A stretch of DNA of 64,000 nucleotides, from the NCBI GenBank assembly GCA_963733035.1, contig CAVTBU010000005.1, forward strand, positions 1,056,001-1,120,000, read 5' to 3'. A model generated the notes under the pieces. It worked only from the letters and a program-made list of their open reading frames with translations. It had not been told where the DNA came from and did not search any database. Of this stretch, positions 1 to 64,000 are shown piece after piece (position 1 is the first letter of the stretch; the number at the start of each line of letters is the position of its first letter). This DNA is from Pirellulales bacterium. Lineage in GTDB: Bacteria > Planctomycetota > Planctomycetia > Pirellulales > PALSA-1355. The translations under genes were made by a program, and so were the position numbers.

Positions 1-166
1 TAGCCTGCGGCAACAAGCTGCGCTGCAAATCGAGCATTTCGGTGTAAAGCAGTGAACGCTTGCGGATGGCGGCCTGGTCTGCATCTGGTCCGGCGCGGAT
101 AGATTGCACTTCGGCGTAAATCTCGGTGAGTCGGTTTGTGGCTCCGTTACGTTCGGTTGAGTTCAT
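1..166 (-). CDS. Hypothetical protein, N-terminal part only (runs off the window start)
   Basis: ATG at 166 preceded by a G-rich tract; open frame MNSTERNGATNRLTEIYAEVQSIRAG... to the window edge. Confidence 0.45.
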   Translation of the reverse strand, partial: MNSTERNGATNRLTEIYAEVQSIRAGPDADQAAIRKRSLLYTEMLDLQRSLLPQA

Positions 167-507
167 AGCTCAGAACCCCCTAATATGAAGTAAGTGATGT
201 TCCCTCTATGGTAATAGTAGGCCGACGCCGCGATTTGAACACCACCCGACTGCCGCGATTTGCCAAAAGGCCTGCCTTCCGGCAGCCATTGGGCCGGTGT
301 GACTGAGAGCGCCACAACCCCACGGTTCCGGTTGTTCCGCTTCACGTGTGCTTGTCGCGCCGCTCCATGCGCCACAAACGCGGATTCAGTTCAAATGTGA
401 CCTTCCCGTTTAACAGGCGAAATGCGCGCAAGGCCTGCCACGCCAAGGACAAGTCGCAACGAGACTGTACGACCGATCGTAGGCAATCTGTTTGAAGCGG
501 CCGGCTG

Positions 508-1506
508 CTAATAGCTCCAGCCGGACTTGAGGCCGAGCATCACGTTTTGCGAGTTGGGCTGGTTGACGTAGTAGTAGGTGCCGCCGCCTTGGTAGTCCAG
601 TACTCGGGCCGAGCGCGACCAGGCCATGACTTCGCTGTAGGCGCTCACAAACCAGCGCGGACCGCGGTATCCGAGTTCGATCTGGCCGGTCAGGTTGGGA
701 CGGGGAAACAGCGTGACGTCGTCGTCGGCAATGTGCTCGCGGGTGAACGCCGTGAGTCCGATTCGCGCCCGCCAGTACGGCTCCCAATTCGTATTCATCT
801 TGCGGCGCGACTCGGCACCCACGTAGGGGTAGAACGTCCACCAGGATTCTTGATATCCGACGGCGACCACGGTGGGTGCCAAGAAGATATCCGGAATGCT
901 GCGGACGAAGAACCGGGTGCCGACGCCGCCGAAAAAGCTCAGCCGCTCCCAGTTTTCGGGTTCGAACATCAATTCGTATTCGGCGCGCAGCCCGAGGTAG
1001 TTGGTTACATTCGAACCGTCGTAACCACCGAGATCGGCGGAGTAGTCAACTTTGGCGCCGAAAAGTTCGGCGCGGTAGCGTTGCCGGCCGTGGCGCTGTT
1101 GCCAGCCCAGCGTCGGCGCCGCGCCGTTGTTTTGCATGAAGGTGCGATGGTCGACCTGTTCGCCCCAATAGAAATAGTCGATCCGCGTATACCAGGTCGA
1201 TTCGAACAGCCGTGGCGCGTCGCCGCTGACCGGCACGCGCGGCGTGGCGGGGACGTAATCCTCGACCGTGAGGAATTCTTCATAAGCGGCGGGCGAGACA
1301 TCGGTCGACGATTCAGGTGCCGCTTCGATCGGTTTGGCCGGCTCGCCACTCTCAGATCCCACGGGGCTCGCGGGCGGCAGCCGCTCGCTCTTTGCATTCG
1401 GCGCCGCGGCTTGCGAAACCGGATCGGTCATAGGGTCCGCGACGGCGCAGGCCAAGTGCGCGCCGGCAATGAGCACACCGGTCAGGAGCAAACGAAGGAC
1501 GTTCAT
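508..1506 (-). CDS. Exported protein, probable outer-membrane beta-barrel
   Basis: Signal peptide, Pro/Ser/Glu-rich linker, alternating aromatic/hydrophobic strands, terminal aromatic residue (LGLKSGWSY). Confidence 0.65.
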   Translation of the reverse strand: MNVLRLLLTGVLIAGAHLACAVADPMTDPVSQAAAPNAKSERLPPASPVGSESGEPAKPIEAAPESSTDVSPAAYEEFLTVEDYVPATPRVPVSGDAPRLFESTWYTRIDYFYWGEQVDHRTFMQNNGAAPTLGWQQRHGRQRYRAELFGAKVDYSADLGGYDGSNVTNYLGLRAEYELMFEPENWERLSFFGGVGTRFFVRSIPDIFLAPTVVAVGYQESWWTFYPYVGAESRRKMNTNWEPYWRARIGLTAFTREHIADDDVTLFPRPNLTGQIELGYRGPRWFVSAYSEVMAWSRSARVLDYQGGGTYYYVNQPNSQNVMLGLKSGWSY

Positions 1507-1782
1507 AGAGCGCGCAATGCGACGGAGTTTTAAAAGACATGCCTACGCGCCCGCCTGCGAGGGGGGAACAGTAGCCCATGCGGCGACTGTAGGTCAAGTT
1601 CAACCCCGAGCAGGTAGCTCGCACGGCCAGGCATGGCAAACGGCCAGTGACGAACTGGACTTTAGCGACGCCGGTTTGCCGCGTATTGGGTAGCCAGCTG
1701 CTCGTGGGATCGCGTAACGGCCCCCCTTTCGCGGCCCAAATGCTAGGCTTTCCGAGGGTGGTCATCACGAAGGAGATTGGCA

Positions 1783-2061
1783 ATGCGGTGCATCGTCGGC
1801 GTGGTCCTGTTCGGGGTCCTGTACTTCGGCAGTTGCGCTCTGCTCGGCGAAATCGTCCGTGCGCGGGCAGTGACAAACCATCCGCTGCATTCGCAGAAGG
1901 TAGGAACAAAAACTCGGGCACGGGTGTTGAAAAAATACCACGCGCTGGTCGCCGTTGGCGCCGGAGTCGTCACGATCGTCGGCTGCAGCCTGCCCTCGGT
2001 GTTGCTCAGGATGAGCGAGCGAAGCGAGTGGCGGCAGTACAAGGAATGGCAGCGAGGTTGA
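1783..2061 (+). CDS. Small two-TM hypothetical membrane protein
   Basis: AGGAGA SD-like site upstream of ATG 1783; two hydrophobic segments. Confidence 0.55.
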   Translation: MRCIVGVVLFGVLYFGSCALLGEIVRARAVTNHPLHSQKVGTKTRARVLKKYHALVAVGAGVVTIVGCSLPSVLLRMSERSEWRQYKEWQRG

Positions 2062-2112
2062 GCGTTACCCGTCACTTGTTTTTTCGCGGGTCCTGGTTTG
2101 AAAGGCGAACCA

Positions 2113-2664
2113 ATGGTTGAAGCCATCATCAAATGGGTGCTGAGCAACTATCCGATCACCTTTTTCTTCGTGGGATTGTTGTGCGCATTTGTCTCGCTCG
2201 CCAGACGTCATGGCGAACTGACAAGAGAGGCTGTGTTCGAAGCGCTGCTGGCTTACTACTGCCTGTTCGCCGTCGGGTGCTTCTACGTCTACAACTTCGT
2301 GATGCACGTATTCTTTGGCGAGGTGGCCGCCAGGTTCATTGGCTGGGAGGACAGCCCATTCCAATTGGAGGTGGGATTTGCGAGCCTTGGTTTTGGCGTG
2401 GTGGGCCTGCTGGCATTTCGCCAGGATTTTAGCTTACGGCTGGCCGCGATCACCGGTCCGGCCTTCTTTCTGTGGGGTGCCGCCGGCGGGCATATTTACC
2501 AAATGATCGCGCATCATAATTACGCGCCCGGCAACGCCGGAGCCATGCTGTGGGTGGATCTCTTGTTTCCGGTGATTGGGTATGCGCTGCTCTTTGGCTG
2601 GCGAAAGGCAAGCGGGAAGTCCTCGAACCGTCGAGCAGCCGGAATGGAAGCGGCCAGAGGTTAA
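2113..2664 (+). CDS. DUF6790-like integral membrane protein
   Basis: Multiple TM helices; motifs IGWEDSPFQLEVGFASLG and NYAPGNAG recalled for this family. Confidence 0.7.
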   Translation: MVEAIIKWVLSNYPITFFFVGLLCAFVSLARRHGELTREAVFEALLAYYCLFAVGCFYVYNFVMHVFFGEVAARFIGWEDSPFQLEVGFASLGFGVVGLLAFRQDFSLRLAAITGPAFFLWGAAGGHIYQMIAHHNYAPGNAGAMLWVDLLFPVIGYALLFGWRKASGKSSNRRAAGMEAARG

Positions 2665-2686
2665 GACCGAACTCATCGAGCTGCCG

Positions 2687-3270
2687 CTAGCGGCGATTGA
2701 ATCGGCGAGCGAAGCAACTGCCCAGCAGTATCAGCGCGCACGTTAAGAGCGCAAGTGTCGACGGTTCGGGCACGACTTCGACAACACCCCAGCGGCCGGA
2801 ACCGGAATTGTAGCTATTGCCGTCTCGGTCGTTCCACATCAACCCGTTGAACGCGGGCGACTCGATGTGAACATAGTCCTCCAATTCCGATGCGCTATTG
2901 GGTTCGCCGGGCGCCCAGTTCGTATAGGTCACCGGTTCGCCTGAGACCCAAACAAACGTGCCCTCGACGGCCGCGTCGTTCAGTCCGATCCACAAACCGC
3001 GATTGACGCCCCCGAGATTCGCGAACGTGGCAAAGACCCAAATGTTTTCGGCCGCGTCATTGATGGTTGCCAGATTTCCGCCGAGCGTGACCGCCTCGGC
3101 CTGGGAGGCAAACCAGGTGTCTTTCTCCAGCAGGTAATAGCTGTGGCCGTTGGCTGGATTGACGACGGGTCCATCAATGACCGTTGCCTGGCGCAACTCG
3201 AACACCAGCCGAAAGCAGCCGTCAACACCAGCCAGCGATAGCCGACATTCGATCGAGGCACAATTATCAT
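2687..3270 (-). CDS. C-type lectin-domain PEP-CTERM protein (probable 1-bp frameshift near 3190)
   Basis: NGHSYYL, LATIND, WIGLND, YTNWAPGEPN and WND lectin motifs; C-terminal VPEPSTLALL...RRFNRR. A signal peptide (MIIVPRS...SSCA) lies in another frame and gives an AQA cleavage site if one base is restored. Confidence 0.85.
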
Positions 3271-3490
3271 GGCTCGACGCCCTAGTTCCAAGATGGGGTT
3301 TCGGCGACCATTTCCAGGCTAAGCGAGCGCACCAGAAATAACAACTTCGGGCCAACTTACATGGAGTAACATTTCGACGACGAACTCCACCTGATAGCTT
3401 TTAACCTAGGCGACACGGCTGCCGGAGGCGCCAGCGGCCGTCGCCTTTGCTGACAGTGCTTCGACCGAGATTCCAAATAAGGGGCCAACC

Positions 3491-4615
3491 ATGCTGTCGG
3501 TTTTCTGCTCGCCGAGCCGCTACACGCAGGGCAAGAATGCCACGACCTCGCTGGGGCCCGAGATGGCGGCACTGGGGCTGAGCGGGCCGGTGCTGGTGGT
3601 CGGGGGGCGGTCCGCGATTCGACTGCTGTCGGAAACGTGGCGAAGCACGTTTGGCGATGCCGGCATGACGCATGCCGTGCGTCCGTTCGGCGGCGAATGC
3701 TCGCTCCGCGAGATCGAGAGGATCAAGCAAACTGCCAAGGACAACAAGTCCGCCGTGGTCGTGGGCGCCGGGGGCGGAAAAGTGCTTGATGCGGCCCGCG
3801 CTGCGGCTGCCGATTTGAATTTACCGGTGGTGAACTGTCCGACCGTCGCCTCCAGCGACGCGCCGTGCAGCGCGCTCTCGGTGATTTATTCCGACGAGGG
3901 CATCGTCGAGGGCTCGCGGTTCTATCGCAAGAATCCGGACCTGGTGCTGGTCGACACGCAGGTCATCGCCCAAAGCCCGCCGCGGCTACTGGCGGCCGGC
4001 ATGGGCGATGCCTTGGCCACCTGGTTCGAAGCCCGGACATGCGTCGAGGGACACGTCAAGAATCTGCGCGGCGGCCAATCGACGCAGAGTGCCTTGGCGC
4101 TAGCGAAACTCTGTTATCGCACGTTGCTGGCCGACGGGGCCGAGGCCCTGCGGGCGGTCGAGACGCAGGTGGTGACGCCCGCCCTGGAACGTATCGTGGA
4201 GGCCAACACGTTGCTTTCGGGGTTGGGGTTCGAGTCGGCCGGGCTCGCAGCCGCGCACGCAATTCACAACGGCCTGACGACGGCGCCGGGCACGCATGCC
4301 TACCTGCACGGCGAGAAGGTTGCGTTCGGTTTGCTCGCGCAGCTCGTCCTGGAGGGAAAGCCGCGGGCGGTCGTCGAACGCGTGTTGGGCTTCGCCAGCG
4401 AGGTCGGCCTGCCGACGACGCTGGCCGACATCGGGCTGGCGGAGATATCGAAAGAAGTCCTGGATAAGATCGCCGTGCGCGCGACGGCCAATAGCGACAC
4501 CATGCAGCACGAACCGTTCGAGGTGCGGCCCGACATGGTATGCGACGCGATCCTGGCGGCGGATGCAATCGGGCGAGCCTGGAAGAAAGAGCACCGGCGC
4601 GCGACTCGCTGCTAG
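3491..4615 (+). CDS. gldA: Glycerol dehydrogenase
   Basis: SPSRYTQG, GAGGGKVLD, PTVASSDAPCSALSVIY, GLGFESAGLAAAHAIHNGLT, HGEKVAFG motifs. Confidence 0.93.
   Translation: MLSVFCSPSRYTQGKNATTSLGPEMAALGLSGPVLVVGGRSAIRLLSETWRSTFGDAGMTHAVRPFGGECSLREIERIKQTAKDNKSAVVVGAGGGKVLDAARAAAADLNLPVVNCPTVASSDAPCSALSVIYSDEGIVEGSRFYRKNPDLVLVDTQVIAQSPPRLLAAGMGDALATWFEARTCVEGHVKNLRGGQSTQSALALAKLCYRTLLADGAEALRAVETQVVTPALERIVEANTLLSGLGFESAGLAAAHAIHNGLTTAPGTHAYLHGEKVAFGLLAQLVLEGKPRAVVERVLGFASEVGLPTTLADIGLAEISKEVLDKIAVRATANSDTMQHEPFEVRPDMVCDAILAADAIGRAWKKEHRRATRC
4471..4590 (+). repeat. Direct repeat copy 1 (gldA 3' end)
   Basis: Aligns ungapped to 6611-6730 with 13 mismatches in 120 bp (4 in the first 90 bp). Confidence 0.95.
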
Positions 4616-4644
4616 CGAGAATGCGCGCGCGTAGGGTGTCAGGA

Positions 4645-6318
4645 TCAACCGTACGTCGTAACGCCCGCAATTGCGGAGCGGCGACGTCCTTTCCGCCGGG
4701 CGACGGCCACGAACGCCACGAAAGCCGTCAGCATCAGCAGGGCGCTAGTCGGTTCCGGCACGGCCACAAGGTCCGAAACAAAGATCCCGCTCGTCCCATC
4801 GGTGAAGACAGCCCGAAAGGCCAATTGGCCGCGCTCGCTGAACGCGGCTCCGCGGCCGTCACCCAAACCCGACCTGCCGAAAAGCGACAATTCTGCAATT
4901 GTCCGATTGTCACCCGGCGCCACTTCCAACTGATTTCCCTCGCGGGCGATGAGCCGGAGCACGCCGAACGCGTCTTGGGCAAAGATCGCCTGGTCGTTTG
5001 TACTGTCGACTCCATCGCCGCGCAGGTTGGCTGCGAAGGCCGTTTGCCCATTCGCATTGAAATACAGCGAATTGAAAGTGCCGTCGAACACGACGACGTT
5101 CGCGGTGTCAGGGATCTGTGCGCCCTCACGCGCCACGAGTTCGAGGGCTCCAAATCCATCGGACCAGATTCCGCTGTCGTTTGTCGAATCCACGCTAGCG
5201 CCCATCAGGCTGGCCTCGAATGCGATCTTGCTTGCGGAGTTGAGTTCCGGTGGTTCGAAGTCGAGGAAATTGACGTCCATCAATGTGCCAGGCGCATGGT
5301 CACCGGTGCGAACGACGAGTTGGAGCGAGCCGGAACCCTCGGACCAAATCCCATAGTCGTTGGGGGAACCTGAATTTCGGAGCTTCGCCGCAAATGCGAT
5401 CTGATCGGCGGCGTTTATCTCAGAGGTGTATTTGCCAAACGCCAGGTTGTCGAAGCGCACACCGCTCGGCAGCCCCGGCGCCTGATCACCTTCCCGGACG
5501 ATCAATTCCAAGCTTCCGGAGCGATTTGTCCAAAAGCCCTTGTCGTTGTTGAAGTCGATTCCCGGACCAGCGAGCGTCCCCAGGAACACGCTGTGGCCGG
5601 CGGAGTTGATTGGACTGTCTCCTGTTCCGAAGAATCTCACCGAGTCTGGTAATCCCGGCGCGTGGTCACCGTCTTGTTGAACCACGCTCAAGACCCCGGA
5701 ACCTTCCGACCAGAGCGCGGCGTCATTCACCGTGGTAATTCCCGGGCCTTTGACAAACGCACCAAAGGTCATTTGGCCCGCGGTATTGAAATGTGACAAG
5801 CCGAGACTTTGGTAGTTGACACCGTCCGGCAGTCCAACTGCCTGACTCCCCTGCCGCGCCACAAGGTGGAGCGCGCCGGGCGCACCTGACCAAATGCCGA
5901 AATTGTTTGTCGCCGTGACGCCATCACCTGTCAGTTTCATACGAAAGGCGACGTTCCCATCCGAACTGAACAGAACATCCAGACCGCCGAAAAAGTAGAA
6001 GTCATCAAACCGCACGTCGTTCGCGATGCCGGGAGCATGTTGTCCCTCCTGCGCGGCCAATTCCAGCGTTCCCGAGCTCCCTGTCCAAACTCCGGCGTCG
6101 TTGGTCCCATCGATTCCCGGCCCGATCAGACTCGAAGAGAAGGCCACATTGCCAGCAAGATTGATAGCGGGCGATCGCACTTCATCAAACAGGACTCCAT
6201 CGGGAGTCCCTGCGCACTGCTGGCCCGTGAGTGCAATCGTGCGCACGGGTTGCGCCGCCGCCGCGCCACCAAACAGGAGAACGACATAGCCTGCCAGAGC
6301 GAACTGAGCGAGTCTCAT
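4645..6318 (-). CDS. PEP-CTERM surface protein with NxxGxxAF tandem repeats
   Basis: Signal peptide MRLAQFALAG...AAAAQ; repeated NxxGxxAF / GIWS.GSG.L.LV.R.G..APG units; VPEPTSALL...RRKGRRR. Confidence 0.88.
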   Translation of the reverse strand: MRLAQFALAGYVVLLFGGAAAAQPVRTIALTGQQCAGTPDGVLFDEVRSPAINLAGNVAFSSSLIGPGIDGTNDAGVWTGSSGTLELAAQEGQHAPGIANDVRFDDFYFFGGLDVLFSSDGNVAFRMKLTGDGVTATNNFGIWSGAPGALHLVARQGSQAVGLPDGVNYQSLGLSHFNTAGQMTFGAFVKGPGITTVNDAALWSEGSGVLSVVQQDGDHAPGLPDSVRFFGTGDSPINSAGHSVFLGTLAGPGIDFNNDKGFWTNRSGSLELIVREGDQAPGLPSGVRFDNLAFGKYTSEINAADQIAFAAKLRNSGSPNDYGIWSEGSGSLQLVVRTGDHAPGTLMDVNFLDFEPPELNSASKIAFEASLMGASVDSTNDSGIWSDGFGALELVAREGAQIPDTANVVVFDGTFNSLYFNANGQTAFAANLRGDGVDSTNDQAIFAQDAFGVLRLIAREGNQLEVAPGDNRTIAELSLFGRSGLGDGRGAAFSERGQLAFRAVFTDGTSGIFVSDLVAVPEPTSALLMLTAFVAFVAVARRKGRRRSAIAGVTTYG

Positions 6319-6610
6319 CAGTAACAAAACCTTCAGGTGGCGATAAAAAAACTCCGCTTGGCCGACACACCTCGACCGCCAGAAAAGTCCGGCAGCGTCT
6401 GATCGAGATATGCGGCAAAGCGGAGTTATCAGTAGCGCGTCAAAGGGGGAGCGAGAGCGCCCCGAGTCAAAGGATTTCCAGTTGTGGTCTACCTGGCACA
6501 CTCCCTACCCGAGTAGGGGGCAAGGAGGATCGTATCTAGTAGCATGCGGAATTGCAAGTATTTTTTTGGAACGTGCAAAGTTCCACACTAAATTGAGAAA
6601 AACAAATGGC

Positions 6611-6743
6611 CGCCGTCCGCGCGACGGCCAATAGCGACACCATGCAGAACGAACCGTTCGAGGTGCGGCCCGAGATGGTATGCGACGCGATCCTGGCAGC
6701 CGATGCGCTGGGGTGGGCGTGGAAGAAGGGTAGTGGGTCGTAG
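6611..6743 (+). pseudogene. Orphan diverged copy of the gldA 3' end (direct repeat copy 2)
   Basis: Translates in frame as AVRATANSDTMQNEPFEVRPEMVCDAILAADALGWAWKKGSGS*, with no upstream gldA body. Confidence 0.9.
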
Positions 6744-7017
6744 CGGGAAGAAAGGTCTCGAGTACTGGGGTGGCCGCGAAAACTCGTTGTCGCATATGCC
6801 GCAGGCACAAGACGCGTTCCGTTGCGCAGTGCATCTTCATCCTTGTTTCGAATCCCTCGTATTGCTCCGCAACACCGACAACAAGTTGCCACCCTGCGGA
6901 TCAAGCTAGCAATTCACACCACCGCCACGTAATCCCACATGGCGTTCGCGATCATCTGCTCGCTAGAATCCCCCTGGGACCGACCGACGTTCAATTCAAT
7001 TCACGGAGGATGATGGC

Positions 7018-7293
7018 ATGAAATTTCGATTATTGAGAATCGGAATCGTCGGCTTGGCGGTGGGAGCAGTAGGGACCATGCTCCTTACAATTGGCAACGC
7101 AGTGCTTTTTATGTCTGAAGGAATCAATCTTGCTACGGAAATTGATTGGCCGATGTACTTGGGGGGAGCCATTTTCATGTACTTCCTTCCCCTGGCCGCC
7201 GTCGGGACGCTGCTTACCGGCATCCTAGAGGTTGGCAGGTTTTTTCTCTCCAACCGAATAAACGCAGCAGCAAAGAACTCTGCTGGCGGATAG
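7018..7293 (+). CDS. Small two-TM membrane protein
   Basis: GGAGG SD upstream; two hydrophobic helices. Confidence 0.6.
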   Translation: MKFRLLRIGIVGLAVGAVGTMLLTIGNAVLFMSEGINLATEIDWPMYLGGAIFMYFLPLAAVGTLLTGILEVGRFFLSNRINAAAKNSAGG

Positions 7294-7462
7294 CCTTCCT
7301 CCCAAGCCCTGCACAGACTCCTAGGACACCCACTACCGCATCGGCGGCCACCTTGACCACCCCTAGTGGCCAAACCTACACTGGCGGGTTTGGATGCTTT
7401 GGTTGGCTCCGGGTGCGGGGCGAATGCGGCGTCCGCTGGTTTTTTGAGTGCGAGGGTGGGCG

Positions 7463-8751
7463 GTGAGCGTTACCTGTGTCATTGGATTGCAATGGGGCGA
7501 CGAGGCCAAGGGAAAGCTCGTCGACCTGCTGACCGACCAGCACGAAATCGTGGTTCGCTACCAGGGGGGGAGCAACGCTGGCCATACCGTCGTGACGGGC
7601 GGGCAAACCTACAAGCTCTCGCTGATCCCCAGCGGCATTTTGAGCCCCCAGGTGCAGTGCGTGGTGACCGGCGGCGTGGTGCTCAACCCGGCCAGCATCT
7701 TGCAGGAAATCGACGGCCTGATGGCCCGCGACATCAAGGTGGGCGACAACCTGATGCTCAGCGATCGGGCGCATGTGATCTTTCCCTGGCACGTGGCCGA
7801 GGACGCGATTCTGGATAAGAGCTGTTCGAGCGGCGAGAACATTGGCACCACCATGCGGGGTATCGGCCCGTGCTATCGCGATAAGGTGGCCCGATCGTTC
7901 GCCGTGCGGCTGGGGGACATGTATCGCGACAACTTCAAAGACAAGCTGCAGTACATCTGCGAAGCGAAGAATGCCACGATCGGCCCGCTGCTCACGCCGC
8001 AGCCGTTCAACTCCACGGAAATCGTGGCCGAGTATCTCGGTTACGCTCAGCGGCTGAAGCCCTTCGTGCGCGACACGACGTCGTATCTGCTCGACGCCGT
8101 GGAGTCGGGCAAGAACATTCTGCTCGAAGGCGCCGAGGCGCACTGTTGGACGTCGACCACGGCACCTATCCGTTCGTCACCAGCAGCAATAGCTCGGGCG
8201 TGGGCGTGTCGGTCGGCTCGGGTATACCGGGCTGTTGGATCAAGAAGGTGATCGGGGTGGTCAAAGCGTATTCGACGCGCGTGGGGGGCGGCCCGTTTCC
8301 GACCGAGCAAGACAACGACATCGGTCAGCACATTCGCGATCGCGGCAATGAATACGGCACCGTGACGCGGCGGCCGCGTCGTTGCGGTTGGTTCGACGCG
8401 GTGGCCGTGCGTTACACGGCGCGGCTCAGCGGCGTCGATCGGTTGGCGGTGATGCTCTTGGACGTGCTATCAGAGCTGCCAGAGCTGAAAATCTGCACGG
8501 CCTACGAACTGGACGGCGAGCGGGTGACGGATTTCCCCAGCCACGTCGACGACTTGCGGCGGGCCAAACCGGTGTACGAGACCGTGCCGGGCTGGCAGCA
8601 GGACATCACGAAGATCCGCAAATTGGAGGAATTACCGGCCCAGGCCCGGAGCTATTTGGATCGCCTCAGCGAGCTTTTGGGGCGGCCGGTGGACGTGGTG
8701 TCGGTGGGTCCAGACCGCGAACAAACGATTTTTGCCCCGCGTACAAGCTAA
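7463..8751 (+). CDS. purA: Adenylosuccinate synthetase (frameshift near 8135)
   Basis: [54 protein letters not shown]; the EGAQG.LLDVDHG motif is split across two frames. Confidence 0.96.
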
Positions 8752-8804
8752 ACTAGGACTGGGGTTTTTCGTACCTTCGCCCTTTGACCGTAAGGAAGCC
8801 CGGG

Positions 8805-9557
8805 ATGGCTGAACCAACGGCAACCGCCGCCGAACCATTGGAAGTGCCGCGCGAGGCTCGCCCCCGTCACATTGCCGTGATCATGGATGGCAACGGCCGC
8901 TGGGCGCAGCGGCAGGGGCTGCCGCGAATCGAAGGACACCGCCGCGGCGTAGCCAGCGTGCGGCGGGTGACCGAAGAGTGCGCCCGGCTCGACATCGAGC
9001 AGCTTACGCTGTACTGCCTGTCGAGCGAGAATTGGAAACGGCCGCAGCGCGAGCTTGAGTTTCTGATGCACCTGCTCGAGCAGTACATGATCGAAGAGCG
9101 CTCGACGATCATGGACCAGAACATTCGCGTCAACGTGATCGGCCGCCGCAACGACATTCCCGAGGCCGTGCAACGGGAGATGCAAAAGACCATCGACATG
9201 AGCGCGGCCAACAGCGGCCTGCGGCTCTGCCTGGCGATCAACTACGGCAGCCGCCTGGAACTGGTCGACGCCGTGCGCGAGATCGCCGAGGAAGTGCAGA
9301 GCGGCCAGCTCAATCCCGCGCAGATCGACGAAGAAACCGTTCGCAAACATCTTTACACGGCCGGCATGTCCGATCCCGACCTGGTCATTCGCACGGCGGG
9401 TGAAATGCGGGTCAGCAATTTTCTGCTGTGGCAAATCAGCTACGCCGAAATTTGGGTGACGGAGCATTGCTGGCCGGAGTTTCGAGAAAGCGATTTGCAC
9501 CAGGCGATTCGCGACTACGCGTCGCGCGACCGCCGATTCGGCGGATTGACCGGCTAG
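8805..9557 (+). CDS. uppS: Isoprenyl transferase (undecaprenyl diphosphate synthase)
   Basis: HIAVIMDGNGRWA, SSENWKRP, IRTAGEMRVSNFLLWQISYAE, RRFGG. Confidence 0.95.
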   Translation: MAEPTATAAEPLEVPREARPRHIAVIMDGNGRWAQRQGLPRIEGHRRGVASVRRVTEECARLDIEQLTLYCLSSENWKRPQRELEFLMHLLEQYMIEERSTIMDQNIRVNVIGRRNDIPEAVQREMQKTIDMSAANSGLRLCLAINYGSRLELVDAVREIAEEVQSGQLNPAQIDEETVRKHLYTAGMSDPDLVIRTAGEMRVSNFLLWQISYAEIWVTEHCWPEFRESDLHQAIRDYASRDRRFGGLTG

Positions 9558-9577
9558 CTCAGAAAAGGAACCCGCCG

Positions 9578-10462
9578 TTGCTGCGCTGGCGTCTATTGCT
9601 GGGAGCGTGCCTGATCGGGGCATTGGCCGGGTTCATGGTGCTTGATTACCAGGCCGCAACTCCCGGCACCTGGTTGCTGTTGCTCGCATTGGTCGCCGGT
9701 CTGGGAGCCGCCAACGAAGTGGTGACGCTGTTGGCCGCCGGAGGTTATCACCCTCTGTCAAGCGTTATCTATGGCGGCACACTATTGGTGATTGCGAGCA
9801 ATTTGCTGCCGCTGCATTGGCGGCCCGTCGACGAAGAACATGCCCTGGCGCGTCTCGTCTGGCCGCTGGTCGCTTTTACGCTGAGCATGCTCGCCGCGTT
9901 CATCGGTGAAATGCGCCGCTACGAGCGCCCCGGCGGAGTGATGATCAACGTCGGACTGGCCATCTTTGGCGTGGCCTACGTCGGCTTGCTGCTCAGTTTT
10001 ACCGTTCAATTGCGTTTGCTGGGAGGCCCGCAAGACGGCATCGTGGCGCTGGCGGCGCTGGTGGCCGTGGTCAAGTTTGGAGACACGGGCGCCTACACGT
10101 TTGGACATCTCTTCGGCCGCCACAAGATGACACCCGTGCTGAGCCCCGGCAAAACCTGGGAAGGCGCCGCGGGCGGATTGCTGTCCGCAGCGCTTGGTGC
10201 CTGGCTGGTGATGACCTTCCTGCCGCGGGCGCTGGGACACACCCTTTCGCAAGCCTCGTGGAGCTGGCTGCTGTTTGGCGTCGTGGTGGGCATTGCCGGA
10301 ATTCTCGGCGACCTGGCCGAATCGCTGTTCAAGCGCGACGTCGGCCGCAAGGATTCGAGCAACTGGATGCCCGGCTTCGGCGGAATTCTCGACGTACTTG
10401 ATTCGATTCTGTTCGCGGCGCCAGTGGCGTATCTGTGCTGGTGTGTCGGGATGAATTGGTAG
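9578..10462 (+). CDS. cdsA: Phosphatidate cytidylyltransferase
   Basis: DTGAY..G..FGRHK, SPGKTWEG, GDLAESLFKR...KDS...PGFGGILDVLDS; follows uppS. Confidence 0.93.
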   Translation: MLRWRLLLGACLIGALAGFMVLDYQAATPGTWLLLLALVAGLGAANEVVTLLAAGGYHPLSSVIYGGTLLVIASNLLPLHWRPVDEEHALARLVWPLVAFTLSMLAAFIGEMRRYERPGGVMINVGLAIFGVAYVGLLLSFTVQLRLLGGPQDGIVALAALVAVVKFGDTGAYTFGHLFGRHKMTPVLSPGKTWEGAAGGLLSAALGAWLVMTFLPRALGHTLSQASWSWLLFGVVVGIAGILGDLAESLFKRDVGRKDSSNWMPGFGGILDVLDSILFAAPVAYLCWCVGMNW

Positions 10463-10582
10463 TGCGCCTCTCCCAATAGCCCCGCGGGAATCGGGCTCCG
10501 CGAATTCTTTCGCCAACTGCCCTTGCGGTACCTCGAACCTTGAGGTACAAGCCCTCGAACTTCGAGGCATGGAGGCTCACGA

Positions 10583-10943
10583 ATGGCACTGCGAAAGACG
10601 AATCCGCCGTTTCTCAACGGGGTTCCCGAGATGCTGTTGCTCGAATTGCTATCGCGGCGGCCGATGTACGGCTACGAGCTGGTGCAAGCCATCAAGGTCG
10701 CCACGGGCGGCGGCCTGGAGTTTGGCGAGGGCTGCGTTTATCCGATTCTGCACCGTCTGGAAACGCAGGGCGTGCTGGCGGCCGCGCGAGAAGGTGGCCG
10801 GACGCGAGCGTGTCGTTTACCGAGTGACAGCGGGCGGAAAGAAGCAGCTGGCCGACTCGGTGAGTACGTGGCAGCGCGTCGTGGCTTCCATCAACCACGC
10901 TTTGCAAGGAGGAGATCGTGGACGCGAAGCGTTGGCTGGATGA
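10583..10943 (+). CDS. PadR-family transcriptional regulator (frameshift near 10785)
   Basis: MYGYEL...EGCVYPILHRLE in one frame; RERVVYRVTAGGKKQL...W in the adjacent frame. Confidence 0.88.
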
Positions 10944-11631
10944 ACTGCGGGCCGAGTTGGCTCGAAAGAAACTACCCTCGTTCTACGTGGAACGGTTGGT
11001 GTTGGAGTTGTCAGATCATTTCTCAAGTTGCATGGAGGATCGTATGAGCACGGATGCCAAAGATCTCCACGGCGTGTTCCAACGGCTGGGATCGCCCCAG
11101 CAAGTGGCGGAATCGGCCGGAAGGGAATTTCGCAAGGCTAAGTTCGCCAGACGTCACCCGGTTTTAATGTTTGTCCTGTTGCCGGTCTTGTCACTGCCGC
11201 TTCTGTGGGTGGCCAAGATCATGTCAGTCGTTCTGCTGATCAAGATCCTTGGCATCGAACAGGGCAAGACGGACGTTCACAGTACGGTGTGGCGAATGGC
11301 AGACGCGGCGCTTCCCTATTTCGTCGTCGCCATGACCGCGTTGCCGGTAGCCGTTTCCGCATTTTGCTTCTGCATTCTCGCTCGACGAACGGGTGTTAAT
11401 TGGAAGTGGTTGATGGCGGCCTGCGTTCTACTGGCGATCGTCGGCGGAATGGGAGTCGCTCAACTCACGCTGCCGACGGCAACGAGCAGAGGCGCGTTGA
11501 GTTTTGGGCTTGGTTTTAGTTTGCGTCCAAGCCATGCCCAAATGCTGCAGTTCCTATTGCCAATTTCGATTGGCGGCTGGGCCATTTGGCGACAACTGCG
11601 CGGTGGGCGGATGCACTCGCTGCAAGCCTGA
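10918..11631 (+). CDS. Membrane protein with HAAS-like N-terminus (PadR partner)
   Basis: WLDELRAEL...ELSDH...LGSPQQVA followed by several TM helices; overlaps the end of padR. Confidence 0.7.
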   Translation: MDAKRWLDELRAELARKKLPSFYVERLVLELSDHFSSCMEDRMSTDAKDLHGVFQRLGSPQQVAESAGREFRKAKFARRHPVLMFVLLPVLSLPLLWVAKIMSVVLLIKILGIEQGKTDVHSTVWRMADAALPYFVVAMTALPVAVSAFCFCILARRTGVNWKWLMAACVLLAIVGGMGVAQLTLPTATSRGALSFGLGFSLRPSHAQMLQFLLPISIGGWAIWRQLRGGRMHSLQA

Positions 11632-11712
11632 GCGCAAGGTTACGGAGTACCGGTCAACAAACTATGGCAAGTGACGCGGGTGGCTTTGTCCACCCGTGCG
11701 CTTGCGCTCACG

Positions 11713-12327
11713 TCAAAAAAGCCATTCATCGCCGCCGTCGGGATCGACCACGGGGGCTTCTCGCAATAAATAGACCAGCGCCACAAAGTCGTAGGCCGCG
11801 TGCGTGACAATCGGCACCAGCAGGTTGCCGGTCGAAAGATACAACACGCCGAAATAGGCCCCCATCAGGGCCGCGAGCACGACGTAAGTGGCCGTGATCG
11901 AGTGCGCCAGGCCGAAGACGATGCTCGCGACCACCAATGCCCACGGAGGCGATCCGAAGGCACGCGCGAGGGCGTCTTGCAACACACCGCGAAACAGCAA
12001 CTCCTCGCCAAGCCCAGCCAGCAGGGAGATCAGCAACAAATCCAACAGCGAGGCAGCGCGGAACAGCGGTAAGATCGACTTCCGCATCACCGCGTCCAGC
12101 TTCTTGAGTGGCCCGAACGGAAAGCGGTCGAGCAAGACCAATCCCACCACCATGGGAATGGTCGCGAGCAAACCCGTCGTCACGCCGGCCAGTGTCCAGG
12201 CGATTTTGCCGAGCGGCGGCCGACCAAACAACCAGCCGACAAGTAGTGCCACAACGACCAGCGCGCCTTCGACGACGAAGGCCGCACCGACGAGACTGAC
12301 GTCCGTTTCGCGAGCCGGGCTGTCCAT
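11713..12327 (-). CDS. CPBP (CAAX/Abi) intramembrane metalloprotease
   Basis: GEELLFRG, FGLAH, HAAYD motifs. Confidence 0.9.
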   Translation of the reverse strand: MDSPARETDVSLVGAAFVVEGALVVVALLVGWLFGRPPLGKIAWTLAGVTTGLLATIPMVVGLVLLDRFPFGPLKKLDAVMRKSILPLFRAASLLDLLLISLLAGLGEELLFRGVLQDALARAFGSPPWALVVASIVFGLAHSITATYVVLAALMGAYFGVLYLSTGNLLVPIVTHAAYDFVALVYLLREAPVVDPDGGDEWLF

Positions 12328-12761
12328 CAGGCGACCGGTGGGGGCTGCGGTGGGCGAGTGAACAGGCGATCGAAGCTCATCGGCCCAGCGCCAAACGCGA
12401 TCACCAACAACACGCCGCCGGCAATCGAAACGTTCTTCATGAAGTTGGTCATCTGCGCTACCTGCTCGGCCCCTTGATAGGCCCAAAAGTCGTGCATGAT
12501 GGCCGTGACGGGCGCCAGGAACACCAGCAGCGCCAGCGCCCCAAAACGCGCTTGGATGCCGAGAAGAACCGACAGCCCCCCGATAATCTCCAAGGCCACG
12601 GCAATCGACAACAGGATGTTGGCGGCCGGTAGCCCCTTGTCGATCATCATCCGTAGCGGCTGCTGCCAGTCCATCAGTTTGGCCGCCCCGCTGGCCAGAA
12701 AGATCGATGCCAACAGCAGGCGTCCCAGCGGCGCGAGATATTGCAGCACGCGGTCCGACAT
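12327..12761 (-). CDS. DoxX-family membrane protein
   Basis: LGRLLLASIFLASG, EIIGGL, HDFW, FMKNVSIAGG. Confidence 0.9.
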   Translation of the reverse strand: MSDRVLQYLAPLGRLLLASIFLASGAAKLMDWQQPLRMMIDKGLPAANILLSIAVALEIIGGLSVLLGIQARFGALALLVFLAPVTAIMHDFWAYQGAEQVAQMTNFMKNVSIAGGVLLVIAFGAGPMSFDRLFTRPPQPPPVA

Positions 12762-13082
12762 GGTCAGGCCTCCCTCGCAAAAGGTTGAACTCACCTCACC
12801 GCCCGGCACGAACAAGGCCGGTGACCAGCATTGTACGCGGCCACGAACATGCCTCCGCCCGGCGGCTTAGTTTTGTGGCGCCGTACTGACCGCCCCGCTG
12901 GCTGGATCTGACGGCTGCTTGAACACCCTATTCTCTTAGCTCGCCGAGGCTTACGGCTGCTTGACGGTTTTGGCTCCGACTTGTTAGATTGACCCGCTTG
13001 TACACCACTCCCCACAGCATCGCAGACGGCGAGCGAGGCGAGCCGCCAGCCGGCGCTCGAGACTTGAAAGGAACGCGGATCA

Positions 13083-15809
13083 ATGGAGAAATACGTCTAT
13101 TCTTTCGGACCGTCGGGCACCGACGGTTCGGCCTCGATGAGGGACTTGTTGGGTGGCAAGGGCGCCAACCTGGCCGAAATGACCAATCTGGGTCTGCCAG
13201 TGCCGGCCGGTTTCACGATCGGCACCAACGTCTGCACGTATTACTACGACCACGAAAAGAGTTATCCGCCGGAACTCAAGAAGCTGGTCGACGAGGCGAT
13301 GGCCAAGATCGAGCGCGAGATGGGGGCCGAGTTCGGTTCGACCAAGAACCCGCTGCTCGTCTCCTGCCGCTCGGGCGCCCGCGAAAGCATGCCGGGCATG
13401 ATGGACACGGTGCTGAACATCGGGCTGAACGATCAGACGGTCGAAGCGCTGGCCAAGCAATCGGGCAACGAAAGTTTCGCTTGGGATAGCTATCGCCGCT
13501 TCGTGCAGATGTACGGCGACGTGGTGCTCGACATGAAGCCCAAAACGAAACACGACCACGATCCGTTCGAAGACCTGCTCGACGCCAAAAAGGAGAAGGC
13601 GGGCGTGAAGCTCGACAACGAGCTGTCGGCTGGGCACCTCAAGGAATTGGTGACGGAATTCAAGAAGGCCATCAAAGAGCATACCGGAAAGGAATTCCCC
13701 ACCGACCCGATGGAGCAGGTGTGGGGCGCGATTAGCGCTGTCTTCGGAAGCTGGATGAACGATCGCGCAGTGGTCTATCGCCGCACTTACGGTATTCCGC
13801 ATGAATGGGGCACGGCCGTCAACGTCCAGGCGATGGTCTTTGGCAACCTGGGAGACGATTGTGCCACCGGCGTGGCCATGACCCGCGACGTGGCGCTGGG
13901 CGTGCCCGGCATCAATGGCGACTATCTGGTCAACGCGCAAGGCGAGGACGTGGTGGCCGGCATTCGCACGCCGCAGCGCATTGAAGAAACATTGTCGAAA
14001 GTCATGCCCAAGGCCTTCGAAGAGCTGGTGGAAATCGGCAACAAGCTCGAATCGCACTACAAGGACGTGCAGGACATCGAGTTCACGGTCCAGCGACGCA
14101 AAGTTTGGATGCTGCAAACCCGAAATGCCAAGCGAACGGGTTTTGCCGCCGTGCGAATCGCGGTCGACATGGTCAATGAAGGCCTGATCACCAAGCAGCA
14201 GGCCTTAAACGCCAAACGGATTCCGGCCGACGATTTGAATCAGTTGTTGCAACCGATTTACGACCCGAATTCCAAGCGATCGGCCGTCGATGCCGGCCGT
14301 CTGTTGGCCAAGGGCATCAACGCCGGTCCCGGTGCCGCCAGCGGAAAGATCGTGTTTCACGCGTCCGACGCCGAGGAAGAGTGGCGCAAGGACAACAAGG
14401 TGCAGCTGATCCTGGTCCGGCGGGAAACCAGCCCGGAAGATCTCCGCGGCATGAAGATTGCGCAGGGCATTCTCACGGCCTTCGGCGGGGCCAGCTCGCA
14501 TGCGGCGCTGGTCAGCCGTCAGATGGGCAAAGCATGCATTGTGGGCTGCGGCGATTTGAATATCGACTATCAGGCCGGCGCGCTAAAGGTCAACGGCAAG
14601 AGCTTTAAAGCCGGCGATTGGATTTCGATCGACGGTTTTACGGGCGAAGTGTTCGAAGGCAAGGTCGAAACCCGACCCAGCGAGATTCTGCAAGTGCTGA
14701 TTTCCAAATCGATGAAACCGCAGGAGGCCGAAACTTATCAGCGCTACGAGCAGTTGATGACCTGGGTAGACGAACACCGCAAGCTCAACGTGCGCACCAA
14801 CGCGGACGAGCCGAAGCAAGCCGCCGAAGCGATCGCCTTTGGCGCCGAAGGCATTGGACTGTGCCGCACCGAGCACATGTTCTTCGACCACATCAATGAC
14901 TTCCGCGAGATGATTCTCGCCGATACGGTGGACGAGCGCGAGAAGGCTTTGACCAAGCTTTTGCCGCATCAGCGGAAGGACTTCGACGGCATCTTTCGGG
15001 CCATGCAGGGCAAGCCGGTCACCATCCGCTTGCTCGATCCGCCGCTGCACGAGTTCCTGCCGCATTCGCAAAGTGAACAGGGCGAACTGGCCAAGATCAT
15101 CGGAGTTAGTGCAGACGCGATTCATCGCCGCGTGCAGGAGCTGCACGAGTTCAATCCGATGCTCGGACATCGCGGCTGTCGCCTGGGTATCGTCTATCCG
15201 GAAATCACGCGGATGCAAGCCCGAGCCATTTTTGAAGCCGCTTGCGACGTGAAGCTAGCCGGGCTCGACGTGCATCCGGAAGTGATGATTCCGCTGGCGG
15301 GTTTTGCCACGGAATTCCACGACCAGGAAAAGATCGTGCGCGAAACGGCCGACAAGGTGTTCAAGGAGAAAGGGACCCACGTGCAGTACCTGGTGGGAAC
15401 CATGGTCGAGTTGCCGCGGGCGGCAATTTGTGCCGATCAAATTGCAAAGCACGCGGAGTTCTTTAGCTTTGGCACGAACGACCTGACGCAGACGACCCTG
15501 GGCATGAGCCGCGACGACTACGGCGGTTTCATTAACGAGTATCGCGAACGGGACATCATTCCCAACGATCCCTTCCAGACGATCGACCGCGACGGGGTCG
15601 GCGGCCTGATGAAGATCGCGGTGGCTGGCGGCCGCCAGTCGCGGCCCGAGATCAAGCTGGGCATCTGCGGCGAGCATGGCGGCGACCCGGCAAGCGTGCA
15701 GTTCTGTCACGAAATTGGACTGAACTACGTGAGCTGCTCGCCCTTCCGCGTGCCAATTGCCCGGCTGGCTGCCGCCCAGGCGGCGGTGGCTGACGCGGGC
15801 AAGAAGTAA
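13083..15809 (+). CDS. ppdK: Pyruvate, phosphate dikinase
   Basis: [74 protein letters not shown]. Confidence 0.97.
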
Positions 15810-15846
15810 GCCGAATGTTCGAAATGGCCTCACGCGACATCCCGCT

Positions 15847-16350
15847 TCAGCCCGCCGGAAACTGTCGACAGTATTCGTACAGCGCCATGGCCGTGGCCGT
15901 GGCCACGTTGTAGCTGAAGGGCAGGCCGTAGACCGGAATCTCAACGACGTGGTCGAGCAGGACCAGAACGTCGTCGGTCAGACCGGCACGTTCGTTGCCG
16001 ACGATGAGCGCTGTGCGCCGCGGAAAAGCAAAGGTGTGTAGGCTCGAAGAGTTGGTGGTCTGCTCCAGTCCGACAAGTTGAAAGCCGTCCTGCTTTAGTT
16101 CCTTGAGCACCGGCGGCAGTGTACGGTGGACATCGACTTCGACCGTGTCGGCGCCGTCGCGCGCAATCTTGCCGATGATCTTAGCATGGCCACAAACGAT
16201 CACGCGGCGAACTCCCGAGCAGCCCGCTACCCGCACGATGCGAGACAGATTGATGTTGCTGCGCACGGGAGCGCAGGCGACGACCAACTCGCGGGGGCGT
16301 TCCAAGGGCGAGACGGGTTTGTGGCGCTGGTGGACGAAGTCGGACATCAT
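15847..16350 (-). CDS. TrmH/SpoU-family RNA methyltransferase
   Basis: LIVGNERAGL, VEIPVYG...SYNVATA SPOUT motifs. Confidence 0.88.
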   Translation of the reverse strand: MMSDFVHQRHKPVSPLERPRELVVACAPVRSNINLSRIVRVAGCSGVRRVIVCGHAKIIGKIARDGADTVEVDVHRTLPPVLKELKQDGFQLVGLEQTTNSSSLHTFAFPRRTALIVGNERAGLTDDVLVLLDHVVEIPVYGLPFSYNVATATAMALYEYCRQFPAG

Positions 16351-16458
16351 GGCATCGTACGGCTGCCGAAAACGCTCGGCAATCGCCTTTTGACGGCTAG
16401 CCCGAGCGACGATTAGACTGATGGAACACCCCGTTTTCGCTACGAAAGGCCCGCCTTC

Positions 16459-17124
16459 ATGTTCCGTCTGACGATTCGGCCGAAATGCCTCTATCTGGCG
16501 CCGCTCTACGTGATGATGTTGGCGGTCGTCGGTTGCCGTCCGGCGGCATCTCGGGACGACTTAAAGCCGAGCGAGGGGCCCGCCGCTTCGCAAGATCATG
16601 CCCCCGCGAGCGATTCGCACGTGCAGGACGTGAAGCTTGACGTTCTCAATTACGACGAGATTCAACAGCGGATTGCCGAACAGCGGGGGAAAGTCGTGGT
16701 GATGGATGCCTGGAGCACGAGCTGCCCTCCGTGCATGAAAGACTTTCACAACCTCGTCGAATTGCACAAGCAATATGGACCCGCTGAACTGGCGTGTATT
16801 TCGCTCAGCTTCGACTACGAGGGACTTGGAAAGCCGGAGGACGTGAGCGAGGGGGTACTCACGTTTTTGCGGTCTCAGGGGGCGACATTCGACAATTTGA
16901 TGTCGAACGAGGAATCGGACGTACTGTATCGCAAGTTTGATCTAAACGCGGTTCCCGCGGTCTTCGTCTATGATCGCTCGGGGAAACTACGGCAGCGATT
17001 CGAGAGCGAAGGCGCCTATGAACAGGTGCGCGCGCTCGTGGCCGATCTCGTCAAAGAGATGCCCGCCGGCGCGGCAGCAACCGACGCCGGCAGATCGTCG
17101 GAAGACGACGCCGCGGGCTTGTAG
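16459..17124 (+). CDS. TlpA-like thioredoxin-fold lipoprotein
   Basis: Lipobox-like AVVGC; GKVVVMDAWSTSCPPC. Confidence 0.85.
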   Translation: MFRLTIRPKCLYLAPLYVMMLAVVGCRPAASRDDLKPSEGPAASQDHAPASDSHVQDVKLDVLNYDEIQQRIAEQRGKVVVMDAWSTSCPPCMKDFHNLVELHKQYGPAELACISLSFDYEGLGKPEDVSEGVLTFLRSQGATFDNLMSNEESDVLYRKFDLNAVPAVFVYDRSGKLRQRFESEGAYEQVRALVADLVKEMPAGAAATDAGRSSEDDAAGL

Positions 17125-17141
17125 TTGGCGCGCCAGGCGGT

Positions 17142-17558
17142 TCAGGTGGTGACGTGCGACAGCAGGTAGTCGTCGAGGCGAATCTTGCGATTGCCCTCGG
17201 GCATCGCCTCGAACAGCATGTCGAGGAGCGTGGAGAACTTCCTCGTCTTCAGGCCGTAGTAGTTGTGTTTGCCCTCGCGTCGGCGTTCGATCAACCCCGC
17301 TACGCGCAACAGCGCCAAGTGATGGCTGACGGCCGGCTGGCTTTCACCAAGCAGTTCGCACAAGGCCCGCACGTGAAGTTCGTTGCGCTCGGTGAGGTAA
17401 TAGAGGATCCGAAGTCGGGTTTCGTCGGATAGCAGCTTGAACAATTTGACGAGATTGTCGACGAGGTCGTCAGATACGGCCAAATGCCACCCGTCGGTGG
17501 AGGCCTGCGAGTCTTTTGGTTGTCGATTTCCCATGGGTTGTTGAAGAGCGTTCACCAT
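17142..17558 (-). CDS. ArsR/SmtB-family transcriptional regulator
   Basis: FKLLSDETRLRIL, SQPAVSHHLALLR, RREGKHNYY. Confidence 0.9.
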   Translation of the reverse strand: MVNALQQPMGNRQPKDSQASTDGWHLAVSDDLVDNLVKLFKLLSDETRLRILYYLTERNELHVRALCELLGESQPAVSHHLALLRVAGLIERRREGKHNYYGLKTRKFSTLLDMLFEAMPEGNRKIRLDDYLLSHVTT

Positions 17559-18122
17559 GTTCGCCCTCTGCAGAAGTACGCACGTGAGGTCAAACGAAAC
17601 CGCGGACCGCGGTTCCGGAGATTGACCGTATGAAGTGAAAACGAACGAAAATGATCGGCACGCACGGCACGATGGCCGGCGAAGCATGTCCCTGAATTAC
17701 GTGTTTGTCAGACCGACAGTCGAGATGAGAATCTTTGCTTTGCCACTTTGCCGCCAAACGCAGAACGCGAAAAGTGGATCTTACGGCGGCAAGTTGCGCA
17801 GGTCACATGACCTATGGGCGACATTGTAGCGACTGCCCGGGAAAATGGAACCGCCGGGCGGGAAATGGCCGGAATTTGCGGCGAAATATGCCGTCGGTGC
17901 GCGGCGAACTGTGCCTTCGCATCTAGCCAGTTGCCCACCTTCTGTCCCGTTTGATTGTCTGGCAACCCGGCTGGCGGCTGGTTGGCCACGCTAGCACGAC
18001 GTGCAGGCGAGGGCCGCTCGAACCTCGCATTGACCCGGGACAGCGCCAGCCCTACCATTCCGCCGCTCATCAGGCGCTGCTCGCTTCCCTTTGCCCAACT
18101 CACTTTTCGAAGGACTACTGCT

Positions 18123-18908
18123 GTGCGCAGGGTAGTCATAATCGCGTCTCTGGCCGCTGCGTTGGTTCTGGCCATCGCCGGAGCATCGCTGCTAGCGGTC
18201 TATCGAGCCTCGCAGCGCGTGCCGGAATTCTACCAGGCCGCAGTGGCCGTCGAACCCGAGGCACAGCAGGAAGAGCGCGACGCCTTCGTCGCTCGAGCAA
18301 CGGCGCTGGCCAGCGACCTCAACATGGAAGGACGCTGGCAGAGCCTGTTCACGGCCGACGAAATCAATGCCTGGCTAGCGCTTGAACTCTCGACAAACTA
18401 TCCGGACTTGCTGCCGGCGGAATTGCGCGACCCGCGGATCTCGCTGGACAAGGACATGGCGACGCTCGGTTGCCAATATCGGAGCGGCGAGATGGACGCC
18501 GTCGTGACCGTGAAATTCGAGGCGTACCTGCACAGCAAGCACGTGGTCGCGATCCGCATCCATGGAGCCCGCGCAGGCTCGATTCCAGTTCCGCTGGGAA
18601 CGATTCTCGATGGCATTGCGTACGCCGCGCGGCAACTGAACCTACGCCTGGAATGGCGCCAGTCGCATGGCGACCCGGTCGCCTTAATCACGCTTCCGCC
18701 TCTGGGCGACAAGCCGTCCGAGGCGCTGTGTCTGGACGCCATCGAGATGCGCGAAGGCGAACTGTTCGTGGCCGGGACGGTCGGACGGCCGCCACTCGAG
18801 ACGAGCCCGGTCGTGCCCCAACCACTGCGCGTTCCGACCGCCAAGCTGGAGCCCAAGAGCGATCAGCCACGGATCGGCGCGGCCCCCACCGAAACGCTCC
18901 AAAAGTGA
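18123..18908 (+). CDS. Hypothetical protein with N-terminal membrane anchor
   Basis: N-terminal TM segment then globular region (FTADEINAWLA); coding-like composition. Confidence 0.65.
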   Translation: MRRVVIIASLAAALVLAIAGASLLAVYRASQRVPEFYQAAVAVEPEAQQEERDAFVARATALASDLNMEGRWQSLFTADEINAWLALELSTNYPDLLPAELRDPRISLDKDMATLGCQYRSGEMDAVVTVKFEAYLHSKHVVAIRIHGARAGSIPVPLGTILDGIAYAARQLNLRLEWRQSHGDPVALITLPPLGDKPSEALCLDAIEMREGELFVAGTVGRPPLETSPVVPQPLRVPTAKLEPKSDQPRIGAAPTETLQK

Positions 18909-19252
18909 TTGCCTCCCGTTTTTTCGAGCACGAGGCGGCAAGGGAGCCGCGGTCCGTCGAGAACCACGGTAAGCGCGTCGTTGCCAGGGACCTCGATTTG
19001 ATATTGTCCCGCATCCCAGCGAGTTACCTGGCCACGATTGCCTGAAACGGGTCCTTCGTACGTGAGATAGTCGAGTCGATGGTCCGGTAGCTGCTCGGCG
19101 TTGCAGGTGCAACCGACCGCGGGTTCGGTGGCCAGGGCCCACGACCGCAGGGCTGTTCCCCACTCGAGCATCAAATCCCAATGCGTCGAACGGCCGGGGG
19201 CCAACTGCTGACCGGCGGGCAGTTCGTGCAACAGGATTACGTATCGCGGCAT
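18863..19252 (-). CDS. Stand-alone LigD N-terminal (3'-phosphoesterase-like) domain protein
   Basis: RYVILLH...HWDLMLE...LRSWAL, DHRLDYLTYEG, G.VTRWDAG.Y. Confidence 0.8.
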   Translation of the reverse strand: MPRYVILLHELPAGQQLAPGRSTHWDLMLEWGTALRSWALATEPAVGCTCNAEQLPDHRLDYLTYEGPVSGNRGQVTRWDAGQYQIEVPGNDALTVVLDGPRLPCRLVLEKTGGNHFWSVSVGAAPIRG

Positions 19253-19282
19253 GATCATCCCTTCCAGGTCGCGTCCGCGCGG

Positions 19283-19735
19283 CTACTCGTGAGCCGCCGG
19301 TTCGTCGCGCCTCTCGACGCCGAATTGCGCCAAATATCTGCGCTCGGCGTCTTGCATCGCGGTCCGCAACGCATCCGTGGCATCGTCGTATCCGACCAGG
19401 TGCAGTGTGCCATGCACGACGTACAACAGAAGCTCGTCTTCGGCCGGCCAACCAAGCCGCTCGGCTGTGCGGGCCGCGGTGTCGTTGCTGACGATCACTT
19501 CGCCTTCCAAATGGTCCCCTTCCCGCTCGAGCAGGAAGCTGAGCACGTCGGTGGCGTAATCGTGCTGGAGGTACTGTCGGTTGAGAGCGTGGATCGTCGG
19601 ATCATTGACGATGGCAATGCTCAACGCCCCCTCGCGGACGCCCGCTTCACGCAAGATGGCCGCGGCGACTTGTCGCAGACGCTGCTGATTGACTGCGAGC
19701 GTGTCCTGCTCACGGGTGACTTCGATCGTAAGCAT
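19283..19735 (-). CDS. ybeY: rRNA maturation endoribonuclease YbeY
   Basis: LNRQYL.HDYATDVLSF, HGTLHLVGYDD. Confidence 0.93.
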   Translation of the reverse strand: MLTIEVTREQDTLAVNQQRLRQVAAAILREAGVREGALSIAIVNDPTIHALNRQYLQHDYATDVLSFLLEREGDHLEGEVIVSNDTAARTAERLGWPAEDELLLYVVHGTLHLVGYDDATDALRTAMQDAERRYLAQFGVERRDEPAAHE

Positions 19736-19842
19736 GACTTGCGGTGGGATGCGCCTTACGGATTGGGTCGTTGACTCGTGGTGAACTCGCTTGGTTATTC
19801 CGATTCGATACGGCGGGGCAACGCGCGCGACGGGGCATGCAC

Positions 19843-22092
19843 CTAGGCGGTGCGCTGTTGGTCGGGATATTTCACGCGGCCGTGATAGACCGCGGTGAGC
19901 GACTTAACCAGGCTGTCTTCGATCGTGGCTAGTTCCTGGAGAGTCAAGCCGCATTGATCGAATTGGCCGTCCAGTAGCCGCTTCATGGCAATATCATGAA
20001 CGAGGCTCTCGATGCGAGCGGGCGTTGGTTCGACCAGAGCGCGGCTGGCACCCTCGACGGCGTCGGCCAACATCAAGACGGCGGCTTCCTTGGTCTGCGG
20101 CTTGGGGCCAGGATAGCGGAAATTGCTCTCATCCACCTCACCGCCGTCGGGATTGGCCTCGGCGGCTCGACGGAAAAAGTATTCGACCAGCGTCGTGCCG
20201 TGATGCTGCTCAATGAAATCGATAATCGCCTTGGGAAGGCGATGCTGGCGGGCAAGGTCGGCACCGTCTTTGATGTGCGCGATGATGATCAACGTGCTCA
20301 TGGCCGGTACGAGCGCCTCGTGACGGTTGGCGTCGTGGCCTTGGTTTTCGACGAAGTAACCCGGCTTGAGCATTTTTCCGATGTCGTGGAAGTAGGCCCC
20401 CACGCGAACCAACAGCCCCTTGGCGCCGATGCTTTCGGCCGCGGCCTCGGCAATCGAGGCGACGTTGATCGAATGGTTGTAGGTTCCCGGCGCCCGGCGG
20501 ACAAGTTCCTGCAAGAGCGGGTGGGCCACGTCGCCGAGTTCCAGCAGGCTCAACTCGGTTTGCACGCCAAACAAGCTCTCGATGAAGGGGAGCAGTGCCA
20601 GCATTAGCCCGCCCGCGAACACCGAGAACAATCCATAGCGGAGCGCGTCGGGCCAAATGGCGGCGAACGGTTGGGCAGAGAGTGTCTCGACGCCTACGGT
20701 GGTCAACGACGCGACCAGGCCCACGGCCAGTCCAACGTAGATCAGCTTGCGGCGATTGCGAATGCTGCCCACCAGTAAAATCGAGGAGGCGACCGCCGAA
20801 TAGAGAATCATGAACTGCCCGAGGCCTTGTCCGGTCGTCACGACGACGATCACCGTGATCACGGCCGAAAAGAGGAGTGCCAGTTCGCGGTGAAATGCAA
20901 TTGAAAGCGTCAGGCCAAACACGATCAGCGGCACGATCTCGGCCCGAATCGTGTCGACCGAGGCCAGGACCGACAATCCGACCGTGACGACGATTAGCCC
21001 CAGCGTCGTGGCGAACTGTCGCAGGTTGTCGACGAGCTTCGGCTCGTAATTCAGTACGTAGACTCCACACAGGATCGACAAGGCGACAAACATTCCCAGC
21101 GAGGCGAGAGAATAGGCCAGCCGCTGGCTGATCGTGCGATTCTTGAGATAGGCATCGTGTTCGAGTTGCAACAGCGATAAATCGTCAAGCGGCTTGCCGG
21201 CCGGGACCAGCAGGTCGCCGACGATGTATTTGTGATACACCGGACCGACCGCGTCCTCCGCCCGCTTTTGCGCCAGCCGCGTTTCGGTCTCGTTTCGCTT
21301 AAGCGTGGTCGGCAGGCGACTACGGAGCCAGGTGAAGACGCGGGTTGCCAGCTCGGGAGAGTCAAGCCGTTCGGCCAGCCCCTTCTTCAACCAGTCGGCC
21401 TCTCCGATCAAAACGTCGCTGACCCTGACCAGTTGCCGTTGATCCGGATGACCGGCGGGAATGACGACGATTTCCTGCTGATTCCCTTCGTTGGGCTCCT
21501 GCGGAAGCTTTTCCATGATGCCCCGCTGCTCATACGGCGCGAGCACTTCGGCAACGGCTCGTTCCAGTTTGTCCAAGGCTTCGGGCGTCGAGAGGGCGCC
21601 GCGCAGGAGCTGAAATCGCTGTTCCTGTTCGTCGGGGGTCAGCGTGGGCGCCCCGGAGCCGGGGGGCGGAAAGAACTCATCCCAGACTTTCTTATCCAAA
21701 TCGGCCAGCGATTTGGCCCCGGCCAATTGCACGGCTTGATTGTGCAAGGCCGCCCGCAACTGCGTCAGTTCGTCGACGTCGTGGTCGTAAACAAAGCTGA
21801 CTTTGTTGGCGGCCAGCGCCTTGGCTTCGCGAGTTTTGTCGGGATCGATTTTTTCAAAGGGGACTTTGGCCACGATGTTGCGTGGCGGGGTGAAGTCGCG
21901 TTGGTACTCGAGTGGGACGGACCAGGAGAGCGTGACGCACCACAATGCGAGGACGGTAAGCAGGCACAGTCCCAGTCGCAGCAAGACGTCGCCGCGTTTG
22001 AGATAGGCCAGCGCGCGCCCCACGGTTCCGGGAGGCAATTCGAGCGCCGCCACCCGCTCCGACCGCTTACGTTTTTGCGTACCGTTTGCCAT
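19843..22092 (-). CDS. 7TM-HD phosphohydrolase (PgpH-like)
   Basis: Extracytoplasmic domain, multi-TM block, APGTYNHS, YFHDIGK, HHGTT, FRYPGPKPQTKEAAVLMLAD. Confidence 0.9.
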   Translation of the reverse strand: MANGTQKRKRSERVAALELPPGTVGRALAYLKRGDVLLRLGLCLLTVLALWCVTLSWSVPLEYQRDFTPPRNIVAKVPFEKIDPDKTREAKALAANKVSFVYDHDVDELTQLRAALHNQAVQLAGAKSLADLDKKVWDEFFPPPGSGAPTLTPDEQEQRFQLLRGALSTPEALDKLERAVAEVLAPYEQRGIMEKLPQEPNEGNQQEIVVIPAGHPDQRQLVRVSDVLIGEADWLKKGLAERLDSPELATRVFTWLRSRLPTTLKRNETETRLAQKRAEDAVGPVYHKYIVGDLLVPAGKPLDDLSLLQLEHDAYLKNRTISQRLAYSLASLGMFVALSILCGVYVLNYEPKLVDNLRQFATTLGLIVVTVGLSVLASVDTIRAEIVPLIVFGLTLSIAFHRELALLFSAVITVIVVVTTGQGLGQFMILYSAVASSILLVGSIRNRRKLIYVGLAVGLVASLTTVGVETLSAQPFAAIWPDALRYGLFSVFAGGLMLALLPFIESLFGVQTELSLLELGDVAHPLLQELVRRAPGTYNHSINVASIAEAAAESIGAKGLLVRVGAYFHDIGKMLKPGYFVENQGHDANRHEALVPAMSTLIIIAHIKDGADLARQHRLPKAIIDFIEQHHGTTLVEYFFRRAAEANPDGGEVDESNFRYPGPKPQTKEAAVLMLADAVEGASRALVEPTPARIESLVHDIAMKRLLDGQFDQCGLTLQELATIEDSLVKSLTAVYHGRVKYPDQQRTA

Positions 22093-22113
22093 GCGCGTTC
22101 GTGGGCCGGCGAC

Positions 22114-23064
<951 letters not shown>

Positions 23065-23284
23065 TAAACAAAAACGGCGGCACGGAGGCCGCACGCCCAA
23101 AACCTCAAGGGTCAATCGGTATCCTAAATATAGCGGATTGGTGCACGCAGGCGAAGGAGATTCTGGCCATCGCTCGCCGTAAGCAATCGCAGGCCAAGGA
23201 TTTGCGAAGACCTGTAGGGGATCTGGGGGAAATAGGGACTCGCGGCCCGCCGTGGGAATGCGCATCTTCGGCGCGCCGACCAAC

Positions 23285-23974
23285 CTAGCCGCCCGGGTCC
23301 TCAGAGGGCGTGTTGGCTGGTGGGGCCCAACGAGGATCGTGGCGATAGACCCAATACGAGTAGACGACCAAGCCGGCCAATCCGACGCCGCCGACTACGA
23401 GCGTAACCGCTAGATACCAACCAGCACGCACCACGCCAATCGCCGCCACCATTGGCCCAAGCAATAGGAAAAGCCAACCGCCGACGCGATGGGTCTTTTT
23501 CCAGGCAAGATCGCTGGAGAGCGTCCAAGGAGTGCGGATCCCTACGAACCAGTTTGGCTGCAGTCGGTGCACCAAACTCCCCAAGACTACGAACAGGCCC
23601 CCAACTCCCAGCGAAATCACAAGCCCAACGTCGATGGGCTGACCAAAAGCGGCTAGTAGCGTCGCGCCATACAGCAGCGTCAGAAACATGACCAGCGTAA
23701 CACGAATCGCGAGGTACGTTCCTTCGAATCGGACATAGTTCGCGTATCGCGGGTCGATCCTGGGGAGCCAGAGCAGCAGCAGGTAGATCCCAAGCGTGAT
23801 CGCTGGCACCAGCAATAGTCCAGTCGCTTTGCCGGCGTAGCCGTCCACCTCTCCCTGGAGGTTCCAGTGGACGGGAAGTCGATCGGGCGCGAAAGGCCAT
23901 GCCGCGATCGCAGCCAGGAACATCGCCGCAATGAAAACCAGCTGCGGTAATTCGCTTCGCCAGGTTATATGCAT
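23285..23974 (-). CDS. SdpI/DUF1648-family membrane protein
   Basis: PDRLPVHWNLQGEVDGY, PNWFVGIRTPWTLSSD..WKKTHR. Confidence 0.88.
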   Translation of the reverse strand: MHITWRSELPQLVFIAAMFLAAIAAWPFAPDRLPVHWNLQGEVDGYAGKATGLLLVPAITLGIYLLLLWLPRIDPRYANYVRFEGTYLAIRVTLVMFLTLLYGATLLAAFGQPIDVGLVISLGVGGLFVVLGSLVHRLQPNWFVGIRTPWTLSSDLAWKKTHRVGGWLFLLLGPMVAAIGVVRAGWYLAVTLVVGGVGLAGLVVYSYWVYRHDPRWAPPANTPSEDPGG

Positions 23975-23995
23975 CTCGGCAATCCAGTGCGCCCG

Positions 23996-24467
23996 TCAGG
24001 TCGCAGGCGCTGTAGCGGCGTGGACTTCGGACCCTTGAATTACAAACTGGCGCTTCAGAGCCGGCGCGCAGCACAAAGTACGTCAGCAAACCTACCGGTC
24101 CCATCATGAACGTCAGGAACAAGCACGGGATGACCAGCAGGTGAGGGATGCCCAGACGGCGGGCATCGCGCACTTCCCAACTGCCGACGAACAAATCGAA
24201 CGCCAGGTAGTGAATCCACGCGGCCAGCAGCATGCCGTCGATCGAGAGTGCGTTCTGCACCCCGGCGAGCGAACCAAAGGCACCGAATCCCTCGGGCACT
24301 TCGCGGAAATACTGGATGAACAAAACCAGGTAGGTTGCCCCCAGAATCGCCGGCAGCAAGGCGGCCGAGACCGTCTGGGTCCACTTCCAGCCCGGCAGCA
24401 TCACCAGCAACAACCAGCCGGGCAGCGCAACCCAACCCACAATGTCAAACAGTCGAGCGAGATCCAC
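23996..24467 (-). CDS. ABA4-like (DUF4281) membrane protein (probable indel near 24060)
   Basis: AWIHYLAFDLFVG, PCLFLTFMMGPVGLL; a one-base shift gives a stop at 23996 just upstream of the SdpI gene instead of a long overlap. Confidence 0.8.
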
Positions 24468-24588
24468 CGGTAATCTCCTGCAAGTGCGATGAGGTGCTAC
24501 GCTGGCAAATGCCAGGGGCTTCGAAATGCGTCAGCAGTATAACAAATGCCAAGCCGCGAGCACCCAGTCACTGGCATGCCAACCGGAT

Positions 24589-26250
24589 TCAATCCTGGAT
24601 GGGCGTGCCCCAATCGGCCGTGAACTGAGCGTGGCACTTGTTGCACTCCACCCGCCGCCCAAGATGTTCGGCTTTCAATTTGCTGACCTGGCCGCACCCG
24701 GAGCATGTAACATTTACATGGAGGTCATGCGCCACTTCCGCGTCGATCGCGCTGTCGGGAACTCCGCGAAAGACGACGTCGCTCGGCTCCAAGCGTGTCA
24801 GCAGGTCCTTGGTGAGCGGCACGATATCGGCCACGCGGTTGGCAAGACGGCGGATTGCATGCTCGAACACGTTGCGCACCAGTCGCCCGTTGCCAAAATG
24901 TTGGTCGCGATGTGCGACGAGATAGTTGAACCCCAGAATCAATCTGGCCCGCGTCTCGGGGGGCAACAGATAGTGGTTCTTTTCGCATAGCAGCTGCATG
25001 ATTCGGCAGAGCTCGACGACCGTGTAGTCTGGAAAAACCAGCGTGCGTTGAAACCGCGAGGCCAGGCCGGGGTTGGTGGCCAGCAGCCGCTCCATCTCGG
25101 CCGGGTAGCCCGCCAGCACAACGACCAAACGATTGCGATCGTCCTCCATGCGTTTGAGCAGGATCTGCACGGCTTCGTGCCCGTACGGGTCATCGCCTTC
25201 GTCGCTTACCAGGCTGTACGCTTCGTCGATGAACAGCACACCGTCGAGCGCCGTGTCGACGACGCGATTCGTGCGTTCGGCGGTTTGGCCCACATAGCCG
25301 GCCACCAGGGCCGAGCGATCGGCTTCGATCAAGTGGCCGCGCGAGACGATTCCGAGTGCACCGAACACCTCGCCCAAGATTCGTGCCACGGACGTTTTGC
25401 CGGTTCCCGGATTGCCGGCGAAGACCGTGTGAATGCTGACTTGCGTGCGCGGCAGGCCAGCTTTCTCGCGCTGCTGCTGCACCTGCAAGAAGCGGGTTAG
25501 CTCGTGAACTTCGGTCTTGATCGCCTCCAGGCCGATCAGTTCGTCGAGCGAACGCAAAGCCGCTTGCAGACGTTCTTCGTCGGTGGGTGGATGGACCGCG
25601 GCGGCCGGGCGAGTCGCGGAAGCGATTGTTGGTTCTTCGATCGGCGAGATATCCAAGAGCGGCTCCTCGTGTCGGGGGCGCACCATGGGCGGATACACCA
25701 TGCTCTCGCCGGCTTCGAGCGGCACGGGACGCAAGTGCCTGTGGACCTCGGCCAGAATGCCCTTGAGCTGCACGGTCTCTTCCGGAGCCAGCGTGCCGTC
25801 GGCCTTGGCAACCAGGTTGCCGAGCCGCATGACGACGGTCTCGACTTCGCCCACCCGCTCTCGAAGCGCCGGCACGGCCTCGAACGGTCGCAAGAGGCGA
25901 TACCAGTCGAACTTGTCGGCCATCGGCACCAGCTCCTGCAAAACGGCTCCAATCTCGTCCGGCGGAAACTCGCGTCCCCACAGCTTGGCGATGAGGACTT
26001 GCGCGAGCTGCCGTTCCTGCGTGGTAAACCGCCGGTCGGCCTGCATGATCGTCAGATAGATCTTGATCACCAACCCGCGGGCAAGATCCTCCATCAGCCC
26101 CAACTTGGACTCCCAAGTGCCGGCCGCGGCGCCGGTCGAGAGGCTTTGATTCCAGGCCAGGGCGCTCGATCGATAGAGTTCGAGGCAATCGTCGACGGCC
26201 TGGCTGAAACTGGAGACGTGTGAATCGCGCTGGTCAACCGATTTGGGCAT
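24589..26250 (-). CDS. AAA+ ATPase of the CbbX/SpoVK/EccA type with TerB-like N-terminus and C-terminal Zn ribbon
   Basis: LIGLEAIK, GNPGTGKT, LVAGYVGQTA, VLFIDEAYSL, NPGLASRF, FGNGRLVRN; two AD-x-x-x-x-x-E motifs; CSGC...CNKC. Confidence 0.88.
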   Translation of the reverse strand: MPKSVDQRDSHVSSFSQAVDDCLELYRSSALAWNQSLSTGAAAGTWESKLGLMEDLARGLVIKIYLTIMQADRRFTTQERQLAQVLIAKLWGREFPPDEIGAVLQELVPMADKFDWYRLLRPFEAVPALRERVGEVETVVMRLGNLVAKADGTLAPEETVQLKGILAEVHRHLRPVPLEAGESMVYPPMVRPRHEEPLLDISPIEEPTIASATRPAAAVHPPTDEERLQAALRSLDELIGLEAIKTEVHELTRFLQVQQQREKAGLPRTQVSIHTVFAGNPGTGKTSVARILGEVFGALGIVSRGHLIEADRSALVAGYVGQTAERTNRVVDTALDGVLFIDEAYSLVSDEGDDPYGHEAVQILLKRMEDDRNRLVVVLAGYPAEMERLLATNPGLASRFQRTLVFPDYTVVELCRIMQLLCEKNHYLLPPETRARLILGFNYLVAHRDQHFGNGRLVRNVFEHAIRRLANRVADIVPLTKDLLTRLEPSDVVFRGVPDSAIDAEVAHDLHVNVTCSGCGQVSKLKAEHLGRRVECNKCHAQFTADWGTPIQD

Positions 26251-26879
26251 CGTCCACACGTGCTGGGAAGGGGGGCGGTCCGGCAACTGGCTCATTATAC
26301 CGCATACCGCTTGGGATACGGAAATCGACGCGAGTCGCTCGCCCGCGCGAATCCGTTCCGATTGAAACGGTCCCGGCGGCCAAGCGTCAACCAAAGGACG
26401 AGGCCAGAGGTGGATCGATTCGGCAGGCGCGGAAAGAAATGCGTGCAGAATGAGCGCATGGCCCGATTGACCAACAAAAAGTTTGGTGCGGCTGCTCTTT
26501 GGACGAGCCGGGATTGTTCTTTAAAGTTGGTTAGACACGTGATCACTCCTCGATCATCGGCCAAAGAGCAGCTGGTGCACGCGGGATGATACCCGTCACT
26601 CGTCTGAGGCGTTAAGTGCCCGGCATTTCCAATCCATCCCTCACTGGGCCGGGTGGTTTCTCAGACACGGGCGGACAAGCCTGGGGCAACGACTCCCACA
26701 TGCCGCCGACTTTCGGCGAGCACGATCGGAGCGGCGTGAATCAACGAGACGAAAAACACTGCGGCTGGCGCCCGCCGCAGGGCATTTGTCCCAAGCACGG
26801 GGCCAAGACGTCCCCGTCTCAACGAAACGCTACGCTTCGCGTGACCACGCCTGGCCACCAGACTGAAACGCATTGTGCG

Positions 26880-27192
26880 GGAAGTGGTGGCTCGATTTCA
26901 AGGAAAGATTCTTCGCGAGCGATTCACGAGACAACGAGCCCGCTGCCGGTGCTGTTGAGAGTCTTTCGTCTATCGGCTGGGCTGCAGCCATACCGTGGAT
27001 CGCCCCACGCAAGTCGTCATCTGATAGTCAAGCACGTGAATATTGCACCCAAGGCTTCTAGACGCCGCGCGGCAGCGCAAGGCCGCTGAAACGGGTTGCC
27101 AGTGAAGAAAGTTGCGAGGGTTTCAAAATCACTCGCACAAGTCACCGCAAAACGTTTTTCGAAAACGCAGGTGAAATCGAGCCACCACTTCC
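26880..27192. repeat. Perfect 21-bp inverted repeat enclosing 271 bp
   Basis: GGAAGTGGTGGCTCGATTTCA (26880-26900) and TGAAATCGAGCCACCACTTCC (27172-27192). Confidence 0.92.
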
Positions 27193-27317
27193 GCTAAGCT
27201 CGCAAGCAATCAACACAACTGGGTATTGAAAGAGCCTGGGCCCACTAGCCAGGTATCGGCAGAGCCCGCTTCCGGATTCATTTCGGCGGCGGGCTCGTTG
27301 CATTTAGGGAGCTTGCC

Positions 27318-28088
27318 ATGACACGTCGCGATCTTGACGATTCAATGCCCGACGACGATCTGTCGGCCAAATCAATCGATCCAACGGCATCAATCGAGCA
27401 ATCGGCCAATGATTCCACGATCGACGAGGCGCGAAGCGATGAAGAAGCGGACGCCGGTGACACATCTGGTGAAATTGGAACTGACGATGCGGAGAGCCCC
27501 GAGGCAAGTGCCTTTTTGAACGCGGTGTCGGCCTCCCTGAATGCACAGGATAAGACAGATAGTGAAGCGGCACACAACGCCGCTGATGACGGCAGTTCGA
27601 ATCCGGCAGTCCTCGGGAATGACTCCACGAACGCGGCCGATTCGAAGACAGCCGCTAAAGCCGAACCGGCCCAAGAGGAACTGCGGAGGTCCAGCGGAAA
27701 GAAATTCGACTTTGGCCCGCGGCGGCTTCCACCCCCGACTCCGTTTGAACAGTTGGTGATGGATATGTCGGCCGCACGCCGGGCGGGTCCATCGCCTCCG
27801 TCGGCAGCACCGGAAGCATCCCCGCCAGTTCACTCCGCGTTTGCGCCGTCAGAGTCGCGGCCAAGCTTTGCGTTGTCGCCTTCGATCGAGTCGGCCGCCG
27901 GGGCGTTCACGGTCAATGTGCAGGTCAGCCTGACCGACGAGGCGATTCGCCGAGTTGCGGAGGCGGCCGTCCGAGAGCTAGCCGGCGTGAGTCACAAACA
28001 GCTGGAGATCGTGGCCAAACGCCTGTTCGACCTCGATCAGGAGATCTTTGCCCGCGAGGCCAATCGACGCGCCTTGTATCGCTACTGA
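27318..28088 (+). CDS. Hypothetical protein (acidic disordered N-terminus, helical C-terminus)
   Basis: GGGAG SD upstream; 256-aa ORF co-oriented with the toxin gene. Confidence 0.65.
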   Translation: MTRRDLDDSMPDDDLSAKSIDPTASIEQSANDSTIDEARSDEEADAGDTSGEIGTDDAESPEASAFLNAVSASLNAQDKTDSEAAHNAADDGSSNPAVLGNDSTNAADSKTAAKAEPAQEELRRSSGKKFDFGPRRLPPPTPFEQLVMDMSAARRAGPSPPSAAPEASPPVHSAFAPSESRPSFALSPSIESAAGAFTVNVQVSLTDEAIRRVAEAAVRELAGVSHKQLEIVAKRLFDLDQEIFAREANRRALYRY

Positions 28089-28139
28089 TCGCTCTGAGCT
28101 TTAGGAATCACGGACGTCGCAGGCCTTCACGGGCAGCCC

Positions 28140-29690
28140 ATGTACAGCTTCGACCCGCAGGAATGGAAGCAGCACTATCGCCGGGCGGCCGGACCGGCCA
28201 GCAAACACGTCGATCGGCTGCTCGACCGTTTTCAGGAATCGCTCCGCGATTGGTTGCACGCGGCGCTCAACTGGCCGGAGGAGGACTGGCGAACCGATTT
28301 GGCGAGGTTTCTTGATCATTCACGAGGAGCGGGCGTGATCGTCGAGCCGGACGGACGAGCCGCGCTGGAATCGCTCCTGAGATCGCGAGCCAGCGGCAAG
28401 GGGCTCTTGGCCGACCGAGCGCAGGGGCGGATCTCGAAACCTCCATTCCAGTTAGTGGCAGTCGAATTCTCCAACGACGGTCAGGATACAGACGCCACTG
28501 TCGACTACCGTGCCGAACCGACCGAGCCGGAATTAAGTTACGAGCTCGCCGGTTCTGGCCCGGAGACGTCGGAAGCGTATCAACGGAAGGTCAAGCAGAT
28601 CCTTGCCGTGCTCGACGAGTTCGTCGCGCGAATCTGGGAACAGAAACGTGGGATCGTCCGCTCGCGCGAGCGGAACTGGTTGCAGTTCCGTTACTACTCG
28701 GAAAAGGACGACGGCCGATTGGTGATCGTCGTGTCGCCCGAGTTTACCGCGCGTGATACCGCGCTGGCGATTCTCGCCGAAGCGTACGCTTCCGGATCGA
28801 ATCGGATCAACGCCGAGGTGCTCGAGAAGAAGCTGCTGACGGCTGAGGAAATCGAGAAGCAGTACGCCGAGCTTCAAACCAAGGCCTTCAAAGAGGCGGC
28901 AGGTCAAGCGGCGTTTCTCGCCGAGTTCTACGTTAGTTCGCTGGCGTCACTCACGCCCGCCGGCGAACTGATCGTGACAGTCGATGACATCGATAGGAAC
29001 GGCTTTTCTTGGCAACACCTGTTCAATGCCTTGCCACTTCTCCGCCACCTGCCGTTCACAGTTATTGCCGTCAGCTTGAAGCTGAAGGATGGCCATAAAC
29101 TAACGATTCCCGCCCCGCTGCTGCGCAAAATCAAAGCGTTGGGCAAGGCAGGCGCCGCCAAAATCTCTAAAGCCGTTAATTTGTCGAAGTCACCGGAAGA
29201 GGCGCTTGAGAAGATCAAAAAGGTGCTTGAAAAGAAAAAAGGACGCACGTCGCCCAAGAAAGTCAAACCAAAGACCAAGCCATCAAAACCGGCAAAGAAA
29301 CCACCAGTATCAATCAAAAAGGGACCGGGACGATGGATCAAGCCCGACACCAACATGAGACCGCGAAACCGACGGTATCAAACGCAGATTTCGGGTCGAC
29401 TTGAGGAATACCTCGTTGAAGGTGTGAAATTCGACGGTTACAAAAATGGCACACTACTAGAAGCGAAGGGGCCCGGCTACGTGAATTTCGTTACCAAAAA
29501 TGACGAGTTTTACGGTTGGTTTCGTAAGAAAGATGAGCTTATCGATCAGGCTACGCGACAGCTTGAAGTGGCAAACGGCATCCGGATCGAGTGGCACATT
29601 GCGGAGAAGAAACTATACGATGCGATCGAGGCATTGTTCAAGGATGAAGGAATATCTGGCATCATACTAATTCTTACTATACCGAAGTGA
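28140..29690 (+). CDS. Polymorphic toxin with C-terminal Tox-REase-5 nuclease
   Basis: GPGRW, YQTQISG, VKFDGY...LLEAKGPGY, QATRQ, IEWHIAE; Lys/Pro-rich linker before the domain. Confidence 0.88.
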   Translation: MYSFDPQEWKQHYRRAAGPASKHVDRLLDRFQESLRDWLHAALNWPEEDWRTDLARFLDHSRGAGVIVEPDGRAALESLLRSRASGKGLLADRAQGRISKPPFQLVAVEFSNDGQDTDATVDYRAEPTEPELSYELAGSGPETSEAYQRKVKQILAVLDEFVARIWEQKRGIVRSRERNWLQFRYYSEKDDGRLVIVVSPEFTARDTALAILAEAYASGSNRINAEVLEKKLLTAEEIEKQYAELQTKAFKEAAGQAAFLAEFYVSSLASLTPAGELIVTVDDIDRNGFSWQHLFNALPLLRHLPFTVIAVSLKLKDGHKLTIPAPLLRKIKALGKAGAAKISKAVNLSKSPEEALEKIKKVLEKKKGRTSPKKVKPKTKPSKPAKKPPVSIKKGPGRWIKPDTNMRPRNRRYQTQISGRLEEYLVEGVKFDGYKNGTLLEAKGPGYVNFVTKNDEFYGWFRKKDELIDQATRQLEVANGIRIEWHIAEKKLYDAIEALFKDEGISGIILILTIPK

Positions 29691-29694
29691 CGCG

Positions 29695-30396
29695 ATGTCC
29701 AAGCTATTCATCGGTGCGTACTGGAAAAGCCGCAGGGCCTCTGTCGGCTCTTGTGCGGACCGACTAGAGAAGTGGCTGCGTACAATCGACGAGATTGCCG
29801 GCCAGACCGTACTCTGGCGTTACGCCGTGCGCAGAAAGCCGCGACTTGAGGAGCTTATTTGCGGACCTGAACGGGAAAAATGCTTGCGGGAACTATTACT
29901 GCTCCGTCGCAATCGCACGGACGTTGGGAACCGGGTGATCCCGTCTCTGGGTTTTTCCGTGTCCTTTTTGAGTGGTGGCGACAGCCACTCGACGTCGGAA
30001 CTCCACATCCACTGCGGTGCATACAGTCGATATATAGGTAACTGCCTTACTTGGGACCGACCAGAGGAAGTTATCGGCGCCGCCGATGTTCAACCGTACC
30101 TGGAGGTGCTGACGGAGCTGGCCGAGCTATGGGAACCGGATTGGGCGGGAGTAATGTCGCGAGAAGCAATGCGCACTCGAGATTACGATGTGAAACCATT
30201 TGTGGATTGGATGTTCTACGTCTGCGACGATTGGTGGTCGCAGCCCCCAGTCGTCGATCCTCCGGCCGTCGTGCGTCGACTGTCGGGCGGGAATCTGATT
30301 GTCGTGCAAGATGCAATCCCAGATCCCCACGATCCCAAACATCTGGCGCAGATACAACGTGTTCAGCAATCGATCAACCCTGCGCTCGATCGGTAG
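29695..30396 (+). CDS. Imm52-like immunity protein
   Basis: Starts 4 bp after the toxin stop; IGAYW..R, LGFS, HCG, WEPDWAGV, VDWMFY; Imm52 is the usual Tox-REase-5 partner. Confidence 0.8.
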   Translation: MSKLFIGAYWKSRRASVGSCADRLEKWLRTIDEIAGQTVLWRYAVRRKPRLEELICGPEREKCLRELLLLRRNRTDVGNRVIPSLGFSVSFLSGGDSHSTSELHIHCGAYSRYIGNCLTWDRPEEVIGAADVQPYLEVLTELAELWEPDWAGVMSREAMRTRDYDVKPFVDWMFYVCDDWWSQPPVVDPPAVVRRLSGGNLIVVQDAIPDPHDPKHLAQIQRVQQSINPALDR

Positions 30397-30574
30397 CCTT
30401 CTCGCTATGTGTTCCACTGGCCCGTTCCTGGCGGGCCGCGCTTTATGGGCTGGGCTACTTGCGCGGCATGGATCGACCCACGTAACTCCTCAACTTCAGG
30501 GCCGTGGCCAGCGGTCAGTCGCCCCGAGCGCAGGCGAAAATGCCGGGGAGCGGGACGATTCGTCGCCAGTTTGA

Positions 30575-31722
30575 TCAAAAGTCATTTTCCTTTAGCCGAT
30601 ATTGCCAGGGGGTCGCCACTCGCTGCGAGGCCCCGCTCGGCGCGCTCGCCGTAACGGGATCTCCGGCGGCCGTGATGTCGACGACCACGTCCGCCCCGTT
30701 GGGCGTCATCAATTGCGTGTAGACCCGGTAGTCGATGTCGTCGGCCAGAAACCTGGCGTTCCCGCCGCAGAACATGGCATTCACTCCGCCGGGATGATGC
30801 GAGGAGGGCCGAGCGGCCGTCAGTCCGCCGAAGTGCGATTGGTTGCGATATCGAATCGGTACCGGAGCGACCTGGTCCTTCTGGCCGTTGATCGGAATCG
30901 ATTGCGCACCATAGACGTTCTGACGCAAGACGTCGACGGTGGGTGGATAGGCATTGTCGGCCTTGCCGGTGAGAAACCAAACGAACGACGTGTTCTGTCG
31001 CATTTGAAATTCGCTTTCGTACGGACGGTTCTCGTCATTCGGATTGGTGGCCCACGTCGTGGCCTGCAAGTTTTCACTGAGTAACAGCGTGTAGGTATTG
31101 CCGTCATGCTGCGAGAGAAAGTCGAGGGTTACACTGGGCGCCTGGTCGGGATGAAAATTAACAACCCGTGGATCTGGATTCGGCCGCGCGGAGGTTTGGG
31201 CGTAATCGGCTCGCGCACGATTGAAAAACAGGCCGGCGTTGACATCCTCGACCCAGCCAGGGGGAGACGGAATCGGCGGCAAAAAGTCATTCGCCGTGCG
31301 AGCCGAACCGCTGTTAACGACGTACGACAGTTCGTCGGCGCGGCGACCGCGCCGGGATCATTCGGACAAACCAATTGACTGAGGCCCGCCACGAGGTCGG
31401 GGCGTTTGCCGTCAATCGGCGCGATCGATTCGTTGGACCAATTTCGGTACAGGTCATTCCGCTCGAGTTGCGGCAGGATCGGCACCACCCAGCTTGCTCG
31501 CTTTCCGCCGACTACGTTGGCGTAGCCTGGGAACTGCCGGTGCGTTTCGGCGTATTGCATGAGTCCGAGGGCACACTGACGCAAGTTGTTCGAACAGGTT
31601 GCATAGCTCCGCGACCGGCTCTGTTGCCACATCGGGAGAAACAGCGCGGCGAGCAAGAAGATCGCGAACAATGCCACCAGCACTTCCGCAAGATAGACGC
31701 GTCCGCTTCGCTGTCCGTTCAT
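30575..31722 (-). CDS. DUF1559 (prepilin-like) protein (frameshift near 31336)
   Basis: YLAEVLVALFAI, CSNNLRQ, SWVVPILPQLE, LVCPND, LSYVVNSG, TLLLSE, PSSHHPGGVN. Confidence 0.88.
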
Positions 31723-32233
31723 GGCCGGCCTCCTCGAATTCCGCTAAACGAGTTGCTACCACCATGCCTTTCATTTTGACCGGATTCGCTCGGGAGCGCG
31801 GCGATTATCCTCGCCGCAGCGCCCGGCAATTATAACGGCTCGTAACTAGCCAATGCGAATCGCGCGGGCCGTGACTGATTGTTCGCCGGCGACTTTGTAA
31901 CCGTTCAACCGGACGGCCGCAATTTTCGCCTGCCCATAAGCCATTTTCAAACTACGCAGCCCGTTCGCTGGCGGAGTTCGGGTGGGCCAAAAACCAGACG
32001 TCGGGGAGCAACTCAGCCAGCCCATCGGGCGGAGTTGTGGGGAGCAGCCGAAGAACGTCGGCCAGGTAACGGAACGGGTCAATTCCATCCCAAGGGGACG
32101 CAGACATTTTCGATCACCGGCGGGCGGCGGTTGACGGTACGATGCGCGGCATGCCTCGCGCGGCTCGCACGCTTCTGGGCGGATAGGTTTATCGTATCCG
32201 CAATCGGGCCAGCGACCGACCTCCGGTCGGCGC

Positions 32234-32273
32234 AAAAAACAGCGGCCCGGTCCAACTTGGGACCGGGCCGCTG
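32234..32273 (-). terminator. Rho-independent terminator of the YTV-repeat gene
   Basis: 14-bp stem CAGCGGCCCGGTCC / GGACCGGGCCGCTG followed by T6 on the minus strand. Confidence 0.85.
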
Positions 32274-32333
32274 GTGTTGACCAGACCTTCCTGCTGAGTA
32301 CGACTCAGAAGAAGACTACACGCTTACTTTCCT

Positions 32334-34655
32334 TTAGCCGCCACAGCCGCAGCTCGGTTCGGCCGCACAACTGGGCTCGCAAGCCACTGGGCAGCAGACC
32401 GTTACCGGAACTTGCTTGCAGACCACTTTCGGCACGCAGCGAGTGACCGTGTAAGCAACCTTCTTGGGCACACAACGAGTGACGTTGACCGTCTTCGTGT
32501 AGTGCACTGGCTTGCATACCGTGTAGGGCACTTGCTTGCAGCACTTCTCAGCGACCATGTGGCAGACCTTGTAGGTGCAAGTCTTGACCCGCTTCTCGGG
32601 CACCATGTGGCACACCGTGTAGTTGCAGGTCTTGACCCGCTTCTCGGCGACCATGTGGCACACCTTGTACTGGCAGGTCTTGACCCGCTTCTCGGGCACC
32701 ATGTGGCACACCTTGTAGGTGCAAGTCTTGACGCGCTTCTCGGGCACCATGTGGCACACCGTGTAGTTGCAAGTCTTGACTCGCTTCTCGGGCACCATGT
32801 GGCACACCGTGTAGTTGCAGGTCTTGACCCGCTTCTCGGGCACCATGTGGCAGACCTTGTACTGGCAGGTCTTCACGCGTTGCTCGGGAACCATGCGGCA
32901 GACCGTGTACTGGCAAGTCTTGACCCGCTTCTCGGGCACCATGTGGCAGACCGTGTAGTTGCAAGTCTTGACCCGCTTCTCGGGCACCATGTGGCACACC
33001 TTGTACTGGCAGGTCTTGACGCGCTTCTCGGGCACCATGTGGCACACCGTGTAGTTGCAAGTCTTGACTCGCTTCTCGGGCACCATGTGGCACACCGTGT
33101 AGTTGCAGGTCTTGACCCGCTTCTCGGCGACCATGTGGCAGACCGTGTAGTTGCAGGTCTTGACCCGCTTCTCGGCGACCATGTGGCACACCTTATAGCA
33201 GCAGGTCTTGACGCGCTTCTCGGGCACCATGTGGCAGACCGTATAGTTGCAGGTCTTGACGCGCTTCTCGGGCACCATGCGGCACACCGTGTAGGGCACC
33301 TTCTTGACCTGAGTTTCACGAACGTACTTCACGCAGTTGATGGTCTTGGTGCGAGTTTCGGGAACCCAAACCCGCTTGCAAACCTTGACCGGCGGGCACT
33401 GGACGCATTCCGTCTTGCAGCAGCCGGGCTTGTAGACGCAGCAGCAGCGGCAAGGATCATAGCACCAGGTGCCACAGCCTTGCACGACACGCTTGACCAC
33501 GGGACCCGGGCACTCGGTGACCTGGGTTTCCCAGCGACCACAGCACACTTGCACGCACTTCGTATAGTGAACCGGCTTGCAGACCGTGCAGCACACTTCG
33601 CGCTCGCGAGTCTCTTGAACTGGCTTGCAAACGGTGTAGCAGATCTCGCGGGTCTTGGTTTCATAGACCGGCTTGCACACGGTGTAGCAGATCTCGCGGG
33701 TCTTGGTTTCCCAGACCGGCTTGCACACGGTGTAGCAGATCTCACGAGTCTTCGTCTCGTAGACCGGCTTGCAGACCGTGTAGCAAATTTCCCGGGTCTT
33801 CGTCTCGTAGACCGGCTTGCAGACCGTGTAGCAGATCTCACGAGTCTTCGTCTCGTAGACCGGCTTGCAAACGGTGTAGCAGATCTCGCGGGTCTTGGTT
33901 TCCCAGACCGGCTTGCAGACCGTGTAGCAGATCTCGCGAGTCTTCGTCTCGTAGACCGGCTTGCACACGGTGTAGCAGATCTCGCGGGTCTTGGTCTCAT
34001 AGACCGGCTTGCAGACCGTGTAGCAAATGTTGCGGGTCTTGGTTTCCCAGACCGGCTTGCACACGGTGTAGCAGATCTCGCGAGTCTTCGTCTCGTACAC
34101 TGGCTTGCAGACCGTGTAGCAGATCTCGCGGGTCTTGGTTTCATAGACCGGCTTGCAAACCGTGTAGCAGATCTCGCGGGTCTTGGTTTCCCAGACCGGT
34201 TTGCACACGGTGTAGCAGATCTCGCGAGTCTTGGTTTCCCAGACCGGCTTGCACACGGTGTAGCAGGTCTCGCGAGTCTTCGTCTCGTAGACCGGCTTGC
34301 AGACCGTGTAGCAAATTTCCCGGGTCTTGGTTTCCCAAACCGGCTTGCAGACCGTGTACTCGCAATTGCGGTAGGCGGTCTCGTTCACGTATTTGACGCA
34401 ATTGACCGTCTTCTGTTCGCAGACCGGCTCGTAGACCGTCTTGTAGCAGGTGTAATCCTGCTTTTCGTAGACGACCTGTTTGCAGGTCCGCATGACTGTG
34501 TGGCACTGCTGCTTGCATGCGGTATATGCGCATGGCTCGCAGCAGGTGGCACAGCATCGGTACCGGGCCGCGCCGCAGTACCCCGCTTGAGCCGCGTCTG
34601 CAAACGCGACTAGCAGGATGACCGCAACAATCGGCACACCCAACAATGCTCTCAT
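32334..34655 (-). CDS. Secreted Cys-rich YTV-repeat protein (planctomycete envelope protein type)
   Basis: AAGGAGG SD; signal peptide ending AQA; 16 x YTVCKPV(W/Y)ETKTREIC and 16 x Y(T/K)VCHMVPEKRVKTC(N/Q/T). Confidence 0.9.
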   Translation of the reverse strand: MRALLGVPIVAVILLVAFADAAQAGYCGAARYRCCATCCEPCAYTACKQQCHTVMRTCKQVVYEKQDYTCYKTVYEPVCEQKTVNCVKYVNETAYRNCEYTVCKPVWETKTREICYTVCKPVYETKTRETCYTVCKPVWETKTREICYTVCKPVWETKTREICYTVCKPVYETKTREICYTVCKPVYETKTREICYTVCKPVWETKTRNICYTVCKPVYETKTREICYTVCKPVYETKTREICYTVCKPVWETKTREICYTVCKPVYETKTREICYTVCKPVYETKTREICYTVCKPVYETKTREICYTVCKPVWETKTREICYTVCKPVYETKTREICYTVCKPVQETREREVCCTVCKPVHYTKCVQVCCGRWETQVTECPGPVVKRVVQGCGTWCYDPCRCCCVYKPGCCKTECVQCPPVKVCKRVWVPETRTKTINCVKYVRETQVKKVPYTVCRMVPEKRVKTCNYTVCHMVPEKRVKTCCYKVCHMVAEKRVKTCNYTVCHMVAEKRVKTCNYTVCHMVPEKRVKTCNYTVCHMVPEKRVKTCQYKVCHMVPEKRVKTCNYTVCHMVPEKRVKTCQYTVCRMVPEQRVKTCQYKVCHMVPEKRVKTCNYTVCHMVPEKRVKTCNYTVCHMVPEKRVKTCTYKVCHMVPEKRVKTCQYKVCHMVAEKRVKTCNYTVCHMVPEKRVKTCTYKVCHMVAEKCCKQVPYTVCKPVHYTKTVNVTRCVPKKVAYTVTRCVPKVVCKQVPVTVCCPVACEPSCAAEPSCGCGG
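32526..33293 (-). repeat. 48-bp tandem repeat array, C-terminal arm (16 units)
   Basis: First and last Tyr codons at 33293 and 32573 (15 x 48 apart). Confidence 0.95.
33591..34358 (-). repeat. 48-bp tandem repeat array, N-terminal arm (16 units)
   Basis: First and last Tyr codons at 34358 and 33638 (15 x 48 apart). Confidence 0.95.
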
Positions 34656-35087
34656 GGCTTTCGTGCCTCCTTCGTGGGACGACTCAGGATGGGTCTGGTC
34701 AGGCGAGGTTTTCCCGCTATTAGCTCTATTCGGCCAGCGCACTCCATGTGCGTTAGCTGGGTAACCCAAACTTCACCATCTACCGCATTCCACGGGATGA
34801 GTAGAGTTGGCGCATTTGTTTACCCACCTTCCCCGAACGCTTCATTGGCATCGTCAATCTAGGAAGACAGCTTGACCTAGATATGCTGCGAAGCCTTTTC
34901 ATTCCCGGTAGTTGGGTAAGGCTCACCGGATTGTGCGTTCAAAAGGGGTGCTAGCGGACGTGTCGGTTTCGCTAGCGGTGTCCCACCCGCCCGATTGCGC
35001 CGGGAGTCTTGCCCGAGGGGCGGCCGTGACCTAAAGTACAATCCCCCCTTGGCGGCGCAACGGATCGTCCTTTGGCACACGTCTAGC

Positions 35088-35771
35088 ATGAGCGACCGCA
35101 AACCCAGACCACCGGCCGCCCCGGCGGCCGACTCGCCGGTGCCGAAGGCCGTCGTTAGCCGATTGAGTCTGTACCTGCGCGAGCTCCAGCATCTAGTGCG
35201 CGACGGCCACCAGCGGACCAGCAGCAGCCAACTTGGTCGTCTGTTAGGGTTTAGCGACGCCCAGGTACGCAAGGACTTGGCCTATTTTGGGCACTTCGGC
35301 CACCCCGGAATTGGCTACCGTTGTGACGACCTGATCAAAGCCATCCGCAAGATCCTGGGAACCGATCGCGACTGGCCGGTTGCGATGATCGGTACCGGCA
35401 ACCTGGGACGTGCGCTGTTGGGCTACAAGGGCTTTAGCCACCAGGGCTTTCGCATCGCGGCCGCGTTCGACGTCGACCCCCAGCGCGTGGGCGCCACGAT
35501 CGAAGGGGTGCGCGTGTTTCACCTCGACCAGCTCGCCGAAGTCGTCGCGGACCACAAAATCAAGCTCGGCATGATTGCCGTTCCGGCTACCGCGGCCCAG
35601 AACGTGGCCGATCGCCTGGTGGCCGCCGGCATCGAGGGGATCGTGAACTTCGCGCCGGTGACGATCAGCTTGCCGGAAAACGTGCGCCAGGTGGGGGTCG
35701 ACCTGGCCATCGAGCTCGAACAGCTTTCGTTCGCCGTGGTCAGCCGCGGCGCCAGCGACACCGCGGACTAA
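35088..35771 (+). CDS. rex: Redox-sensing transcriptional repressor Rex
   Basis: RLSLYLREL, QVRKDLAYFG.FG..GIGY, IGTGNLGRALL, GIVNFAP. Confidence 0.94.
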   Translation: MSDRKPRPPAAPAADSPVPKAVVSRLSLYLRELQHLVRDGHQRTSSSQLGRLLGFSDAQVRKDLAYFGHFGHPGIGYRCDDLIKAIRKILGTDRDWPVAMIGTGNLGRALLGYKGFSHQGFRIAAAFDVDPQRVGATIEGVRVFHLDQLAEVVADHKIKLGMIAVPATAAQNVADRLVAAGIEGIVNFAPVTISLPENVRQVGVDLAIELEQLSFAVVSRGASDTAD

Positions 35772-35840
35772 CGGCCGCTCGCTCGCGGGCCGCCCAGCGG
35801 AACCTTGCCCTCACCTTTGGGGAAGTACTATAGTTCGAGC

Positions 35841-36077
35841 ATGACGCTGCAAACGTTCCGCGACCTGCTTACCCAAAAGCCGTTCAAGGCATTTCGCCTC
35901 GTCATGTCGAGCGGCGAGACGTACGAAGTGCGTCATCCAGAAATGGCGTGGCTAACCCGTACGAGCATTCTGGTCGGCATCGATGTGCCAGATGATTGCA
36001 TTCCTGCTGAGTTCAAGATCTGCTCGCTATTGCACGTCACCGCGGTCGAGCCGGTGGGTGGCAGCAACCACGGTTAG
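35841..36077 (+). CDS. Small conserved hypothetical protein
   Basis: PFKAFRLVMSSGETYEVRHPE pattern, recalled as a common planctomycete small-protein family. Confidence 0.7.
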   Translation: MTLQTFRDLLTQKPFKAFRLVMSSGETYEVRHPEMAWLTRTSILVGIDVPDDCIPAEFKICSLLHVTAVEPVGGSNHG

Positions 36078-36268
36078 CTCAGCGATTTCATTTCGCCGCC
36101 GTTTCCTTCGGCCGCAAGCCGGTAACACGTCAGCCCGGGGCATCGCGCCGGGAATGCGTTACGCCAAACGCGCCTCCCAGCCCTTAACGGGCGAAACTCA
36201 AACTGCAACATTCACTATTCCGGCAACCAGCCCGCAACATCAAGACTCGCGACCGAATTCTGCCACCC

Positions 36269-37486
36269 TCACGCCAACACCCGCTCCCAGCGAGCCGCGC
36301 TGTCGTCCTCCGGTCGCGTCAGCAGCATCGGCCCCCCGCTGCCGGTCGTCTCATCCACGACCATGATCCCCAATACGTTTCGCTGGCGGCGCAATTTGTC
36401 GCGAATCTTCCGCAGCTTGCGATCCGAGGGCGGTTTCCAATTCTCGTCCAAAGCCAGGAATGATCCCATCGGCGACAACTCCGGCGGCTGCAACTCGTGA
36501 TAGGCTTTAGCCCGCGCCCGCCAGGGGCGCAGTTCCGCCTCGATCTCTTGGCGACTGACCTCATCCTCGATCAACTCGGCGATTTGCCCGGCCGTGATTA
36601 GGCTGACGGCGCGAAGCGTCTCCTCGGCGTCCCACAGATCGGGATGCCCTTCGAACAGGATCGATCGCGCCCGGCGACTAAACTCCTCCCCCCGGGTTAT
36701 TCCCGCAAACGGGTCCTCGGGATCCGGTTCCTGTTCTTTACATTCCGGATAGAACAGTTCGGCCGCCTTCGCCAACACTCCGTCTGCTGGCGTCTCGGCC
36801 AGCGACACGAGCATCGGCCAATTGAATTGCGACAATTCCGACCGCTGCACTTGCGCGGCCAGCTTCGCGTCGATCTCCAGCGCTCGGGCATCGCGCAGGA
36901 TCGCGCAGCTCTGGAGAAACCGGGCCCGACTCAGCCAGCCGCAGCAGTGCATAAAGGCCCGTGCCTTGAATCGCCCGGCCGACAAGAAAAATCACGACCG
37001 ATCCATCGCAATCGGCCAGCATCCGCCCGAATTTCACATTCTTGGCGTACCACGCCGCAGCCCGACAGCGGATCTCCGTCGAGTCGGGCCAGATGTCCCT
37101 CGCAGAGGTTCAGCCGCGCCAGGCAGCGGCATGCCGTCGATACCCAATCCACCTTCGAAGTCCCGCGGAGGATTGAGCCGTAACTGCAAGCGGCCCAGTT
37201 CCAGTCCCCGCTCGAAATGCGGACGAACCACCACGTTCTTTTGAAGCACGTCAAGCAAACGCCGTCGTAATTCGTCGGGCGGCGGCGGCTGACAAGCCAA
37301 GCACGCCGCCTCCCCACAGCCGCAATCCGGATCGAACAGGTAGGACAGGTTTCCCAGTTCATCCGTGTCGGCGATCGCCTCACCGGCAGCTTGCCAACTC
37401 GCGAAGGCGTTTTTTTCCGGCGCTAGCTCGATGCGCTCGTAGCGCACAAGCGGATGCAAGAGATGATCGAACTTCCCTGCCAGCAC
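36269..37486 (-). CDS. Hypothetical protein broken by about three frameshifts (assembly errors or pseudogene)
   Basis: Protein-like segments join across frames: MLAGKFD...IDGM / RCLARLNLCEGHLARLDGD / AAAWYAKNVKFGRML...SPEL / AILRDARALE... Confidence 0.5.
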
Positions 37487-37610
37487 GGCCGTTCTCCCCT
37501 TCTGACAGCGGCACGCGATAGGCGATGCGCGGATAAACTTGCCTGGTTCCCACCCTGATCCTTCCTCGTGCCTGCGCTCAGTCTAGCAGGGGTCGCGTTT
37601 TGATGGTGCA

Positions 37611-37647
37611 AAGAAAAGAGGGCAGCCCCAATTGTTGAGGCTGCCCT
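37611..37647 (-). terminator. Probable Rho-independent terminator
   Basis: AGGGCAGCC / GGCTGCCCT stem with T-rich tail on the minus strand, downstream of the PEP-CTERM gene. Confidence 0.65.
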
Positions 37648-37686
37648 TGCGACTTTCGCGAACACTCAGTGAAGGTTTGACCGCAA

Positions 37687-39114
37687 CTACTTCCGTCGCC
37701 GTCGAATCCCGCAGCCCACCAGGCCGAGGCCGGCGACGGCCATCAGCAGCGCCGAGCCCGGTTCGGGGACGACGTTGATGGCGCTGTTGTCGTAGGCCGT
37801 GGCCAACAGGTCCGCGTTCAACGACAGGTTGGCGCCGATATCGAGCACGAGCTGTCCGCCGAGCGTGGCGGCAAGGTGGTTGATGTTGACGTAGCCGTGC
37901 TGGCCGCTGCCGGCGTCGACATAGGTACTCAAGTTGCTGAGCTCAAAGCTTGTGGCGGGCAGATCGAGTACGACGTCCGGCTGCGTCAGTGAGATGGGCA
38001 GCGTGAACCCGAGCGTTCCCGACTGCAGGGCGGCGAACACGTCGTCAAAATCGACGTTGGTGTTCGCCTCGTGCAACACCTGGAACGAGAAGGGCAGATC
38101 GACGTTCGGCAGCGTGAGCGACTCGTTCAAATCGATCAGCGACACCGTGCCGTCGCTCAACAGACCATCGACCACGTTGTCCTCGTTGACCGTGAAGTTG
38201 ATCAGCCCGATGATCGAAATATCGGCGGCGATGTCGATGCTGCCGGTAATCGTGCCCATGATGTCGGCCACCAGGTTGCCCGAAACGGTCGTGGAGACGA
38301 GATCGATGCCGCCAGCCGACAGGTCGAGCGTTGGGCCCGCGCCCGGCACGGGGTGCGCGCCATCGACAAAGTTGCCCGAAAGCGGGTTCGTCAAGGCAAC
38401 CGGCGTGGTGGCGCCCAACGTCAGGCCTTGCAAGCTGACGTTCTGGGTCGGCGAAAAGTTCACCTGCACGTTGGAGGAGTTTTTCACCCGCAGGTCGGCA
38501 CTGAGGACGCTCGTATTGACCACGTTCGGAATCGTCACGTCATTGGGAATGGCCGCGTTAATCGAGCCCGACACGGTCGCCGTGGCGGTAATGGGGTTGT
38601 TCACCGACACATTGGTATTTTGAGCGGTGGCGCCGTTGAGAATACCGGTGCTGGACGGATCGTCCCACTTGCCGTCGGAACCGGGCACCCCGCCATCGAG
38701 CACGCCCACCACGCCGTTGGCCAGGTTGTCGCCAGCGGTAACATCGAACGAACCACTGACGGGGCTGCTGAAGGGGGTCGAGGGGATGTTGATGCCGATC
38801 GTGGTCGGAGTGATGGCGATCGGAGTCGAGGCGGTGTTGTTGTTCGACGTGCTGTTGGGGAAGAAATTCAGAAAGCCGCCGTCGTTGATTGTTTGGATAT
38901 CGAGATCCGTGACGTTGAGCATTCCCTGCGTTTGAATGGTGCCGGCGGTGTTCTGGCTCTTCACGTCGATGCCGATATCTCCGCCGAGCGTGCCAGAGAA
39001 ACCGGTTCCACCAGTGAGGTTCATGGTGTGCGTAGCGGTTTGCGCGTGCGCCGTGCTCGCTGCCGCCAGCCCCGCGCACAACAGCGCGGGCAGCAGCAAT
39101 CTTTTGCGTTTCAT
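37687..39114 (-). CDS. PEP-CTERM surface protein (beta-rich, unknown function)
   Basis: Signal peptide ending AHA; VPEPGSALL...RRRRK. Confidence 0.88.
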   Translation of the reverse strand: MKRKRLLLPALLCAGLAAASTAHAQTATHTMNLTGGTGFSGTLGGDIGIDVKSQNTAGTIQTQGMLNVTDLDIQTINDGGFLNFFPNSTSNNNTASTPIAITPTTIGINIPSTPFSSPVSGSFDVTAGDNLANGVVGVLDGGVPGSDGKWDDPSSTGILNGATAQNTNVSVNNPITATATVSGSINAAIPNDVTIPNVVNTSVLSADLRVKNSSNVQVNFSPTQNVSLQGLTLGATTPVALTNPLSGNFVDGAHPVPGAGPTLDLSAGGIDLVSTTVSGNLVADIMGTITGSIDIAADISIIGLINFTVNEDNVVDGLLSDGTVSLIDLNESLTLPNVDLPFSFQVLHEANTNVDFDDVFAALQSGTLGFTLPISLTQPDVVLDLPATSFELSNLSTYVDAGSGQHGYVNINHLAATLGGQLVLDIGANLSLNADLLATAYDNSAINVVPEPGSALLMAVAGLGLVGCGIRRRRK

Positions 39115-39493
39115 TAGCGTCTCCTTTTTCGTCTGCCAGCCGAAGAGGTGTTAAAGGACGCGCTGTGTGGAGTGCGCGAATCGAGAAAACGCCCTCGCAA
39201 TCCCCACAAGTTGTTCCGTACTCTAAATACCCGAGCGGGGGTTCGTCAACAAAATTCGACGAGATTTCCGGTATTGACCGCCGGGCCGTCGAGGCGCGAG
39301 ATGACGACGCGCTGGCCGCCGTCAGCCAGGGAACTCAAAATGTCCCAAAGACCCTGGTTTGGCCTCGAGCCGCGGCCTACTGGCGACGTGGGGAACCTGG
39401 TTTGCAAGAACGAACCGTGGGTTGACCTTGAGAGTCAAAGACCCTAAGACTTGTGCTTGGTAAAGCCTTTGGAACAAAGGTCTTTGCCCGCCC

Positions 39494-39564
39494 TACCCGG
39501 TGGTGTAATGGTAACACTGGAGATTTTGGCTCTCCCATTCTAGGTTCGAGTCCTAGCCGGGTAG
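39494..39564 (+). tRNA. tRNA-Gln(UUG)
   Basis: Acceptor stem TACCCGG/CCGGGTA, D arm GTGTAATGGTAACAC, anticodon arm GGAGA-TTTTGGC-TCTCC, T arm CTAGG-TTCGAGT-CCTAG; CCA not encoded. Confidence 0.95.
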
Positions 39565-39876
39565 CTTCTTGGCTCTCGATATGCGCGCGGCGATTGCTGC
39601 GCGGCGCCTTTTCTCACGGGCGCGACGCCGCATCTTTCTTGCCGTCGCCTACGCCGCGAACGCTCGTGAACCGTGCGTGCCAATCCGTCGGAATCACCTA
39701 GTCGGCGTTGGTTTGGCGGCGTTAGCTTCCGGCTCCCCCTCAACGAAATGTTACAAAAATATCCATCGGCGCGATAAAATGCCGTTATGGCAATCTACGT
39801 AATGAGTTACGAACGATCCTAGTGGCCTCAATCCGCGCGAACTGAAAAAAACAGATAATCGGGCCAGCTTTTCTGA

Positions 39877-39904
39877 TTGACAGCGGCATTGCGCAAAATA
39901 GAAT
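39877..39904 (+). promoter_or_regulatory. Sigma70-type promoter candidate
   Basis: TTGACA-N16-TAGAAT about 100 bp upstream of the PEP-CTERM gene. Confidence 0.6.
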
Positions 39905-40007
39905 CGTCGCTTGATGTACGAGACTGTCTTTGTGGGGATCTTCGCACACAAAGTCGGCTTGGTTTTCCCAGAACGCCGGTGAAACTTTCGACCAAGGAGC
40001 GCTGCTA

Positions 40008-41030
40008 ATGAATCGGAAAACAACTTGGAATGCGCTTGTCGCATTCGTCGCAGTCGCTGCACTAGCGCTGCATACGCGCCTCGCCTCGGCGGCGACGGTG
40101 TCAAGCGGAGTCAGTTTGAATACGGGCAACTTTAGTACGACCATTTCAGGCACTGGTTCCGCAACAGTCACCGGCGGCGGTGGAAATTACCGCCAATGGG
40201 CTTCTCTTGGTTTTCTCGGATGGCAGAGCACCAACATTGGTGTTTCGTTATCGAATCAGACCGTTGGCATCCACATGAGCAATGTGAACGTCAACGCGCC
40301 GGCCAGCGGCTCGGCAAACCTCACGTTCGATGACAACACGCCGCCCACGCCTATCTCGTTGGACTCGCTCGACGCGGACCTCAACGGTGCCGGTGGCAGC
40401 AACCAGAACTACAACTTCTCGATCGGCATCGATCCGATCAGCATTTCGGTTGCTGGTATCCTCAGCACCAGCATCGCGCTCACGGTTAATGGCACCATCA
40501 CCGACGCCGTGTTCCACTCGACCGGTGGTTCTGCCCCGGGCGCTGTCTATTCGATTCCTGGCAACCTGGACCTCACTTTGCAGGGCTCGGTTACGGGCGT
40601 CCTCGATCCGGGTGGACTCAACATTAACCTGGGCACGATCTACACGCTGGCCCCGACCACGCTTTCAACGGCCGTGGCGCTTCCTGGCCTGATGGTCTTG
40701 ACGGACCTGTCTGGTGGGGCGGGCCCGTTCCCGGCGGACATGGCGGTCGACCTTGGTGCGGCAATTCCGTTTCCAATCTCGGTACCCTTGTCGCTTCCGG
40801 TTGAAACGCACCAGAATTTCAGCCTCGGCACGCACCAGAGTGGCTTTACGCATCTGGACATCAATGCGGGTTCGGCGATCAATGCCACCTTTTCGTTCGG
40901 TAATCCGAGCTACGATCTGCAGGGCGTGATCCCCAGCGTCGTTGTACCCGAACCGGGCACGCTGGCGATGGGCTCGATGGCCTTGGTGGCCTTGTCGATT
41001 TTTAGTTTTCGCCGTCGCAAGTCGGCCTAA
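40008..41030 (+). CDS. PEP-CTERM surface protein, probable paralog of 37687..39114
   Basis: AAGGAG SD; signal peptide ending ASA; VPEPGTLAM...RRRKSA. Confidence 0.88.
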   Translation: MNRKTTWNALVAFVAVAALALHTRLASAATVSSGVSLNTGNFSTTISGTGSATVTGGGGNYRQWASLGFLGWQSTNIGVSLSNQTVGIHMSNVNVNAPASGSANLTFDDNTPPTPISLDSLDADLNGAGGSNQNYNFSIGIDPISISVAGILSTSIALTVNGTITDAVFHSTGGSAPGAVYSIPGNLDLTLQGSVTGVLDPGGLNINLGTIYTLAPTTLSTAVALPGLMVLTDLSGGAGPFPADMAVDLGAAIPFPISVPLSLPVETHQNFSLGTHQSGFTHLDINAGSAINATFSFGNPSYDLQGVIPSVVVPEPGTLAMGSMALVALSIFSFRRRKSA

Positions 41031-41062
41031 ATAAGTCGTTCGCCTAGAACGATCTGACTAGC

Positions 41063-41103
41063 AACTGACGCCGGTGTCGCCTGACGCCGGCGTCAGTTTT
41101 TTT
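41063..41103 (+). terminator. Rho-independent terminator
   Basis: AACTGACGCCGG / CCGGCGTCAGTT stem followed by a T tract. Confidence 0.8.
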
Positions 41104-41235
41104 AGCGACTGGCCCAGCCGATCACCATTCCGCCGTCGGGTCTCATGCGCAACGGCGGTTATAATTACGACTTTCCGCGCAGGCAGGCTCTCCGCCGCGA
41201 ACACATTGCTTTCGCAGCCACTCACCGAACGTACG

Positions 41236-43550
41236 ATGGCCAATTCACAGCCGGATTTAAGCACGATCCGCGAGCGAAGCATTCAGCGCATGAGCGGGGG
41301 CCTACCTGGCCTCGGCCTGCTGTTGCTCGCCGTCATCGTCTACTGGCCAACGCTCCAAAACGGCTATGTATCGGATGATAGCGGCTACGTCGTGAGCAAC
41401 TTCTCGCTGCGTTCCGCGCAGGGCCTCTACGATCTCTGGTTTACGATTGGCACGGTTCAACAGTACTATCCGCTCGTGTTCTCGATGTTTTGGGGAGAGT
41501 ATCACCTCTGGGGGCTCGACCCGACGGGCTATCACGCGGTGAACATGCTGCTGCATGCAACGGCGGCGATTCTGCTGTGGCGCGTGCTGGTGCGCATCGA
41601 AGTGCCAGGGGCCTGGCTTGCCGCGGCGATCTTTGTCGTGCATCCGGTAGAAGTCGAGAGTGTCGCTTGGATCAGCGAACGTAAGAATGTCCTGTCTTGC
41701 GCGCTGGCGCTGGCGGCGATGCTGGCGTACTGGCGTTTTGCGCCGCCGGAATTGGCGACCGAGCCGGGCGGGCCCCATCGAAGTGCACGCGCTTGGCGCT
41801 TCTACCTGCTTGCGCTGCTGCTGTTCGTCGGCGCGCTGCTCAGCAAGACCGTTACGGCCAGCATGCCGGCCGTGCTGCTGGTGATCGTGTGGTGGAAACG
41901 GGGACGCGTGACTTGGGGTGACGTCGGGCCGCTGGTGCCGTTTTTCAGCGTTGGCATCGGTCTGGGCATCCTGACCGTCTGGATGGAAAAGGTCTATGTG
42001 GGGGCGCAGGGAGATCGCTTTCAATTCACGATCGTCGACCGGCTGCTGATCGCCGGTCGGGCCGTCTGGTTCTATGCGGGCAAATTGGCCTGGCCGTATC
42101 CCTTGATGTTCTTCTATCCACGCTGGACGATCGATCCGCACGTTTGGTGGCAATACCTCTTTCCGATCGCGGCGGCCGCCTTGCTGGTTACCTTGTGGCT
42201 TGCCCGGAAGCGAATCGGGCGAGGCCCGCTGGCGGCCGCGTTGATTTTCGGCGGTGTGTTGGTGCCGGCCATTGGATTCTTTGACGTCTTTCCGTTTCGA
42301 TTTTCATTCGTCGCCGACCACTATCAATACCATGCCAGTATCGCGCTGATTACCCTGGCGACCGCGACACTGACGACGGCGGTAACGAAAATTGCAGGCC
42401 ACACAAGATGGGCTCTGCCGATCGTGGCCGCGGCAATACTCATTCCGTTGACGATCCTCGCCCACCAAAAAACGCACGTCTATTGGGACGACTTCACACT
42501 GCACTCGGACGTGGCGCGGTTGTATCCAGATTCCTGGGTCGCGCACAACAATATCGCCGGAATCTACCTGAACGAAAAGAAGTACCCAGAGGCGATCGAG
42601 TCGCTACGGCGCACCATCCGACTCATTCCGAACGACCCCGTGCCCCACGGCAACCTTGGCCGGGTATTGACCGAGTTGGGAGACTACGACCAGGCCCGGG
42701 CCGAGCTCGACACGGCCATGAAGTTGCACGTCGACAAGGACGAAAAGGCCTGGATCCTACGGCTCATCGGTGAACTGCAACTCAAGCAAGATCAAACCGA
42801 TGAAGCGCTCGATAGTTTCAATACGTCCATCGAGCTGCATCTCGACTGGACCGCGGTGATGCAGCGCGGACGCATCCGGGCCATGCGCGGCGATGTCTCG
42901 GCGCGCTCGACGATCTGGACCTGGCGTTACGTCTGCAACCCGATAGCTTCGAGGCTCGCGAACTGAGGGCAAAGGTATACGCGAGCACGGGCGAGTTCGA
43001 CAAGGCACTTGCCGACTTGCGGGAGTTACAACGCCAACTGCCGGATAGTGCAAACGTGCAACTGCAAACGGCGGGCGTGCAACAGGCCGCCGGGCATCCG
43101 AAAGAGGCGCTCGCGGCCTACGAGCGGGCAATCTCGCTTGATCCTGGGATGGTCGCGGCCTACCTCGGCCGTGGCGATTTGTACCTCGCGCTTGGACAGC
43201 GAGCAAAAGCAGCCGGCGACTACCGTAGCGCATTACAGTTGACGCCCGAGGACGTCGCCGCGCTGAACAATCTCGCCTGGATCCTGTCGACGTCGCCCGA
43301 GGCCGAATTGCGTGACGGCCGGCGAGCCGTGGAATTGGCCGCCGCCGCGTGCCGGGCCACCGAGCACCGCCGGGCCGAATTGTTGGGCACGCTGGCTGCC
43401 GCCCATGCCGAGGCAGGCGATTTCTCGGCTGCCGTGGAATGGGCGCAAAAGGCAATCCAGACGGCTGAGCCGCCGCTTAAGGAAGAGCTCGAGGACCAAC
43501 TTCAGGCCTACCAAATGCGGCGTCCCTGGCGCGATGTTCCGGCCCCCTAA
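41236..43550 (+). CDS. TMTC-like membrane glycosyltransferase (GT-C type) with C-terminal TPRs (frameshift near 42900)
   Basis: SDD..YV..N, YYPL, YHAVNMLLH, HPVEVESVAWISERK, ADHYQY, then TPRs and ALNNLAWILST..E..LRDG. Confidence 0.85.
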
Positions 43551-43614
43551 ACATCTGCGAAACTCATTTGCAGGTCATATCTTAGGAAAATCATTAGGCT
43601 GCGAATGTTTTTCG

Positions 43615-43642
43615 TTGACATTGGTTTGTGCCGGCTTAAAAT
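43615..43642 (+). promoter_or_regulatory. Sigma70-type promoter candidate
   Basis: TTGACA-N16-TAAAAT upstream of 43750. Confidence 0.6.
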
Positions 43643-43749
43643 CCCACCTGGGTGTGACTATGCACACCCGTCTCCGTAAGGAGAGGATCTACACGGCGTT
43701 TTGCGAGCCGCCTGATCTTCGGGCTCTTCCCCGCGCAGAGGAGTAGCTA

Positions 43750-46700
43750 ATGACGTTGAAAAAAACGATTTACTCCGCCACAAACGAGATGTGCGGAGTG
43801 ATAAACGCATCGTCGTGGCGGAAAGGCACTCGATTCTTCACTGCCGCCGGAACTTGCCTGGCAGTTGCCTTCACGTTGCAGACAAGTCTACCGCAGGTCC
43901 AGGCCCAGACATTCACAAACGCCACCGCGGCGGCCGGCATCAACCACACGCAATTCGAAACGCCGCCGCTGTTCTATCAGTTCTCCGAACAACGGATTCA
44001 AACCGGAGGCGTGGCAGCCCGCGACTACGACGGCGACGGCTACGTCGATTTGTATTTCACGCGGATGGATGCGCCTGACCTGTTGTACCACAACCAGGGA
44101 AACGGCACGTTCTCGGTGGTCGATCCAAGCGTCACCGGCATCAACCGCGGCATTGGCTCGAACGGCGCGGCCTGGGGCGACATCAACAACGACGGCAAGG
44201 CCGATTTGTACGTCACGACGGTCGACGACACGCGCAACTACCTGTACGTCAACAACGGTAACGGCACGTTTACCGAGCAAGCAGTTGCGCGCGGCGTCGA
44301 CGTATCGGGCAAGGGCGCCGCCTTCAGCCCCACGTTTGGCGACTACGATGGCGACGGCTACCTCGACATGTTCACCACCTCCTGGCTCGACGTGACGGGC
44401 AAGGGTACGCGGCTGTTTCACAACCAAGGCGCCGCGCACCCGGGCTTCTACACCGACGTGACCGTGGCGGCTGGCGTCGACATGTCGCAGCAAACGAGCT
44501 ACCAGGGCGTGACCAACGCCACGTTTGCGTTCTCGCCCCGGTTCACGGATTTGGATCACGACGGCCACGTCGACCTGGCGGTGACCGGCGACTTCAACAC
44601 CAGCCGTTTGTACTGGAATAACGGCGACGGCACGTTCACCGACGGCACCAACGCGGCCGGCGTGGGCATCGACAACAACGGCATGGGCTCGGCCGTGGGC
44701 GATTTCAACGGCGATGGCCAGCTCGACTGGTTCGTCTCATCGATCTACGACGACAACATTCCGAACAACGCCGGCTGGAAGGGGAACGGCAGCCAGCTTT
44801 ACATCAACAACGGCGACCGCACGTTCGACGCCACCGCCATGGACACGTACTGGGGCTGGGGCAGCACCGGCTTCGACTACGACAACGACGGTCAACTCGA
44901 TCTGGCCGTGACCAACGGCTTCGACGCTCCCGATGAAATCACCACGATCGAGAACAAATTCAATCACAACCCCACGTTGCTCTATCACAACGACAATGGC
45001 ACGCTGACCGACGTGGCCACGGCCGAAGGTGTGACCGACATGGACTCGGGCAAGGGGCTGTTGGTTCTCGACTACGATAACGACGGCAAAATGGACATGA
45101 TTGTCGTCAACAACGAAGGCGCCCCGATCCTCTATCACAATGACTCGACCACGCTCAACGACTGGATCGGATTCGATACCGTGGGAACCGTCTCGAACGC
45201 GGACGGATTCGGCGCGTGGATCACGGTGGTGGAAAACGGAGTCTCGCAGGTATTCGAAGTCAGCGCCGGCAGCAACTACCTGGGACAAAACGACAAGCGA
45301 GCTCATTTCGGCCTGGGCGCCGGCGACGGCATTCTCGATTCGGTATCGATCGCCTGGCCCAGCGGAATCAGCCAGACGTTTACCAACGTGCCGGAGAACC
45401 AATACTATGTGCTGAACGAATCAACCGGTTTGGGTCCCTTCGTCACCACTCCCGAACCTTCGACGGTGGCGCTGGCGATCTTGGCCGCGTTCTGTATCGG
45501 GTGTTGTCGCTCGGCCGGTCGTAAGGCCTTGCGGACGAAACGACAAATCGCGCTGTTGGTTTGCATCATCGGCGGCTCGGGCGCCGTTGCGCGCGGCGAT
45601 GTGATTACCGACTGGAACGGGGTGTGGGCTCAAACGATTCGTGAAACCGCGACGACGCATGGCGTGAATGCCGGGCCAGGACCGGTGGCGCGCGCCAACG
45701 CCATGATGTTCGGGTCGATCTACGACGCAATCAATTCGATTGACAACACGCACCAGCCCTATTTGGTCAATTACAACGTCCCGTCGGATACCAGCCGTGA
45801 AGCGGCCGCCGCCAGCGCCGCCTACCGCATCATGTCGTCGATTTACGGCAGCGGCGCGACGCAGCAGGCCCGATTCGACAATCAACTGGCGAGCAATCTG
45901 GCAAACATTCCGGATTCTCCTGGCAAAACCGCCGGCATTGCGTTGGGCACGGCCGTGGCCGATGCCATGATTGCCGCCCGGACCAACGACGGCTCGGGCG
46001 TATCGAGCACCTACACGCTCAATCCAGACGCCGGATATTGGCGTCCGGCCTTTGGGCAAGAACCGATTGTTCCGTCGTGGGGCAGCGTCACGCCGTTCAC
46101 GATGACCTCTGGCACGCAGTTTCGTCCCGGTCCTCCGGGCGGCTATAGCGACATGCCGTCGCTGCTGGCCAGCCCCGAGTATGCCGCGCAGGTTGCCGCC
46201 GTGCGCGAGCTGGGAGCGCTGGACAGCACCACCCGCACGGCCGATCAAACCGAGATCGCCGAGTTTTGGGCGAACGACAACCCGGGAACGTTCAAGCCGA
46301 TTGGCCAACTCGACCAATGGACCCAAGTCGTGGCCACGAGCCAGGGGCTTTCGCTCAGCGACGAAGCGCGGCTGTTTGCACTGAGCAGCCTGGCGATGGC
46401 CGACGCTTCGATCGTATCGTGGGATATCAAGTACGATACGAACATCGACCTCTGGCGGCCGCGCGACGCGATTCGCGAGGTGGTCGACGACGGCAATTCG
46501 CTGACCGTTGCGGACCCGACCTGGCAGCCGTTGGCGCTGATTGTCGACGGCAACCCGGCGCCGGCGTTTCCGTCGTACGTCTCGGGGCACGCGGTCTTCG
46601 CCTCCACGCAGGCGGCGATTCTCACCTCGTTTTTCGGCACCGACGACATTTCCTTCAGCCTGACCTCGGACACCTCCACGGCGACTCGCTCGTTTGATAG

Positions 46701-46932
46701 TTTTTCGCAAGCCGCGCTGGAAGACGCTTCGAGCCGCGTCTTTCTGGGGGTGCATTTCCCCTGGGATGCCGACGCCGCGTTGCCGTCCGGAACGGCGCTA
46801 GGGCAATACGTTTCCGACAACTTCTTGCTGCCGGTCGCGGTCGTGCCGGAACCATCATCCATCGTGATGGGAATCCTGGGTGCAATGGCACTGGGAATCT
46901 TAGGATGGCGGAAGACTCGTCGAACCGGGTAG
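43750..46932 (+). CDS. CRTAC1/ASPIC-UnbV FG-GAP protein fused to a vanadium-dependent haloperoxidase-like protein, with two PEP-CTERM signals
   Basis: DYDGDG.DL repeats, HFGLG...I.WPSG; internal TPEPS-TM-basic; K...WRP, PAFPSYVSGH, SRVFLGVHF; terminal VPEPS...RKTRR. Confidence 0.9.
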   Translation: MTLKKTIYSATNEMCGVINASSWRKGTRFFTAAGTCLAVAFTLQTSLPQVQAQTFTNATAAAGINHTQFETPPLFYQFSEQRIQTGGVAARDYDGDGYVDLYFTRMDAPDLLYHNQGNGTFSVVDPSVTGINRGIGSNGAAWGDINNDGKADLYVTTVDDTRNYLYVNNGNGTFTEQAVARGVDVSGKGAAFSPTFGDYDGDGYLDMFTTSWLDVTGKGTRLFHNQGAAHPGFYTDVTVAAGVDMSQQTSYQGVTNATFAFSPRFTDLDHDGHVDLAVTGDFNTSRLYWNNGDGTFTDGTNAAGVGIDNNGMGSAVGDFNGDGQLDWFVSSIYDDNIPNNAGWKGNGSQLYINNGDRTFDATAMDTYWGWGSTGFDYDNDGQLDLAVTNGFDAPDEITTIENKFNHNPTLLYHNDNGTLTDVATAEGVTDMDSGKGLLVLDYDNDGKMDMIVVNNEGAPILYHNDSTTLNDWIGFDTVGTVSNADGFGAWITVVENGVSQVFEVSAGSNYLGQNDKRAHFGLGAGDGILDSVSIAWPSGISQTFTNVPENQYYVLNESTGLGPFVTTPEPSTVALAILAAFCIGCCRSAGRKALRTKRQIALLVCIIGGSGAVARGDVITDWNGVWAQTIRETATTHGVNAGPGPVARANAMMFGSIYDAINSIDNTHQPYLVNYNVPSDTSREAAAASAAYRIMSSIYGSGATQQARFDNQLASNLANIPDSPGKTAGIALGTAVADAMIAARTNDGSGVSSTYTLNPDAGYWRPAFGQEPIVPSWGSVTPFTMTSGTQFRPGPPGGYSDMPSLLASPEYAAQVAAVRELGALDSTTRTADQTEIAEFWANDNPGTFKPIGQLDQWTQVVATSQGLSLSDEARLFALSSLAMADASIVSWDIKYDTNIDLWRPRDAIREVVDDGNSLTVADPTWQPLALIVDGNPAPAFPSYVSGHAVFASTQAAILTSFFGTDDISFSLTSDTSTATRSFDSFSQAALEDASSRVFLGVHFPWDADAALPSGTALGQYVSDNFLLPVAVVPEPSSIVMGILGAMALGILGWRKTRRTG

Positions 46933-47129
46933 GCGCATCGGCGGGGACTCGCCATTGAGCGTGGCCACGTAACGGGGGGCCACTGGCCCGGCGCCGCCAT
47001 TCCGCTTGTCCAGAGCGCGGTTTGCAGCCGCGCGGCCGACGGCTTACAGTGGCGTCTACCAGATACTTGGTTTCATGCCGCAAGCGTCCCGCGGTACAGC
47101 TGGGCGATTTGCCCTTCACGGAGTCTTAA

Positions 47130-48239
47130 ATGAGACGTTTTCGTTTGGTCCTTGGCTTCACGCTCTGCTGGGTCGGCGCGGCGACTGCGGTCAGCGCGGC
47201 CGCACCCCGCGCCACGGAGAACGTTATTTTGCTCATGACCGATGGCCTGCGCTGGCAAGAGGTCTTTACCGGCGCCGAGGAATCGCTGATGACCAAAGAG
47301 CCGGGCGGCGTGAAGGACGTCGACGGTTTGAAAGCCGAATTCTGGCGCGAGACGCCCCAGGAGCGCCGCACGGCGTTGCTGCCGTTTCTGTGGGGCACGG
47401 TTGCCAAACAGGGCCAGATCTTCGGCAACCGCGAAAAAGGGAGCTACGCACAAGTCACCAACGGCATGCATTTTTCTTACCCCGGCTACAACGAAACGCT
47501 GTGTGGCTTTGCCGACCCACGGATCGACTCGAACGACAAGGTGCCGAATCCCAACGTCACGGTGTTCGAGTGGCTCAATCGCCAGGCAAAGTATCACGGC
47601 GCGGTGGCCGCTTTCGGCGTCTGGGATTGTTTCCCTTACATCTTCAACCGCGACCGCTGCGGCTTCTTGATCAATGCCGGCTTCGAACCCCTGCCCGGCG
47701 GCGACCGGAACCCGCGCATCGCCTTGCTCAACGAACTGAAAACCGGCACCACGGCGTACTTTGGCGCTGAACCGTTTGATTCGTTCGAGATTCAATCGGC
47801 GATCGAATACCTCAAGGACAAGCAGCCTCGCGTTTTCTTCCTCTCGCTCAATGAAACCGACGCCTGGGGTCACGCGGGCCGCTACGATCTGTATCTCAAG
47901 TCCGCGCATGCGGCCGACGCGTGCCTCAAGCAGATCTGGGACACGGTGCAGGCGCTCCCGCAATATCGCGGCAAGACGTCGATTCTGATGACCGTTGATC
48001 ACGGGCGCGGCGACGCGCCTGTGGATTGGAAGAGCCACGGCGAAAAGATCGCCAAGAGCGAATACATCTGGCTGGCTGCCATCGGACCCGACACGCCGGC
48101 AATGGGCGAACGCGCGGACTCGACGCCGATCACGCAAAGCCAGGTCGCCGCCACGGTGGCTGCTTTGTTGGGCGAAGACTTTTGCGCCGCGGTTCCGCAA
48201 GCGGCCGGGCCGATCGCCGACGTGTTGCCCAAAAACTAA
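47130..48239 (+). CDS. Exported alkaline-phosphatase-superfamily metalloenzyme
   Basis: TDGLRWQEVF.G, FSYPGY, ETDAWGH, DHGRG, HG. Confidence 0.85.
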   Translation: MRRFRLVLGFTLCWVGAATAVSAAAPRATENVILLMTDGLRWQEVFTGAEESLMTKEPGGVKDVDGLKAEFWRETPQERRTALLPFLWGTVAKQGQIFGNREKGSYAQVTNGMHFSYPGYNETLCGFADPRIDSNDKVPNPNVTVFEWLNRQAKYHGAVAAFGVWDCFPYIFNRDRCGFLINAGFEPLPGGDRNPRIALLNELKTGTTAYFGAEPFDSFEIQSAIEYLKDKQPRVFFLSLNETDAWGHAGRYDLYLKSAHAADACLKQIWDTVQALPQYRGKTSILMTVDHGRGDAPVDWKSHGEKIAKSEYIWLAAIGPDTPAMGERADSTPITQSQVAATVAALLGEDFCAAVPQAAGPIADVLPKN

Positions 48240-48291
48240 TCTCGGTCACGGGTCGACGACCCTGCCGACGCTGGCAAAAGGATCCCACTCG

Positions 48292-51190
48292 ATGCACGCT
48301 ACCCTGTTGTGCCTGGCAATTGTGCTGGCCGCCGAGGCAAACGACGCTCCGCTTGAAATTCCCCAGGTGGTTGACCCGCGATTGCGAATCGAACTTTTCG
48401 CGGCCGAGCCCGAGATTGTCACGCCGTGCGGCATTACGGTCGACGCCCAGGGACGCGTGCTGGTTGTCGAGAGCCATACGCACTTTCGCCCCGAAGATTA
48501 TGTGGGGCCGCCGGCGGACCGGATTCAAATGTTTGCCGACACCGATGGCGACGGACATGCGGACCGCATCACGACGTTTCACGAGGGGACGCGTTACACG
48601 ATGAACGCAGGCGTGCATCCTGATGGCTCGGTGTACGTTGCCACGCGGATGAAAATCTTTCGCCTCCGCGATACCGACGGCGATGGTCGGGCCGACGAGA
48701 ACACGCCGATCGCGCACTTGGAAACCAAGGGTGATTATCCGCACAACGGACTGTCCGGATTCGCTTTCGACTTTGCCGGCAACGTGTATTTCGGGCTGGG
48801 CGAAAACCTGGGGGCCAGGTTCAAACTCATCGGCACCGATGGTTCGCTCGTCAGCGACCTCGAGGGAGGGCAGATCTATCGCTGTCAGGCCGATGGGAAA
48901 AAGATCGAGCGCGTGGCATTTGGCTTCTGGAATCCGTTCCACTTGGCATTCGACGCGTTTGGCCGCTTGTTCGCCGTGGACAACGATCCCGACTCGATGC
49001 CTCCTTGTCGGCTGATGCACATTGTCGACGGCGGAAACTACGGCTATCGCTATCGGAACGGGCGGAAAGGAGTGCATCCCTTCACCGCCTGGAACGGCGA
49101 ACTGCCCGGCACGCTGCCGATGGTGGCCGGCACCGGCGAGGCGCCCTCTGGCGTTTTGGCGTACGAGTCAGATCAACTACCGGAAGATTATGTCGGCAAT
49201 TTACTGGTCACCAGCTGGGGCGACCATCGCATCGAGCGTTATCGCCTCGAGCCGCGGGGCGAGCTTTCAGGCCGTGACCGAGCCCATCGTCAAAGGCAAC
49301 GAGAACTTTCGGCCGGTTGGCATCGCGGTCGCCCCCGATGGTTCGCTTTTCGTCAGCGATTGGGTGCTGAAAGACTACAACGTGCACGGCAAGGGACGCC
49401 TTTGGCACATCACCGCGGCTGCTTCCCAAACGCGGACTCGACCAACAGAACCCGACGAGGCGATTCATTCAAAGGATCGGCAAGTGCGAGAGGCCGCGGC
49501 ACGCACGCTGGCGGGCAGTGACGAAGGTCGCGCCAGGCTGGCCAGGCTGGCCAAGGACGACGAATCGCCTCGAGTCCGTTCGCTATCGCTGGCGGCATTG
49601 CAGTCCGTGGGAGAAACGGACGCCGTGGTTGCGGCCGCCGCGAGCGATTCCTCGGTCGATGTCCGGTCGGCGGCAGTCCGCTATTTGGGTAACACGGCCG
49701 GCTGCTCCGCAAACCTGAAGCAACAACCGTCGCCAGAGGTTCGCGCGGAGGTGATGCGGCATTGCTTGGATCCCGCCGTGAAGGAGACGCTGTGGCAAGC
49801 GGTTGCGGATCCTGATGCGTTCGTGGCCCAGGCGGCGCGGCAGGGGCTGACGGAACTGCATGCCGTTGACGCGAACATTGATTTGGACGAACTTTCGGCC
49901 CCACAGCGTCTGGCGGCGCTGCTTATCCTGCGCGAAGCAAACGTACCCGGTGGAACGCGGTTGCTGCCGCGGCTGCTTCGCGATCCGAACGTGGACGTGC
50001 GTTTTGCCGCCGTGCAATGGGTGGGAGAGGAACGTCTGACGGAGTTTCGCGAGCCGCTCGTGGAAGCCCTTTCCGCAGGACCGGCCACCGCGCGTTTGTT
50101 TGGGGGTTACCTGTCGGCGCTCGAACGCCTGGAAGGGGTTAGCCGCATCCCATCGAACGAGTGGAGCGGGGAACAATACATCGTTCTTGCGCTTGAGGAC
50201 CCCGCGACCAGCCCCGAAGCACGACGCTGGGCGCTGCGAATGTTGCGACCCGACCATCCCCTGCTCACCGTTGACCGTTTGCGGCAGTACCTGACAGGCG
50301 AAGACGAAGCCTTGCAATTGGAAGCCGTCCGTTCGCTGCGCGACTCCCGACTTGCGGAGCGGGATACACTTTTGGCGGAAGTCGCCGGGTCAGACGCGTA
50401 CTCGCCGCGGCTCAGAGCGGAAGCAATTGTCGGACTGGCGCCAAATTCGGATTCGACGAAAAAACTTCTCGTACAGTTGGCCGGCGGCAACAATCGTTCC
50501 TTGCGCAATGAAGCTCTCCGCTCGCTTCGGGGGGCCGAACTCGATGCGGGGGATGTCGGGCAGCTAAAGGCGCTTGCCAGCAACGATGCGTCATTGGCCG
50601 AAATGGTTACCCGCGTGCTGGAACCGAAGAACAATAGCCTGGCGCCGTCGAACACCAATGTCGACGCCTGGGTGAGCCTGCTAGACGGCAGCGGCGACCC
50701 CGAGGCGGGCGAGCGAATTTTCTTTCATCGCCAGGCCGCGGCCTGCGCGCGTTGTCACCAAATTGAAGGTCGGGGTGCCAAGGTGGGTCCGGAGTTGACG
50801 GCAACCGCACGCACACTCGACGAACGGCGGCTCGTCGAGTCGATCGTCCAGCCAAGCAAGGAAATTGCCCCGCAGTTCGTCTCTTGGCTGGTGGTAACCA
50901 AGTCGGGCCAGCCGCTGACCGGCGTGTTGGTTCACGAGGAAGCGACGGGCGAACAAACCTACGCGGATCAGCAGGGAAAGCTGACGGTACTCACGCCCGA
51001 TGAAATCGAGTCGCGTCGACCGCAAGCCACGTCGCTGATGCCCGACGGCCTGCCGGGGCAGATGACCGTACAGGAATTCCGCGACCTCTTGGCGTTTCTG
51101 CGAGGTCCCGGTGCATCGACCGCCGCGTCCGCAACATCGGCGCCGGCAACTCCCGCCGGACTGGGAAACGCGAGTAACAGTGGCAATTGA
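48292..51190 (+). CDS. PVC-type heme-binding CxxCH protein (propeller, HEAT repeats, cytochrome c; frameshift near 49260)
   Basis: ELFAAEPEIVTP, DTDGDG.AD, GFWNPF, FRPVGIAVAPDGSLFVSDW, CARCH, GPEL, SLMPDGL, DLLAFL. Confidence 0.88.
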
Positions 51191-51355
51191 CGCGGTAAAG
51201 CCAAAGCCTTAAACTAGTTGGCTCGCCACTTCGAACGGCCCGGAGCTGGCGGGCGGACTGTCATTTTTGAACCTGGCCGAGGTTTCTACCCAACGCCGGT
51301 CGTTCCCTCGTGGTTTGGGAACAAGCTGCCGGTGTGCCAAGACAAGGAGATTTTT

Positions 51356-52096
51356 GTGGCGACTGTTCTCGTCCAGCAACTCATCGAAGCGGGGGTTCAC
51401 TTTGGCCATCGGGCAAGCCGCTGGAACCCCAAGATGCGGCCCTATATCTACGCCCGGCAGAACCTGATCCATATCATCGACGTCCGCGAGACGATCCGCG
51501 GACTGTTGCGGGCCAGGAAGTATCTCAAGCAGGTGGCATCGAACAACAGCCTGGCCTTGTTCGTCGGCACCAAGCGGCAAGCGGGTGACACGATCGAGCG
51601 GGAGGCGGAGCGCTGCGGCATGCCCTACGTCAGCGATCGTTGGCTCGGTGGCACGCTGACGAACTTCCGCACGATTCGCAATCGGCTTACCCGGCTCGAG
51701 GAGCTCGAAGCCTTGCGTTCCGGCGACCAGCTCGGCACCTATTCGAAGAAGATGCAGTCGGCGCTACAGCGAGAATTCCGCAAGATGTATCGCAACCTGC
51801 ACGGCATTCGCACGATGCACCGCCTGCCCGAGTGTCTGGTGGTTGTCGATCCCAAGAAAGAACGCAACGCCATCCGCGAAGCGCACGCGCTGGGCATTAC
51901 GACCGTGGCGCTGATCGATACGGACAGCGATCCGGATACCGTCGATTTGCCGATCCCCGGCAACGACGACAGCATTCGTTCGATTGAGTTGATCGTGAAG
52001 CAACTGGCCGACGCGATCAATGAGGGCAAAGCCGGCACGACGGACGAAATGGAACGCCAAAAGACCGACGCGACCGCGGAGCAGCCGGTTGGCTAA
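51356..52096 (+). CDS. rpsB: 30S ribosomal protein S2
   Basis: EAGVHFGH...[30 protein letters not shown]. Confidence 0.97.
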
Positions 52097-52279
52097 ACGC
52101 GGGCAGTCAGGCAACCGCACGGCTGATTGCCGCTGCCTCGCTTGACTGCAACGAAAACAGACCGCGACGCGCGGCCGATGGGTTGCGGGTCGCCGGCGGC
52201 CGGCGAGTTGGCGGTTCTCTTTGCCGCCGGCCAGATGACGACATTGCCAGAATTGACTGATAAGGAAGGACTTTGACCC

Positions 52280-53110
52280 ATGGTTGAGATCAAGGCGGCA
52301 GCCGTGAAGTCGCTGCGCGACAAGACGGGCCTGCCGATGATGAAATGCAAGGAGGCGCTGCAGGCCACCGAAGGCGACGAGCAGGCCGCCATCGACTGGC
52401 TCCGCAAGGACAACATCAAGGTGCAGGAAAGCCGCGTCGGACGCGAAACCGCCTTCGGCCGCATGGGCCTGTACGTCGATTGGGACGGCGGTGTTGGCGC
52501 GCTGGTCGAACTGCTTTGTGAAAGCGCCCCGGTGGCCGCGAACGACGAGTTCGTTTCGCTGGCCGCGGACATGGCAAAGCAACTCGCGACCGGCAAAGGT
52601 GCCGCAACCGGCGACGAACTTCTCGGGCAGCCATCGCCTTCGAAATCAGGTCAGACCCTCAAGGACGAGATGCTCGACGTTTCGAACCGGATTCGCGAAG
52701 TTTTCAAGGTCGGCCGCGTAGCCCGCATCGACGGTCGCTGCGCGGGCTATGCCCATCACGCCGGTCGCACGGTCGGCGTGCTGTTGGAGGTGGAAGGGGG
52801 CAACCCCGAGGCCGCCAAGGACGTTTGTCTGCACATCGCTTCGATGTCGCCCGCGGTGCTGGCCAAGGAAGACATTCCCGCCGCCGAGGTGGAGAAGGAG
52901 CGCGAAATTCTGTCGGCCGCCGCGCGCAACGAAGGCAAGCCCGAGAACATCATCACCAAGATGGTCGAAGGTCGTCTGCGAAACTTCTATGCCGAGCGCG
53001 CCCTGCTCGAACAGCCCTTTGTGAAGGACGACAAGAAAACGGTCGCCCAGTTCGCCAAGGACAACGGCATGAAGATTCTCAAGTTCATCAAGTGGGAACT
53101 CGGCAAGTAA
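52280..53110 (+). CDS. tsf: Elongation factor Ts
   Basis: VKSLRDKTGLPMMKCKEAL, EGKPENII.KMVEG, LLEQPFVKD. Confidence 0.96.
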   Translation: MVEIKAAAVKSLRDKTGLPMMKCKEALQATEGDEQAAIDWLRKDNIKVQESRVGRETAFGRMGLYVDWDGGVGALVELLCESAPVAANDEFVSLAADMAKQLATGKGAATGDELLGQPSPSKSGQTLKDEMLDVSNRIREVFKVGRVARIDGRCAGYAHHAGRTVGVLLEVEGGNPEAAKDVCLHIASMSPAVLAKEDIPAAEVEKEREILSAAARNEGKPENIITKMVEGRLRNFYAERALLEQPFVKDDKKTVAQFAKDNGMKILKFIKWELGK

Positions 53111-53173
53111 TCTGGGTACGGCGATAAGACTGGCGGGGCCGGCGCCAGTCAGCTCGCGTGGAGAAATACGAAC

Positions 53174-53935
53174 ATGGCTGATCCAGCAGTGCCGGCCTCC
53201 GGCGGCGTCTATCGTCGAGTCGTGCTGAAGCTTTCCGGCGAAAGCTTCGCGCATGCCGGTGAACGCGGCATCTCGATGGAGGAGGTCGTGGCCATTGGCG
53301 GGCAGGTCTGCAAGGCGGCCCAAAGCGGCGTGCAAATTGCTATTGTCATCGGCGGAGGAAACATCCTCCGCGGGGCGCAGTTCACCGCCGGCAATTCAAG
53401 CATCCAGGAGGCCACGGCCCACTACATGGGCATGTTGGCCACGGTGATTAACGGCCTGGCGCTACAGGATGCCATTGAGTCGCTGGGGGTCGAAACCCGA
53501 CTGCTAACCGCCATCCGGATGGATGGCGTGGCCGAGCCATACATTCGACGCCGTGCGAAGCGACACCTGGAAAAAGGGCGGATCGTGATCCTGGCGGCCG
53601 GAACCGGCAGCCCGTTTGTGACCACCGACACCGCGGCCGCGCAGCGGGCATTGGAACTCGAAGCCGACATTTTGATGAAGGCCACCCGGGTCGACGGCGT
53701 GTATAGCGACGATCCGGAGAAGAACCCGCACGCCTTGCTGTACAGCGAACTGAGCTACAATTCGGTGCGTGAGCAGAATCTGCGGGTCATGGACTCCACG
53801 GCGATCACGCAGTGCATGGAACACGACATGCCGATTCTGGTGTTCAACTACAAGAAAGAAGGCAACATCGAGCGTGCCACGAGCGGTGCCCGCATCGGCA
53901 CGCTCATCAGCAGCCAGGTTGCCGTGACCAAGTAA
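53174..53935 (+). CDS. pyrH: UMP kinase
   Basis: [43 protein letters not shown]. Confidence 0.96.
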
Positions 53936-54002
53936 CTCGCGCGGCGAAACGGCATGGCCGGCGGCACAGGCAAGTTCACCGCGAACGGAAAGGTAAACCA
54001 CC

Positions 54003-54563
54003 ATGAGCGTGGATGACATTCTGCTCGACGTCGAAGAGCGCATGGAAAAGGCCCTGGCCAAGCTCAAGGGCGACCTGGCCGGCATCCGCACGGGCCGGGC
54101 CAACCCGGGATTGGTCGACTCGCTGCGAGTCGAAGTTTATGGTTCGCCGACGCCGATCAAAACGATTGCTTCGGTGGGTGCCCCGGAACCGACGCAAATC
54201 GTCATTCGCCCGTTTGATCCCGGCACGCTGAAGGACATCGAAAAGGCCGTGCAGGCCAGTGGCCTGGGGCTCAACCCGCAGAACGACGGCCGGCTGATTC
54301 GGATCAACGTGCCACCCCTCTCGACCGAAGTGCGCAAGAAACTCAGCGGCCGCATCAAGGAACTCTCGGAAGAAGCTAAGATTTCGATCCGCAACGTCCG
54401 CCGCGACGGCAACAAGGCGGCCGATGGGGAACAAAAAGACAAGCTGATGACCGAGGACGAGCGGGACAGCGTGAAAAATGAGATTCAGGAAATGACCAAG
54501 AAGTTCGAGACCAAGGCCACGGACCTGGCCGCGGCCAAGGAAAAAGAGGTCATGGAAGACTGA
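54003..54563 (+). CDS. frr: Ribosome recycling factor
   Basis: IRTGRANP, LGLNPQNDG, IRNVRRD, KEKEVM. Confidence 0.97.
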   Translation: MSVDDILLDVEERMEKALAKLKGDLAGIRTGRANPGLVDSLRVEVYGSPTPIKTIASVGAPEPTQIVIRPFDPGTLKDIEKAVQASGLGLNPQNDGRLIRINVPPLSTEVRKKLSGRIKELSEEAKISIRNVRRDGNKAADGEQKDKLMTEDERDSVKNEIQEMTKKFETKATDLAAAKEKEVMED

Positions 54564-54625
54564 CGCTCGCCGGCAAGTCGACCGGCGGCCATTTGCGGAC
54601 GGCTGTCACCCCGTAAAGGTTCATC

Positions 54626-55489
54626 ATGTTGCGCACCGTTGTCCGTGTCCTGGTCTTGGGAGTTTTCGCGTTGAGCTGCAACCACCAGGCGGCGCAGGGC
54701 GCCGAAAAAACCGCGACGAGCGCCGCGCAAGCGAAGGTTTCGCAGCAGGGCGTGCTGATTATTGCGCATCGTGGAGACAGCAAGGTGGCGCCCGAAAACA
54801 CGCTGCCGGCGTTTGCCTCGGCGGTCAAGGCCGGAGCCGACCTGGTCGAGCTCGATTACTTGCATTCTTCCGACGGCGTGCCGGTCGTGTTTCACGACGG
54901 CGAGCTCGACCGTACGACGAACGCTTGCCAGTTGTGGGGCGGCACCAAGATTCCGCTGACTAGCAAACCGCTTGCGGAGCTGTTGACGCTGGATGCGGGA
55001 AGTTGGTTCGACGCGAAGTTTGCCGGCACGCGAATTCCCACGCTCGAGCAGGCCCTCGACACGATTCAAAACGGCTCGATGACGCTCATCGAACGCAAAC
55101 ACGGCGACGCGGCGACAGGCGTCAAGTTGCTCAACGACAAACAGCTTCTCGACCAGGTGGTGGTGCAAGCATTCGATTGGAACTTCCTCAAGGACTGCCA
55201 CGAGCTAGCACCGACGCTGGTGCTCGGTGCGCTCGGTCACAAGGAAGTTACGACCGAAAAGCTCGATCAGATCGCCAAGACGGGCGCTACGGTCGTCGGC
55301 TGGCAGGATCAGTACACCAGCGCCGAAACGATCAAGGCCATCCACGATCGCGGCTGGAAAGCTTGGGTCTGGACGGTCGACAGTCCCGAGCGTGCCGTCG
55401 CGCTGGTGCAAGCAGGCATCGACGGCATCATCACGAATCGCCCCGCGGAGATTCGTCGGGTCGTTTCCTCGGCCCAGGCGGCTCGGTAG
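54626..55489 (+). CDS. Glycerophosphodiester phosphodiesterase family lipoprotein
   Basis: Lipobox-like ALSC; IAHRG...PENTL, ELD, HD..LDRTT, WTVD, DGIITNRP. Confidence 0.9.
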   Translation: MLRTVVRVLVLGVFALSCNHQAAQGAEKTATSAAQAKVSQQGVLIIAHRGDSKVAPENTLPAFASAVKAGADLVELDYLHSSDGVPVVFHDGELDRTTNACQLWGGTKIPLTSKPLAELLTLDAGSWFDAKFAGTRIPTLEQALDTIQNGSMTLIERKHGDAATGVKLLNDKQLLDQVVVQAFDWNFLKDCHELAPTLVLGALGHKEVTTEKLDQIAKTGATVVGWQDQYTSAETIKAIHDRGWKAWVWTVDSPERAVALVQAGIDGIITNRPAEIRRVVSSAQAAR

Positions 55490-55574
55490 GGATGGAACGC
55501 CGCCGGCTGGCGGCCCGTGTCGCGACAGCGGCCGTATCTTTTTCCCGCGGGACGCTTTAGGTGGCGAATTCGTC

Positions 55575-55604
55575 TTGACCGGTCGCGCGGCGGATCCGTA
55601 TAGT
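55575..55604 (+). promoter_or_regulatory. Sigma70-type promoter candidate
   Basis: TTGACC-N18-TATAGT upstream of 55685. Confidence 0.45.
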
Positions 55605-55684
55605 GCCCGCCCTGACCGGCCAGGAAGGCCACGACCTCTCGAAGACGACCCACACGGTCCCGCCGCAAGCGTGGAGATTTTGCT

Positions 55685-57666
55685 ATGGATGGCAATCAAC
55701 ACACGAACGAACCCCCGCGCCCCAAACGACCCCTGCGACGCGCCGGTTGGCTGCTGAGTGGACTGGTCCTGGTTGGCGTATGTGTCGCGGTACGATGGAA
55801 TTGGCCGGCTGGTCCGGCCGCCGCGCAGTCTCCACGAGGCGGCGTGCGACAGGCATCGGCCATCGATCGCAGCCAGCCGCCCAGTCCGCCTCAGGCAGGT
55901 TCACCGGGCGGCGCGGCCCTTGCTCCGCGGAAGAATCCCGTCGCGGCCTTGGTCAATAACGATCCGATTTCGCGCGAGGACCTGGCTGGCGAGTGTTTGC
56001 TGCACTACGGCAACGAAGTACTCGAAAGCATGCTGAACCGGGCCCTGATTCAGGTCAGTTGCCAGAGCCGCAACATCACGATCACTCCGCAGGACGTCGA
56101 CGCCGAGATTGAACGGATGGCTCGCAAGTTTCAGGTCGGCAAGGACCAGTGGCTGCAGATGCTCCAAAAGGAACGTGGCATAACTCCCGATCGCTATGCC
56201 AACGACATCGTATGGCCAACGCTCGCCCTCCGCGAATTGGCCAAACAGAAGATCCAGATCACCCGCCGCGAGCTTGACGAGGCCTACGAAAGCGAATTTG
56301 GACCGGGTGTCAAAGTGCGTCTGATCGCAATGGACGACCTGGAAAAGGCGCGTTCGATTCGCACCCAAGCCGTCCAGCGCCGGAGGACTTCGAGGCGCTG
56401 GCCAAGAACCATTCGCAAGACGCCAATAGCGCGAGCGCATACGGTTTGATTCAGCCTATTCGCCGGCACATGGGAGACCCAAACCTGGAGCAAGCGGCTT
56501 TTGCTCTGAAAAAAGGGGAGGTCTCCGAAATCGTGCAAGTCGGCAACCTCTATGTTTTCGTCAAATGCGAGGAACACCTGCCGGCCACCAAGGGCATCGA
56601 TCGCGCCAAGGTCGAGCCGCATTTGTACGACGCGCTTCGCGAGCGAAAGCTCCGCAGCGCCTCGAACGACGTCTTCAAACAACTGCAGAGCGAAGCGCGG
56701 GTCGAAAACATTTTCAACGACCCGGTCAAGAGCCAGCAGATGCCCGGCGTGGCCGCCATTGTCAACGGCCACAAGATCAGCATCCGCCAGCTGTCTGAAG
56801 AATGCCTGGAACGCTACGGCGACGACGTGCTGGATGGCACGATCAACCGCAAGATTATCGAGCAAGCCCTGATCAAGAAGCACCTCAAGGTCGATGATGC
56901 CGAGCTGCACGCCGAGATCGAGCGAGCCGCCCTGGCGATGGGCAAGATCGACGAGCAAGGTCGAGCCGACGTGGCCGGGTGGCTCGAGTACGTGACCTCC
57001 CAGGAAGGAATCACCAAGGAAATCTACCTTCGTGACGAGGTCTGGCCCTCGGCGGCACTGAAGAAACTGGTGGATGGCGCGGTCATGGTCACGCCGGAAG
57101 ATATGGAGCGCGGCTACGAAGCCAACTACGGCAAGAAGGTTCGCTGCCGGGCAATCGTGCTCAACAATCAGCGGCGAGCACAGGAAGTGTGGGACAAGGC
57201 CCGCGAAGCGCTCCGCGAGGGGCGTGAACACGGACTCAAGGTGTTCGGTGATTTGGCGGCCGAATACTCGATCGAAGTCGGCAGCCGCTCGCTGCGCGGC
57301 GAGGTACCGCCGATCCAAAAGTATGGCGGACAGCCGATCCTCGAGAAGGAAGCGTTTACGCTCGGCCCGGCCAATCCTCTCTCGGGCATCGTGCAAGTGG
57401 GAGGTACCTATGTGATCCTACTGTTTGAGGGGTACACGAAGCCGATTGATACCAGCTTTGCCGAGGTGAAGAGCCTGATTTACGCGGACATTCACGAGAA
57501 AAAGTTGCGCGTGGCGATGGCCAAAGCCTTCGAGAGTCTGAAGGACAATTCGCAAGTCGACAACTTCTTTACCAACGAAATGAAGCCCAAGAAAAAGCCC
57601 CTCGTCCAGACCCCCGAGACGGCCATCGAGACGGGCTTGCCGATTCCGAAGGTCCATCGGAGATAA
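55685..57666 (+). CDS. SurA/PrsA-like peptidyl-prolyl isomerase with duplicated modules (frameshift near 56375)
   Basis: Two A.VN...IS...L..ECL..YG..VL modules; F..LA...S.(D/E) parvulin-like motifs. Confidence 0.85.
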
Positions 57667-57855
57667 CCCCCCGGGCAAGAAGGCGAACATCGCCGCGGCC
57701 GAAGGTGTCGCTAGAAAGCGGCCGGGTCGTGGCCGTTCCGCCAGGGCCGGAGTCCGGTTATGCTAAATACCGGTGGCATGCGGTGAACTGCGTGGTTTTA
57801 TCAGCCCAGGCATGCCCCTGGGCTGTTTCGCTTTCCACGAAAGCAAAGTGCGACG

Positions 57856-59133
57856 ATGAGTCACGAGAACGAATCGGACAACCCGGCGATGAACACGGCC
57901 CCCTTTCAGATTGAACTGGCCGATCGCGTCAAGCGACTGCCACCTTATCTGTTCGCGCGGATTAACGCCGTGAAGTACCAGAAGCGCCGGGCCGGCGACG
58001 ACGTGATCGACCTGGGAATGGGCAATCCGTCGGATCCGCCCGAGGAACTGGTGATCGAAAAACTGGCCGAGGCGGCCCGCGATCCGCGCAACCACGGCTA
58101 CAGCAAGTCGACCGGCATCGTCAATCTGCGGCGCGAGGTGGCGAGCAAGTATCTCAAGAAATACGGCGCACGGCTGGACCCGGAAAGCGAAGTCATCGTC
58201 TGCCTGGGTTCGAAAGAAGGCTTCAGCCACATTTGCCTGGCATTGGTGGGACCTGGCGACACGGCCATCGTGCCGGCGCCCTATTTTCCCGTGCACGTCT
58301 ATGCCGTGGCGCTCGCGGCGGCCAACGTGATTGCGTTGGAGGTTGCCGACAGCGAGAAGTTCCTCTCGAACATCGCCTATACCTGCCAGCACTTGTATCC
58401 GAAGCCGAAGTTGTTGATCCTCAACTATCCTCACAACCCGTCGACCGTCACGATCGAGCGCGATTTCTACGTCGATGTTGTGAAGCTGGCGCGGCGCTAT
58501 GGCTTCATGGTGATCAGCGATTTTGCCTATGCCGACGTCGCATTCGACGGCTATCAACCGCCCAGTTTCCTGTCGGTGCCCGGGGCCAAGGACGTCGGCG
58601 TCGAGTTCACGACGATGAGCAAGGGCTACAACATGGCCGGTTGGCGCGTTGGTTTTTGTGCTGGCAATGCCGAGATGGTGCGCGCCTTGGCGACCATCAA
58701 AACCTATTATGACTACGGCATGTTTCAGCCGATTCAAATCGCGGCCATCCTGGCCCTGCGGCATACCGATGCCGCGGTCGAGGCGCAAAGCATTCTCTAC
58801 CAGCGCCGCCGCGACGTACTCTGCGACGGCTTGCGACGCATTGGTTGGGATATCACGCCGCCCCGGGCCGGCATGTTCGTGTGGGCCAAGATTCCCGAGC
58901 CCTGGGCCAGCCAAATGGACACCATGCAGTTCGCCACGAAGCTCCTGGAAGAAGGGGACGTGGCCGCCAGCCCGGGTAGTGGTTTTGGGCCGGCGGGCGA
59001 GGGCTATCTGCGGCTGGCGCTCGTCGAGAACGAAAACCGTCTGCGACAGGCGGTACGGCAGATCGGCCGCTGCCTGGGAAGCGAATCGCGCCCTTCCGGC
59101 GCGGTCGCGGGCGATCCTCGTGCGGCAGGCTAA
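57856..59133 (+). CDS. Class I/II PLP aminotransferase (AlaC / LL-DAP aminotransferase-like)
   Basis: [43 protein letters not shown]. Confidence 0.9.
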
Positions 59134-59281
59134 CGGTCCCCGCGCTGGTCTGATCGCGCGACTTTTCGCGAGATTACGGCCTGGATCGGGCTCCTCAACG
59201 ACGCGAGTCGTTTCAGCAAGGTAGAGTTGTTCGGACTTTGGACCGAACTCCCCTGCCCTTTTTGCTTGCACGTGTGACCCG

Positions 59282-60136
59282 ATGAAATCCGCCCAGTTTC
59301 AGCTCCACGCCCAAATCGAAGAACAACATTGGTGGTTCGTTGCCCGCCGTCAAATCCTGGCCGAAGTGATTCACGCGGTGCTACCGCCGTCGAAGTCGAC
59401 GACCATCGTGGACGTCGGCTGCGGAACCGGAGCCAACCTGGCGACGTTGGCCTCGGACTACGAGTGCGTCGGCATCGATACGTCGGCCGACGCGATCCGG
59501 CTGGCCCAGGCCCGTTTTCCTAGCGTGGAGTTTATTCGCGGCATGGCGCCGCGCGATTTGGGGTCGGTGGTCGACCGCACACGGTTGGTGTTGCTCACCG
59601 ACGTGCTCGAACACGTGCCGGATGATTTCGCGTTGTTCAGCGAACTGCTGGCCGCTGTACAGCCGGGGACGTACTTTCTCGTGACGGTGCCTGCCGAGCA
59701 GGCCTTGTGGAGCGAACACGACGAGTCGTTTGGCCACTATCGACGCTACGACCCGTCGCGGCTCGAAGCCGTCTGGCAGGGATTGCCGGTGCGCCCGGTG
59801 TTCGTAACGTACTACAACTCGCGGCTCTATCCGCTGGTGAAGGCCGTCCGCCAATGGAACCGGCTTCGCGGCAAGTCGGGCGGCGAGGCCGGCACGGACT
59901 TTCGTCTGCCAACGCCCGCGGTTAATCATGCCTTGGCTCGAATCTTTGCCGGCGAGCGAGACCGTCTGGTGGGGATGGCGCGCGGCCAGTGCCGCGCACC
60001 GTATCCGCGCGGCGTGAGCCTGATGGCGCTGCTCAGCCGGGCAGCCGGGCCCGTGCAAGTCCGCAGCAAGCCGGCGCTGTTGGCGCCGGACTTCTTCGAC
60101 CCAAACGCCGAGTTGGCATTCGCTGGCGCGATCTGA
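59282..60136 (+). CDS. Class I SAM-dependent methyltransferase
   Basis: HWWFVARR, VDVGCGTG, DVLEH, LWSEHDE..GHYRRY. Confidence 0.88.
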   Translation: MKSAQFQLHAQIEEQHWWFVARRQILAEVIHAVLPPSKSTTIVDVGCGTGANLATLASDYECVGIDTSADAIRLAQARFPSVEFIRGMAPRDLGSVVDRTRLVLLTDVLEHVPDDFALFSELLAAVQPGTYFLVTVPAEQALWSEHDESFGHYRRYDPSRLEAVWQGLPVRPVFVTYYNSRLYPLVKAVRQWNRLRGKSGGEAGTDFRLPTPAVNHALARIFAGERDRLVGMARGQCRAPYPRGVSLMALLSRAAGPVQVRSKPALLAPDFFDPNAELAFAGAI

Positions 60137-60148
60137 AGCTGGCAGCGA

Positions 60149-61471
60149 CTAGAACTGGCCGATCTGGGTGAAGTTGGTGTAGGAGTACGTTCCCGAGAAG
60201 GGGACGACGCCGTAAATCCCTTTGGTGAAGATCAAGTCGATCATGTTCGTCGTCCAGAGGATGCGGGACTTCGGCACGATCACCAAATCAGCGTCGCTGA
60301 GCCAGATTTCTCCTGCCGGGCAGGGAACTTTGCCGAGCAGGGCATTGCGCAGGTTGACCGTCGTGGCAATCAGACGCCAGTCATCCGCCCGGCGAAAGAT
60401 CACAACTTGCGCGATATGCGCGCCGTTATTGTAACTGCCAGCCATGGAGATCGCCTGCATCACCGTGGTGGGCGCTTCGAGCGTGTAGCGGCCCGGCAAC
60501 TTCACTTCACCCACCACGAAGACGTACCGGGGCGCGCGCTGCGTGAGGACGGGTATGACCTCAATGCCTTCGATCTTTTCGTTGAATCGGGCGTTTAATT
60601 CGCGGGCGAACTCGTCGATGGTGAGCCCCTGCGCGGGCACCGAGGCAACCGCCGGCAATTGAATCGTTCCCTCGGGCGTCACCCGGCTGTGAAGCACCTG
60701 GCCGCCGAAACCAGATCGACCGCTCACCGTATACCGCAAGTCCTCAAGCTTGGTATCCACCTTGATTGGCGTCACCGTTATCGCAGGGACCTTGTAGTAC
60801 TTCTTGTAAAGTTCGTCCAAATCGCTTTTCAACTGGGGTATCGTGCGATTGGCGGCGCGAACCTGCCCCAAAAGCGGCAGCGTGATCGTGCCGTCGGGCA
60901 GTACGATCAGGTTGCGACGCAAGTCACGATCGGTGGCCGACTCGACAATTAACTCGTCGCCGACGTTGATCTCGTAGGCCTTGGGCGTCTCGTCGCGCGT
61001 CACGCGAAACACGAATTCCAGCATGTCGTCGACACGTAATCGGTAGGTCGGCACGTGCGGCAAACGGGCCCGGCCGACGTACTCACCTTGCGAATACTCC
61101 TGAAAGTCGGGCGTGGGGGCCAATGCCGACCAGCCGCGCTGCGTGCGGCAGGAGCCGCTATTCACGCAGTCCACGGCCGGCGTGGGGTTCGGGGAGGCCG
61201 GCGTCAGATGCTGGCATAGTTGCACGCGTCCTTCGCCCGTCACGTCAGGCGGTTGCCAGGGAGCCCGCAACGATGCGGTGCCGTTCGCCGCAGGGGGCGG
61301 AGCCGCCTCAGTCCGGTCGGACTTGGCGCCGTCGAGCCAAGCAGTCGCCATGGCCAACAAAGCCAGGCTCGCCAGGCAAGTGACGATTGCGCGACTGCGG
61401 CGATTGGGGATCGACGCCACCGGACCGCATGGGAGACGTCGCTCGGCAAAGCGTGCCAACAAAAACTTCAT
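60149..61471 (-). CDS. Polysaccharide biosynthesis/export (Wza-like, SLBB) protein
   Basis: YEINVGDEL, VLPDGTITLPLLGQV, VFVVGEVKLPGRY, DLVIVPKS. Confidence 0.88.
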   Translation of the reverse strand: MKFLLARFAERRLPCGPVASIPNRRSRAIVTCLASLALLAMATAWLDGAKSDRTEAAPPPAANGTASLRAPWQPPDVTGEGRVQLCQHLTPASPNPTPAVDCVNSGSCRTQRGWSALAPTPDFQEYSQGEYVGRARLPHVPTYRLRVDDMLEFVFRVTRDETPKAYEINVGDELIVESATDRDLRRNLIVLPDGTITLPLLGQVRAANRTIPQLKSDLDELYKKYYKVPAITVTPIKVDTKLEDLRYTVSGRSGFGGQVLHSRVTPEGTIQLPAVASVPAQGLTIDEFARELNARFNEKIEGIEVIPVLTQRAPRYVFVVGEVKLPGRYTLEAPTTVMQAISMAGSYNNGAHIAQVVIFRRADDWRLIATTVNLRNALLGKVPCPAGEIWLSDADLVIVPKSRILWTTNMIDLIFTKGIYGVVPFSGTYSYTNFTQIGQF

Positions 61472-61492
61472 GTTCAGCGCCTCTCCCGCACT

Positions 61493-62985
61493 TTAGCGTT
61501 GGAAACTCCAGGGAAACCAACTGCCCCGTTCTTTGCCCGCCGTTGCCGCTTCCGGCGCCGTCGACCCGGGAACCGGCGCGGCGCCTGCCGGCGATTGCGC
61601 CACCGGTGGAAGTACCGCGTCGCTGGCCGGCGCGCTGCTGGCGAACGTTACCGGATCAACCCACTGGACGGACGGACCGTTTCGCCGGTGTCCGGCACGC
61701 TCCATGGCGAGCGACTGATGCATGGCCTGTTCGGCCAATTGCGTCTCGCCCAGCTTCGCGTGTACGATCGCCAGGTTGCGAAGCGTGGCCGGATGCGGCG
61801 AGATGCGCACGCTGTGGGCAAACAAGTTTCGGGCGTGGACCCAGTCGCCGTTTTCGGCCAATACCACCCCAAGTTCGTTTGCCGCCCGGAAATTCGCCCC
61901 ATCGGCCATCAAGGCCGACTGGTATAAGACCATGGCTTGCGCCGGGCTTCCATCCGTTGGGCTGAACTGGCCTCGGGCGAGGTCGCCGCCATCTTGCCGA
62001 GGCCGTACAGCGCGATCGAACAGCGTGACTCTCCGGCGGCCGCGCCAGCCAGTTGCTCCTGTGCAAAGGTGTAATAGCGACGTGCGGCCACAAGTGGAGA
62101 AATCGAGGCAATTTCATCTTCATTGAGGATGCGCGTGCGGTGCCCGCTGACAACACGTTCGATGTCAAGTTGCTTGCCCACCGGACGTTGGCGGACGAAG
62201 TCGCGGCTTTCCTCCAAGGCAGCCAGTCCGGCCACGAGCGACTTGGTGTAGAACTGCGTGTCGCGCTGTAAGTCATTCGCCTGGGCCACCAGTTCGAGCA
62301 CGGCCAGGAATTCCGACCGTGCCAAATACACGGCTCCACGTTCGGCTAGACGGAAACCAAGCTGCAGACGCTGTTCGGCTTGTTCGAGCACGGCCTGCAT
62401 TTCCGGACTCGACGCGGGCGTGGCAGCCCACGGCAACATGCCACGTTCCGGCGGAAGCGGTGGAATCGTCAGGGGCAGCCGCTCGCTGGTCGTCGCCGGC
62501 GGCGGAACCATCGATTCGAGCATCCGCGGTTCGCTAACTACTCCTGGAGCATCCAGTGCCGATGGCATCGGATCGACAAGTTCCGGCATGGCGCTGAGCT
62601 CGTTCTCGGGCACCCCGGCAGCGGCCTCGGTGCTCGGGTCGGGAATCGCGAACCGCACGTCGGCGGCTCCGGCGCTTGGTGTCGGCGAATCGTCACCGTC
62701 CGACTTTGGTCGATTGGCATAATCCATTCGTCGGCGCAACTCATCCGCGTCCGACGGCTCGATCGACGGCAAGGCGTAGTCAGGCGGCGCGGGCCGCTCA
62801 AGCGACGTCGGAGCAACGGTGCCGGGCGCGACCCAGCGCCACGGACCGGGCGAGCCCTGCTGCAACTCGGCCAGCACCTGAGGCGCGGCGGCCTCTGGTG
62901 CGGGCGACTGCTTTGCTGGGCAGCCGACGCTTAGCCCAAGGGTAGGCACGAGCAGCGCGTAGGCAGCAAAGGCGGTTCGATCCAT
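61493..62985 (-). CDS. TPR-like lipoprotein (frameshift near 61945)
   Basis: Lipobox-like LSVGC, Pro-rich linker, helical region, AANELGVVLAENG; co-oriented upstream of the Wza-like gene. Confidence 0.7.
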
Positions 62986-63259
62986 CGCGTCGACTGATCC
63001 CTTCCGTGCGGGGTGCGCGGCATGACTCCGTTATGCCGCGCGTAAGCTATTTCAGCGATCGACCGGCTGCGCTAGGCGCCCGGAACAAATTCGCTGCAAT
63101 TGCGCGCCATTGGAACACCCGAAGCCCGCTTAGCCGTCAAAGAGCGCGCGTGCCGAACGCCCCCTTCGGCACGAGCGGAAAGAGCGGTTCGGCCTGCTCT
63201 GTTCGCTTCGAGCGGCGCTGGTGGCGCAACCGGCATAACAAGCGTCTGATCGTGACGAT

Positions 63260-64000
63260 TCAAGAATCGCGGGCCAGCAGAGTTTGCAGATGCAATTCGA
63301 CACAGCCGGCAAGGATGCCGGTGTTGTATCCCCCCTCCAAAATGCTAATCACTTTGCCGCCGCTATAGTCCGCGGCGACGTCGAGCACCATTTCGGTCAA
63401 CGGGGCAAAGTCTTCAGTCTGGAGCCCCAGCGAACCGACCGGATCATCGGCATGAGCGTCAAAACCGGCGCTGATGAGCACCAACTCCGGATTGATGCGC
63501 TCGGCCAGCTTTTCCAGGCCGCGACGAAAATGATCGAGATACGCGTCGCGTGAGATACCAAACTCGACAGGCAAATTCAGCTTCGTCCCCAGCGCCGCGC
63601 CCGTGCCCGTTTCGTCAGTCCGCCCCGTCCCCGGATAAAACGGCCAGCGGTGAATCGAGAGGAAGCCGACTTGGGAGTCTTCCCAAAAAGTCGCCTGCGT
63701 TCCGTTGCCATGGTGGACGTCCCAGTCGACCACAAGCACGCGATTGAGCGAGAACTCGCCGATTGCCGCGCGGGCCGCGATGGCGATGTTGTTGAGCAGG
63801 CAAAACCCCATGGGAGCAGCATGCAGGGCATGATGCCCGGGCGGCCGCACCAGGCAAATGGCCTGCGTGTCCTCGCCGCGAATCACCCGATTCACGGCGT
63901 CACAGGCCGCGCCGGCGGCGAGTTTTGCCGCGTCGTAGGATCGCGGACTACAGACGGTGTCTTCTTCGATTCTCCCGCCGCCGGAGGCGCAATAGGCGTG
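63260..64000 (-). CDS. Histone deacetylase family amidohydrolase (5' end outside window)
   Basis: [39 protein letters not shown]. Confidence 0.93.

Follow-up and report, generated by a model that had tools for sequence, protein, structure and literature searches.

The gene at 32334..34655 on the minus strand of the window (the whole 64,000-nucleotide stretch of DNA analysed) very probably encodes a secreted, cysteine-rich YTV wall protein whose whole mature chain is one fold-back, two-stranded antiparallel β-ribbon. Sequence statistics place unit i of the N arm against unit n+1-i of the C arm and pair residue r with residue 881-r, with the turn at the conserved YDPC/RC (the slash marks the axis). 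A fold-back of this kind is the most likely cause of the mirror-image patterns seen in the two 16-repeat halves of the protein.

The gene was delimited from the open reading frame list, the Pfam match and the composition. It encodes 773 residues from an ATG at 34655, and the reading frame is open beyond this codon as far as 34769; residues are numbered here in the resulting 812-codon frame (32334-34769, minus strand). The match to Pfam PF07639 covers 22 stretches with E 1.5e-229 and 742.4 bits, far above the curated cut-off of 21, and on this profile the protein is assigned to the YTV cell-wall family. No other family scored above its curated cut-off in the Pfam scan, and the neighbours in the ESM Atlas are all YTV clusters. 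Cysteine makes up 107 of the 773 residues (13.8%). A probable signal peptide, MRALLGVPIVAVILLVAFADAAQA, occupies 34584..34655 (minus strand); read by eye from the translation, the N-terminus is hydrophobic, ends in AQA followed by G, with cleavage predicted after AQA, and is conserved among orthologs. The protein is therefore a putatively exported as well as a cysteine-rich one. The PF07639 profile has matches in all 33 genomes of the family that were searched and in none of 14 control genomes. The records of 78 related loci are titled Planctomycetota, Pirellulales or Thermoguttaceae, with two exceptions, one titled Candidatus Zipacnadia and the other only 'bacterium', and the YTV family thus appears to be restricted to Planctomycetia. 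Several of the relatives have collapsed or frameshifted repeat arrays.

The remaining features of the protein, all on the minus strand, fall into two caps, two arms and a centre. The N cap (34359..34583; 75 residues, 13 Cys) closes with a CVKYVNET motif, and a motif of the same type also precedes the C arm. It is followed by the N arm (33591..34358), which consists of 16 units of 16 residues with the consensus YTVCKPV[W/Y/Q]ETKTREIC, position 8 reading WYWWYYWYYWYYYWYQ. The central block (33294..33590; 99 residues, 18 Cys) contains a CKPVHYTK end motif, GRWETQ, PGPV, CPP, VWVP and a second motif, CVKYVRET; the ribbon is predicted to continue through it to the hairpin tip YDPC/RCCC at 33438..33461. 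The C arm (32526..33293) again has 16 units of 16 residues, Y[T/K]VC[H/R]MV[P/A]EKRVKTC followed by a variable residue, with position 2 reading TTKTTTKTTKTTKKTK. The C cap (32337..32525; 63 residues, 10 Cys) contains a CKPVHYTKT end motif, YTVTRCVPK and a Cys-rich tail. Every 16-residue unit contains proline. At the DNA level, Tandem Repeats Finder resolved the arms as two arrays of 48-nt repeats, each of 15.4 copies, at 86-89% matches. An intrinsic-terminator-like hairpin (14 pairs, 12 of them G-C, then TTTTTT) lies at 32240..32273 on the minus strand, about 60 nt downstream of the stop codon; it is the sole such site in 32000-35100, where shuffling gives an expected mean of 2.9.

The first-pass annotation described two arms of 16 units by 16 residues in which reading the W/Y order of the first backwards gives exactly the K/T order of the second. 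Translation reproduces the limits of both arms exactly and bears out the mirror: when the order at position 2 of the C units (C2) is reversed, each K stands opposite a W at position 8 of the N units (N8), and each T opposite a residue other than W. The chance figure attached to this match, 1 in 8008, is valid for one fixed comparison, and is weakened by the look-elsewhere factor and by a period-3 tendency of both patterns; we consider the resulting doubt to be removed by replication of the mirror in related sequences. The exactness of the mirror also argues for a correct assembly, because an error in either arm would break it. Public sequencing runs were searched for reads from the array, and none contained more than 0.18 of the sampled words.

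Two sets of relatives were analysed, which probably overlap and within which kin are not independent. In ten orthologs with equal arms (16/16, 17/17 and 20/20 units), a mirrored K or Q stands opposite W in 37 of 39 cases, and 161 of 178 unit pairs are concordant in mirror order. Only offset 0 fits, the other offsets and the direct order giving at most 17/23, and none of 100000 permutations equalled the observed matching of W with K/Q. Across 31 genome loci, W faces K, Q or R (that is, non-T) in 265 of 267 cases and T in 2, while residues other than W face T in 166 cases and non-T in 41. This amounts to mirror agreement at 431 of 474 positions, against 311 in direct order and 312.3 in shuffles (sd 7.6, maximum 343). 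The mirror is exact in 14 of the 30 polymorphic loci, and the orders differ between loci. Many orthologs are nearly all W:K in composition, and in one, L014, no more than 11 of the 16 units match (counted from the printed strings). The per-unit code, W:K or Y:T, follows mirror order beyond chance.

Mirroring is not confined to this one pair of positions. In one genus a second mirrored code pairs N11 with C3/C5. In two fully read loci with Thermoguttaceae titles (L085 and L048), WETKSKEVC units face WKECH units exclusively. The orders of 14- and 16-residue units are mirrored between the arms as well.

Lengths of the two arms were measured between landmarks (N cap, centre and C cap) found by local alignment; strict regular expressions found the centre in 16 of 120 homologs and all landmarks in 3 proteins. 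Of the 71 loci parsed, 46 have N and C arms with exactly the same number of residues; the equal arms come in 23 distinct lengths, which range from 128 to 496 residues and include non-multiples of 16. Among assemblies judged from their contig names to be of long-read style, and with good landmarks, the arms are equal in 25 of 25, whereas the unequal arms (11 of 56 well-anchored loci) all come from contigs with short-read-style or otherwise non-long-read names. One ortholog of the same genus has 14/17 units. Metagenome homologs have equal arms in 15 of 23 cases, and two of the other eight are equal on inspection; P0001 (138/16) and P0003 (74/104) are unequal. Apparent inequality in P0018, P0027 and L104 was discarded as a landmark artefact, since the units counted by eye are equal or consistent with equal. 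In the 17/17 orthologs, the unit-by-unit DNA alignment leaves the position of the extra unit pair ambiguous, the units being about 90% alike. These data support matched gain and loss of repeats in the two arms, as the first-pass annotation had proposed from this protein, and the comparison of homologs with different repeat counts that it suggested gave equal arms and mirrored patterns in the 16/16, 17/17 and 20/20 orthologs. In a ribbon where every residue needs a partner, whole units and two-residue deletions would persist only if gained or lost in both arms, and the arms would thus stay equal to the residue. The mirror rule is also a practical test of correct assembly for such repeat arrays.

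Covariation gives a register for the pairing. In the central block, the strongest signal from 67 non-redundant orthologs falls at r+s=881 (0.067), flanked by side peaks at 879 and 883, and at the level of units the signal is centred on a position sum of 12, broadly, over sums 10 to 14. The symmetry axis, which had been placed at the WCYDPCRC segment, is thereby located between C440 and R441, at about 33450/33449 in the window. Register 881 sets residue 70 opposite residue 811. It also sets N8 (W or Y) opposite the Cys at position 4 of the C unit, with C2 (K/Q/R or T) as the diagonal, same-face neighbour of N8. Each rung has four Cys and there are no Cys-Cys facings, for which reason a disulfide ladder between the arms, though considered, is not proposed.

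AlphaFold2 was run on a paralog from the same genome, with an alignment of 61 sequences. The model is a giant two-stranded hairpin (strands 28-179 and 220-371, pLDDT 80-90 in the arms, pTM 0.23); DSSP finds continuous strands and an all-β structure, and the centre, homologous to the central block, is modelled as short paired strands. Covariation for this paralog was counted in 75 sequences, largely the same as those behind the model, and is thus not an independent line of evidence. Its maximum lies at r+s=399 (0.116), flanked by peaks at 397 and 401, where the background stays below 0.01, and the signal runs on into a DPxTG turn. This turn (D197 P198 L199 / T200) has the same geometry as the YDPC/RC tip. 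A third class, that of P0020, gives 419 and 417 from 20 sequences only. The single antiparallel hairpin, with some 370 residues in each strand, that the first-pass annotation had proposed is thus supported by the 881 pairing and by both the model and the covariation of the paralog.

In the proposed mechanism, the diagonal contact between N8 and C2 on one face would make Trp at N8 demand a neighbour whose side chain is long and either cationic or an amide (K, Q or R), and Tyr would be accompanied by Thr. The W:K contact would be of the cation-π type. The mirror-image W/Y and K/T orders would then be the footprint of a cross-strand contact made unit by unit between near-identical repeats, within a single chain. 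At 0.33 nm per residue, the arms alone would give a rod of about 85 nm and the entire ribbon one of about 120 nm, a length on the order of 100 nm. The four Cys per rung may cross-link such rods into an SDS-resistant protein wall. No solved structure offers a precedent for a two-stranded ribbon that is exposed on both faces, and higher-order packing of the ribbons is therefore likely.

It had also been suggested that the aperiodic W/K order fixes the register, so that near-identical repeats cannot slip. This was not supported, as the observed orders resist slipping less than shuffled ones. The summed penalty of the weakest slip is 78, against 92.1 (sd 5.0) in shuffles, only 0.4% of which are as low, and self-similarity is higher in the observed orders than in shuffles. 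In the protein studied here, a slip of three units costs 3 clashes and one of one or two units costs 9. Given this low penalty and the nearly all-W:K composition of many orthologs, contact between the strands accounts for the mirror better than an anti-slip register lock does.

The mirror, the equal arms and the antidiagonal covariation would be explained equally well if the N arm paired antiparallel with the C arm of another molecule, in a domain-swapped dimer or an open-ended wall polymer. A polymer would suit a wall function, and a protein like P0001, whose arms differ in length, could still join such a lattice. Against this, the covariation stays on the same antidiagonal, unbroken, into a tight and conserved DP turn, the AlphaFold2 chain of the paralog closes on itself, and an intramolecular partner would be present at far higher local concentration; we therefore regard pairing between chains as unlikely. 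A still smaller probability, of a few chances in a hundred in our judgement, attaches to arms that adjoin antiparallel while folding separately, for example as two stacks or solenoids of 16-residue rungs in place of a flat two-stranded ladder. The breadth of the unit-level signal would allow this, and a ribbon without a hydrophobic core is unusual. However, a single antidiagonal with side peaks at ±2 is the signature of an antiparallel ladder and recurs in three subfamilies, two-residue deletions are mirrored, DSSP makes the strands of the paralog model continuous, and Pro N6 and Pro C8 would fall in same-class pairs for any even register.

Explanations without any pairing fare worse. The period-3 tendency of both patterns, the fact that slips of three to four units keep about half of the W matches, and the frequent misassembly of repeat arrays, seen in those relatives that are collapsed or frameshifted, might suggest that the mirror is due to chance, to higher-order repeats of period 3 or to an assembly artefact. 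The permutations and shuffles described above argue strongly to the contrary, as do the fit at offset 0 alone and the exact mirrors in loci whose orders differ, and a mirror between arrays 1 kb apart is beyond the power of an assembler; the probability of such an origin is negligible. We give hardly any credence either to a process at the DNA level, whether a duplication in inverted orientation or gene conversion acting on inverted arms. The two arms do share inverted matches of 16-28 nt, but only in the surroundings of ACACSGTGT, the palindrome formed by the YTVC codons. The N arm matches the reverse complement of the C arm at 420 of 768 nt (shuffled mean 410, maximum 417) and the C arm read directly at 473 of 768, so the earlier statement that the arms are not inverted repeats of DNA stands. 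The arms share one frame, one direction and common start and end motifs, and hence are a direct duplication. The fold-back ribbon is retained as the preferred reading.

YTV proteins are reported from wall preparations of Rhodopirellula baltica, Gemmata obscuriglobus and Tuwongella immobilis, and the abundance of cystine-containing protein in the walls of planctomycetes has been recognised for decades. The protein described here shares with the family its profile, Cys richness, N-terminal export signal and planctomycete relatives, and nothing sets it apart. Other YTV members are described as present in the SDS-insoluble wall fraction (PMC5287468, PMC8567305) and as major components of SDS-boiled walls (PMC5287468, PMC8567305, PMC12673574), and one is described as essential in Planctopirus limnophila (PMC10632474). 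The portions of the family accounts available to us are confined to YTV motifs, Cys content and wall rigidity (PMC8567305, PMC10632474, PMC12673574, PMC5287468), and the part seen of a further source tabulates PF07639 among repeat families without a structural match (PMC8078820). A literature search found no account of a YTV mirror code, in agreement with the first-pass annotation, nor of a structural picture; Mahajan et al. 2020 (Genome Biol Evol 12:1528) may add to this. What appears to be new is the reading of the architecture of the YTV family.

Searches with the paralog model gave no structural analogue (Foldseek best E 0.89, VIA best Z 2.6), and the best hit in a sequence search of the PDB had E 0.38. 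The sole weak matches, at noise level (Z 2.6 and 2.1, E 2.2), were hairpin stems of the anthrax protective-antigen, iota and epsilon pore toxins. Each strand of these hairpins is about 50 residues long, and the hairpins occur only within a multi-chain membrane barrel; in sequence, repeats and function they are unrelated to the YTV protein. A parallel, in principle only, is with SMC and Rad50, in which a single chain folds back so that its N- and C-terminal arms pair antiparallel in a rod of tens of nanometres. The YTV arms would likewise fold back antiparallel with matched lengths, but SMC and Rad50 arms are α-helical heptad coiled coils running from an ATPase head to a hinge, whereas the YTV arms are β with a Pro in each unit, in a protein that lacks enzymatic domains and is predicted to be exported to the wall. 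Membership of the SMC/Rad50 type was ruled out on the all-β paralog model, these prolines and the Pfam match to YTV only. The arms of SMC/Rad50-type proteins are described as having been kept matched in length during evolution (PMC5344682), and the YTV ribbon would be their β-strand counterpart. The diagonal N8/C2 geometry of register 881 resembles that of the cross-strand Trp-Lys (cation-π) and Trp-zipper pairs of designed β-hairpin peptides, in which Trp is stabilised by a Lys placed diagonally across from it; those peptides have 12-16 residues, whereas the YTV protein would be a natural array of 16 such contacts.

More speculatively, YTV wall proteins may form a distinct fibrous class, in which single chains are zipped into two-stranded β-ribbon rods between about 40 and 185 nm long, with a length set digitally by how many 16-residue rungs are paired. 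The dimorphisms that occur in pairs (W:K/Q/R versus Y:T, and 14- versus 16-residue rungs) might then be selected position marks, placed every 3-4 rungs, that set sites of lateral packing or cross-linking or guide zipping, and exposed rows of Cys might link the rods to one another in the planctomycete protein sacculus. We put this forward tentatively, as a possibility with the odds somewhat against it. YTV proteins are major wall components and one of them is essential, yet the literature searched holds no structural picture of them. A residue-exact ribbon would predict the rod length per repeat, the residues that touch and the cysteines left free for cross-links, and would make the coevolution of a natural contact legible inside one protein, repeat by repeat.

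The YTV-family gene of the window is a single open frame at 32334-34769 on the minus strand. The likely start codon is an ATG at 34655, giving a product of 773 aa, which we call the window protein. Its N-terminus is hydrophobic and ends in AQA followed by G, Cys makes up 13.8% of it (107 residues), and its match to the Pfam YTV family PF07639 is very strong (E 1.5e-229, 742 bits vs a cut-off of 21). A strong terminator-like hairpin lies downstream of the stop codon. Proteins of this family have been described as Cys-rich major proteins in SDS-boiled planctomycete walls (PMC5287468, PMC8567305, PMC12673574), and in Planctopirus limnophila a YTV gene is reported to belong to the small group of essential genes specific to planctomycetes (PMC10632474). 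Just upstream and divergent from this gene for a Cys-rich wall protein is a Rex-type redox-sensing repressor (PF06971 and PF02629; 34995-35771, plus strand). On the other side are two overlapping minus-strand ORFs (30575-31722 overall; 31129-31722 and 30575-31282), which correspond to the N-terminal and the C-terminal portion of DUF1559 (PF07596) and look like one planctomycete gene split by a frameshift or sequencing error, and an Imm52-family immunity protein (PF15579, E 3.8e-22; 29695-30396, plus strand).

The window protein is an internal direct duplication whose two halves bear mirrored marks. The N arm (33591-34358, minus strand) has 16 units of the form YTVCKPV[W/Y/Q]ETKTREIC, and the C arm (32526-33293, minus strand) has 16 units of the form Y[T/K]VC[H/R]MV[P/A]EKRVKTC. 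(the dot being any residue). Duplication follows from the fact that the arms are direct homologs in DNA (473 of 768 nt shared), each preceded by a CVKYV.ET motif and closed by CKPVHYTK. The residues at position 8 of the N-arm units (N8) run WYWWYYWYYWYYYWYQ, and those at position 2 of the C-arm units (C2), read in reverse, run KTKKTTKTTKTTTKTT. The first-pass annotation had claimed that the W/Y order of the one is the reversed K/T order of the other, and the match is indeed exact; it was also right that the arms are not inverted repeats in DNA, only 420 nt being shared with the reverse complement, close to the shuffled mean of 410. An antisense frame of 733 aa (32412-34613, plus strand) spans the whole repeat region; its translation is a monotonous repeat rich in L, G, H, D and R, and it is most likely open only because the repeated codons hold no reverse-strand stop.

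A search of 33 genomes of the family gave 11 orthologs that could be parsed. An ortholog of the same genus, with 17/17 units, has an exact mirror, its extra Y unit in the N arm and extra T unit in the C arm both lying near the turn; one from another genus (17/17) has a different order and again an exact mirror, as does a further ortholog (16/16) in which W is faced by Q as well as K. In the ortholog from a one-contig genome (20/20) the sole W is in unit N4 and the sole K in unit C17. In one genus Q is commoner than W. When the orthologs are pooled, K or Q is opposite 37 of 39 W at mirror offset 0, other offsets and direct order match at most 17/23, and none of 100000 permutations reaches the observed value. 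The expectation that homologs with varied repeat counts would keep equal arms and mirrored patterns thus held for most of the set: ten of the 11 orthologs have equal arms, with mirrored patterns. The exceptions are one with 14/17 units, in a same-genus draft genome of 360 contigs, and two inexact mirrors, L014 (11/16 units agree) and L015 (3/4 W matched), as counted from the unit strings. In two error-prone assemblies (L018 and L027) the C arms have several frame-breaking indels exactly in the codon bearing the T/K/Q mark, reading TACACAGGTC where TAC-ACG/CAG-GTC is expected; these may come from mixed strains differing at this position.

A wider set of 78 related loci, 7 of them with broken or short frames, gave 71 that were parsed; it probably includes species of the family search, so that the counts are not additive, and kin are not independent. 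Arm lengths, taken as the distances between the aligned N cap, centre and C cap, agree to the residue in 46 of these 71 loci; if only the 56 in which each cap scores at least 140 are counted, they agree in 45. Where the arms are equal, 23 different lengths occur, the shortest 128 aa and the longest 496 aa, with 202, 206, 214, 220, 244, 246, 250, 264 and 434 among them. Judging the assembler from the contig name, all 25 well-anchored loci on long-read-style contigs are equal, and all 11 unequal ones are on short-read-style or otherwise non-long-read contigs. Loci with irregularly alternating units of 14 and 16 aa have an N-arm length order that is the reverse of the C-arm order, with a one-unit offset. 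In the 31 loci whose units are all of 16 aa, W has a non-T residue opposite it 265 times and T twice; for residues other than W the partner is T in 166 cases and non-T in 41. Mirror agreement is 431/474, vs 311 for direct order and 312.3 for shuffled orders (sd 7.6, max 343; 20000 shuffles), and the mirror is exact in 14 of the 30 polymorphic loci. In L085 and L048, loci from Thermoguttaceae-titled records that were read from end to end, another pair of unit types is mirrored too: N units with the ending WETKSKEVC occur only opposite C units that start with WKECH. Among well-anchored metagenome proteins, 15 of 23 have equal arms, and two of the other eight proved equal on inspection; P0001 (138/16) and P0003 (74/104) are still unequal. 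A subclass comprising P0005, P0007, P0008, P0020 and relatives has 4-8 units per arm and, beyond the hairpin, a TPR-like domain (PF14559, PF13432) at the C terminus.

A YTV paralog that is 469 aa long and poor in Cys is encoded on a different contig of the same genome (L009:1141-2550). In 61 diverse homologs its N arm nearly always has 152 residues, its centre 46 and its C arm 137. AlphaFold2, run with these homologs, predicts for the paralog two huge strands, residues 28-179 and 220-371, which are interrupted at a few points by breaks of two residues, and small paired strands in the central part (pLDDT 80-90 in the arms, pTM 0.23). Structure and sequence searches found no solved structure resembling this hairpin model, the literature searched yielded neither a fold-back architecture nor a mirrored code for YTV proteins, and a tabulation in PMC8078820 lists the family without a structural match. 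Covariation in the paralog (APC-corrected mutual information, 75 sequences) has its maximum, 0.116, where the two residue numbers sum to 399, with side peaks at 397 (0.065) and 401 (0.064); the background stays under 0.01, and no parallel diagonal exceeds 0.010. The signal runs on through the centre to a DPxTG turn.

In the clade of the window protein (67 non-redundant rows, covering the central block together with the final N unit and the first C unit) the maximum is at a residue sum of 881 in the 812-codon frame (0.067; flanks 879, 0.041, and 883, 0.028). The axis is therefore between YDPC and RC, and its spacing after the Asp is identical to that in the paralog. Within the arms, unit-level covariation in the 31 loci is centred on a position sum of 12 and is strongest for N8-C2, N11-C1 and N11-C3. 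Given this centre and register 881, N8 (W/Y) would lie opposite the Cys at C4, with C2 (K/T) as its diagonal neighbour on the same face. Conversion of ribbon lengths to nm assumes that each residue adds about 0.33 nm, the textbook figure. The pairing is derived from sequences, and either an intramolecular or a swapped arrangement would fit it.

The first-pass annotation had further proposed that the W/K order is a code that fixes the register and prevents slipping. In the window protein, slips of one or two units set most W against T and give 9 clashes, but a slip of three gives only 3, and many orthologs are nearly all W:K. For the window protein plus the 30 polymorphic loci, the weakest-slip penalties add up to 78, vs 92.1 for shuffled orders (sd 5.0), and only 0.4% of shuffles are as low. 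An anti-slip code is therefore not supported: the unit orders are more periodic than random and are not optimised against slipping, a periodicity as expected from block duplication. In register 881 no Cys is opposite another Cys, which suggests that the Cys residues serve links outside the ribbon. The marks may play a part in packing or cross-linking; the mirror itself we read as a consequence of cross-strand contact.
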